Source of the DNA: Octopus vulgaris
Lineage: Eukaryota
Assembly (NCBI GenBank): GCA_951406725.2
Contig: OX597820.1
Coordinates: 117,552,001 to 117,616,000 of the forward strand
Length of the DNA: 64,000 nt
Reading direction: 5' to 3'
Of this stretch, positions 1 to 64,000 are shown in pieces. Both the position numbers and the translations under genes were made by a program. The notes beneath the pieces were generated by a model. The model was not told the origin of the DNA. It saw nothing but the letters and a program-made list of their open reading frames with translations, and did no database searches. Numbering within the stretch: position 1 is the stretch's first letter; each line of letters starts with the position of its first letter.

Positions 1-766
1 TTCGTTACAAGTGTTTTGCCGTGTCTCTGTACACAGATGCTGCTGTAATTTCAATCCGTATGCTCCTTCATCAATCTGAGAGCAGCAGTACACAAACGGC
101 TTAAAAGGGGCTATAAATACTGTTCTCTCTTCTAAGGATTCCCCTAAATCCTTAGCTGTTGAGAACAGATTCAAGAGTTACCTTCTAATGTAGCAGGTGA
201 TACATTAGCGTTCTCATGAAAGGTGAGAATGTAAATTGTCGTCAATTTAATATATTATGGGTCCTTTGGGCCTTTTGGTCATTTTTAATGTCCTTTCCCT
301 TAATATTTTCAGAGGCACTAAATTCTTTATTCACTTTAGTCCTATTTGAATCAATCAAGATAGGTGTGATGGTAGTGCTGCTGATGGTGGTGGTGGTGTT
401 GATGGTGATGGTGGTGGTGGTGGTGGTGATGGTGCTGGTGATGGTGGTGGTGGTACAGGTTTCAAATGCTTAGAATGTCATACTTTAAATGGTAATTATT
501 GCTTCCCAACCACATGGTTCCAGGTTCAGTCCCACTGGGTGGAACTTTGGGCAAGCATCTTCTATTATAACCCTGGGCCAACCAAAGTTTTGTGAAGGGA
601 TTTGGTAGATTGAAGCTGCAACAAATGTCCTCCAGAAGACCATCATAGTCTCCTGACTTCTCGTTCTTCAACACAGCATCCGTCCAATTATTGCTGTCAT
701 CATTGATATATTTTTCAGTTATTTAACACTGTAGGTCTACAAAAGATATTATCTCAGGACGAATAC

Positions 767-1064
767 CTATTTCTTTATTACCCACAAGGGTAATACATCT
801 TTAAAAACACATATTTTTACACAATATGATTGAGGGGAAAAAATACTGCAGAAAAATTTTGGGGACACAGAGGGGACAAACAAGGACAGACATAGGTATT
901 AAGTCGATTACATCGACCCCAGTGCGTAACTGGTACTTAATTTATCGACCCCGAAAGGATGAAAGGCAAAGTCGACCTCGGCGGAATTTGAACTCACAAC
1001 GTAACGCAGACGAAATACCGCTAAGCATTTCGCCCGGCGTGCTAACGTTTCTGCCAGCTCGCCG
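767..1064 (-). mobile_element. tRNA-derived SINE (family B) with 15-bp target-site duplication
   Basis: Head GGCGAGCTGGCAGAAACGTTAGCAC with B-box-like GAGTTCAAATTCC on the minus strand; flanked by TCTCAGGACGAATAC at 752-766 and 1065-1079; about 70 bp of extra filler near 790-860. Confidence 0.85.
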
Positions 1065-1526
1065 TCTCAGGACGAATACTGCAATTAATTAGGCTTTTAA
1101 CGATGTATCTGCATTAAGTATGATACACAGCTTGTCATTTCTCTAAAAAAAAAAAAAATTTTGGTTTCTTTAATCGTTGTTATTTAGCCCTGAGTCAAAC
1201 TTGTTGAAACAAATCTAACTCATATGATCAAAGTTATTCCAGCCTTGACCATCCATTTTAATATTCACGCATTACTTATATTATCTAATGTGTTCTTTTT
1301 ATGTGGTATAATTGTGTAGGGTTGAAGATTTGGCTGTTATTTTTAGCAAGTTAAAAATACTATGTACAGGGTTTCTTTTTAATGGTTTTGTAATTTTGTG
1401 TTGATTTACTAATAAAAATATTTTCCCTATTATCATGAAATTGAAACCACAGATTGAAAATTTGTAAAATTCCAAGACAACAGATAAATTTTCTTCCTCT
1501 TCCTTTCTTCCATGAAATGAAACACA

Positions 1527-1527
<1 letters not shown>

Positions 1528-1599
<72 letters not shown>

Positions 1600-1670
1600 T
1601 AATAATAATGATGATGATGATGATGATAATGATGATGATGATGATGATGATGATGATTATAATAATAATG

Positions 1671-1730
<60 letters not shown>
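1528..1730. repeat. (AAT)n/(GAT)n compound microsatellite
   Basis: Direct reading. Confidence 0.95.
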
Positions 1731-2189
1731 GGCACACTGTGAATTGAAAATTTTAATGATTCTAAAAAATTGATTTGATGAGGAACCGCCATAAAATGGA
1801 ATTCACAAGACATTTAAAGTATCGGAGAAATATAAGTTAAGCACAGTATTTTTAATTTATTTTTCAATCTCTTTCTGTGATATAGATTCTGTTGCAAAGA
1901 AGTCCAGCTGTGAAGCTAATAATACCTTATTGATTAAAAGGTAAAAGAAAACCAGAGCACCCTAAGGTTACATTCAAATATGAGAGCAGTAAACCATTTT
2001 ATATTCATGTTTTCCATTCTAGCATCACTGAACATGTTTAAAGAATTATTTATGTTCAAATTTTGAACATGTTTTGTGTTGTTAAGGAAATTATTATTAA
2101 ATCTGGATGGCATTACTTTTTATTACTAACAAATCAAAATGACAAACAGAAGGAGTGGAACTTGTTATTCGACCCAAGAATGCTAAGAC

Positions 2190-2525
2190 AGAAAGCTAGA
2201 TGCATTCCATCAAAGACACTGGAGAAGGATTCGAAGAACGTACTAGCAAGACCATATAACCAAAGAGGGCATTCTGAAGAAAGCCAAAACAAGACTGCTT
2301 AGCAAAATCATCACAGAATGAAAATTAAGATTAGTGAGTCACATACACTGGCCACCAGAACAACACCATTGTAAAACAGCTTTCAAATGGACACTACTGG
2401 AGGGGAAAAAGAAAAAGAGGATGACCAAAAAGTGCAGGGTACAGAACATTCATAACCTACATGAGAGAGGCCAACATCACATGGCCGGATGCAGAGAAAA
2501 CCGCAGCCAACAGAAACCAGTGGCA
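2190..2525 (+). mobile_element. Degenerate RTE-type LINE ORF C-terminal fragment
   Basis: Translates KLDAFHQRHWRRIRR..QDHITKEGILKKAK..KLRLVSHI..TAFKWT, with stops. Confidence 0.6.
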
Positions 2526-2732
2526 TCACTCTTTCTTCCTGTTTCTGTTGTACCTGTAATGCAAAGGGGCCAGCCTCGTCAAACTCTGTGTCCCGCTGAA
2601 TCTCCGCAAGAACTACGTTAAGGGCACACGTGTCTGTGGAGTACTCAGCCACTTGCATGTTAATTTCATGAGCAGGCTGTTCCGTTGATCGGAACAACTG
2701 GATCCCTCGTTGTCATAACCAATGGAGTGCCA

Positions 2733-2769
<37 letters not shown>

Positions 2770-2847
2770 TACTTTGATACTTTGATACTTTGATATATTG
2801 GCCCAGGCCATATAGCACCATATCAAGTCAGAATATATATATATATA

Positions 2848-3212
2848 TCCGGGATTTCTTGAAGGAATCTGTACTTCTTGAACCCTATAGGGTAGTTTCT
2901 GTTTTAATGTGTTTTGGTGTAATGTTAGAGAGCGGGGCCAATTGAGGTGAAATAATTGTGCCGTATTGTTGTTATGAGATGAGAGTGCGACTTTTGTTTT
3001 GGGCAGATGGCACGGGGCCCAAGCCTTAGATGTACCTTAAAGGTGATGCCAACATCATTTGGGCAATGCTGATGGAATATTTTCCTACATCATGCAGATG
3101 ATGTAGCGCTCACGACGACGTTGGAGAGAATAAAGTTTTAGCTTTTCTAGTCGACCCCAATAGTCGAGGCCTGTCATGCCATCTATCTTTTTTGTGATTG
3201 CCCTTTGAGGTG

Positions 3213-3215
<3 letters not shown>
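2848..3215 (-). mobile_element. CR1/L2-like LINE ORF2 C-terminal fragment between (TA)n tracts
   Basis: Minus strand reads QRAITKKIDGMTGLDYWGRLEKLKLYSLQRRRERY, a typical CR1/L2 C-terminal motif. Confidence 0.75.
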
Positions 3216-3263
<48 letters not shown>

Positions 3264-4006
3264 TTGCTGCCCAATGTGGTCCGGAGTAGAAGAGAAACTA
3301 AGACAAACAGATTTAAGTGACTTGCCCAAAACAATCTCCAAAATGTCTCTTCACTCTTTGACATTGAGATTCCTCTGTCAAATGTAATGCTTATTTATTC
3401 ACACTGTTTTGAATTAATTATGTATTATCTTAGAGCTTTGAGATTTCAATAATATGATTGCATATTTTTAGAACGACATTGTAGGGTAGGTGTGAGAGAC
3501 CAGATCTGACTTAAAACAGGTAGAATATTTGGGCCAGAAATAGCAGGTTTAAATGCTAAAATGTTAAACCTCAAAGATTTTTATGGACTGATTCTTAACT
3601 CTGATTTTATCACATTGAGCAGGTGAAAGATCCATCTTACTTCAGAATTTTTTCAATCACTCACAAATTGGCTGTTTGAACATTAGATAGAATGCAACAC
3701 AGTATTTGGTCCAGTTCTCTGAGACCTAAGTTGAAATCCTGACAATGGTGCCTTTTATACTTTTGAGGTTCAAAAGAATAAAGTACCAGTCAGTCTTGGG
3801 TGAAGGATTGGCAGAAAGGTTAAAGCACCAAAGTATCTGTTCCAACTGTGAGGTGGCAACCCTTACAACAAGACTGGTGCCAAGTTGTAGAAGCCTTTCT
3901 TTTCCTTAAACATTAGTGGCATGGAAACAAGGAGACTTGCATGTATGGTCAGCTGATGGTCATTATCATCATTTAACGCCCATTTTTTCAAAGTGGCATC
4001 TATCAT

Positions 4007-4414
4007 ACTCTCTTTTACTCTTTTACTTGTTTCAGTCATTTGACTGCGGCCATGCTGGAGCACCGCCTTTAGTCGAGCAAATCGACCCCGGGACTTATTC
4101 TTGTAAGCCCAGTACTTATTCTATCGGTCTCTTTTGCCGAACCGCTAAGTAACAGGGACGTAAATACACCAGCATCGGTTGTCAAGCAAGGCTTGAGGGA
4201 CAAACACAGACACACAAACAACATACACACACACACATATATACATATATACGACGGGCTTCTTTCAGTTTCCGTCTACCAAATCCACTCACAAGGCTTT
4301 GGTCGGCCCGAGGCTATAGTAGAAGACACTTGCCCAAGATGCCATGCAGTGGGACTGAACCCGGAACCATGTGGTTGGTAAGCAAGCTACTTACCACACA
4401 GCCACTCCTGCGCC
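4007..4414 (-). mobile_element. Full-length tRNA-derived SINE (family A)
   Basis: Head GGCGCAGGAGTGGCTGTGTGG..GGTTCAGTCCC, central (TA)/(TG) tract, AAAAGAGT-repeat tail; many copies in the window. Confidence 0.85.
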
Positions 4415-4960
4415 TAACTCATATAGAGTTTACTGATGTAAATTTTTTTATGGTTGGATGTCCGTCTTGTCACTAAACCTCACCTGTTTTCAAGTAAGGT
4501 AATATCTCCCCACCACCACCACCACCATGGCCAGACATGTGTTTGCTGAACATTGGAAATGGATGACACTGCTTGTATGACAGGGACACTCATTTACAAC
4601 ATCCACACAATGTCTAGGCAAAGAAACACAAATAGTTGAGAGGATTGGTGTTCTGAAGAGGAATGATTTAGATAAGCTCTCGAGAGGAAAGATTAGGAAA
4701 TGAGGGATCAGGATGGGGAGACACAATAAGGATGAGAAGGGGAGGAAAAGCAGGCTTTTCAGGTGAACTTTGGTGGGGATTGGTATAGAATTAACTATTT
4801 CAGAGGAGTAGGGTCTGTTGTGATTGTAATAGAAGGGTACATTAGATATTGTTCAGTCTCTGATTGTTATTGGGGTTTAGCCTCAAACCATCCCTGATTG
4901 AAAATAAGATGAAAGGCAATCCAGCTGTGACTCTCCCATCTTTTTAGAGATATTAAGTAT

Positions 4961-5792
4961 TCTTTTCTACTCTAGGTACAAGGCCCAAAATTTTTGGGGA
5001 GGGTGCCAGTCGATTAGATCAACCTCAGTACATAACTGGTACTTAATTTATTGACTCCGAAAGGATGAAAGGCAAAGTCAACCTCGGCGGAATTTGAACT
5101 CAAAACGTAACAGCAGATGAAATACCTATTTCTTTACTACCCACGAGGGGCTAAACACAGAGGGGACAAACAAGGACAGACAAACGGATTAAGTTGATTA
5201 TATCAACCCCAGTGCGTAACTGGTACTTAATTTATCGACCCCGAAAGGATGAAAGGCAAAGTCGACCTCGGTGGAATTTGAACTCAAAACATAACGGCAG
5301 ATGAAATACCGCTAAGCATTTCGCCCGGCGTGCTAACGTTTCTTATTTCTTCATTGCCCACAAGGGGCTAAACACAGAGGGGACAAACAAGGACAAATAA
5401 AGGGATTAAGTTGATTACATCAACCCCAGTGCGTAACTGGTAGTTAATTTATCAACCCCGAAAGGATGAAAGGCAAAATCTACTTCAGCAGAATTTGAAC
5501 TCAAAACATAACGGCAGATGAAATACCGCTAAGCATTTCGCCCAGCGTGCTAACGTTTCTTATTTCTTCATTGCCCACAAGTGGTTAAACATAGAGGGGA
5601 CAAACAAGGACAGACAAAAGGATTAAGTCGATTACATCAACCCCAGTGGGTAACTGGTACTTAATCTATCAAGCCCCGAAAGGATGAAAGGCAAAGTCAA
5701 CCTTGGCAGAATTTGAACTCAGAACATAAAGACAGATGAAATACTGCTAAGCATTTTGCCTGGCGTGCTAACGTTTCTGCCAGCTTGCCGTC
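4961..5792 (-). mobile_element. Array of four family-B SINE units in the same orientation
   Basis: Core CCGAAAGGATGAAAGGCAAA..GAATTTGAACTC repeated four times; flanks TTAGAGATATTAAGTAT (4944-4960) and TTAGAGGTATAAAGTAT (5793-5809). Confidence 0.85.
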
Positions 5793-6254
5793 TTAGAGGT
5801 ATAAAGTATCACAGTATTTCATGCATTCTATTTTCAAGATGGTGGATGGGGGGATAAATGTTGTGATTTGGCTGAATGGGAAAGACATGCCTTGACACAT
5901 TTGTTCTGGCTTTTTGTCATCTGAGTTCAAATTCCACCAAAGTCAAATTTGCCTTTTATCCTCCAGGGTAAGTCCAGGATAATGGACAGACATGGATTTT
6001 TCAAAATAATCCAAACACACCTACAGCAGATGTCATTATTAATATAACTCATGAATGTGAAGAATTTAATAAAATACATAACAGTTTCGTAACTAAGATA
6101 TCATCATAATCACTATCATCATCATCATGAACATTTAACATCCATTTCCCATCCCAGCATGGGTCGGATGGCTTAACAGGAATTGGCAATGCCAGGATCC
6201 ACACCAGGTTCCATAGTCTGTTTTGCCATGGTTTCTATGGTTTCTGGATGCCAT

Positions 6255-6656
6255 AGGCGCAGGAGTGGCTGTGTGGTTAGTAGCTTGCTAACCAACCACA
6301 TGGTTCCGGGTTCAGTCCCACTGTGTGGCATCTTGGGCAAGTGTCTTCTGCTATAGCCCCAGGCCGACCAATGCCTTGTGAGTGGATTTGGTAGACGGAA
6401 ACTGAAAGAAGCCTGTTGTATATATGTATATATATATGTGTGTGTGTGTGTGTGTTTGTGTTTGTCCCCCTAGCATTGCTTGACAACCGATGCTGGTGTG
6501 TTTACGTCCCCGTAACTTAACAGTTCGGCAAAAGAGACCGATAGAATAAGTACTGGGCCTACAAAGAATAAGTCCCGGGGTCGATTTGCTCGACTAAAGG
6601 CGGTGCTCCAGCATGGCCGCAGTCAAATGACTGAAACAAGTAAAAGAGTAAAGAGT
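6255..6656 (+). mobile_element. Full-length SINE family A
   Basis: Near-identical to the reverse complement of 4007-4414. Confidence 0.85.
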
Positions 6657-7249
6657 AATATAGTATTTGCCAACCACTTTACAGAGTGGACTGGGTGCCT
6701 TTTATGCGGCACCTGCACCCACAATAATGATTTTTACGTGACACCTTGGTTTTCGGATCTCAATTCTGTTGTGGTGGGAAGGTCTCCTTGAGTACAGCAA
6801 TTCACCACTCTGTCATCTTCTTTGTAAGGTTCAGTATTTTGAGATCCGTCTTTGATACTTCGTCCCATGTTGTCATGGATCCTCTTCCTCTTCAAGATAT
6901 CTTTTTGGGAAATATCATAACAAAGTTATGACGGAAAGTTTTGAATACAAATACTTTAGAATTTCAGATTTTTTAATCATAAAATAATAAGGAGTCTCAG
7001 ACAATGATGGTGATGATAATGATGATGATGACGATGATTGCATTCTGTGTTGACATCGACACCAATCATTCTACCTTTTCAAAGACATATGAAATATGAA
7101 ATTCCCTGAAAAACCAAGTGAGGGTTGGTGACAGGAAGAGCATCCAAACCAAAGAATCCTACTTCAAAATCAATTCCCATCCAATCCATACCAGCATGGC
7201 AAAACAGATGATAAAATATTGAATAAATAGAATTATACAACAAACTCAC

Positions 7250-7493
7250 ATCGATATCTTTTCTGATATGTTGCTCAGCCATCTGACAAATCTTCTGGGT
7301 CTGTGCCACACTCAGTTTGGTACATTTGTTCACATATTTACTTTCCATTCCAGTTTTTGCCTTCATTTCTTGGATTTGGTCTTTTAGATAAGCAATCATC
7401 TCATTCCGATTCTGGATCTCCCGTTCTTTTTCTTCGGTAACCTCCGCCACAAGCTTCGTCAATTCCTTCAGACGCTGATGACTGTTCTGTTCC
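7250..7493 (-). CDS. IQCG: Internal coding exon of dynein regulatory complex subunit 9 / IQ motif-containing G (coiled-coil region)
   Basis: 244-bp exon: polypyrimidine TTTTTCTTTTCTGCGAAG acceptor (phase 2) and GTGAGT donor (phase 0); encodes (R)EQNSHQRLKELTKLVAEVTEEKEREIQNRNEMIAYLKDQIQEMKAKTGMESKYVNKCTKLSVAQTQKICQMAEQHIRKDID, matching the recalled DRC9 motif NEYIAxLKDQLQEMKAKS..QIAQTQKKC. Confidence 0.85.
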
Positions 7494-7586
7494 CTTCGCA
7501 GAAAAGAAAAAGAAAAAAATAACTCAAATAAAATAATATCAGCCATCTGACAAATTTTCTGTGTCTGTGCCACGCTGGGTTTTGTA

Positions 7587-7753
7587 CAGGAGTGGCTGTG
7601 TGGTAAGTAGCTTGCTAACCAACCACATGGTTCCGGGTTCAGTCCCACTGCGTGGCATCTTGGGCAAGTGTCTTCTGCTATAGCCCCGGGCCGACCAAAG
7701 CCTTGTGAGTGGATTTGGTAGACGGAAACTGAAAGAAGCCCGTCATATATATG

Positions 7754-7811
<58 letters not shown>

Positions 7812-8006
7812 TTCCCTTAGCATTGCTTGACTACCGATGCTGGTGTGTTTACGTCCCCGTCACTTAGCGGTTCGGCAAAAGAGACCAATAGAATAAGTAC
7901 TGGGCTTACAAAGAATAAGTCTTGGGGTCGATTTGCTCGACTAAAGGCGGTGCTCCAGCATGGCCACAGTCAAATGACTGAAACAAGTAAAAGAGTATAA
8001 AAGAGT
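7587..8006 (+). mobile_element. SINE family A in the IQCG intron
   Basis: Same head, core and tail as 6255-6656. Confidence 0.85.
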
Positions 8007-8236
8007 AATACAATGTTTATAACAAATTTATCTTTTATTTTTTTACTTGTTTCAGTTATTAGACTGTGGCCAGGCTGGGGCACTACCTCGAAGAAATTTT
8101 AGGTGGACAAATCAACCCCAGCATTTTTTTTTTTTGAAGTCTGACACTTATTCTGTTAGTCTCTCTTGCCAAACTGCTAAATTGCTGGGGCATAAACAAA
8201 CCAACATTGGCTGTCAAGTGGTGTAGTGGTGAACAG

Positions 8237-8271
<35 letters not shown>

Positions 8272-8565
8272 CATACATTGATCCGTTTTATAGGCATAGT
8301 GGCACATATGTGTATTATTCCAATATCCTTTGAGTAAAATCCAAAAGTCCAACATTCCATATAAATTCCCTACTGGGAATGACCAACTTTAAGAGAATCT
8401 TACATTGCTTATAAACTTTACATTTGGATGGACTCTTATTAAACTCTGTTGGACTTTTGGATTTTACTCAAAGGATATTGGAATAATACACATATATACC
8501 ATTATGCCTATAAAACGGATTAATGAACTCAATAACTATACATACATACATATATACATATGTGT

Positions 8566-8605
<40 letters not shown>

Positions 8606-10250
8606 ATCTGTGTATACGTACACTTCTTTCAGTTTCCATCTTGCAAACCCACTCACAGGGCTTTGATCTTGCTCAAGGTACCATGAGTGGAGCTGAACTA
8701 GGAACCATGTAGCTGGGGGAGGGGGGCAAATCTCTTACCACTCGGCCATGTCTGTGCCTTGTTAACATTTAATTTCTTTTTATCACCAACATCTACAATT
8801 AGCAATTATATTTTTTATTTTCCAAGAGATTTCTGCAAATAGCCAAGTTCCATGAGACTATCTTGTAGAAATCTTTGACAATAAAAAAAGTTTCCTGAAA
8901 AAGAGAGAAACATTAACTTTGGCATCTTAGAATCTGTTTTTGAATTAGTTATAATATGGCATGGAACCGGAAAATAGGATGATTCCACTGGTAATAAATA
9001 AATCCTATCATGTGAATGGCAATCAAATTATCTCCAGGAAAGGTCTGGAACTAAGGTAATGGCTAAAATGTCATAAACATGACAAATCAATAATTTGAAT
9101 GTTGAGGAATATTAACCTCCTCTTCATCTCTGTCGCACTTTTATGTTTTAACACAATGTTTTGCAATAATTCATCGCAGAAATTTAGACACATAATCACC
9201 ATTCAGTATGAACCCAAAACTTCGAAATTACGGAGGCAACGTGAAAAGGAATGAAGGAATGGTAATAATTGGCAACTCAAACATCAAACTGCCATACTGT
9301 CTTCTATTGGTGCCAGAGTAACAACTATCTAATATGACAACACTAATAAGCTTTGATCAGTGGAACTGATCAAAGAATTCACCAATTATGGTCCCCTCTC
9401 TCAAGAGGATATTAATCAACAACAGTAGCCACTAAGGGGTCATACTATAAAGAATTTAAGAACACTCAAGTAGTTCATATATCAGAAGATGATTGGAGAT
9501 TAAACCAATTGAAACGGTGAGGAACACAGGAAAAATAAAACAAAAAAAAACAAAAAAAAAAACATTGATAGCACCAATAGTCTGGAAAATTTAAATTACT
9601 GATCAGAGTAATATCACCGAATAAATTTAGTTGGGTAGCAAATCAAATTAGTAGAATGAAGAATCATGAAAGGTGTTGTTCCTGTTACGGCCAATAGCCA
9701 TGAATGGATGCTCTGTATATGAGTAAGGAATTAATCTTTGCTGCCGCTGCTGTATCATCACCACCACCATCACCACCATCACCACCACTACCACCACCAC
9801 CACCACCACCACCACCATCATCATTATTTGGCAAATTGGCGGAATCGTTAGCATGCCAGGCAAAATGCTCGGGAGCATTTCGTCAGCCTTTACATTCCGA
9901 GTTCAATTTCTGCTGAGGTCAGTTTTGCTTTTCATCCTTTTGGGGGGTGGTCAATCAATTAAAAACCTGTTGCGTACTGGGTGTCGATGTAATTGACTAC
10001 CCAACCTCCCCTAAAATTCCAGGCCTTGTGTCTGTAGCAGAAAGGATGATTATTTAGCGAGTTGGCAGAACCATTAGAACATCAGAAAAAAAAAAATGCC
10101 TTGTCATGTTTCTTCTAACTCCTTATGTTCTGAGTTCAGATCCCACTGAGGTCAACCTTGTTTTCATTTCTTCAGTACTGGGGCTAATGCTATTGACTCC
10201 ACCCCTCGAAACTGTTGGCTTTGTGACTAAATCGGACTAAATCAGAAACC

Positions 10251-10281
<31 letters not shown>

Positions 10282-10319
10282 TTTGCTTCTCACATCTCTC
10301 AGACCTTACTTAATCTTTC

Positions 10320-10713
10320 TACTCTTTTACATGTTTTCAGTCATTTGACTGTGGCCATACTGGAGCACCGCCTTTAGTTGAGCAAATCGACCCCAGTACT
10401 TATTCTTTGTAAGCCTAGTACTCTATAGGTCACTTTTGCCGAACTGCTAAGTTACAGGCACATAAACACACCAACATCGGTTGTCAAGCGATGTTGGGTG
10501 GACAAACACAGACACAACAAACATATACACACACACACATACACATATATAAATACATATATGACGGGCTTCTTTCAGTTTCTGTCTACCAGATCCACTC
10601 ATAAGGCTTTGGTCAGCCCCAAACTATAGTAGAAGACACTTGCCCATGGTGCCACGCGATGGAACTGAACCCGGAACCTTGCTGTTAGGAAGCAAGCTTC
10701 TTATCACACAGCC
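10320..10713 (-). mobile_element. SINE family A (older copy)
   Basis: Diverged match to family A. Confidence 0.8.
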
Positions 10714-10888
10714 AAATTAACAAGATTCTTTTTTTTTTGTTTATTAAAACTGATAATGTTGCATTTTGTGGATGTTTCCTGTCATTAAAAAACATACAGG
10801 TTGGATGTGATTTACTTTTCAAAGTTGTTAACCTGTGTCAATGAGTGTTAAACAGAAAAAACATAACATGTTAGAGGACGACAAGGAT

Positions 10889-10913
10889 TATGATGATGAT
10901 GGTGATGATGATG

Positions 10914-10954
<41 letters not shown>

Positions 10955-10963
10955 AACGACAGC

Positions 10964-11000
<37 letters not shown>

Positions 11001-11165
11001 GTGATGGTCATGATGATGATGATGACGATGACAGCAATGATGATGATGATGACGATGATTATGATGCTGCTGCTGATGATGATGATGACAAAGCTGATGA
11101 TGACGATGATGACGATGATGACAACGACGACGATGATGATGACGATGATGACGATGATGATGGTG
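10889..11165. repeat. (GAT)n microsatellite
   Basis: Direct reading; source of the poly-D and poly-M ORFs. Confidence 0.95.
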
Positions 11166-11169
11166 ACAA

Positions 11170-11900
11170 AATTACATTAAAAAATCTTGAAATACCAAGG
11201 AGTAAATTTATTAAATACAATCACCATTGGCATCACCCGCGACCTCCAGACGACTTTGGAATCTCTTGCAACTCTCCAGGATGGTCTCCTTGTTTAAGTT
11301 GGTGAATGCTGCCGTAATCCTTGCCTTCAGTTCATCTTTGGTGTTACAAGGAGTTTCCTTGGTCTCTCGCTCAGCTGCGCCCCACACATAATAATCAAGG
11401 GGAGTTGCAGTCTGGAGAGTTAGGTGGCCAGATGTTTGGGGTGATGTGGTTGCAGAAATTATCTGACAGCCATGACTGAGCTCTCCTGCTTGTGTGGCAT
11501 AGTGCAGAGTCCTGTTGCCAAACATAGGGTCTTCCAGCCGCCATCCTCTTCACACAGGAAAGCACTACCTCCTCCAGGCACTTGCTGTAGGCCTCCATGT
11601 TGAGTCCGAGGCCATGTGGGAAGATGGATGGAGGCATAACATCACCATCCCTAGTGATCACTCCAAACACCATGAGGTTGACTGGATGTTTGATTTTTAT
11701 CACTCTTGGTACATGTTTTGAGGACATGGCAAGCCAACGGTTGCTCGGTGTATTCACCATCTGTTCGTGTTGGAGCTTCTGACACAAATGCCAAGCAGTA
11801 CAGCATGTCATTTACAAATTCCTGGCAGGGTGAATTGCATCATGGTGTGGTTTTTCTCACAGACAGTGCCCAACTCACCCTACTATACTGTGTAGTTGAC
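11170..11900 (-). mobile_element. Tc1/mariner DD37D (maT-type) transposase relic, frameshifted and internally deleted
   Basis: VWQQDSALCH..IWPPNSPDCN(frameshift)PLDYYVWG; 37 residues between the last two catalytic Asp. Confidence 0.85.
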
Positions 11901-12141
11901 AAAATCAAAAGCAAACAATGTACATGTGTGAAATTAAAAATATAGAATGACAACAATAAACCCATCGCACCCTGAATATATATATATATACAAATATAAG
12001 AGAGTGTCCATTTTGTGGTCGCTCATACACTAAAAATAGATCCGCTATGGTCTCAACCACCAAGAATTGTTCCCAAGGAGAATTAGCACAACTATGAACG
12101 TAAACGAGCAGGACAAAAGAAAAATAACAAAAATGCAGATT

Positions 12142-12220
12142 AATTCTAGACAATTGTTTCGCTGTTAATGTATTATGCAATGTTACTTACATAATATATC
12201 TGCAGCTCTTCAGTAGAATT
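12142..12220 (-). ncRNA. Type-I hammerhead ribozyme with an intact core
   Basis: Minus strand: AAUUCUA-CUGAAGA-GCUG..(UAUUAUGUAA/UUGCAUAAUA hairpin)..CAGC-GAAA-CAAUUG-UC-UAGAAUU; 7-bp stem I, GUC cleavage triplet. Confidence 0.85.
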
Positions 12221-12682
12221 TGTCGTGAATACAATTTACTGAACCGCACGCCAGATTTTAACATAACATCAAACACACGTGTGGTTCAATCTATTATATT
12301 CGCAGTTATGATTCGAATGCCCTCATTATAGCGCGCCTAAATTCCCGGATACAAATACTGCATCAATAATTTAATGCAGTATAATTAAAATCAAAAATAA
12401 GGGTGCAGTGTGTGATGCAAACAATCAATGGTAAACACATTTGACCATATATTCTGATGAATATGTTTAATGTAAGAGAATAAGAGAATAGTGGAGGATT
12501 CTAATTAATTTATCAACAGGTGGTTCTGGTTTTAAAATGTTTGTACATGAAGTGCAAGAACTGGCTATATGCATACATGCTTGTATACATATACGCATAT
12601 ACATGCATGTGTTTATGCATGTATGCATATATGTATGTGCATATATATATATGTGTGTGTGTGTGTGTGTATGTGTGTGTGT

Positions 12683-12930
12683 GGAGGTGCGTGGCTTAGT
12701 GGTTAGGCTGTCAGCATCATGATTGTAAGATTGTGGTTTCGATTCCTGGATCGGGCAATGCGTTGTGTTCTTGAGCAAAACACTTCATTTCACGATGCTC
12801 CAGTCCACACAGCTGGCAAAAATGACTAACACTGCGATAGACTGGCGTCCCGTCCGACTGGGGAACACATACGCCATTGAAACCAGGAAACCGGGCCCTG
12901 AGCCTGGCTAGGCTTTAAAAGGGCACATTT
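12683..12930 (+). mobile_element. tRNA-derived SINE with CORE-like and V-domain-like blocks
   Basis: A box TGGCTTAGTGG, B box GTTTCGATTCC, TTCTTGAGCAAAACACTT, GCGATAGACTGGCGTCCCGTCC; relatives at 13023-13220, 40932-41110 and 52800-52995(-). Confidence 0.7.
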
Positions 12931-12935
12931 ATTTT

Positions 12936-12981
<46 letters not shown>

Positions 12982-13259
12982 CGTATGTGTGTATGTATGC
13001 ATATATGTAAATATAGGTATGCGAAGGCACATGGCTCAGTCATTAGAGCATCAGGCTCATAATCATGAGGTAGTGAGTTCAATTCCTGGATCAGGCTGTG
13101 TGTTATGTTCTTGAGCAAGACACTTTATTTCATGTGACTCCAGTTTACTCAGCTGTAGAAATGAGTTGTTCTTTGGAGGGGAACTTTCTAAGTGCAAGTC
13201 CATGATCATTCATGTCCAAAGAGGGGCTTTACCCTTATGTATGTATGTCTCCATGTATG

Positions 13260-13294
<35 letters not shown>

Positions 13295-13333
13295 GTGTAT
13301 GTGTGTATATACATGTATGCATGTATATATATA

Positions 13334-13384
<51 letters not shown>

Positions 13385-13429
13385 GCACATATATATATAC
13401 ATGCATACATGTATATACACACATACACG

Positions 13430-13468
<39 letters not shown>

Positions 13469-14309
13469 TCATCGGAGAAAGCAAGGCGGCGCGAGGCGGC
13501 GGCCACCCGCCGGACTGACGTCGTCTTAGGCTAACGTCTCGGGCATCCTGCCGAACGGTCCCGGAGACATCCACCTGCCGACTGCAAGCCATATATATAA
13601 TATAATATATATAATATAATATATATAATATAATATATATATATATATATATAATATAATAAGTGGAAAAACTAATTTCTGCGAGTCACACTTAGACCCT
13701 CTCTCTCACTATTCAATGACACTCTTACTATTCCTCATGATGGGGTGAGAGTAATTGTAGGCATAGAGACAGTGAAGGTGGTGGCGAAGACAGAGAGAGA
13801 GAGAGAAAAAGAAAAAGAGAGGGAGAGAAAGAGAGACAAAGAAATTTAGGGAGAGTTGATGATGTTTTATAAAAAGTAGGAGTGTTAATGGTGGCAGTGG
13901 GAGTAATAATAAGAGAGAGAGAAAGAGTGGGTACGTGAGAGAGAGAGGGAGACACAAATTCCTGTCACCAACATACTGCACATTATCATTTTTGTTTTAT
14001 TTTTTGCTTTCTTTAATACACATACACACACACACACACACGTATATATAAAATAAACTTTAACTGAAATAAAGTTTCCCCAAAATTATACAATCCTTTC
14101 TACTGGAAGCACAAGGCCTCAAATTTTGAGGGAAGGGATTAAGTTGACTACATCGACCCCAGTATGTAACTGGTACTGATTTTATCGACCTCGAAAGTAT
14201 GAAAGACAAATCAACCTCAGCGGAATTTGAACTCAAAACCTAATGGCAGACAAAATACCGCTAAGTATTTCACCCGATTCTGCCAGCTCGCCACCTTAAT
14301 ATAATATAA

Positions 14310-14843
14310 TAATATAATATAATAGATGTGAATGTCAGTGTGTCACACTTTTTCACCTTTACTCCTAGGGGCCTAACACAACTGATCATACCATTTTGGA
14401 ATCAGGCTGACTCCGTGAGTAAATTAAAAACATTCCGGGCTGAATCTAGACCCACAATCCCCAAATTTTGGATTCCCAAGTTTTCATTACTGCGATTTTC
14501 TTACATGGCTTTTTGTGACAAATTTTTTTGTACGATAGCAATTTCTATAATCTAAAGGCCCACTCCATGAATAAATTAAAAACACTAACGGCCGAACCCA
14601 AACCTGTAATCCTGAAATTTTGGATTCTTATGTTTTCATAACTGCGATTGTTTTCGGCAATTTTTTTTACATGATTTTTTTCGATGAATATGATCTTTAT
14701 TGGGATATGACTCTGGCAGAAGCAATTGCAACAAATTCTCCAAAACAAGTCAGAGATCTGTTTGCAGATTTTCCCATTCAGGGTCAGTTGCTTAAAAGCT
14801 ATATACCAGCTTAAAAGCCACCCTATCAGGTAGCTTTTAAGCT

Positions 14844-14851
<8 letters not shown>
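14310..14851 (+). mobile_element. Non-autonomous Helitron-derived element with a RepHel remnant and terminal hairpin
   Basis: Segment encodes YWDMTLAEAIATNSPKQVRDLFA (resembles the Rep-helicase linker); internal ~90-bp duplication; 23-bp-arm hairpin at 14800-14851. Confidence 0.6.
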
Positions 14852-14891
<40 letters not shown>

Positions 14892-14892
<1 letters not shown>

Positions 14893-15266
14893 TAGCAGTA
14901 TAGCCCAGCATTGCTTGGGTTTGTTTCGACCCTTTAGAATTGGAATTTTTGAAAAGTAAAAATTTTGCATTATGTAGCTTGTTATTTTCTTTAAGTGAAC
15001 ATTTCTCTGGTTGAAATACGCCGAAAAATGGTGACACAGCAGTAAAAAAATCATAAAAAATAGGGATTTTCATAGAAAAAAAGCACCTTTTTGATGTAAA
15101 TAATTTTTGATGTTAACATGATTCGATTTGAATTTTTTCTTCTACGGAAGGAAGAACAAGCCTTCTTCTATCAAACTTTCAATTTTAGTCAACTTGTGCC
15201 ACAGGGTCTCGGAGGAGATAGTGTTAGTTGAAGGCTACCAAACCTGCCATACACAGACAACTTCAG

Positions 15267-15290
<24 letters not shown>
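14892..15290 (-). mobile_element. Non-autonomous Helitron
   Basis: Minus-strand 3' end: hairpin CCCAAGCAATGCTGGG, then CTAG followed by T; 5' end TATATAAAGCTGAAG merges into (TA)n. Confidence 0.75.
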
Positions 15291-15301
<11 letters not shown>

Positions 15302-16017
15302 GATGGGTGTACATATGTATATGTGTATGCATGTGTGTATATATGTATTTGTGTATATATGTCTGCATGCATGTATATTGTTCATGGATCCCATGTAGCA
15401 TAAATATCTTAATATCTAAACCAGAATACGACAGCAAGCTGGCAGAACCGTTAGCATCCCAGGCAAAGTGCTTGGCAGCCTTTCATTCATCTCTAAGATC
15501 TAGGTTCAAATTCCACTGAGGCCGACTTTGCTTTTCATTCTTCCAGGGTCAATGAAATAATAAAAACTAGTTGAACACTGGGGTTGATGTAATTGACTTA
15601 CCCCCCCCCTAAAATTGCTGGCCTTGGGCCAAAATTTGAAGCCAATATCTTACAAGTATCGTCTGTTGATAAATGAATTAGAATTCCTTGGTGTTATTCT
15701 CTTTTATCAAACAGGTTCGTCAGAATATATTGTCAAATGTGTTTACAATTGATCGTTTGCGTTACGCGCCACACCCATCCCCCACCCCTCATTCATCAGA
15801 TCCATACCAAGCCTCACTTCCCCACCATCACCATCATCCCCCATCATTGATCAGAGGAATTTTACGCACTCCAGATGCTGATCTCATTGATTGGAGGAGA
15901 GATTACACACTCCACAGCCTGTCTCCTACATCAAGCTTCCTCGTTAACACTTCAGAAATCAGGATCTCAATTAATTACATTCAAATCACTGACTTTATCA
16001 AATTCAACAAACTCCTC

Positions 16018-16064
<47 letters not shown>

Positions 16065-17189
16065 TCTCTACACAAACACACACACATATACACACATGCA
16101 TGTGCACATGCATGCATGCACACACATACACATGCACATACCCACTCACACACACACAAACGTGCACATACCCCCTCACACACACATATGCACATACCTC
16201 CTCACACACACACACACATGCACATACCCCCTCACACACACACATATCCCCTCACACTCACATGCACATAACCCCTCACACATGCATGCACACACACATG
16301 CACGCACACACACATACACATACCTCCTCAAACACACACACGCTTGCACATACCCCCTCACACACATACATGCACACACACACCACTCACATGCACACAC
16401 ACACACACTCACTGACACACAGAGCAACAAGTCATTGGGTTGGCAGACAAATTGTTTCTTTTTTTCGTTTTTGGATTTGGTTTGCAAGATTCTTTATATG
16501 AGTTTGTGTGTTGAAGCATATTTTGTTGTGTCTGGGGGGAGTCATTTTCTTTTCATACCTTTACCCATCCATCCATCTTCCCCACCCTTTTATCTTGGAA
16601 GGGTGGCAAAGGGTAGGGTCCTCAGCCACCTCCTCCTCCGTAGGGTCCTATCAGAAACAACTGCCATTCAACTTTCCTTCTGGATTCCTAAGCATGGCTA
16701 TTTATTTTAATTCCTTCCAATATTATTTGAATTAGCATGAAAAATGGTTTTATCATAAGGTTTATGGGGGAGTTTTTTGAAGCTCTTTCGTGTTTTTGTT
16801 TTTAAAATTTGAATAAATTTTACCTCTTTTCTGACATTTGACAATGATAGAGTACCAAGTTGAAGAATACAAACCAATTTATCTGACAGCCCAATGCAAG
16901 ATCTTCATCTTAGATTTTAAATATTTATTATACAAGACATTTACAAACACAATCCTAGAACAGTAAAGCATATTTTTAGTTCTCTTTTACTCTTTTACTT
17001 GTTTTAGTCATTTGACTGTGGCCATGCTGGAGCACCGCCTTTAGTTGAGTAAATCGACCCAGGACTTATTCTTTGTAAGCCTAGTACTTATTCTACTGGT
17101 CTCTTTTGCCGAACTGTTAAGTTACGGGGACATAAACACACCAGCATTGGCTGTCAAGCGATGTTGGGGGGACAAACACAGATACACAA

Positions 17190-17243
<54 letters not shown>

Positions 17244-18680
17244 GTAGACAAATCACAAATACCTTCAGGTAGATGGCCCTGCTCGATCTGTAGAAAAGGT
17301 GTAGGTAGAAACTCTATAAGATGCACCAAGTGTAAGCTATGGACACATAAGAGATGCAGCAATGTCAAAGGAAGGCTAACTAGGAAGATGGTTTTTGTAT
17401 GTGGCAGATGCTCAGGAACAATAAACACTGAAAATGCTCTGAGACCAACTTCTGTCACTTTCCAGGGAGAAAAACTAGAAATAGTTGATAGTTTCCGTTA
17501 CCTAGGTGACCAAGTCAGCAGCGGGGGCGGGTGTGCTGAAAGTGTAACTGCTAGAGTAAGAATAGCTTGGGCAAAGTTCAGAGAGCTCTTACCTCTGCTG
17601 GTGACAAAAGGCCTCTCGCACAGAGTGAAAGGCAGACTGTATGATGCGTGTGTACGAACAGCCATGCTACATGGCAGTGAAACATGGGCCGTGACTGCTG
17701 AGGATATGCGTAAGCTCGCTAGAAATGAAGCCAGTATGCTCCGATGGATGTGTAATGCCAGTACTCACACTCGGCAGAGTGTAAGTACCTTGAGAGAAAA
17801 GCTGGACCTAAGAAGCATCAGTTGTGGTGTGCAAGAGAGACGTTTGCGCTGGTATGGTCATGTGGCGAGAATGGATGAAGATAGTTGTGTGAAAAAGTGC
17901 CACACCCTAGCGGTTGAGGGAACCTGTGGAAGAGGCAGACCCAGGAAAACCTGGGACGAGGTGGTGAAGCACGACCTTCGAACTTTAGGTCTCACCGAGG
18001 AAATGACTAGAGACCGAGACCTCTGGAAGTGTGCTGTGCGCGAGAAGACCCGGCAGGACAAGTGAGTCCACAACCCGTGGCCTTCTACATGGGATGGAGC
18101 CAGCCTACGTATGCATACCTTCCCTTCTTGGGACACAAAACTCTACTTGTGAAGACGTGTTGAGGCAAGTGAGGATCAGAATCGAAATCGATCAATGGAA
18201 ATTGCGGATGTGCTACCAGTGCCGGTGGCATGTCGAAACTCTGCTTGTGAAGACCCATTGAGGCAAGTGAGGATCAGAATCGAAATCGATCAATGGAAAT
18301 CGATCAATGGAAATTGCAGATGTGTTACCAGTGCCGGTGGCATGTAAGAGAACCTTCCGTTTCGCGACCGTTGCCAGCACCGCCCCATTTCGTGTTCGTT
18401 GCCAGCCTCGCCTGGCCCTCGTGCCGGTGGCACATAAAAAACACCATCCGTTCGTGGCCGTTTGCCAGCCCTGGCTGGCACCAGTGCGGGTGGCACGTAA
18501 AAAGCACCCACTACACTCACGGAGTGGTTGGCGTTAGGAAGGGCATCCAGCCGTAGAAACACTGCCAGATTTGACTGGGCCTGATGAAGCCTTCTGGCTT
18601 CACAGACCCCAGCAGAACTGTCCAACCCATGCTAGCATGGAAAGCGGACGCTAAATGATGATGATGATGATGATGATGAT
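17244..18680 (+). mobile_element. 5'-truncated RTE-type LINE: open ORF end 17244-18065, repetitive 3' UTR and (GAT)n tail
   Basis: Uninterrupted frame with C4HC3 finger, FRYLG, LHGSETW, RRLRWYGHV and GRGRPRKTW; inserted in the (TA)n of a family-A SINE whose halves are at 16981-17243 and 18960-19120. Confidence 0.9.
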
Positions 18681-18683
18681 ATA

Positions 18684-18846
18684 CTTTATTTAAAGCAGCA
18701 GAAAATTCAACAAAACCTGTTACTCTGAGTTTCCCGTTGCCGTTCATCGGACAGTTTTTGCTAGAATTCTAGCAAAAACTGTCTGATGAACGAACGAAAA
18801 CTCAGAGTAACAGATTTTGTTGAATTTTCTGCTGCTTTAAATAAAG
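18684..18846. repeat. Spacerless palindrome carrying a degenerate hammerhead in each arm
   Basis: Centre CTAGAATTCTAG (18761-18772); minus 18716-18755: ACUGU-CCGAUGA-ACGGCAACGG-GAAA-CUCAGAG-UA-ACAG; plus 18778-18814: CUGAUGA with shortened stem II. Confidence 0.8.
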
Positions 18847-18915
18847 CATATTACTCTACCACTGGTATTTGAGTACTCTTTTTTCCACCTTGTTTCACAT
18901 TTATGTGTTTACTCC

Positions 18916-18964
<49 letters not shown>

Positions 18965-19611
18965 TATGAGAGGCTTCTTCCAGTTTCCATCTACCAAATC
19001 CACTCACAAGGCTTTGGTTATCCTGAAGCTATAGTAGAAGACACTTACCCAAGGTGCCACACAGTGGGACTGAACCCGGAACCATGTGGTTGGTAAGCAA
19101 GCTTCTTACCACACAGCCACAGGAGGACCTTTTCTTTGGGTTTTCTTACTTTGGTTTGTTTTAGAAATTTTTCATGTAAATAAAAAGACAGTGAACTGGC
19201 AGAACCATTTGCACGTTGGACAGAATGTTGAGAGGCATTCCTTCTGGTCCTTTATGTTGTGAGTTCAAATCCCACCTTACCTTTCATTCCTTTGGGATCA
19301 ATAAAAGGAAGTACCAGTCATACACTGAGGTCAGTGTAACTGACTTGACCCCTCCAGTGTGCTGCTCATGAGCACTGTTGTGATCTTAATCATTTATAAA
19401 CCACAGAAAGCAGATAACTGGCTTTAAGAGTCCCAGGGTTCAAAGCTGGGTCTTTTTTTGTTGCTGTCATCATTTTCTAATTTTTGTATTTTGTTCCAGT
19501 TTTTTTTCCAATTTGGTTTCCCAATTTAGTTTTGTATGTTAATTATAAAAATGAAAATTCTTTTAGCCATAAATGAATAACTAAAAAGTTAATAGCTTTT
19601 AAAGTCATGGA

Positions 19612-19638
19612 CGTATTGGTGCCTGTTTCCATAGTAAC
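19612..19638. promoter_or_regulatory. RFX X-box next to a CCAAT box (candidate ciliary-gene promoter)
   Basis: GTTTCCATAGTAAC at 19625-19638 fits GTHNYY-AT-RRNAAC; ATTGG at 19615-19619; lies in non-repetitive sequence upstream of the IQCG exon. Confidence 0.55.
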
Positions 19639-19704
19639 GAGTGAACCTGTAATCTGCTGCTTGAATCACCATCACCACAGCGTGCATTCTCTTTTAGATC
19701 AGGT

Positions 19705-20126
19705 CAGTGGTTCCCAACCTTTTCACTACCAAGGACCCCTTTTATTTAAACGAGTTTTCCCATGGACCCGTTTTGATATGCCTATCCTTATATACATATA
19801 AGGTGCTTTTACGTGTCACCGACACGTAAAAGCACTAACCGATCATGGCCGTTTGCCAGCCTCCTCTGGCACCTGTGCCAGTGGCACGTAAAAATCACCC
19901 ACTACATTCACGGAGTGGTTGGTGTTAGGAAGGGCATCCAGCTGTAGAAACACTGTCAAACCAGACTGGAGCCTGGTGCAGCCTCCTAGCTTCCCAGACC
20001 CCGGTCAAACCATCCAACCCATGCTAGCATGGAAAACGGACGTATGATGATGATGATGATGATGATGATACACATGTGTATGTATTTATATATATATATA
20101 TACACACATATATGTATACACATGTG

Positions 20127-20174
<48 letters not shown>

Positions 20175-20650
20175 GAGGCGCAATGGCCCAGTGGTTAGGG
20201 CAGTGGACTCGCGGTCATAGGATTGCGGTTTCGATTCCCAGACCAGGCGTTGTGAGGGTTTATTGAGCGAAAACACCTAAAAAAGCTCCACGAGGCTCCA
20301 GCAGGGGATGGTGGTGATCCCTGCTGTACTCTTTCACCACAACTTTCTCTCACTCTTACTTCCTGTTTCTGTTGTACCTGTATTTCAAGGGGCCGGCCTT
20401 GTCACTCTGTGTCACGCTGAATATCCCCGAGAACTACGTTAAGGGTGCACGTGTCTGTGGAGTGCTCAGCCACTTACAGGCTGTTCCGTTGATTCAGATC
20501 AACCGGAACCCTCATCGTCGTAACCGACGGAGTGCTTCCTTATATATATATATATATATATATATACATGAAATTTTGAATTTACATGGACATGCAGCAC
20601 TACCTTTGCAGAACACCAGGGGTTCGCGGACCACAGGTTGGGAACCACTG
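19705..20650. mobile_element. hAT (Charlie-like) MITE split by a nested LINE tail and SINE
   Basis: Terminal inverted repeats (TIRs) CAGTGGTTCCCAACCT (19705-19720) and AGGTTGGGAACCACTG (20635-20650); 8-bp flanks GATCAGGT and GTCTAGGT. Confidence 0.75.
20173..20536 (+). mobile_element. tRNA-derived SINE (family C)
   Basis: A box TGGCCCAGTGG, B box GTTTCGATTCC; other copies at 29672-30040(-), 2530-2730(+, 3' part) and 28885-28972(-, head). Confidence 0.8.
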
Positions 20651-21845
20651 GTCTAGGTAATATCTTGATGAGTCAAACCCTAGCCCCTAACCCTAACCTT
20701 AAACCCTAATCCTAAAATAAAGTCTGTCTGTTTTTTGGTAATTTTTCACAAAAACTTTTATTGAGGATTTTTTTTCTATTCAAATTATTTACATGTGTGT
20801 TCGACCGTTTCAGATGACTTTCTTCATTATTAGAATTTCAAAACTTCTTACAGCTTTCATCATCGAATTTGTTTTTGCTCTCATTTTGTGATAGACATTT
20901 ATTACATTAATAAAATGCCAGCTTCCAAATCCTGTTTTCTATCAAAGTTTGAACCTCTGTAATATTTTGATAAAATTTTTTCTGGAACAAGTCAATTAGG
21001 CTTTGAGATTCAGCAAGGAAAATTAGAACGATACATAAAAATGAGAAAATTTTCCCTTGATTTTAAAATTTCAAAATCTGTGACAGCAACAGAAAAGATG
21101 ATCAAAGCTGAAGACTCACAACTTGGAGTTTTTCATTTTGGGGCCAGATCCTTACTCATTTGCTTATCTATTTGTTTGTTCATTTTATGTCCATTTTTTC
21201 CCTCCGTTCTAGCATGGGTAAGGGAAATATGTTATTGAGGTAGTGCTTTACAGCTGGATACCCTTTCTTGACATAAACCCTTAATTGATTTTCAAGTGAG
21301 GGATCTCTTATTCCATTGTGGCTTTCAGGTCAGGAATTAAATGGGTGATCGATTGACTAGAAAAATGACAAAATGAGTTCTATGCAAATGGCATGACTTT
21401 TGAATAAACAAGTGGCAGATGTAAACAGACACACATACATACATCATACATACACATACACACACATATGTATATATATATATATACATATATATATACA
21501 CACATATTTATATGTATATATATATATATATATACATACACGCACACACACATGTTTATAAGTATATGTATATATCTACGTAGATATAGATATAGATATA
21601 TACATATATATAGTGTATATGTATATGCTTTTATATATATATATGCATAATGTAGCAGGATCTGTCAAACAATGAAAGATACCAGATAGTCTTGAAACCC
21701 TTACGTTATGCAGTATGCACATGGTGCCTCCTTGAAACAGCTGTAGTAATCAACTACTTCTTCCATTCCCTTTATTTATAAACTATACACACACATACAT
21801 ACATATATACATATATATATATATGTGTGTGTATATATATATATA

Positions 21846-21913
<68 letters not shown>

Positions 21914-21916
<3 letters not shown>

Positions 21917-22280
21917 TCATTTAGCATCCGTTTTCCATGCTAGCATGGGTTGGACGGTTCAACTGGGGTCTGTGAAGCCAGAAGGCTTCATCAGGCCCAG
22001 TCAGATCTGGCAGTGTTTCTACAGCTGGATGCCCTTCCTAACGCCAACCACTCCGTGAGTGTAGTGGCTGCTTTTTACATGCCACCCGCACAGGTGCCAG
22101 ACAGAGCTGGCAAATGGCCATGAACGGATGGTGCTTTTATGTGCCACCGGCACGGGGGCCAGGCAAGACTGGCAACGAACATGAACGGATTGTGCTTTTA
22201 CGTGCCACCGGCACGGGGGCCAGGCGAGGCTGGCAACGGACACGAGCGGATGGTGCTTTTACATGCCACCGGCACGGGGG
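21914..22280 (-). mobile_element. RTE LINE 3'-UTR fragment with ~62-bp tandem units
   Basis: Matches 18300-18680; repeated GTGCCACCGGCAC hairpin units; similar pieces at 22510-22810, 25600-25940, 26273-26585, 29200-29580, 35057-35502 and 56720-56985. Confidence 0.8.
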
Positions 22281-22920
22281 TGAAAATTAATATAACTATC
22301 ATTGGACAAGATATACCAAAAAGGCTATAGATATAGGACAAATATAAAATATGTATAAACAATGTAACATTGAGTCACTTGCTTTTAATGATAAAGAAGA
22401 AAAGAATTAATTTTCATTTTCTTTCATCCCATACATGAAAACTAGATGGAGTATTAATTAAAGATTTTAAATATGAATTTGTGATGAGACAAATATATAT
22501 ATATATATATGGTGGCACGTAAGGGAACCATCTGAACGTGGACGTTGCTAGCGCCACCCCAACTGGCCTCCGTGCCGGTGGCACGTAAAAAGCACCATCC
22601 GATCGTGGCCGTTTGCTAGCCTTGCCTGGCACGTAAAGAGCACCCACTATACTCACGGAGTGTTTGGCGTTAGGAAGGGCATCCAGCTGTAGAAACACCG
22701 CCAGATCAGACTGGGCCTGGTGCAGCCTTCTGGCTTCCCAAACCCCAGTTGAACTGTCCAAACCATGCTAGCATGGAAAGCGGACGTTAAACAATGATGA
22801 TGATGATAATGATGAGATATATATATATATATTTAACAAGAAGGTTTTATAACATGTTGCCCACTTGATATTATCATTTACGTGTTTTTATCCTTGTTTA
22901 TATAAATAATATATATATAA

Positions 22921-23039
<119 letters not shown>

Positions 23040-23100
23040 ACAAATAGAAAGATAAATTTTAATCACCCTTGCATTGATTAAAATTTATCTTTCTACTTGT
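23040..23100. repeat. 26-bp-arm inverted repeat with 9-nt spacer
   Basis: ACAAATAGAAAGATAAATTTTAATCA / TGATTAAAATTTATCTTTCTACTTGT, one mismatch. Confidence 0.9.
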
Positions 23101-23695
23101 TCTACGATATATTTCAATGCTTCAAAAACACACACACACACGTCATCATCATTTAATATCCACTTTTCCATGCCAGCATGAGTCAGAGAGAATTTGTTGA
23201 TGCAGATTTTATACAACTTGATGCCCTTCCTGCTGCCAACACTCATCTGAAAGTAAGGTGATATTGCCTAGGACCAGGCATGTTTTCATGGAAGGTTGGA
23301 AATGAAGAACACAGCTTTGATGATGGTGACATTTGTTTGCAATTATCACCTGAAGTGAAGGCAAAGAGACAGTAACACACATACACACATACACATGCAT
23401 ACACACTTGCACTCACATACATACATACATACATTCACATACAGTGGGCTTCTTTCAATTTCTGCCTAACAAATTCTCTCACAAGGCTTAAGTCAGCCTC
23501 AGGCTTTAGAAGACACTTGCCCAAGGTACCATGCATGGGACTGAACCCAGAACAATGTGATTTATATATATATATATATATATAAAGAGAGAGAGAGAGA
23601 GAGAGTTAATCCAAACAAGAAAGCACAAAAAAAACACAACAACGCGAGGACGTGGAAAAAATATAGTATTATTGGACGCTCAGGAAAGAAGAAGG

Positions 23696-23730
23696 GTTTA
23701 ACGTTTCGAGCGGAGCTCTTCGTCAGAAAC
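23696..23730 (-). ncRNA. Minimal type-I hammerhead ribozyme with an intact core
   Basis: GUUU-CUGACGA-A-GAGC(UCC)GCUC-GAAA-CG-UU-AAAC; palindromic AACGUU stem III. Confidence 0.8.
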
Positions 23731-23814
23731 ATAGGAGAAGGAAAGATCCAGAGAAGGGAAGGCGGAGGAGAAAAAAAATCGCCAACGGTACGCACGCGAT
23801 ATATGTATGTATGT

Positions 23815-24205
23815 ATTCTTTTATTTGTTTCAGTCATTTGACTGTAGCCATGCTAGAGCACTGCCTTCAGTTGAACAAATAGCCCCCAGGACTTATTCTT
23901 TGTATACCTAGTACTTATTCTGTCAGTCCCTTTTGCCAAACTGTTAAGTTACCGAGACATAAACACACCAGCATCGATTGTCAAGCGATGGTGGGGGGAT
24001 GAATACAGACACACATACAGACACACACACATATCTTTATATATATGACAGGCTTCTTTCAGTTTCCGTCTACCAAATCCACTCACAAAGCTTTGGCCAG
24101 TCCAAGGCTATAGTAGAAGACACTTGCTCAAGGTGCCACGCAGTGGGACTGAACCCAGAACCATGTGGTTGGGAAGCAAGCTACTTACCACACAGCCACT
24201 CCTGC
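23815..24205 (-). mobile_element. SINE family A
   Basis: Match to family A. Confidence 0.8.
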
Positions 24206-24208
24206 ATA

Positions 24209-24256
<48 letters not shown>

Positions 24257-24822
24257 CATACATATATATATCTATATACATATATATATGTATATATACA
24301 CGCACATATATATGTTTGTATATATATATATATGTGTGTGTGTACCAATTATATTAACATATAATACGCAATTGCATATAATGTGCAGTGCTAAGTTTTA
24401 GTTACATTATCGCAGGAAGCTATCTCTTGCATATAATAGACACTGACTTTTTAAAAATGACTTTTGAACTTTAATGGTTAAAAAGTTATTTTCCATTTCA
24501 TTTAACTGGCAAACACTGGGAAATTGGTGCCACCAACTTTCACTATAGAAGAATATGAAAGGCATAAAGCAGAAGGTAAACACCTCCATTGTTAAAGCAT
24601 CATCATCGTTTTCAAGTCTTGCATGTGTTGTACAAAGTTTTAATGGGGCAGATTTTCTCTGGCCGGGATGCCCTTCCTGTCACCAACACTCACTTGTTTC
24701 CAAGTAAGCTAATATATACCTGTTCATGGTCAGGCATGTTTGTGCAGAAGATTAGAAATGAATGACATTCATTTGCAACAACTAAATGATGTCAAGACAA
24801 GGAGACACAAACATACACATTC

Positions 24823-24856
<34 letters not shown>

Positions 24857-24866
24857 CATATATATG

Positions 24867-24900
<34 letters not shown>

Positions 24901-25061
24901 CATATATATGTATATATACAACTTATAAATAAGGGCAAACAAAAAAATTTCTAATGCCAAATATGCCGAAAATTGGACATATTGTCCATAACCATTATAA
25001 TTTTTCACAATACGCACACTACTCGAAAAAATCCGACAGAAATTTCTAAAAGATTCCATTA

Positions 25062-25121
25062 TTACCATATCGGACCGATTTCCGGTTTAGTTCGTAAGAA
25101 CCCTCCCTTCATCAGTGATAA
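25062..25121 (-). ncRNA. Type-I hammerhead ribozyme (left arm)
   Basis: UUAUCA-CUGAUGA-AGGGAGGGUUCUUACGAACUAAACCG-GAAA-UCGGUCCGA-UA-UGGUAA. Confidence 0.7.
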
Positions 25122-25267
25122 ATGCGGCAAAGAAATAAGTAAAATACTTACTTATACCCATGGAAGAAGCAAAACACAAAGTCATGAGCACAACTAAGTA
25201 CCCCAAATACATCCCAAATATTTTCCATGGGTATGAGTAAGTATCTGATTTATTTCTTTTGCCACAT

Positions 25268-25327
25268 TTATCACTGACGAAGGGAGGGTTCTTATGATCT
25301 AACCCGGAAATCGGTCCGATATGGTAA
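25268..25327 (+). ncRNA. Type-I hammerhead ribozyme (right arm)
   Basis: UUAUCA-CUGACGA-AGGGA-GGGUU..AACCC-G-GAAA-UCGGUCCGA-UA-UGGUAA. Confidence 0.7.
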
Positions 25328-25558
25328 TAATGGAAATTTTAGAAATTTCTGTCGGCTTTTTTCCGAGTAGCGTGTGTATTGTGAAAAATTATATGGTTAT
25401 GGACAATATGTCCAATTTTCAGCATATTTGGCATTAGAAATTTTTTCGTTTGCCCTTGTTTATAAGTTGTTTATAATTTTAACCTTTAAAGGTATTTTTT
25501 AATATGCTGGCCATTGATAAAATTTTTTTTCAAAAAATTTTATCTGACATTAAATATA

Positions 25559-25594
<36 letters not shown>

Positions 25595-25935
25595 GTCATC
25601 ATCATCATTGTCATCATTCAATGTCTGCTTTCCATGCTGGCATGGGTTGGATGGTTTGACTGAGGACTGGAAAGCCAGAAGGCTGCACCAGGCTCCCATC
25701 TGATCTGGAAAAATTTCTATAGCTGGATGCCCTTCCTAATGCCAACCACTCCTAGAGTGTAGTGGGTGCTTCTTATATGCCACAGGCACGGGAGCCAGTC
25801 AGGCGACACTGGCATCAACCTCAGTCAGATGATACTTTTTACGTGCCGCTGATACGGGTGCCAGTCAGAGCAGGGAGGCTAGCATCAACCATGTTTGGAT
25901 GGTGCTTTTTACATGCCACCAGCACAGGAAGCCAG

Positions 25936-25977
<42 letters not shown>

Positions 25978-26196
25978 AGTTTCTTTCAGTTTCCATCTCC
26001 AAATCCACTCACAAGGCTTTGGCCAGAGTGAGGCTATAGTAGAAGACACTTGCTCAAGGTTCCACAGAGTGGGGCTGAACCCAGAACCATGTGGTTGGTA
26101 AACCAGCATCTTACCACACAGCCACACCTTCACCTATATATATGATCCAACCCATGCCAACATGGAAAATGGATATTAAATGATAATGATGAGGTA

Positions 26197-26274
<78 letters not shown>

Positions 26275-26587
26275 TCATCATCATCATCATCGTTTAACGT
26301 CCATTTTATGTGCTAGCACGGGTTGTACGGTTCGACCGGGGTCTGGGAAGCCAGGGGCTGCACCAGGCTCCAATCTGATCTGGCAGTGTTTCTACAGCTG
26401 GATGCCCTTCCTAACGCCAACCACTCCGTGTGTGTAGTGGTTGCTTTTTACGTGCCAGGGGAGTCTGGCATCGGCCACGATCGGTTGGTGCTTTTAACGT
26501 GCCACCGGCACGGAAGCCAGCCAAGGCGGCGCTGGCATCGGCTACGTTCGGATGGTGCTTTTTATGTGCCACCGGCACAGAAGCCAA

Positions 26588-26790
26588 CCTCCGCCTTAGT
26601 GAAGGCAGAGGTATTGTTTTCAGTTGTGTTTGTTTATTTGTCTGTGGACAAAATATCCCAAGAACTACTGGATGGATTTGGATGAAACTTTCAGGAATGT
26701 TTGGCCTCATGACTGGCACAAACTGATTAGATTTAATCTAGTGCTGGATAAGAATTCTGTATTATTTTTCCAGTTTTTTTTTTAATTTTA
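26588..26790 (+). mobile_element. Helentron-associated (HINE/DINE-1-like) element, 5' part
   Basis: Hairpin ACCTCCGCCTT-AGTG-AAGGCAGAGGT followed by a GTTT/GTCT tract and GGATTTGGATGAAACTTT. Confidence 0.55.
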
Positions 26791-26975
26791 TTTTTGAGAC
26801 CGGTCAGGTTCATTTTTAGTATTCTTGTTTGTGAGAGCAGTTGAGTTTATTGCAGATGTTCTCATTTTTAAAATCATCTCCAACCAATTGTTGAGAGGAA
26901 GTTGATGTTGCCTTGGTGGAGGTTTGTGCACTTTGAGTGATTTTGTTGTTGTTATTATTATTATCATTATTATCA

Positions 26976-27006
<31 letters not shown>

Positions 27007-27128
27007 TACTATTATTATTATTATTATCATCATCATCATTATTATTATTCATTAGTCTTATCTTTATCAGATGCTTTCATTGCACTGCCAAGTGCAGCTC
27101 TGTGTGGCTTGCTGTGATGGTCTTGTTG

Positions 27129-27323
27129 TTACTGTAATGTAAGTGTTTTATGTAGGATGTATGCGGTGTCTAGTTGTGCTATTTTCTGTATGTTTGTTAG
27201 TCCTGGTGTTTTTGTTATGTATTTGTCTAAATGTTTTTTTATCATACTTAATGCGCCTATTATGATAGGAATTGTTTCTGTTTTTAGATTCCACATTCGA
27301 GTTACTTCTATTTCCAGGTCTTT
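27129..27323 (-). mobile_element. R4/Dong-like non-LTR element, restriction-like endonuclease (REL) C-terminus, in (TAA)n
   Basis: KDLEIEVTRMWNLKTETIPIIIGALSMIKK..IQKIAQLDTAYILHKTL, stop; flanked by (TTA)n. Confidence 0.8.
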
Positions 27324-27345
27324 ATTATTATCATTATTATTATTA

Positions 27346-27388
<43 letters not shown>

Positions 27389-27435
27389 CATCATCATCAT
27401 TATTATTATTATTATCATCATTATTTTTATTATCG

Positions 27436-27533
<98 letters not shown>

Positions 27534-27712
27534 GTTATTATTATTACTTTTTTTCCTCTTTCAAATTTGCTTCCATTTCTTGCCGAGTGTCTTCCCGACT
27601 CCTAGGGCAAAGAAACTCATAGTATACATTGGTAGGCCATTAAACTAAACTCACTAGTTCGTTCATTTTTTTTTTTTTAAGTTAAATTAAAATACATGGG
27701 TAGTAATAATTC

Positions 27713-27832
27713 TCACATCGACAATGCTCTTCTCAATACGTGTGATGTACCAGTTAAGACAATCTTTTGCACTTCTTGCAGGGATGGTAAGCCAGGGATC
27801 ATTCTCATATAATTTTCGGTTCCCTTCTCGAT
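27713..27832 (-). mobile_element. Second R4/Dong-like family, ORF end
   Basis: IEKGTENYMRMIPGLPSLQEVQKIVLTGTSHVLRRALSM, stop; bounded by (TTA)n. Confidence 0.7.
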
Positions 27833-27841
27833 CATTATTAC

Positions 27842-27880
<39 letters not shown>

Positions 27881-28695
27881 CATCATCATCATCATCATTA
27901 TTATTATCATTTAAAACTTGATCATAATAAACTTTACTAAAATCTAGTTATGATATCAACTGAAGGGTTTAAGAGAAACTGTCACTCTTGTAATACCAGT
28001 TTATTTCTTTTCATAAGTTACATATGTCATCCAAATAAAACATATGGCGGTGCCCCAGCATGGCCACAGCTTATGAGCTGAAACTGGAAAAATCAAAATC
28101 AAATATAACATTTGAGGAATGCTATGCCTGTTTGTTTCCATGGATGGCTGCAAGACATCTTTGTAGCCCTCCATTGACAGATGTAAGCAGTCAATTAATT
28201 TTAGTTTTAATAATTGTTTCAATGACAAATCTATAATTCACCAGCTCAACTAAATAAATCTGTCTCCAATTTCTTCAGAGGGAGACACAGTTTAACACAT
28301 TTTATTTCAACCTTTTTCTAAGTTTCTATCATTTCCCACAATTTCTTCACTAATTTTTCTGACACATAGGTGCAGGAGTGGCTGTGTGGTAAGTAGCTTG
28401 TTTACCAACCACATGGTTCTGGGTTCAGTCCCACTGCGTGGCATCTTGGGCAAGTGTCTTCTGCTATAGCCCCGGGCCGACCAATGCCTTGTGAGTGGCC
28501 GTTTGCCAGCTCAGTCTGGCACCTGTGCGGGTGGCACGTAAAAAGCACCCACTACACTCATGGAGTGGTTGGCATTAGGAAGGGCATCCAACTGTAGAAA
28601 CACTGCCAGATCAGACTGGGCTTGATGCAGACTTCTGGCTTCACAGACCCCAGTTGAACCGTCCAACCCATGCTAGCATGGAAAGCGGACGCTAA

Positions 28696-28727
<32 letters not shown>

Positions 28728-29000
28728 AGATACATGTACCCGTAACATAGTTCTCGGGAGATTCAAGGCGGTGCTCCAGCATGGCCGCAGTCAAATGACT
28801 GAAACGAGTAAAAGAGTAAAAGAGAGTAAAGAGTAATAAAACAATCTCTCAGCTCTGTCTCTTCCATTCTCATCACTAAATTCAATACACTCACAACGTC
28901 CGGTCTGGGAATTGAAACTGTGATCCTATGACCGTAAGTCCATTGCCCTAACCACTGGACCATTATGCCTCCACACACACACACACATATATATACAAAT

Positions 29001-29055
<55 letters not shown>

Positions 29056-30039
29056 TAGATAGATGGATGGAGAGGTATAACATGTCTACTATATAATGTG
29101 TGTGTGTGTGTGTGCGTGTGCGTGTGTGTGTATACACATATAATATATATATATGTGTGTATACATACATACATATATATATAGATATAGATATAAATCA
29201 AAATCAAACCAAATCAAATCAGATATCAGAAAGCATAACCAAAATCGAAGTCGATCAACATCAATGGAAATTGCAGCTGTGATACCAGTGCCGGTGACAA
29301 GTAAGCGAACCATCTGATCGTGGCCGTTGCCAGCGCCGTCCCGACTGGCCTCCATGCCGGTGGCACGTAAAAAGCACCATCCGAGCGTGGCCGTTCGCAC
29401 ATAAAAAGCACACACTACACTCACAGAGTGGTTGGCATTAGGAAGGGCATCCAGCCGTAGAAACACTGCCAGATCAGACTGGGCCTGGTGCAGCCTTCTG
29501 GCTTCACAGACCCCAGTTGAACCGTCCAAGCCATGCTAGCATGGAAAGCGGACGCTAAATGATGATGATGATGATGATGATATGTGTGTATACATATACA
29601 TACATATATATATAGATATAGATACATACATATATACATATGTATAAACACACACACACACTTGTATATATCGTGGCACTCTGTCGGTTACGATGACAAG
29701 GGTTCCATTTGATCCTATCAACAGAACAGCCTGCTCGTGAAATTAACATGCAAGTGGCTGAGTACTCCACAGAGACATGTACCCTTAACGTAGTTCTTGG
29801 GGAGATTCAGAGTGACAAAGCTGGCCCTTTGAAATACAGGTACAACAGAAACAGGAAGAAAGAGTGCGAGAAAGTTGTGGTAAAAGAGTACAGCAGGGTT
29901 CGCCACCACCCCCTGCCAGAGCATTGTGGAGCTTCAGGTGTTTTCACTAAATAAACACTCACAACGTCTGGTCTGGGAATTGAAACTGTGATCCTATGAC
30001 CGTGAGTCCACTGCCCTAACCACTGGACCATTATGCCTC

Positions 30040-30071
<32 letters not shown>

Positions 30072-30076
30072 AATAT

Positions 30077-30165
30077 AGATAGATAGATAGATAGATAGAT
30101 AGATGGATGGATGGATGGATGGATGGATGGATGGATGGATGGATGGGTGGATGGATGGATGGATG

Positions 30166-30196
<31 letters not shown>

Positions 30197-30197
30197 C

Positions 30198-30267
<70 letters not shown>

Positions 30268-30300
30268 CAGATAGATAGATAGATAGATACATAGATACAT

Positions 30301-30391
<91 letters not shown>

Positions 30392-30403
30392 CAGATAGAT
30401 AGA
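30077..30403. repeat. (GATA)n/(GATG)n compound microsatellite
   Basis: Direct reading. Confidence 0.95.
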
Positions 30404-30730
30404 TACACACACATAACAAATAGTGAAGGATTATCAATCTGGGCAAAATACTTCATAATCTCTCTGTTGGCAAACCAGGCTAATAAGATTTCTAAGATTA
30501 GTGTTGAACTCAGGTAATCTTGTGGTCAGATCCACAGTTATGGTTTATCACAATTCTATTTGTAAATCCATGGATGAGCTCCAGACAAGCTGGTTTTTAC
30601 ACAGAGTGATAAATAAGAAACAAGTTCTAAGAAACAAACAGAATACAATACTTGCATCTCTCCCTCTTCTACCCCCCCCTTCCCCATACGATCACCATTC
30701 TTTCAGTGCTCTGAGTGTTATAACCAGAAA

Positions 30731-30857
30731 TGGCTCTGATGAAAATAGCTTTAATTTTCTTAGGTTGTTCAATTTTCCTCAATTGATAAATATAGTAAAT
30801 CTGGGTAAATCTATCAGTGATGTACTTATAATGACCACTGGAAACAGCTGTAAGCCG
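30731..30857 (+). ncRNA. Hammerhead motif with a ~98-nt domain II
   Basis: UGGCU-CUGAUGA-(98 nt ending in a CAGUG..CACUG hairpin)-GAAA-CAGCUG-UA-AGCCG. Confidence 0.55.
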
Positions 30858-31583
30858 AATTTCCTCCAATAAAGGAATAATATGTGATGACCAATATTTT
30901 TAACTTGTTTCTTAAATATACATACATACATACATACATATATATATGTGTATATATATATTTCTTTACTACCCACAAGGGGCTAAACACAGAGGGGACA
31001 AACAAGGCCAGACAAAGGGATTAAGTTGACTACATCGACCCCAGTGCATAACTGGTACTTAATTTATCGACCCCGAAAGGATGAAAGGCAAAGTCGACCT
31101 TGGCGGAATTTGAACTCGGAACGTAACGACTGACGAAATACAGCTACGAATTTCGCCCGCTTTTTATGTGCCACCGGCACAGGTATCACAACTAGTATTT
31201 CCATTGATATTTATTTCGATGTTCATGTACTTGACTCAATAGGTCTCCTCAAGCACAGTGGGATGTTCTGGAATCCAAGGTACTTTGAATGGGCAGGGGC
31301 TATGCGTAACTGGTGCAGGAAGCAGCCCGGGTCTTTGCAGTCACAGCATATCTCCAGAGATCTCGGTCCTTCACCATTGCCCCTGTGAGGCCCAACGCTC
31401 GAGGTCATGCTTGAAATATATATATATATATAGGGGTAAAATATGAAAAATCAACGAAAATGCACGAAATATATATATATATATAGGGGTAAAATAAAAA
31501 AAGGCTTATATATGTGTATCTATATATATATATATGTAGAAAGTAAAAATACTTGTTTAAACCTGCGTTAACTCCATTTTTTA

Positions 31584-31637
<54 letters not shown>

Positions 31638-31861
31638 CAAAGTATGGGAGTTTAGTTCACAGGTGATCTAAATGATTAGGTATACTAGGTAAGTGCCGTA
31701 ACAGATTACTAGGACTCCAAGGTTATAGCCGAGAGAGTAGTTATGGAACCATTGTAGATTTCCGATACAGCAGATATATGATTGTTAAAGAGGACAACAA
31801 AGATTAAGGCAAGGCAAACATCTCAAGTTGCATACAATATTATCATTGGAAAACAATTCAA

Positions 31862-31920
31862 AGTCTTACAGCTGTTTCTGGGATATCTCTGAGTATGGGA
31901 TATTCCGTCATCAGTAGTTA
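31862..31920 (-). ncRNA. Hammerhead motif with degenerate stem I
   Basis: CUGAUGA-CGGAAUAUC..GAUAUCCCA-GAAA-CAGCUG-UA. Confidence 0.55.
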
Positions 31921-32247
31921 TGTTTGCTATATCAGGATTTTAACACACATGGATCTATGCAGGATTGCTCCTAAAGACTCATGCTCTGATTTCTATAACT
32001 TCAGAAAGTTGAACTGTGAACTTTTATGCTTCTTTTTTCACCTTTCTTTCCTTCTCCTTATTCTTTTACTCCCTTCCTCTATGTCGTCATCTCATTAATA
32101 TACACCATTCTCATTTTCCCTATTTTTTCTTTATTTGTCATTGATGACGAAGCAGTGGTTAAGCAAGGACCAGCTCCCAGAGCCTGTTTATATTGCTTGT
32201 ATTTATACTAAAATATATAAAGAGTCTTAATGTTAGTTACATCAACA

Positions 32248-32650
32248 GAATAATGTTTGCCTCTCAAACCCTCTTTCATGGGGCCAAAGAGATGATAGTG
32301 TGAAGGCACTAGATTATTCCAGTGACAAGGAAGTGAAAACTGTAGTGAAGAAATGACTCAAAGAACACCATCACCATCATCATCATTTAACGTCCGTTTT
32401 CCATGCTGGCATGGGTTGGATGGGATCTGGGAAGCCAGGAGGCTGCACCAGTCAACAGAATTTTATGAGGCAGGGATACATGCTCTCATTTGAAGGTGAA
32501 ACATTGTTATTGAGAGAAATGGTGACTATATTGAGAAGTAGGGATGTAATCCACAGAGGACCAGCTTCATTTTGATGTATGATACATGTTCCTGTGTTGG
32601 TAATTATACCTGTCCTAAACAAAATGGGATTACCTTTTGACTCACCCTCG
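32248..32650. mobile_element. Mariner-derived fold-back MITE, copy 1 (right part), with an RTE tail inserted at 32368-32450
   Basis: Ends TTTTGACTCACCCTCG then TA; same internal junction as 53669-54081. Confidence 0.8.
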
Positions 32651-33102
32651 TATGTACATGTGCACGTGTGCTGCATGTGTGTCACATTCGCCAACATCAG
32701 CTTCATGAACTCATCACATAGATCACATTCTTAGATTTATCCCCAGCCTCCTCTCCCAGCTTTCCTTCACTCATCTCCCTTCCTCTCCCTCCACCTCTCT
32801 CTCAATCTGCCTATGTGGTTGTCTATTTTCTTTTCTATGTGGGTGTGTGGACTAACATTCCCACATCACAGTCTTCCACATATACATATATGCATATACA
32901 TACACACACACAAACTCACACACACACAAACATACACACAAGCGCGCACACATATATACATTAATTATATACATATGCATTGCATATATAAATATATGCG
33001 TAGTGTTTCGATTAACACTATGAGATCAGAATCTTCCAGATACATATACATATATATATCACATATATATATACACACACATACATATATGCACACACAC
33101 AT

Positions 33103-33155
<53 letters not shown>

Positions 33156-33158
33156 AAT

Positions 33159-33204
<46 letters not shown>

Positions 33205-33229
33205 TACATGTATATGTATGTGTGTGTAC

Positions 33230-33275
<46 letters not shown>

Positions 33276-33295
33276 ATATACACATACACACACAA

Positions 33296-33346
<51 letters not shown>

Positions 33347-33353
33347 CATATGC

Positions 33354-33400
<47 letters not shown>

Positions 33401-33465
33401 TAGATAGATACACATATATAAATACATATGCATATACATATATATATATATATATATACATATGC

Positions 33466-33497
<32 letters not shown>

Positions 33498-34212
33498 GCA
33501 GGTATGTATGTATATACATATATATCTGCCTTACTCACCCACTCTTTATACTTCTTCTCAATCAATGAGTTTATATTTTGTTTTGGGGAGGTTTTGTTCA
33601 TTTTGTGGGGAGGAGGAGTAGGAGGAGGAGAGAGCACTTTTTTCTCTTTTCTATTTATTTTTTCTTTTCTAAAGTCAATCCATCTCATTGGAAATACTTT
33701 ATCAATCAATTATGATCAAAACTAGTAGGAAAACACATCAATTAAACAATCATTAATCGATCTAACCAATTAAGGTAACATGTTCTCACCTGATAAATTG
33801 ATCATAATGTTTGTATTGTCTCGCAATACTAACAAATCCCAAAATTATGGCAACAAAATAAAAAGTGAGAAATGAGTGGTGTGGGGGGGGGGGACAGTAT
33901 TTTTCTTAACAATTTGTTTTATTTTTGTCATTTAACTTCTTTCCTTCATCTCGTCCTCATCAACAGCATCATCACTATCATCATCAACATCATTATCATC
34001 ATTTTACTAATTTCCAAGTGTCAATTCTTAAAAGAAAATCATTAAATTGAAAGCAAATACACACAGCCACACACACACACACACACACACAGGTGCTCAT
34101 ACACATTGGCACCGAGTTAACGAGAGTAACATTAAACTGTGCTATTAAAAGATGGAACTCACAGAAAGGCACTCTCAGAGCTTTATTTCAAAGATAATCA
34201 ATAATTCTATAG

Positions 34213-34314
34213 TTACAGAAGCTTCACGAATATTTCGAACTGACAAAAAAATCCTTTAGGATTTGGGGATTCAAAGAAAAACTCCCTTCTGCTGCAAGTG
34301 GTATCAGTGTAAAG
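34213..34314 (+). CDS. Candidate 102-bp symmetric exon, product unknown
   Basis: TTCTATAG acceptor and AAG/GTACGT donor; open frame LQKLHEYFELTKKSFRIWGFKEKLPSAASGISVK; no family recognised. Confidence 0.25.
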
Positions 34315-34328
34315 GTACGTGAAGACAA

Positions 34329-34367
<39 letters not shown>

Positions 34368-34420
34368 CACGGACACATACAAACACACACACATACATAA
34401 ACAGACACACCACTACGACC

Positions 34421-34421
34421 A

Positions 34422-34508
<87 letters not shown>

Positions 34509-34567
34509 TCATCACCATCATCATCATCATCATCATCATCACCACCACCACCATCATCATCATCATT

Positions 34568-34603
<36 letters not shown>

Positions 34604-34604
34604 G

Positions 34605-34638
<34 letters not shown>

Positions 34639-34671
34639 TGTCATCATCATCATCATCGTTATCATCATCAT
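34421..34671. repeat. (GTC)n-(ATC)n microsatellite at an RTE tail
   Basis: Direct reading. Confidence 0.95.
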
Positions 34672-36275
34672 CTTAATGTCCACTTTTCCATGTTTGCATG
34701 GGTCAGATGGGGTTTATTTGGGGCAGATGTCCCCTGGCCCTTCATGTTGTGAATGCTTGCCTGTTTCAAACCAAGGTCATATCTCCCCATAGCTAGACGT
34801 GATATTGCAGAATGTCGGAAATAAACAACACTGCTTGTATGACAGTGACACTCATTTACAATTACCATGTGACATCAAGGTAAGGAGACACAAACAGCGT
34901 AACTGTAGTGCAATGACCAAAGCACGTAAAAGATACTGAAAAAGTGCTCCTAAGAAATACCATTTTTTATTTCTTTATTGCCCATAAGGGGCTAAACATA
35001 GAGGGGACAAACAAAGGCAGACAAAGGGATTAAGTCGATTACATCAACCCCCAGTGCATCATCATCATCATCATCATCATCATTTAGCGTCCGCTTTCCA
35101 TGCTAGCATGGGTTGGACGGTTCAACTGGAGTCTGTGAAGCCAGAAGGTTGCATCAGGCCCAGTCTGATCTGGCAGTGTTTCTACAGCTGGATGCCCTTA
35201 CTAACGCCAACCACTCCGTGAGGGTAGTGGGTGCTTTTTACGTGCCACCCGCACAGGTGCCAGACGGAGCTGGCAAATGGCCATGGACGGATGGTGCTTT
35301 TTACGTGCCACTGGCACGGGGGCCAGGCGAGGCTGGCAAACGGCCACGGACGGATGGTGCTTTTTACGTGCCACCGGCACGGGGGCCAGGCAAGGCTGGC
35401 AACAGCCACGATCGGATGGTGCTTTTTACGTGCCACCGGCACGGGGGCCAGGCGAGGCTGGCAATGGCCATGAACGGATGGTGCTTTTTACATGCCACCG
35501 GGTATTTATTTAATCGACCTCAGAAGGGTGAAAGGCAAAGTCGACCTCAACAGAATTTGAACTCAGAACGTAGAGGCAGACGAAATACCACCAAGCAGAC
35601 GAAATACCACCAAGCAGACGAAATACCGGCATTTCTGCTTAACGATTCTGCCAGCTCGCTGCCATTATTGATTTTAAAAATGATAATAACATGTACAATA
35701 TTTGCATCAGGAAGCTGGCAGAATCATGGGCACAATGTGTAGTACCGTTCCGTTTATCTTTACATTTTGAGTTCAAATGCTGCCAAGGTTGACTTTGCCT
35801 TTCAACATTTCGGGGTTGATAAAAACAAGCACCAGTTAAGCACTGGGGTTCAATCAATTGATTTAAACCCTCCCCTCCCCCACTGATCTTGCTGGCCTTG
35901 TGCCAAAATTTGAAATCCATATGTGGATTCTTTTATTCTTCTACTTGTTTAAGTCATTTGACTGTGGCCATGCTAGAGCACTGCCTTAGATGGTGTTAAT
36001 CGAACAAATCGACCCCAGGAACTATTCTTTGTCAGCCTAGTACTTATTCTATCAGTCTCTTTTGCCGAACTGATAAGTTACAGGGACATAAACTCACCAA
36101 CATCGGTTGTCAAGGAATGGTGGGGGGACAAATACACACACACACAAATATATATATATACACACATACATATATATATATATATATAGGGAGAGTTTAC
36201 AAAAAAAAAAGACGAAGACAGGTGGTGTACAAAAAAAAACAGATGTATTAGTATAACGCTTAGGAATTGAAAAGT

Positions 36276-36311
36276 CTTTTATGTTTCGAGCCTATGCTCT
36301 TCTACAGAAAG
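36276..36311 (-). ncRNA. Minimal hammerhead variant (CUGUAGA core; stem III CpG-decayed)
   Basis: CUUU-CUGUAGA-A-GAGC(AUAG)GCUC-GAAA-CA-UA-AAAG; host element 36188-36358 is related to 38842-38990. Confidence 0.55.
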
Positions 36312-36368
36312 GGACACAGAAAAAAACAAGGAGAGAAAAAAATGTGTGTAGTGACTAATATAACTAAT

Positions 36369-37019
36369 AAAACTACTAGGTGAAATTTGTTGATTTAATT
36401 AAATTAATTATCCTTCACCCTATATCTGTAATGATTATTTCACTCCCCTACAACAAAACTACAAATCTTTTTTCGGCAGTACTATTTTGTGACTCACATG
36501 ATGGTAGAATTTTGGAGGGAAATACAAATTCACTCGTCTATATAAATGTGGATATGCTGATTAGCTTTTATATGTTCTGATGACGCTTGGTCGGAACTAT
36601 AAGGGGTAAGTTTTCCTAGCATTTCTAGATTTATTTATCGGAATATCATGTTGATGAAGGAAATGAATCTTAGGATTCTAATTCAGAAACGTACGTCCAT
36701 AATTAATCGAAGACTGTTTGACTTCATTATTTTTCTTCCCTTTTTTTTTTTGCCATGTGTGAGTTACAAATATTGTTGTCTGTGGAGACATATTTCTGTA
36801 GAAAAAGGAAATAGTAGTCCTTTGGCTGCTATTTCTAAAATTTTCGGTATGTGGTCAAGCAGCTTGTTGCAAAACCCTTATTGTTATAATTATATATAAA
36901 AAAACTTTTTGTATAAGTTTTTACTGAATATGGTCCTTTTCCATACCCAAAAACTACTAGGTGAAATTTGTTGATTTTATTAAATTAATAATTTTTCACC
37001 CTATATCTGTAATGATTAT
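36369..37019 (+). mobile_element. 581-bp-period non-coding element with 70-bp terminal direct repeats and an internal hammerhead
   Basis: Repeats at 36369-36438 and 36950-37019; HHR at 36645-36703: AUCAUG-UUGAUGA..GAAUCU/GGAUUC..GAAA-CGUACG-UC-CAUAAU. Confidence 0.7.
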
Positions 37020-37312
37020 ATATATATATATATATATATATAATTTACATAAATTTAATGGTTATCGACAATTTTTTGTTTCGGCGTATCTGGCATTAGA
37101 ATTTTTCTTCTGCCCTTATCTTGTAAATTATGTATAAATTTTACCTTTAAAGGCATTTTGATATGCTGGCCATTGATAAAATTTTTTTCCCAAAAAAATT
37201 TTATCCTATATCAATTAAATATATATATATATAACAAAATATTAGGGAATAAATCCAAACTTACAGGGAAAAATCAGATTTAGGATTGAATCCAATTTTA
37301 TAGTAAAATATT

Positions 37313-37570
37313 ATATTATATTAAATTAGAGATAAAACCACTATTAGGCAAATCATACAATGAAAAACTTAAGCCAATACATAAGATTAATTAATTTATA
37401 TTATTTAAATATATATCAAAATTATTAAAAAAGATAATTAATTAATTATCTTTTTTAATAATTTTGATACATATTTAAATAATATAAATTAATTAATCTT
37501 ATGTATTGGCTTAAGTTTTTCATTGTATGATTTGCCTAATAGTGGTTTTATCTCTAATTTAATATAATAT
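37313..37570. repeat. 258-bp near-perfect spacerless AT-rich palindrome
   Basis: Centre at 37441/37442; one mismatch seen. Confidence 0.9.
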
Positions 37571-38197
37571 ATATATATATATGGGACGTTTCTTCCAGTT
37601 TCCGTCTATCAAATCACTCACAAGACTTTGACTGGCTCGAGGCTATAGTAAAAGACACTTGCCCAAGGTACCACGCAGTGGGACTGCACCAGGAACCATG
37701 TGGTTTGGAAGCAAGCTTCGTACCACACAGCCACGCCTGCACCAATCTGGAGAGAAAAGGAAGTATTTTTACCACCATTATCAGGTTGAATGAATGGCTG
37801 CACAGAGTCTTTGTCATTCGTTTATTGGTCCACAGATGGTTGAATAATGGTAGCTGGGTAACAGTTATAATGGCTACAATAGTCTCTGCTATAATTAGAT
37901 ATTGATGTGAAAGACCATTTAACAATAAACCAGTGTTAAATACACTTAGGATTCTGTAATTCTATCACCTTTGTAGCTGGCAGCATTCCCTTATGGGACG
38001 ATGTGACAGTCTGGCATTAATTACTGGTTTAATTAGAAGACAAACGGTTTTTTTGTTTTTTTAAAGAATTATGGTTTGCATAATTGTAAGATTAGAAATA
38101 AGAAGCTTAAAGGAACAATTTGTAAAGTTGGAGCTTCCTATAAAGCATAACCTAATAACCTAACACTCTGAAAGATACCAGCATGCATATATATATA

Positions 38198-38582
38198 TAC
38201 AGGAGTGGCTGTGTGGTAAGTAGCTTGCTTACCAACCACATGGTTCCGGATTCAGTCACACTGCGTGACATCTTGGGCAAGTGTCTTCTACTATAGCCTT
38301 GTGAGTGGATTTGGTAGACGGAAACTGAAAGAAGCCCGTCGTATTTATGTATATATATATATTTATGTGTGTGTATGTTTGTGTCTGTGTTTGTCGTCCC
38401 CCCCCCCAACATTGCTTGACAACCGATGCTGGTGTGTTTACGTCGCCGTCACTTAGCGGTTCGGTAAAAGAGAGCGATAGAATAAGTACTGGGCTTACAA
38501 AGAATAAGTCCCAGGGTCGATTTGTTCGACTAAAGGCAGTGCTCCAGCATGGCCACAGTCAAATGACTGAAACAAGTAAAAG
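38198..38582 (+). mobile_element. SINE family A
   Basis: Match to family A; further copies at 39528-39922, 42745-43110 and 57952-58357. Confidence 0.8.
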
Positions 38583-38633
38583 CATGCATATATATATATA
38601 TATATCATCATCATATATCCGTTTTCCGCGCTA

Positions 38634-38670
<37 letters not shown>

Positions 38671-38717
38671 CATATTCATATATATATATATTTATATACA
38701 TATACATATACATATTC

Positions 38718-38751
<34 letters not shown>

Positions 38752-38762
38752 GTGTGTGTGTG

Positions 38763-38843
<81 letters not shown>

Positions 38844-38933
38844 GGGAGAATTCACAAAAAAAACAAAAGACAAAGACAGGTGGTGCAGACAATAAACAGA
38901 TGTATTAGTTTAACACTCGGGAAATGAAAAAGT

Positions 38934-38969
38934 CTTTAATGTTTCGACCCTACGCTTTTCCACAGAAAG
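38934..38969 (-). ncRNA. Degenerate minimal hammerhead
   Basis: CUUU-CUGUGGA-AAAGCGUAGGGUC-GAAA-CA-UU-AAAG. Confidence 0.4.
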
Positions 38970-39099
38970 AAACAGGGAGAGGAAAATATATATATAAAAT
39001 TGAAAAAAACTCAGTGGCTACTACTAACTTTAGGCCACAACAGACAGAGAGGATGTTCTTGAAGCCAAGAATTTGAACTTATGGAGACAATATTTACAT

Positions 39100-39205
39100 A
39101 TTGCCTGAGGAAACACAACTAGATCTCATAATGTAAGGAAGCAGTTACATCATCAAGTACCTGCATGCCTGAAGAACTACGTTGCGTGGAAACAATTGTA
39201 GTGAT
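39100..39205 (+). ncRNA. Hammerhead motif with two alternative CUGANGA boxes
   Basis: AUUGC-CUGAGGA (39105-39111) and UGC-CUGAAGA (39169-39175), UACG/CGUG stem, GAAA-CAAUUG-UA-GUGAU. Confidence 0.55.
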
Positions 39206-41190
39206 TGAAAATAAATGTCTAACCGTACCCCTTCTTGTTGACCCCAATTGTTTTCACTTATCTATTCTCACACGACAAATGCCCAAATGCAAACCTGGAA
39301 GTACGTATAATACTTCAACTGGATAGCAGAGGTTGAAATCTGAAGGTGTGGACGAGCTTTATACTGTACTCTACTATGTTCTTAATAGAATATACCACAA
39401 ATATATATATTCTTGGTTAATCTTAAAACACATATGTATACACATACATATTCCCATACACACATTCACACATGAATGCATAGGCACAGAGATGCTTCCT
39501 CACATGCAAACACAACTGTATACACACGTGGTTGTGTGGTAAGTTGCTTGCTTACGAGCCACATGGTTCCAGGTTCAGTCCCACTGTGTGGTACCTTGGG
39601 CAAGTGCCTTCTACTATAGCCTCGGGCCGACCAAAGCCTTGTGAGTGGATTTGGTAGACAGAAACTGAAAGAGACCCATCGTATATATGTATATATATAT
39701 ATATATGTGTGTATATGTTTGTGTGTCTGTGTTTGTCCTCCCAACATCGCTTGATAACTGATGCTGATGTGTTTACGTCCCCGTAACTTAGTGGTTCGGT
39801 AAAAGGAGCCTGATAGAGTAAGTACTAGGCTTACAATGAATAAGTCCAGGGGTCGATTTGCTCGACTAAAGGCGGTGCGCCAGCATGGCCACAGTCAAAT
39901 GACTGAAACAAGTAAAAAGAGTATACAAACATATACATGCAATACATATGCACATGTGTGTATGTATACACACACACATGCACATATAGATAAGAATGTG
40001 GGAAAAGAGAAAATGGAAGTTTTGCAAAAGAAATTAACAGGAGATAAGTGAATGACTTTAATTATATGGAAGTGATTGCCAGTTCCTAAGAATAAATTTT
40101 TTTTCATGTATGCACGAGATGAAAATATCTGTCTTAACATGGAGGGATAGCTCTGGTTGCCTTGAATTTCTCATGATTAGATATTATTGAAAACTGAAGC
40201 TTCACAACTTCTTACTCCAACTTCCTCATTACCATTCTTGTAATAATATGAATCTTAAGCCTTTTAAAGAAATCTGTTGTGTAATTAAAGCGGCAATTAA
40301 TGCCAGACAGCCACACTTCAGTGACAACTGACAATCTCATTAGGGAATCTCTTCCCTAATGGAATAGAATTATAGAATCCCAAGTATATTAGAACTGGTT
40401 TGTGGCTGATTGATCTTTCATAGAACAATTTAATTATAGCAGAAATTATTGCTAACCTATCACACTCAATCAGTAATTAACCAATGAGTTAAGGAGGAGA
40501 GAGTATATAGACAGTGACTCAATCAGCTAAAATAACAACAATGAAATGACCCTTCAATTACACAACAGAGCCTGAAAAATAGGAAAAATACATTGGATTC
40601 TGTAGACCTTGATACACTGTCTTGAGAAAAAGGATGGAATGGTCACAACTGAAATAGCTTTAATCAGAGAGAGTAAAAAAAGGCTATAGAATTGGGGATT
40701 CCAAAACTTGTTCGGAATTAGTTGTTGTTACATAGACTCAATAAGGCAGCAAGCTGAGCAGAATCATTAGAATGTTGGCCAAAATGCTAAGTAGCATTGT
40801 TTCAGGTTCTTTACATTCTGAGTTCAAATCCTGCTGAGGTCAGCTCTGCCTTTCAACTCTTTGCAGGTCAATGAAATGAAATAAAGTACCAGTTAAGATC
40901 TCTGTGTGTGTGTGTGTGTGTGTGCGTGCATGAAGGTACATGGCATAGTGGTTGGGTGTGCTGCACTCGCAATCACGAGATCATGGTTTCGATTCCCAGA
41001 CTAGCTGCATGTTGTATTCTTGAGCAAAACACTTCATTTCACATTGTTCCAGTCCACTCAGCTGTAAATGATTAACCCTACAATAGACTAGCCTTCTTAT
41101 CAAGGGGAAGTGTTGGCCTTCTTGCCCAACCAGCAGGATGACATCATTCGAGAAGTATCTCAATAAAATATGACATACCTTCCATATACC

Positions 41191-41417
41191 TATTTCTTTA
41201 TTACCCACAAGGGGCTAAACACAGAGGGGACAAACAAGGACAGACATAGGTATTAAGTCGATTAAATCGACCCTAGTGCATAACTGGTACTTAATTTATC
41301 GACCCTGAAAGGATGAAAGGCAAAGTCGACCTCGGCGGAATTTGAACTCACAACATAACGCAGACAAAATACCGCTAAGCATTTCGCCCGGCGTGCTAAC
41401 GTTTCTGCCAGCTCGCC
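41191..41417 (-). mobile_element. SINE family B with TSD
   Basis: ACCTTCCATATACC at 41177-41190 and 41418-41431; adjacent ~34-bp tandem duplication to 41484. Confidence 0.85.
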
Positions 41418-41953
41418 ACCTTCCATATACCCTGGTGGATACCAAAAGCATACCTTCCATATACCCTGGTGGATACCAAAAGCAGTTAACCAAATAGCAA
41501 CAGTGATGGTGCCAGAACATACCAGAGATTGGAACCAGCATTTACCAATGCTACAACTTTCACAGATTTAAACCAATTTCCACTCCAAGTCAGATCTGGT
41601 ATGGAGGCATGCGCCATTGGAATGTGTTGTGGCATTCACTATTTGTTGGTGCATTCCTGGGATTTTTCTGGATGACCTGTTGAGCAAAATCCCAGTCTGT
41701 CCCCAATTCTGTGAGATACCGCCTCATTTTTCATACCCAAGTGGCATGTGGTTGACCAACACAAGCCAGCGACCCAGCTGGATCTGCTCCAAAATGGTAT
41801 AAAAATGGAGATTCCAGTTCTCCTATACACTTCCCATCCTGCTTAGAAGTGTTTTCAAAAACTGCATTGGAATAAACTAGGAATTAAAATTAATGGCAAA
41901 CTTTTCAACTGTGTTACAACTAATTACTACACACACCCACACACACACACTCA

Positions 41954-41998
<45 letters not shown>

Positions 41999-43342
41999 TC
42001 CCTTGTTGCTCAGTTCTTGCCACACACCTTGCTCTCTCTGTTGCTCTCCTGTGACATGGACCACTTCCACCTCTTCAATCAAACACTATTGTTGAGTGAG
42101 GGGGAGAAAGAGTGAAAGAGTGAGGGAGAAGGAGAGAGCTCAATGTCCTACAATGACATTTGCAATGTCCTCCCTCCCACCTCCTCTTCATCACACTATC
42201 TTTGTAGGTTAACACTTGAGAAGCCTTAGTAGAATACTTATCCTGTACTACTTATCCGGCTTAAGGTGACAGGCTGGCAGAATCATTAGTGCACCAGGCA
42301 AAATGCGTAGCAGCATTTCATCAATCTTTACGTTCTGAGTTCAAATTCTGCCAAGGTGGACATCCTTTCAGAGTTTTATGAAATAATTACCAATGAACAT
42401 CCATTCAGGGTTGATAAAACAATTACCAGTTAGTTACTGGTATTGATGTAATAGACTTACCCAACCCTCAAAATTGCTGGCCTTGTGCCAAAATGTAGAG
42501 CCCATCATCAGCAGCCACTTTCTTATTATATGCCCAAACCGTTTCCAGCCTTTTCTTTCTCATTATTTTCGTAACGATGTCTGTCAAGAGAAGATCAATT
42601 CTTACAGAAGTATTTCTCCCCTTGCCTTATGGTAGTGCAGCCTGCAATAAAATGAGACAATTGGGAGCAGCTGTTTGGACTCTGGCAGCTTGGCATGGCT
42701 AACTGGCCTTTCAACCTGTTTTGGTGACTGTATGTTTTGACACTGATCTCAACCACATGGTTCTGGGTTCAGTCTCACCGTGTGACACCTTGGGCAAGTG
42801 TCATCTACTTTAGCCTTGGGACAACCAAAGCCTTGTGAGTAGATCTGGCAGATGGAAACTGAAAGAAGCCCATTGTATGTATAATATGTGTGTGCCTGTG
42901 TTTGTGCCCCACCACTGTTTCAAAACCTGTGTTTGTATGTTTATGTCCCTGTAACTTAGCAGTTTGACAAAAGAGACTGATAGCACAAGTACCAAGCTTA
43001 AAAAAAGAATAGTTCTGGAGTCAATTCATTTGACTAAAATTTCTCAAGGCGGTGCCCCAGCATGGCCGTAGTTAAATGACTGAAGCAAGTAAAAGATTGA
43101 AAGATAAAAGATACAGATAAAAAGAGGGAGAAAGGAGAGAGAGAGAGAGAGAGAGAGAGAGACGCTAGAATTTATTATTGAACGAGATTGGTGGAAATCC
43201 TTTTCCTTCAAAGCAATCACATAAAGAGAAATACATTCACACTCATAAACACAGAGGGAGTAAAAGAGGGGGGGTGAGAGACACATTAAGACATCTGACA
43301 GCAAATAAGTCAGGGTCAGATCAGCAATGCCAAATAGATGGG

Positions 43343-45152
43343 GCCAAAAGGGCAGTGCCAAAAGGACAGTACCAAAAGGACAGTACCAAAAGGACAGTGC
43401 CAAAAGGGCAGTGCCAAAAGGGCAGTACCAAAAGGGCAGTACCAAAAGGACAGTACCAAAAGGACAGTGCCAAAAGGGCAGTGCCAAAAGGACAGTGCCA
43501 AAAGGACAGCGCCAAAAGGGCAGTACCAAAAGGACAGTGCCAAAATGGCAGTGCCAAAAGGGCAGTGCCAAAAAGACAGTGCCAAAAGGACAGTGCCAAA
43601 AGGACAGTGCCAAAAGGGCAGTGCCAAAAGGACAGTACCAAAATGGCAGTGCCGAAAGGGCAGTGCCAAAAAGACAGTGCCAAAAGGACAGTACCAAAAG
43701 AACAGTGCCAAAAGGGCAGTACCAAAAGGACAGTACCAAAATGGCAGTGCCAAAAGGGCAGTGCCAAAAGACAGTGCCAAAAGGACAGTGCCAAAAGGGC
43801 AGTGCCAAAAGGGCAGTACCAAAAGGACAGTGCCAAAAGGGCAGTGCCAAAAGGGCAGTGCCAAAAAGACAGTGCCAAAAGGACAGTACCAAAATGGCAG
43901 TACCAAAAGGACAGTACCAAAAGGACAGTACCAAAAGGGCAGTACCAAAAGGACAGTACCAAAAGGACAGTGCCAAAAGGACAGTACCAAAAGGACAGTA
44001 CCAAAAGGACAGTACCAAAAGGACAGTACCAAAAGGGCAGTGCCAAAAAGACAGTGCCAAAAGGACAGTGCCAAAAGGGCAGTGCCAAAAGGACAGTACC
44101 AAAAGGACAGTACCAAAAGGACAGTACCAAAACGACAGTACCAAAAGGGCAGTGCCAAAAAGACAGTGCCAAAAGGACAGTGCCAAAAGGGCAGTGCCAA
44201 AAGGACAGTACCAAAAGGACAGTGCCAAAAGGGCAGTGCCAAAAGGGCAGTGCCAAAAGGGCAGTGCCAAAAGGACAGTGCCAAAAGGACAGTACCAAAA
44301 TGGCAGTACCAAAAGGACAGTACCAAAAGGACAGTACCAAAAGGGCAGTACCAAAAGGACAGTACCAAAAGGACAGTGCCAAAAGGACAGCGCCAAAAGG
44401 ACAGTACCAAAAGGACAATACCAAAAGGACAGTACCAAAAGGACAGTACCAAAAGGGCAGTGCCAAAAAGACAGTGCCAAAAGGACAGTGCCAAAAGGGC
44501 AGTGCCAAAAGGACAGTACCAAAAGGACAGTACCAAAAGGGCAGTGCCAAAAGGGCAGTGCCAAAAGGGCAGTGCCAAAAAGACAGTGCCAAAAGGACAG
44601 TACCAAAATGGCAGTACCAAAAGGACAGTACCAAAAGGACAGTACCAAAAGGGCAGTACCAAAAGGACAGTACCAAAAGGACAGTGCCAAAAGGACAGCG
44701 CCAAAAGGACAGTACCAAAAGGACAGTACCAAAAGGACAGTACCAAAAGGGCAGTACCAAAAGGACAGTACCAAAAGGACAGTGCCAAAAGGGCAGTGCC
44801 AAAAGGGCAGTGCCAAAAGGGCAGTACCAAAAGGACAGTACCAAAATGGCAGTGCCAAAAGGGCAGTGCCAAAAAGACAGTGCCAAAAGGACAGTGCCAA
44901 AAGGGCAGTGCCAAAAGGGCAGTACCAAAAGGACAGTACCAAAATGGCAGTGCCAAAAGGGCAGTGCCAAAAAGACAGTGCCAAAAGGACAGTGCCAAAA
45001 GGGTAGTGCCAAAAGGGCAGTACTAAAAGGACAGTGCCAAAAGGACAGCGCCAAAAGGGCAGTACCAAAAGGACTACCAAATTGGCAGTGCCAAAAGGGT
45101 AGTGCCAAAAGGGCAGTATCAAGAAGGCAGTAACAAGAAGGCAGTGCCAAAA
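43343..45152. repeat. 14-bp minisatellite, consensus CCAAAAGG(A/G)CAGT(A/G), about 128 units
   Basis: Direct reading; the consensus unit has no stop codon in any frame, which explains the six 559-712 aa ORFs. Confidence 0.95.
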
Positions 45153-45692
45153 TATCTCATATCCAGCAAGCAAACACCACATTTGAAAATCTCTTCAGCT
45201 CATATCTTTTAGTTTTATACATGCACTCACACATTGCATACACATGTATACACACATATAGACACGGCAACACACACACACACACACATACACACACACA
45301 CATACACACACATAGACACATACACAGACACACACACACACATGTCTTTGTGTGTGTATACACTTGGTTTTCTAAAAGTACTGAATAACACGAAGTAGAG
45401 TTTATTGATTCCATCAATCTAAACATTCTTTTTCTGTTTGCTTCTATTTTGAGTTTTGTATGACTTTGCATGTTCTTCAATGGAACTAATAGCAGTCTTG
45501 AGACTTCAATGTGAACAGAATTCCTACCACACTACTGCCAACCATAACCGACCAACTTGCTGCCTTGTAGCTATTGGTCACTGCAAGTAGGGTAACAATT
45601 ACTGATATAATTAGATATTGCCGTTAAAAGTCAATAATCAGCAGCAGCCAGAGTACACTTGGAGTTGCATAGTCTAACCATTATGAAGATTA

Positions 45693-46343
45693 TCATCATC
45701 ATCATCATCATCATCATCGTTTAACATTCGTTTTCCATGCTAGCATGGGTTGGACTGTTCAACTGGGGTCTGGGAAGCCAGGAGGCTGCATCAGGCTCCA
45801 GTATGATTCTGGCAGTGTTTCTACAGCTGGATGCCCTTCCTAATGCTAACCACTCTGTGACTGTATTGGGTGGCTTTTAGGTGCCACCGGCACAGGAGCC
45901 AGGGGAGGCTGGCAACGGTCACAATTGGTTGGTGCTTTTTATGTGCCACCAGCACAGGAGCCAGGCAAGGCTGGCAATGGCCACGATCAGTTGGTACTTT
46001 TTACGTGCCACTGGCATAGAAGCCAGTCGAGGCGGCGCTGGCAACGACCACATTCGGATGGATCTTTTTACGTGCCACTGGCACTGATATCACATACAAT
46101 TTCCATTGATTTTTTGATTTTGATTTCGATTTCGCTTGCCTCAACAGGTCTTCGCAAGCAGAGTTTTGTGTCCCAAGGAGGAAAGGTATGCATAAGTGGA
46201 CTGGCTACATCCCAGGCAAAGGCCATGGGTTATGGTCTCACTTGTCCTGCCGGGTCTTCTCACGCACAGCATATTTCCAACGGTCTCGGTCACTAGTCAT
46301 TGCCTTGGTGAGACCTAATGTTTGAAGGTCGTGCTTCACCACC
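45693..46343 (-). mobile_element. RTE LINE 3' fragment (same family as 17244-18680)
   Basis: (CAT)n tail, 3' UTR and ORF end EVVKHDL..REKTRQDK. Confidence 0.85.
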
Positions 46344-48068
46344 TCATATATATATATATATATATGTATATACATATATGTTTGTGTCTGTGTTTGTCCC
46401 TCTACCATCGCTTGATGACCACTGTTGGTGTGTTTACATCCCAGAATTTAGTGGTTCAGCAAAAGAGACTGGTAGAAAAATTACTAGGCTTACAAAGAAT
46501 AAGTTCTGGGGTAAAAATATGCAAGACTTTTCTCAAGTTCCACATCTGAATTTGTCCCTATTAACTATATCCCAAAGATAGAGCCTTGTATTTTATTGGA
46601 AACTGGCTCCCACCTCAGTGGAAGATTTCTAATAATTAAAAAAATAGAAGAGACATACATACATACATACAGGCTTCTAAAAACCAGAAAGGAGAAACCT
46701 AATTCGAAGACCACAGGTTCAACCCATCACTGGAACTGTAAAAATCTGTAAAACTTTCCAGAAGTTTATCATTTAAATATATATAAGCATGTCTAGATAT
46801 GCAACTATATGCATGAGAAAACATGCATACATAAAACAAAACATACAAATCTGCACATATACATACATATATACATACATACAAAAATACCCTGTTGTTG
46901 ATGTTGAAATTCCAATGAAGGAGCCTTGGGTCTGGGTTAGAAACTGGCCCTTTCTCTGTTGGCAAGAAATCTTGGAATAAAACTGAACAAAGGCATACTT
47001 ATAATAATTGATAGATTTGGTTTTGTGAGTGTCTGAGTGACAATCTAGATACTGTAGGGTTTTCAGAAAAAGAAATCAACCAAGTGATTTGCACATCGCA
47101 AATGTAATTTGTAAGTGGAACAGTAGAACTGTGCAAGAGTTTTCTCAAGTTTTAGATGCGACATTGTTTTTCTTATCTACATTCCAAGGATGGAGCTTTG
47201 GCTCTTTGTTAGAAACCAGCTCCTTTCTCAGAGGAAGGAATTAAGTCATAAATAAACAGAATAGAACATACGTAAAATCACAAAAGCCTAGAAATTGCAA
47301 GATTTTCTAAAGAAGAGCAAAAGAAATTGATGTATATCCGCCAAATCCAAAATATTAGCAACACAGAAAAAAATTTTAAGACATTCAAAAGATTCTCCCT
47401 CTGAAATTCTTGAAATGAATACAAGCACACACTTGATTGTGTGCACACACAAGATATATGCACACACATGCACACAAACACACACAGCAGCGCACATATG
47501 CACACACAGGCACACATAGGCACATGTGTGCACAAACACCTAAGTTCTAAAGAGGCATGTTCACACACAATGTAAGTGCAGGTGTATACATGTATACACC
47601 TACATATATATATATATACACACCCACTCAACCACATATTTACAAACTCAGGTAACTGTCTAAAGTCAAAAAGCCTTCACACTTTGTTCAAGACTGGCAG
47701 AACTCTAAGAAAAGTAACTTAAATAAATCTCCAGCACACACATATACATGTATTATTGGAGTGACAGGAAACATACCGACCAGTCTGGAGCAGATGACAG
47801 TTCAACTTGGAGGAAGAATGCAAATCCTTAATTCATACACTACAAATGATCGTGATATCTGGGATTATAAATATTTGTAAGACCTTCTTAAGATTTAAAA
47901 GAAGATGGACAAAACAAGATTATTTCCTTCACGAGTTTGCAACCAAGCAGGTGGTCAGTATTCATACCAATTGGTGGTCAGTCAAAATTTAGTCTAAATT
48001 AAAAAGAGAACATACATACATACATACATATATACACACACTCACACATGCACATACATACACATATA

Positions 48069-49304
48069 TTGGGTCATCCCATAAATAGTGCAGTTTTTTT
48101 ATACTTCTTTTATTTTTCAAAATTAAGATAAACAAAGTTCTTTTTTAATCTAAAATATACTCCCCTTCATTTTCTGCAATGCTCTTCCATCTAACTGCTA
48201 GACTTGCAAGACCCCTCTTCCAAAATTCACTTGTCTGTGATGAAAAATACTCCTCCAGTACTCTTCTGACCTCCTCTACAGAATTCATATTTTTTCTGTC
48301 CAAATGATTTTGAAAACTGCAGAATAAATGATAATCGGATGGAGTAATGTTCAGCGAATATGGTGGGTGGGGTATCGTTTCCCATTCAAACTGCTCCAGC
48401 CTTTGGAATGTCATCCTTGCTGTATGTGACCAAGCATTATCCTGGTGGATGAACACCTCGTCTTGAACTAAAGATGGTTGTTTTTCTTCTAGCGCTGCTC
48501 ACAGTAGATCTCCTTTGTTATCGTTTGGTTTGGGTTTAAAAGTTCAAAGTGGACTAAACCTTTCATATCCCACCAAACAGATAACAACACCCTACGTGGG
48601 TGAAGACCTTTTTTAGCCTGAGGTGCCGGTGTTTCTCCTTTCTCTATCCACTGTCTTCAGCACTTGACATTTTTATAGAGAACCCATTTCTTGTCACCAG
48701 TTACTGTTTGGACAAAAAAAAGGTTCATTCGTGAGACTTGACAGCAAAGAAGAGCACACATTCACTCTCTGCATGCGATTAGACTCAGAAAGTTTGTGAG
48801 GAACCCATTGACCCAATTTGCTGACTTTTCCGATGGCATGCAGGTGTCGATGAATGGTTGAATGACCAAATCCAAGCTTCTCTGTTAGTTCCTCAACAGT
48901 TATGATGGGATTTTGTCTCACCAGGGTTTGCAGGATGTCCTCGTCATGTTTTACAGATCTTCCAGGTCGAGGCTCATCTTCTAGGCTGTATTTTCCAGCT
49001 TGGAATTTCTGGAACCACCATTGACACTGGCTTACGCTTATTGTCCAATTCCCATATACTGCATGAATATTCCTCACACTTTCCATTGCGCTGTTGCCTT
49101 TATTGAACTCATAAAGCAAAATATGCTGAATATGCTCCTTTGTCACTTCTATTACAGCTTTGAAAAAAATAACTGTTGAGTAAGGACAAGGAAAAATTAC
49201 TACCTGCTTTTATAGCAAATTGATGCAGGTAGTTTATCCCATCCCCCTCTGACTTTTATTTGATGCAATTGAAAAAGAAACGCATTATTTATGGGATGAT
49301 GCAA
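48069..49304 (-). mobile_element. Full-length mariner (DD34D) with pseudogenised transposase
   Basis: TIRs TTGGGTCATCCCATAAATA / TATTTATGGGATGATGCAA with TA flanks; WVPHKL, HQDNA..34 aa..PSDYHLF; frameshifts between 48145 and 49146. Confidence 0.92.
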
Positions 49305-49754
49305 TACATACATGGTAAACTGTAAAATGTCACAGGAAAAATATCCTGTTTTATTTAGACACTATAACTGATAACAAAAATAAACAAAAAAACAGTTTAA
49401 GTTGCTTGTTAAGTACCATCACATGACTTTTAATCAATAACAAGACAACTTATATAATAACATCATACAAGTTTGTGAAAAAATAGATCACATTCTCTTC
49501 TTACGTAGAACAATGAAAGATTCCAATATATTTCACTTATGTCTGTTGTAACTTTTTTCTTGTAATATTCTTCCTCTATTCTATTGTTCTGTGGTATTTA
49601 TGACATTATACTTGGATTCCAATTTATGACTTTCTCCATCAAGCACACATTACTATTAAGTTTTCAAGCAGAAGGGAACCCTGAGAATTTTTCTCCAGTC
49701 ACTTTTGTAATTCGTTCACAAAAATTCTATGTCATTCTTTAATCATCCTACAGC

Positions 49755-50222
49755 TTGGTAGATCCATACTTCGGTGGTGCATCGGATCTCAGATCTTGAC
49801 CAGAGTCGAGCATTGAGTGGGTTGAAGGCTTGGCAAGTGAGGTTGATTCGTGTTTTAATGTCAGCCTCACTTTGGCCTGTGGCTGTAATGATGGCACCAA
49901 GGGTCATGCCCTCTGTTATCAACCAGGAGAATTCATCTACAAAGCAATTGCCCCAGCTCCCCTTCAGAGTTGGTGAAAGCGATGTGGTGGACAATGAAAA
50001 ACCTGGCTGATGACAGTCAAGGCTGATCTGGAACCCAACCTAGATCTGGAACCCAACCATGTCTACGGCGTTTGCCGCAGGAATAGGGAGTGGTTGGAAA
50101 TCATGCAGTCATTAGCCTCAAATCGCCAGGCCTGGTTGGCGTTTGTGAGAGATGCAGCATTGAGGATGAATGAAGCCAGCTCAACCCACCCCAGGTGAAT
50201 GCTGTCTTAAGACGAGACAAGA
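49755..50222. mobile_element. RTE-type LINE insertion with inverted 5' segment and 11-bp TSD
   Basis: CATCCTACAGC at 49744-49754 and 50223-50233; 49755 to about 49978 codes on minus (LGAIITATGQSEADIKTRIN..WIYQAV); about 49980-50198 codes on plus (KTWLMTVKADL..NRQAWLAFVRDA), then a CAAGA-like tail. Confidence 0.75.
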
Positions 50223-50809
50223 CATCCTACAGCAACAGTGAACATACACTTTACTGAGGAGGTGTAATAAGACCAAAACTTATACAGATTTGTCTTGCTT
50301 TATTACTAAACTCAAAACTCACAGCTTAATCTTTCATCTTTTGCCATTTCTGTGTGTCATTCATTGGACTTCAGCCATGCTGGAGCACCACCTTGAAGGG
50401 TTTCAGTCAAACAAATCAATGCCAGGGCTTAGGTTTCTTAACGTCAGGAACTTATTACATCAGTCACTTTTGATGGACTGCTACATTATGGGGACATAAA
50501 TAAACCAACATTGGTAGTCATACAGTGGTGGGTGGGGTGACAAACTCACATAGATAGGACAGGCTTCCACACAGTTTCCTTCTACCAAATCCATTCACAA
50601 GGCTTCAGTCAGACTGCAGCTATAGTAGAAGACACTTGCCCAAGGTGCCACACAGTGGGATTGAACCCACTGCCTCTACTAGTCTTTTTGAACCATAATT
50701 AGTCCTTTAGATAGAACTGTGTGATTATAATTAAAATTTTTGGGGTTACCTCATCATGTGAGCATCAACTTTACTATTAAGTTTTCATACAGAGGGCATC
50801 CTAGGCTAT

Positions 50810-51216
50810 TTTTGTGTGTATGTGTGTTTGTGCATGTGTGTTTTAGTGTGTTTTTGTGTGGTCGCATGTGTGTGTGTGTGTGCCTCTGTGTGTATGTATG
50901 CGTGCCTCTGTGTGTATGTTTGTGTGTGTGTGTGTGTGTGCCTGTTTGTGTTTGTCTGTGTATGTATGCCTGGGTGTGTGTGTGCCTCTGGGTGTGTGTG
51001 TGTGCCTTTATGTGTGTACATGTATGTGTACCTGTGTGTGTGTGCCTGTGTGTGTGTGTCCCTGTGTGTGTGTGTGTGCCCCTGGGTGTGTGTGTGTGTA
51101 TGTGTGTGTGCCTTTATGTGTGTGCATGTACCTCTGTGTATATGTGTGTGTGTGTGTACCTTTATGTGTGTGTGCCGGTGTGTGTGCCTCTGTGTGTGTG
51201 TGTGTGTGTGTGTGTG
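50810..51216. repeat. Degenerate (TG)n-based repeat
   Basis: Direct reading; a similar (CA)-rich tract lies at 16070-16420. Confidence 0.9.
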
Positions 51217-51845
51217 CACTTACTGAACTCCAAATCTGCAAGATAATACAAAAATCAGAGGTCATTAATTAAATTACTGAATTAATTAATAAACAAAATA
51301 GAAATTTCCCCTCTTCTTTCTCTCTTCTTTTTTCTCCAAGACAAAATCTTGGAATCGATTCAAGCGCCAATCCTTCAATACCATCATCCAATCTTTCATC
51401 CATCGGTGTCTCGTTACCACATGATAAAATAATCAATTAACTCTTGTCTTTTTTTTTTCTTCCATTTAATTATTTTGATTTTGATTTTTACTCATTTAGT
51501 AGAAAAGAATTTACATCTGACCATTCCTATCTCCTAACGGTAGACATTTCTAATTCTTAAAACACCCCCACCCCCCACAAGCACAAAAGTGAAGAAATAA
51601 CATCAATGAATGACTGAACCTAATTCTTATATTATAATCTAAGTATCTTCTTTATAAGACTGTGGCCATGTTGGGGCAACAGCTTGAAGTGTTTCCGCAT
51701 ATAAAACAAATTCCATAACATTATTTTTTACAGTCTGGTGCTTAATTTATTGGTCTCATTTGGTGAACTACTAAGTTATGGGGATGTAAACAAACAAATA
51801 CTTCTTGTCAAAGTGTCAAACACAGACATCAAGACACACACACAA

Positions 51846-51899
<54 letters not shown>

Positions 51900-52098
51900 T
51901 ATATGACAAAGAACCTCTCCAAAACTAGACCAATATTTAAGCATTATCTGAACTTAATAAGATTATCTGTGAGCAAAAACAACAATCTATATCAGTGTAA
52001 GTAATCTCACTCTACACACATATACACATATACTCAAATACACACACACACACACACAAACACATACGTATATATACATAAATACATATATATATTTA

Positions 52099-52154
<56 letters not shown>

Positions 52155-52200
52155 TATATATATGCATAAACATTTATAGATATATACATATATATATACA

Positions 52201-52256
<56 letters not shown>

Positions 52257-52273
52257 CACTTATATACATATAT

Positions 52274-52304
<31 letters not shown>

Positions 52305-52363
52305 CACACACACATACATATACATACATACATATACATATATACATATACATACATATATAC

Positions 52364-52401
<38 letters not shown>

Positions 52402-53233
52402 GTTACATAACCTCCCCAAAACTAGACACCAATATCTAAGTGTCGTCTAAGCTTAATAAGATTATCTATGAAGGAAAACAACCAACATCAATATAACTAA
52501 TCTCCACAAACACTTTCTACTTTATTAGAATGAAGGATGCAGTGCCCCAGCATGGCCACGGCCTTAAGGCTGAAATGTATAAAAGAATAAACAAGCATAA
52601 CAAATATGCATTCCCACCATCAGCTGCCAAACAGATATCATAATGGTTTCAACACCTGGGCAGCACCATTCAATCCGGCAGTTGCAACAGTGCCTGGGAT
52701 CCAATACATATCACATGACTGACCAGCCTATCAGATGTTGTTATACATCACTGGTCACAATGCACTTTGCATCATCTTAGCTTGCAAAATGATGGCACCT
52801 CACAGGGTAGGTGAGCAGGCCAACATTCCCCCTGATCGGAAGGCTTGACCATCACAGGGTTCACCCGTTCACAGCTGAGTGGACTGGACCAACAGGAACT
52901 GAAGTGTTTTGCTGAAGAGCACAAAGTGCCTCTCAGCCCTGGAATCAAACCCATGATCTAGCAATTATGAGTGCAACACCCTAACCACTAGACCACATGC
53001 CTTCTCACACATATGTGCATATGTACATATATACATACATATATATATATATATATATACATATACACATACATTCAAAAATATTTTTGAATGTATATTA
53101 TATAGTCTTTGACTATCTTTTCTTTCTCGCTAGACCGCTGGTAGCGGAGATTTTTTCTAGAATTTTTTGCTACCCTTATATTTATTAATTAATATATATA
53201 CATACATATATATATGGATATATATATATGTAC

Positions 53234-53289
<56 letters not shown>

Positions 53290-53293
<4 letters not shown>

Positions 53294-53630
53294 GTTTGCC
53301 TGGTGCAGAGGTTGCAGGTCGCTTTTCAAGTAGAACTCTTAGCTCCAAGCACCCAATGAAGCAGGTGGCCTGTGGCAGGTCAGCACCTTATTAACTGGGG
53401 GCTGCCCAGCTTGAGGTGGGCAGTAGCTAACCAATAGAAACTCTGACATTACAACCAGCCAGGAACAGTCTTTGCTACATTTGTGGTACCTGCCAGAGGG
53501 AGTGTTTGTCCAGGATAGGACTATACAGCCACAGCAGGAAATGTATTAGGACATGAAATGTAAAAGCCAGACTAGAGTATCTTATGCACAACTCCATTGT
53601 CTCCGAGATAAAAAGGATGCCAACCAACCA
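53290..53630 (+). mobile_element. Short RTE-derived element with C-terminal zinc-finger remnant
   Basis: YICGTCQRECLSRIGLYSHSRKC near 53476-53545; CAAC tail; lies within (TA)n. Confidence 0.65.
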
Positions 53631-53668
53631 TATATATATACATACATACATACATACATACATACATA

Positions 53669-54081
53669 CGAGAGTGAGTCAAAAATTAATGCCATTTTGT
53701 TTAAGACAGGTATAATTACCAACACAGGAACATGTATCATACATCAAAATGAAGCTGGTCCTCTGTGGATCACATCCCTACTTCTCAACATAGTCACCGT
53801 TTCTCTCAATAGCAATGTTTCACCTTCGAATGAAAGCGTGTATCCCTGCCCTGTAAAATTCTGTTGACTGTTCTTTGAGCCACTTCTTCACTACAGTTTT
53901 CACTTCCTCGTCACTGGAATAATGTTTGCCTCTCAAACCCTCTTTCATGGGGCCGAAGAGATGATAGTCTGAAGGCGCTAAATTATTTCAGTGACAGGGA
54001 AGTGAAAACTGTAGTGAAGAAGTGGCTCAAAGAACAGTCAATAGAATTTTACGGGGCAGGGATACATGCTCTCATTCGAAG
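53669..54081. mobile_element. Mariner-derived fold-back MITE, copy 2 (left part)
   Basis: TA then CGAGAGTGAGTCAAAA; minus strand APSDYHLFGPMKEGLRGKHYSSDEEVKTVVKKWLKEQ; 53985-54081 is an inverted copy of about 53825-53922. Confidence 0.85.
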
Positions 54082-54566
54082 TATTCCTTTAAAGTAGGAA
54101 TACAACAATGATGACACACACTCCATCCACGGGGCTTCTGAACAGTCTCCTTCTATTCAATTTCCCTGGACAAGGCTTGGGTTAAGACTTTCGTAGAAGA
54201 CACATGACCAAGGAGCGATTATTTGAGGACTGAACTCAAAACCACATCAATAAGAAGTGAATGCCTTAACTACTCAGCCACAAAGCAAATATACAAACAT
54301 ACACACACACATTTCTTTTCCCATAGCTCTGTCACCATAGAGATGCCTGTGTGTCCCACACTCCTCCCCCTCCTCTCTCTCTCTCTCTCTCTCTTTCATG
54401 GTATCTCTTCTCACAACACACCATCCGCGTTTGCACCATAAAACTTTAACTGACCATCTGCTATTAACGTTATAAGCAGTTCTTGTCAAAAGTTCCGTCT
54501 GTCAATCTTTTGCCGTCAATCTGTTGTAAGAACTTTAACCATCCTTCAGCCATCCTTCACCGGCAT

Positions 54567-55148
54567 CACCACCACCACCACCACCACCACCACCACCACC
54601 ACCACCACCACAACCACCACCACCACCACCACCACCACCACTACCACCACCACAACCACCACCACCACCACCACCACCACCACCACCACAACAACCAAAA
54701 CCACCACCACCACCACCACCACCACCACACCACCACAACCACCACCACCACCACAACTACCAAAACCACCACCACCACCACCACCACCACCACCACCACC
54801 ACCACCACCACCACCACCACCACCACCACCACACCACCACCACCACCACCACCACCACCACCACCACCACCACCACCACCACCACCACCACCACATCCGC
54901 AATCACCACCACCACCACCACCACATCCGCAACCACCACCACCACCACAACCACCACCACCACAACCACCACCACCACCACCACCACCACAACCACCACC
55001 ACCACCACCACAACTACCACCACAACTACCACAACCACCACAACCACAACCACCACCACCACCACCACCATCACCACCACCACCACAACCACCAAAACCA
55101 CAAGCACCACAAACCACCACCACCATCACCACCACCACCACCACCACC
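54567..55148. repeat. (CAC)n microsatellite
   Basis: Direct reading. Confidence 0.95.
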
Positions 55149-55409
55149 GTCGTCGTTGTCGTCCTGTGTATAGCGTATGAATGAAGAATTGCTATTTTTT
55201 TCCTTTGCACCGCAGGATTAATGGAAACTATTGCAGCTTTACAACATTCCATTTCTTCTGAGAACTTCATCGTTCCAACCTCAACTCTGAACTTTCTAAT
55301 CACATTACATGCAAAATGAATTTTCTATTTTTGCAATTCCTAGCATTGTCTGAATATCAACAAACAATGAACCAGTTAACAACCTTTTGATACATACAGA
55401 CAGACATAA

Positions 55410-55412
55410 TAC

Positions 55413-55443
<31 letters not shown>

Positions 55444-55570
55444 TATACATATATATATATACATATATATATATACATATATATACATATATATATATAC
55501 ATATATATATACATACATATATATATATACATATATATATACATACATATATATATATACATATATATAC

Positions 55571-55659
<89 letters not shown>

Positions 55660-55812
55660 TATATACATATATATATATATACATATATATACATATATAT
55701 ATACATATATATATACATACATATATATATATACACATATATGTATACATACATATATATATATACATATATATACATATATATATACACATATATATAT
55801 ATATATAAAATA

Positions 55813-55865
<53 letters not shown>

Positions 55866-55932
55866 CATATAAATATATACATATACATATATATATCTAC
55901 ATATATATATATATACATATACAAACACAAAC

Positions 55933-55964
<32 letters not shown>

Positions 55965-56021
55965 ATATATACATATACATATATATATCTACATATATAT
56001 ATATATACATATACAAACACA

Positions 56022-56058
<37 letters not shown>

Positions 56059-56072
56059 GTATATACACATAT
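55410..56072. repeat. (TA)n/(TACA) compound microsatellite
   Basis: Direct reading. Confidence 0.95.
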
Positions 56073-56458
56073 CTACAGTCACACATCTATAGTAATGTTT
56101 AGTCACAACGTATCAGTTATATCTTCAAACATCGTTAGTCTACTAATTATTTTTCTTTGATTTCCTGCAAATTTAATCATCTTCTCATGCGGCTCATTAA
56201 TCTATTTATTTACTTATCTCTCTCCAAATATTCTTTTCTCTTTAGCCTCCATTAGCTGTTTTATGGTTATTCTATGATTTTTCAATGAGTTTTCTGATCA
56301 TCTACACTCAAAGCTTGGCTTTAAATCTCATTTCTGCGACTTCGTTTTCTACATACCTAATTAGTTGTTTAAAAGTAAATGGCATATCATAAATGATTCA
56401 TTTCAACACAGACCAAACAAGTGCATCTCTAGTCAAAATATTTGTGTGTGTGTGTGTT

Positions 56459-56489
<31 letters not shown>

Positions 56490-57288
56490 GGGAAGGCACA
56501 AGGCCTAGTGTGTGTTTGTGTGTGTTAACAACAGGACACAAAAACTGTTCTTTAATATTAATAATGGACAATTATTATACGTAACTAGCAATGACACAAA
56601 ACCCTGGGTAGCAACAGACTCATAGCTCAGACTTTAATATACGAATGTGTGTGTTAAGGCAGTGAGCTGGTAGAATTGGTAGCACACCAGACAAATTGCT
56701 TAGCAGCATTTAGTATGTCTATATGCCGGTGGCACGTAAAAAGCACCAACCGATCGTGACTGATGCCAGACCCCCTTGGCACCTGTGCATGTGGCACGTA
56801 AAAAGCACCTACTACACCCACGGAGTGGTTGGCGTTAAGAAGGGCATCCAGCTGTAGAAATACTGCCAGATCAGACTTGGAGCCTGGTGCAGCCCCTGGC
56901 TTCCCAGACCCCGGTCGAACCGTCCAACCCGTGCTAGCACGGAAAACGGACGTTAAACGATTATGATGATGATGATGATGATGATATGATCTGAGTTCAA
57001 ATCCCACAGAGGGTCAACTTTGATTTTTATTATTTCGGGGTTGATAAAACAAGTACCAGTGGAACATTGGGGTCACCTCCTACTTTGAAATTACTTGCCT
57101 TGTGCCCTAACTCTAACCTTTGAAATCATTATTGCTGTTGCTGTTGTTACTAGGCAGAATCACTGGAGAATCTGGAAAAGTGCTTTGCAGTATTCATTCT
57201 GGCTCTTTACATCACAAGATCAAATCCCACTACGGTCAACTTTGCCTTTTATCCTTTTTTTTGGGGGGGGGGGGAGGGGTCATTAAAA

Positions 57289-57728
57289 TAAGACAAGCAA
57301 TGGGTCAATAATTGCTAACGTCATTGCCCTTTGACCAATCCTTCATTAACAACGTTTTTCTTCCTTCTACCATCCACTCTTGAACTGCGCCGCTCTGTAG
57401 GCAATTATCTAATTCCAATGCAATTCTCTTGTGCATTGACCTAAACCACTTGATCCAGTAGCCTTGAATTCCATCTGGTCCTGCCACTTTCCAGTTTGGC
57501 AGCTTTGACATCTGTGCAATGACATCTTCTGTTGTTATGTGTACATAGTCCTATCATGGAGCAGCCTCCGGGTGATGGAGTTAAGATCTCATGGAATGAA
57601 TCCACTCAGTACTGTGGTTGTGCAAAACTTCTTGCCCCTAGATGTTATTCCAAAATTGGCGGGTTTCTTCTGCTTTATGAGATGTATTATCTTTTGCATT
57701 TCCTCCTAAGCCCTTAAAAAACTGCCTC

Positions 57729-57784
<56 letters not shown>

Positions 57785-57845
57785 GAGCTGAAACTCAAAT
57801 TGTAACTCTGGATTTTATGTCAATGATTGTCCAAATTATAAAAGT
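57289..57845 (-). mobile_element. R4/Dong-like reverse transcriptase (RT) fragment plus flank (duplicate of 59332-59858)
   Basis: KLPNWKVAGPDGIQGYWIKWF..GRKTLLMKD..NY*PIACL; shares the (TAT)n and the following 60 bp with the other copy. Confidence 0.85.
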
Positions 57846-58387
57846 CAAACACAGGAAGCAAAATCATTGCCTAAGTTCCTCCCTCTAAAATTGCTGGCGT
57901 TTTCTGCCCAAATTTCTAACTCCCATCATTATCATCATCATCATTATTATTTAGGAGTGGCTGTGTGGTAAGTAGCTTGCTAACCAACCACATGGTTCCG
58001 GGTTCAGTCCCGCTGCGTGGCATCTTGGGCAAGTGTCTTCTGCTATAACCCCGAGCCAACCAATGCCTTGTGAGTGGATTTGGTAGACGGAAACTGAAAA
58101 GAAGCCTGTCGTATATATGTATGTATATATATATGTATGTGTTTGAGTGTCTGTGTTTGTCCTCCTAGCATTGCTTGACAACCAATGCTGGTGTGTTTAC
58201 GTCCCCGTTACTTAGCGGTTCGGTAAAAGAGACCGATAGGATAAGTATTGGGCTTACAAAGAATAAGTTCCGGGGTCGATTTGCTCGACTAAAGGCGGTG
58301 CTCCAGCATGGCCGCAGTCAATGACTGAAACAAGTAAAAGAGTAAAAGAAAAGAGAGTTCTATATTTAAGAGATGAGGAATTGTATT

Positions 58388-58549
58388 CATTATTTACATT
58401 ATTTACATTTGATAGATATTTGTTCTCATCTTGTTTGTTGTTAACACAACATTTCGGTTGATGTACCCTCCTGCCTTCATCAGGTGTCTTGGGGAAATTT
58501 GGAAACTGGGTTCTCATTCCTAAGGTATTTTTTGCTGTTGTTGTTGTTA

Positions 58550-58590
<41 letters not shown>

Positions 58591-58916
58591 GCTATTATTA
58601 TTATTACTATTATTATTATTACTATTATTAATAATATTGAGGTCAGTGCATGGAATCGAACTCGGAATCTTGGGGTTAAGAGCAGGCATATGGCATAGCG
58701 GGCTACTAACACCAAAATTCTGAGTTCAATTCCAGGCAGTGACCTAAATAATAATAATAATAATAACATCGAAAAATACCTTAGGAATGAGAACCCAGGT
58801 TCCAAATTTCTCCAAGACACCTGATGAAGGTTGGAGAGTATATCAGGTGAAACATTGTGTTAACAACAAACAAAATGAAGACAAATATCCATCAAATGTA
58901 AATAATGTAAATAATG
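58388..58916. repeat. Head-to-head inverted pair of a tRNA-head + (AAT)n + hammerhead element
   Basis: Arms mirror around about 58690; B boxes GAGTTCGATTCC(-) and GAGTTCAATTCC(+); HHR-like motifs at 58443-58488(-) and 58816-58861(+). Confidence 0.8.
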
Positions 58917-59059
58917 TATTGTAGCCATTCATTTGCTTCTTTATATCTGAATGCATGTCTTTGGAATATCTCAGGGCACACTTAAACATCTTCTGGGGTA
59001 CACCAGTGCATACGGGTGCACCTTTTGAGAACCACTGTCTTAATCAGTGCACACGTGTT

Positions 59060-59770
59060 CTCAGCTATTTCACACATGTTGAGTGTTTCCAAAATCCATG
59101 AATGCAGCAACATGTTGTAAGCCTTTTTTGAAATCTATCCAGGCCATGCATAAGTTTTTTTTTGGTATCGTTTACAGTTCTTCATTATAACCCTGACTAT
59201 CACAGGGTGGTCCTTAGTGCCCTTGGATCCTTTTCAGCATCCCTTTTGTTCTACTGGCAGAAGATTGTTTTCCGCAAGGAACGTATATATTTTCCTTGCG
59301 AGGGTACCTGTCAATAGTTTCCATAGGAGGTTAAGACAAGCAATGGGTCAGTAATTGCCACCCTCATTGCCCTTTGACCGATCTTTCATTAACAACGTTT
59401 TTCTTCCTTCTACCATCCACTCTGGAACTGTACTGTTCTGTAGGCAGTATCTAATTCCAACGTAATTCTCTTGTGCATTGACCTAAACCACTTGATCCAG
59501 TAGCCTTGAATTCCATCTGGTCCTGCCATTTTCCAGTTTGGCAGCTTTGACATCTGTGCAATGACATCTTCTGTTGTTATGCATACATAGTCCTATCATG
59601 GAGCAGCCTCTGGGTGATGGAGTTTGGATCTCATGGAATGAATCCACTCAGCACAGTGATTGTGCAAAACTTCTTGCCCCTAGATGTTATTCCAGAATTT
59701 GGGGGTTTCTTCTGCTTCATGAGATGTATTATCTTTTGTATTTCCTCCTAAGCCCTTAAAAAACTGCCTC
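59060..59770 (-). mobile_element. R4/Dong-like reverse transcriptase fragment
   Basis: PIACLNLLWKLLTG..LLPVEQKGC..GTKD..AWIDFKKAY, with stops and frameshifts. Confidence 0.85.
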
Positions 59771-60095
59771 ATTATTATTATTATTATTATTATTATTGAG
59801 CTGAAACTCAAATTGTAACTCTGGATTTTATGTCAATGATTGTCCAAATTATAAAAGTAAAGGAAAAGCATGGCAGCAAAGTCAGAATATTCATAATTGC
59901 ATCGAAATATGATTAGTCAACAGTACATCAGGACTTGATTGATTGTTGAAAACATATACACCCTACCTTATGTACTTTTCTCTTTGTTTATAAATACAAA
60001 CATCCAACTACACACACACACACGCGCATATAGTTATCTTCATCGTCATCATTTAATGTCCATTTTCCACATTGGTATGGGTTGGACTGTATTGA

Positions 60096-61010
60096 TCATC
60101 ATCATCATCATCATCATTTAACATCCGCTTTCCATGCTGGCATGGGTTGGACGGTTCAACTGGGGTCTGGGAAGCCAGAAGGCTGCACCAGGCCCACTGA
60201 TCTGGCAGTGTTTCTACAGCTGGATGCCCTTCCTAATGCCAACCACTCCGTGAGTGTAGTGGGTGCTTTTTACGTGCCAGACGGGGCTGGCAGACAGCCA
60301 TGATCGGATGGTGTTTTATGTGCGGCACGGGGACCAGACGGCTGGCAGCCGGCCATGGTCAGATGGTGCTTTTTACGTGCCACTGGCACAGAGGCCAGTC
60401 GGGTGGCGCTGGCTACGGCCCATGTTCGGATGGTTCTCTTATGTGCCACCGGCACTGGTATCACAGCTACAAATTCCATTGAGTTTTGTGTCCCAAGAAG
60501 GAAAGGAATGCATAAGTGGGCTGGCTACATCCCAGGTGTAAGCCACAGGATTATGGCCTCACTTGTCCTACCGGGTCTTCTCACGCACAGCATGTTTCCA
60601 TAGGTCTCGGTCTCTAGTCATTTCCTCGGTGAGACCTAAAGTTCGAAGGTCGTGCTTCACCACCTCGTCCCAGGTTTTCCTGGGTCTACCTCTTCCACAG
60701 GTTCCCTCAACTGCTAGGGTGTGGCACTTTTGCACACAACTATCTTCATCCATTCTTGCCACATAACCATACCAGTGCAAACGTCTCTCTTGCACACCAC
60801 AACTGATGCTTCTTAGGTCTAACTTTTCTCTCAAAGAACTTACACTCTGTCGATTATGAACACTGACATTACACATCCATCGGAGCATACTGGCTTCATT
60901 TCTTGCAAGCTTACGCATATCCTCAGCAGTCACGGCCCATGTTTCACTGCCATGTAGCATAGCTGTTCGTACACACGTGTCATACAGTCTGCCTTTTACT
61001 CTCAGCGAGA
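60096..61010 (-). mobile_element. RTE LINE 3' portion (family of 17244-18680)
   Basis: ORF 60568-61010 nearly identical in translation; 3' UTR and (CAT)n tail. Confidence 0.9.
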
Positions 61011-61047
61011 GTATACACACATATAAACTACACACACATATGTGATA

Positions 61048-61340
61048 TCATCATCATCATCGTTCGACCGTGGTCGAGACAATGGAATTTACTATGTTGC
61101 GCCAGACTTCACGGTCCATCATGGCATTACGGAGGTCCTGTTGCTGGATGCCTGTATCCCTGGAGATTACATCAGGGTAGGAGAGTGTGCGCCCTCTGGT
61201 GTTGCGAGTAGATGGCTTCCAGAGGAGAAGAGTAGAAATTACTTCTTTTTCAGCTCTACAACAATGTCCAGCAAACTGGACTCTCCTACCTTTAACAAGA
61301 GATGACACAGGTGGTAGTTTCCCATCTATTTGCATTTTGT
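61048..61340 (-). mobile_element. Different RTE-like LINE 3' end with (GAT)n tail
   Basis: RRVQFAGHCCR..LLLWKP..MMDREVWR. Confidence 0.75.
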
Positions 61341-61559
61341 GATATACACACATATAAACTACAAGTTTGTAGTTCATTAATTTGTGTGTGTGTGTGTTGA
61401 ATTAATAAATCATGAGCTGATATATCAGTGTGACATGAAGGCAGTTATTTTGTCTCATCTTGATATTCTTTTTTGTTTTGTTTTGTTTTTTTGACCATTT
61501 ACCAATTCCTCATAAGTGATTCTTTTCATGGTGTCATCAAGAGTAAACAGAAACATTAC

Positions 61560-61685
61560 CAAAACACGATTCCATTTGACTGTAACTTTCGACAGTGCGA
61601 ACCTGTTCTCTTGCTCAACAGTCGTACATCAACAATAGACTCTCTGTGATGTAGATCCGCTTGCGTTCTCAGTTTACATTCAAGC
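61560..61685 (-). CDS. Candidate 126-bp symmetric (phase 2-2) exon, product unknown
   Basis: Long polypyrimidine tract then CCCAG acceptor; TG/GTAATG donor; only one frame open: LECKLRTQADLHHRESIVDVRLLSKRTGSHCRKLQSNGIVF. Confidence 0.35.
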
Positions 61686-62311
61686 CTGGGTAGACAAATT
61701 AACATGAAGACAAACAGACAGACAGGAAAGAGAAGAAACAGGCAGAGACTGGGAGAAAGTTTTAATTTTGAATATTTGGCCATTCAGTCACAATGAATTC
61801 ATTCTTAAGTGTCAAAGAAATAAAAATGGCCAACTGGATACAGCATGCACGTAGTAGCTTGCAAGTCCTAGGTTCAAACCCATTGCAAGTGCTTTGTTAC
61901 ATGTATGGGTGGAGGCACAACTGTGTGGTTAAGAAGTTTGCTTACCAATCACACAGCTCCATGTTCAATACCACTGTAGGACACCAAGGGTAATCAGTGG
62001 CTTCTGTTGCAGACTTAGGCTCATCTAAGGCTTGTAACGGAAAATTTGGCACATGAAATCTGTAGAAACCATTCTGGTGGATGCCACATAAAAAGCACCT
62101 CTGCTGGAACCATGTAAGAAACACCCTTGCTAGTGCCATGTAATAAGCGCCCACACTTGGGCCACATAAGATCCATCCCTGCTTGTGCCACATTAAAAAG
62201 CACCTGCACCCATGCCACATAAAATGCACCCAAAACACTCTCTGTAAAGTGGCTGGCGTTAGGAAGGGCATTCGGCCATAGAACCTTGCCAGCATGGAAA
62301 ACACATGTTAG

Positions 62312-62806
<495 letters not shown>

Positions 62807-63912
62807 CATCATAACGACTGAATCTGTTTCGGGAAGGTAGACTTAATCCATTGCTCTCTTTAGAAGTTTTAATAAAGTCCAATCTGTTGCGGGGATTTGA
62901 ACCTAGTCTGCAATCTCCACTTTTGACCAAAACACAAAAAGAACATTGGTTATTCCACTAGACTGTCTTTGAGCCCTTGACAGAATACATATCGGAGAGG
63001 CACTGCGTGAATGCTGTCTGTAATTCACTACCATCAGGACATCTGGTGAAATGACCCGACTCTCAGCTGCAAATAAACAAGGAAAAGATCTGGATTTGGG
63101 GCATTCTAGATTCACGTTCCATCTTTGACATCTGTTGGATCAAAGATCAATAACAGTAACAGCAATGACATCAACAGCAGCAGCAGCAGCCATTCAAGAA
63201 TTTGGACCTGGAGATCTCCATTTCCAGCGACTTCGAGGGCCACCTCCCAGTGGTGTCGGGCGTCAACGAAGAGCCCTCGACTACAAGACGACCAAAGTTT
63301 TTTTTTTTTTTTTCCAAGGTCTGGGGTCTCCCGCCCCTAAACCCTAGACCATCACCTAATCACCCTTATCCATTTTGTTGCTTAACAACAACAACAACAG
63401 CAGTAGTATATCTAATTACTTCTGGAAAGTCGTTAATCAAATTCCTGCCCCACCCCCAGCCTTTACTATTGCCAGCAGACAGCAAGGAGGCTTTCTGTTG
63501 TGCAAAATAACACCAAGATGCTACGGTTGGTTTCATATTTGCTTATCAGTTCATATTCAGAATTGGATGGAATACAAAGAGAAAAGAGAAAAATAGGATT
63601 GGATCTATTTGTTGTTAATATAAAGTTCAAAAATAAAAACCAAATAACTATAAGTATAATTTGATTTTAATATATATATATATATCATCATCATCATCAT
63701 CAACGTTTAACATCCTTTTTCCATGCTGGCATGGGTTGGACGGTTTGAGTGGGATCTGGGAAGCCAGGAGGCTGCACCAGGCTCCAATATATATATATAT
63801 ATATATGTGCATGTGTGTGTGTGGGTGTCTGTGGATCTGACGATACACCATAAAGTTAAACCCTTTATGGACGGGAAACCCAGGGTAACCCCATAAATCG
63901 GCCTTCCCCAGT

Positions 63913-63944
<32 letters not shown>

Positions 63945-64000
63945 AATCCTTGTTTAACATCCGTTTTCCATGCTGGCATGGGTTGGATGGTTTGACTGGG

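Follow-up and report, generated by a model that had tools for sequence, protein, structure and literature searches.

Among the closest described relatives of the repeat studied here is Poseidon of Anolis carolinensis (PAc), a Penelope-like element (PLE) of the Penelope/Poseidon clade. As the consulted part of PMC11167929 presents it, PAc has a single ORF encoding a reverse transcriptase (RT) together with a GIY-YIG endonuclease at the C terminus, a hammerhead that overlaps the ORF start, tandem pseudo-LTRs, and two classes of 3' ends that amount to an optional tail within the ORF, all of which are found in the octopus element as well. The two differ in that that part of the PAc report mentions neither a tRNA-like head nor a Pol III promoter, in that the PAc ORF starts at stem II whereas the octopus ORF starts ~30 nt before the core, and in that reads ending at the cut site were not found for PAc, whereas the octopus element carries a scar there. 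The minimal hammerheads of metazoan PLEs (PMC4209133, in the sections consulted) share with the octopus one a short stem I, a long stem II with an unpaired 5' base, G10.1-C11.1 and a palindromic stem III, and occur as dispersed single motifs and as opposite-strand pairs 100-700 bp apart, which were ascribed to truncated PLEs; no Pol III head is reported in those sections, and their hammerheads are weak and need dimers, whereas the octopus one is known by sequence. In the Penelope of D. virilis (PMC2377424, consulted in part) the promoter and the start site lie in the pseudo-LTR, so that a partial tandem is needed, and inverted copies flank the element as in octopus, but the promoter is TATA-less, LINE-like and internal, with a downstream element and an intron, whereas the octopus element gives no evidence of an intron.

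Pol III promoters and hammerheads have also been combined or shared in other ways. The SM-alpha SINE-like repeats of Schistosoma (PMC6765202, in part) likewise place a Pol III promoter before a hammerhead, but are non-coding tandem repeats whose monomers are freed by cleavage, whereas the octopus unit is part of a coding element and its copies end far from the cut site. Non-LTR retrozymes (bioRxiv 10.64898/2026.07.22.740005, in part) consist of short units, each a type I hammerhead unit with kinship to the pseudo-LTRs of PLEs, but are head-to-tail tandems with a hammerhead in each unit, unlike the octopus copies, which are solo or head-to-head. The TRIMp3 elements Cassandra, Helenus and Ajax carry a small-RNA-derived Pol III promoter within a terminal repeat, and their proposed origin by insertion of a SINE into the repeat is a further likeness; they are, however, of the LTR class, non-autonomous and <1.3 kb, and the same source argues, in the part consulted, that autonomous elements must use Pol II (PMC10886601). 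A PLE with a tRNA-derived promoter was not found in the literature listings and abstracts that made up our search (Repbase, Dfam and subscription journals lie outside it). An octopus repeat annotation lists Penelope families, and the portion of its main text consulted contains no hammerhead and mentions tRNA only in the names of SINE classes; its supplement may hold the family studied here (PMC13282606).

The window, a stretch of 64,000 nucleotides from Octopus vulgaris (assembly GCA_951406725.2, contig OX597820.1, positions 117,552,001 to 117,616,000), contains two inverted copies of one unit (Table 1). An earlier note, made from the letters of the window, had described them as a head-to-head pair of candidate ribozyme SINEs, each with a tRNA-like segment, an (AAT)n linker and a hammerhead. 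Both arms are present, 87% identical (151/173, E 4e-60), and in each a B-box segment is followed by an (AAT)n linker and then by a minimal hammerhead. The pair is real, but its left arm reaches 30 nt past the start given for it, through a PLE tail, and of the tRNA-like segment the B-box part stands in both arms, whereas the A box is intact in neither: the left head is broken off at ~+33, and the right head lacks 12 nt that make up the 3' half of the A box, the missing piece being displaced into the junction. Between the linker and the hammerhead both arms have ~47 nt that had gone unmentioned. Each hammerhead runs in the order GACAC-CUGAUGA-A-stem II-GAAA-NN-UU-GUGUU, with GAAAUGUU in the left arm and GAAACAUU in the right arm. 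Stem II has mismatches in both window ribozymes, and the right one additionally has an AUU site and a broken palindrome; both are likely dead. Rfam found neither a hammerhead nor a tRNA in the window and ARAGORN found no tRNA there, and the names "hammerhead" and "tRNA" therefore rest on motif anatomy and on the relatives of the pair. No target-site duplication was evident by eye. The window pair is dead and ordinary, two solo pseudo-LTRs from a Penelope element whose head is tRNA-derived.

Table 1. Features of the head-to-head pair, in positions of the window
Feature	Position	Strand	Basis
Left arm: solo pseudo-LTR copy, head 5'-truncated, long 3' end (tail)	58356..58678	-	
PLE tail, ~30-nt extension, left arm only; in ORF-bearing copies it encodes the residues that immediately precede the 'RYG' motif	58356..58385	-	
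Left minimal type I hammerhead; CUGAUGA core 58483-58477, GAAAUGUU 58455-58448; two stem II mismatches	58443..58488	-	
Predicted cut of the left hammerhead	after 58448	-	
ATG opening the family's 838-codon ORF, left copy	58515..58517	-	
Expanded (AAT)n linker, left	58533..58639	-	sequence
tRNA-derived head, 3' half, with B box 58652-58663; A box missing	58640..58678	-	
Scrambled head-to-head junction: 5-nt arm overlap 58674-58678, displaced A-box piece 58674-58683, head start 58685	58674..58698	.	sequence
Right arm: tailless solo pseudo-LTR copy with short 3' end	58685..58918	+	
tRNA-derived head from ~+2; 12-nt deletion through A box; B box 58722-58733	58685..58745	+	
(AAT)n linker, right	58746..58768	+	
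ATG opening the family's ORF, right copy	58787..58789	+	
Right minimal type I hammerhead; core 58821-58827, GAAACAUU 58849-58856; stem II and palindrome damaged	58816..58861	+	

The surroundings of the pair hold other repeats. A different tRNA-type SINE-like repeat (~57,953-58,355, + strand) abuts the left arm with its A-rich tail, and the pair seems to have been inserted at its end. A direct duplication (57,289-57,848 and 59,332-59,861, 89% over 560 nt) brackets the pair and consists of an RT fragment, which we take to resemble Dong/R4 elements, with (AAT)n and flank. Farther away, at 25,050-25,345, lies a second head-to-head pair of another family, with hammerhead-like cores at 25115 (-) and 25274 (+), ~130 nt between the cores and no tRNA head evident, which is likely another Penelope-type repeat. 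A third hammerhead-like core (~23,690-23,730, - strand) has a short stem II and GAAACGUU, and its flanks are unrelated to the studied family.

Across the genome, the unit is almost certainly the pseudo-LTR of an autonomous PLE encoding an RT and a GIY-YIG endonuclease, and not a separate SINE, because it is contiguous with the ORF at both ends. On the upstream side, three loci picked by the hammerhead body have an endonuclease-like ORF end just before the head on the same strand, and a peptide search with the endonuclease C-terminus found the head directly after the stop in 30/30 loci (one of them the query locus), with RT motifs in the longer loci. On the downstream side, the tail runs on into the ORF in loci picked by the ORF 5' end, seven of 30 such loci being continuous from the head to the ORF start (L130, L132, L143, L152, L153, L148 and L155); the last two are true tandem junctions of ORF end, head, linker, hammerhead and ORF start. 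Partial tandems, which form the pseudo-LTR in EN+ PLEs, are present at these two loci and others, and at L312 and L325. In order, the unit comprises the end of the ORF, a 36-nt stretch, the tRNA-like head, (AAT)n, the beginning of the ORF, whose first codons contain the hammerhead, the tail and the remaining ORF. The majority sequence of 128 fragments is a single open frame of 838 aa, its ATG lying ~30 nt ahead of the hammerhead core, with the hammerhead and the tail coding for its start, and it aligns at 57% identity with an 847-aa protein from another source over residues 11-834, including the hammerhead-encoded N-terminus. RVT_1 matches the ORF at E 2e-9, and the ORF is 42-75% identical to RT proteins of like layout, RT then C-terminal GIY-YIG. 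This is the single-ORF layout of EN+ PLEs, in which the C-terminal endonuclease is what we take, from its motifs, to be GIY-YIG (Pfam gave no match on the endonuclease pieces). The element would belong to the Poseidon clade by resemblance. A 42%-identical protein used to look for a second PLE family as an in-genome control returned only the studied family in 30/30 loci.

The earlier note's idea that a Penelope-like RT may mobilize the unit was borne out; its non-autonomous passenger, by contrast, gives way to the autonomous element's own pseudo-LTR, with ORF adjoining at both ends. Head, linker and hammerhead form one genome-wide unit and do not mostly occur apart. The hammerhead body lies within 700 nt of the B box in 77/92 arms, and all 15 remaining arms enter the (AAT)n linker, 4 of them resuming past an insertion and 11 breaking inside the linker. 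Selecting by the hammerhead body gave 29 further loci, of which 27 have a head piece and 23 are accompanied by an inverted partner. The linkage of head and hammerhead is broken by insertions into the linker, which is a hot spot for them. A 540-nt non-coding element is recurrently inserted in it (L009 1676-2215, L027, L169, L239), and RT pieces, presumably Dong-like, interrupt it in L165 and L192. Local segmental duplications, in which near-identical insertions and their flanks lie a few kb to 160 kb apart, were also seen (L225/L224, L181/L180, L008/L020), and duplicate loci of one place were removed before counting.

An intron was considered and dropped. The pseudo-LTR tail (58,356-58,402, - strand) has GT...AG ends whose splicing would lead in frame to the ATG 18 nt after the cut site and so give an in-frame N-terminus, but the frame is already open without splicing and, in that form, can be aligned with P0005; none of the joints listed for the contigs was a GT..AG joint over the tail.

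The 3' ends of the copies fall into two classes ~35 nt apart, 179 short and 186 long, and 80/90 pairs, like the window pair, combine one short and one long end (p 1e-14). The copies end 60-95 nt downstream of the GUU site, inside the ORF, and not at GUU. The bimodal ends and their one-each pairing match PMC11167929, in which the tail is defined by two internal sites where the RT starts, on both target strands, and also PMC8557442, with its inverted 5' copies and one-sided tails of PLEs, as given in the parts consulted. The EN+ PLE arrangement of an inverted 5'-truncated copy and a one-sided tail of 30-40 nt is present, and the head-to-head geometry with a single-arm tail is an already-known Penelope signature. 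The head junctions use micro-palindromes, one junction occurring in 494 exact cases against 452 exact native upstream copies. Substitutions common to the two arms of a pair outnumber those common to arms taken at random (37 v 10), an excess equally expected from fold-back copying or gene conversion; a simple fold-back as the source of the second arm is disfavoured by the asymmetry of the tail and the discordant cut-site gaps described below. A variant in the number of a 9-nt repeat was left out of the analysis because it is confounded with the short ends.

The exact 42-nt hammerhead with GAAACGUU has 1,055 copies in the 2.8-Gb genome and none in the backwards control, so the earlier reading of the two window sequences as CpG-decay products of this form is right. 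With its motif anatomy and these exact intact copies, it is the minimal hammerhead within a pseudo-LTR that is found in EN+ PLEs. The genome may be roughly estimated to hold ~30,000 hammerhead arms (1,055 exact copies divided by 8 of 229). The core bases are intact in 58/229 arms, and Rfam models give the hammerhead no score. At the predicted cut site, 27/227 arms have a 3-nt gap, whereas none of 22 control microhomology entries exceeds 7 (p 5e-4 relative to the next-ranking entry; one of the 22 is a 5-nt gap over the same site); these deletion and variant counts exclude loci picked by hammerhead or body sequence. The gap is equally frequent in solo and ORF-linked arms, is unlinked to diagnostic variants and lies on one arm only in 13/15 pairs. 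An RT that jumped with 2-nt microhomology over a cleaved GUU/GUGUU junction would leave such a gap, which suggests that the hammerhead cuts in vivo; plain slippage at the cut site is also possible. In predicted minimum-energy folds of an intact copy, the catalytic fold is absent from both the monomer and the dimer.

We also asked how the short copies relate to SINEs and retrozymes. The 157 solo and 72 ORF-linked arms are not set apart by any frequent variant (one site reached p 0.01 among 18 tested), and their divergence is alike (94.8 v 94.2%); without diagnostic differences between them, an independently amplifying SINE family is unsupported. The solo head-hammerhead copies could still be transcribed by Pol III and re-mobilized in trans, as a true Penelope-dependent SINE beside the autonomous element. 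They are the majority (82/92 B-box arms lack the ORF), they carry internal A and B boxes in a population of ~30,000 arms, and the extra substitutions shared within pairs allow for many source loci. Against this, besides the missing variants and the equal divergence, the RNA of the anole element must reach ORF +172, past both priming sites (PMC11167929, in the part consulted), a stretch that solo copies do not have, and the upstream TATAA is absent from them as well, which together make such a SINE improbable. As in tRNA-derived SINEs, A and B boxes lie at the 5' end of copies in the family, with the A box broken in both window arms; the family is not a distinct non-autonomous one, however, as the whole unit lies within an autonomous element, and in place of a simple-repeat or A-rich 3' tail the copies end at two ORF-start sites, with (AAT)n internal. 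Nor do they form the short head-to-tail tandems of non-LTR retrozymes, being solo or head-to-head, with tandems that include the ORF. The short copies work like SINE-type products although they belong to neither group.

The tRNA-like head seen by the earlier note is tRNA-derived, with A and B boxes at tRNA positions in the family. Its best match among 21 genomic tRNAs from 20 loci is tRNA-Arg (49/75 and 51/74), a tentative isotype given that no more than six isotypes were represented in the sample. For the 5' ends, we anchored copies on an exact B-box 33-mer, took the first 90 of 924 exact places (chromosomes C1 and C2), and counted without L183 and L225, which reduced 93 arms to 92. The ends of 21 arms lie within the head and those of 61 at -18 to +9, and 10 arms reach the ORF, which corresponds to 0.007, 0.059 and 0.003 ends per nt at risk in head, edge and ORF, a ~20x excess of the edge over the ORF; the edge class includes alignment ends at -13 to -18, which are over-extended by fold-back. 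The same edge is seen in arms with no inverted head (36 of 50) and with no inverted partner (19 of 30). It extends broadly, from -8 to +9 with its mode at +1, and two palindromes lie at the same place. Because the 5' ends concentrate there, the template appears to have usually begun at the head, at ~-6, and the A box follows this start by 13 nt. A tRNA-gene-like start at -12 was rejected: copies reaching -12 nearly all continue towards the ORF, and since 10/10 sites reaching it extend to at least ~-24, there is no separate start at that position. From the distribution of ends, the RNA of the element very probably starts at the head.

The edge could also be a processing site, if RNase P cleaved a long Pol II tandem transcript at the 5' end of the tRNA-like part or if the RT switched at the palindromes. 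The modal 5' end at +1 (11/92), the partial acceptor stem that can form and the 494 exact fold-back junctions at the -6 palindrome fit this. However, the 5' ends of 25/92 arms lie at -2 to -8 and retain native upstream bases, including in arms with no inverted head, ARAGORN builds no normal cloverleaf from the head, and the absence of TTTT described next is left unexplained, so that we consider processing very unlikely.

Since most copies begin at the tRNA-like head, the element is likely transcribed by Pol III. The sense strand of the unit (majority sequence, 2,639 nt) contains no TTTT, for which the probability is 0.03 in a synonymous shuffle and 0.003 with third-position weighting. Nine non-redundant other PLE ORFs from metagenomes (from 45 loci, of which 24 have a frame of at least 200 aa) contain 84 TTTT in 14,808 nt (5.7/kb), with at least three in each, although these controls are distant (24-38% identity) and mostly T-richer; their 3' UTRs are likewise rich in T runs, and no B-box motif was found in the nine ORFs. 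GGGG is as absent as TTTT, with 0 in the majority sequence and 43 v 49 in the copies. Within the same genome, RTE-like fragments have 2.4 TTTT per kb, and Dong-like fragments, mostly from one 350-nt region, are as poor as the copies of the element (0.35/kb v 0.41/kb). The poverty in TTTT is only moderate evidence for Pol III.

Alternatively, Pol II might transcribe the same pseudo-LTR from a promoter of the ordinary PLE kind, and the tRNA-like piece would be a captured passenger lying at the start site by chance. PLE transcripts begin in the pseudo-LTR (PMC2377424, in part), so a 5' edge would be expected anyway; a TATAA at -34 to -30, 24-28 nt upstream of the edge, fits a Pol II start equally; the poverty in T runs is common to the Dong-like fragments; and a coding RNA requires translation, which in the case of Pol III would use an uncapped RNA with a two-codon upstream frame and counts against a Pol III coding RNA. 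What speaks against Pol II is that an intact A box follows the edge by 13 nt or less, the A and B boxes of the family being spaced as in a tRNA, and that TTTT is absent here while frequent in the nine other PLE ORFs and their 3' UTRs. We consider Pol II transcription unlikely. Together, a tRNA-derived head at the usual start of copies and a TTTT-free sense strand suggest something new, a Pol III promoter on a coding retrotransposon. Pol III probably makes the head-started RNA, and there is a somewhat less than even chance that it also makes the full coding RNA; as an overall explanation, we favour on balance a Penelope retrotransposon with a tRNA-derived Pol III promoter in its pseudo-LTR.

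In this favoured model, the head in a tandem array would start the RNA at ~-6 of the tRNA, and the TTTT-free sense strand would permit Pol III read-through. The RT-endonuclease of the element would prime internally at two ORF-start sites ~35 nt apart, as anole Poseidon does in vitro, and copy back 260-300 nt to the RNA 5' end, yielding the short SINE-like copies. Two such reactions, one per target strand, might be joined at their 3' ends via micro-palindromes into a head-to-head pair with one tail, and ORF-bearing copies would come from priming in the second repeat of a read-through RNA. The hammerhead likely cut some templates, with the RT jumping the cut and losing 3 nt.

The use of Pol III is unexpected for a retrotransposon that encodes its own enzyme. 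If Pol III does make the coding RNA, this would break the rule of thumb by which autonomous retrotransposons depend on Pol II (or, as R2 does, on Pol I), and Pol III promoters would no longer be confined to short non-coding elements, the expectation stated in the consulted part of PMC10886601. The location of the promoter, the origin of head-to-head pairs from two priming events at different start sites, and in vivo cutting by a minimal hammerhead would then be testable in one family. For annotation, a large class of apparent SINEs and tRNA pseudogenes in the octopus genome are Penelope pseudo-LTRs.
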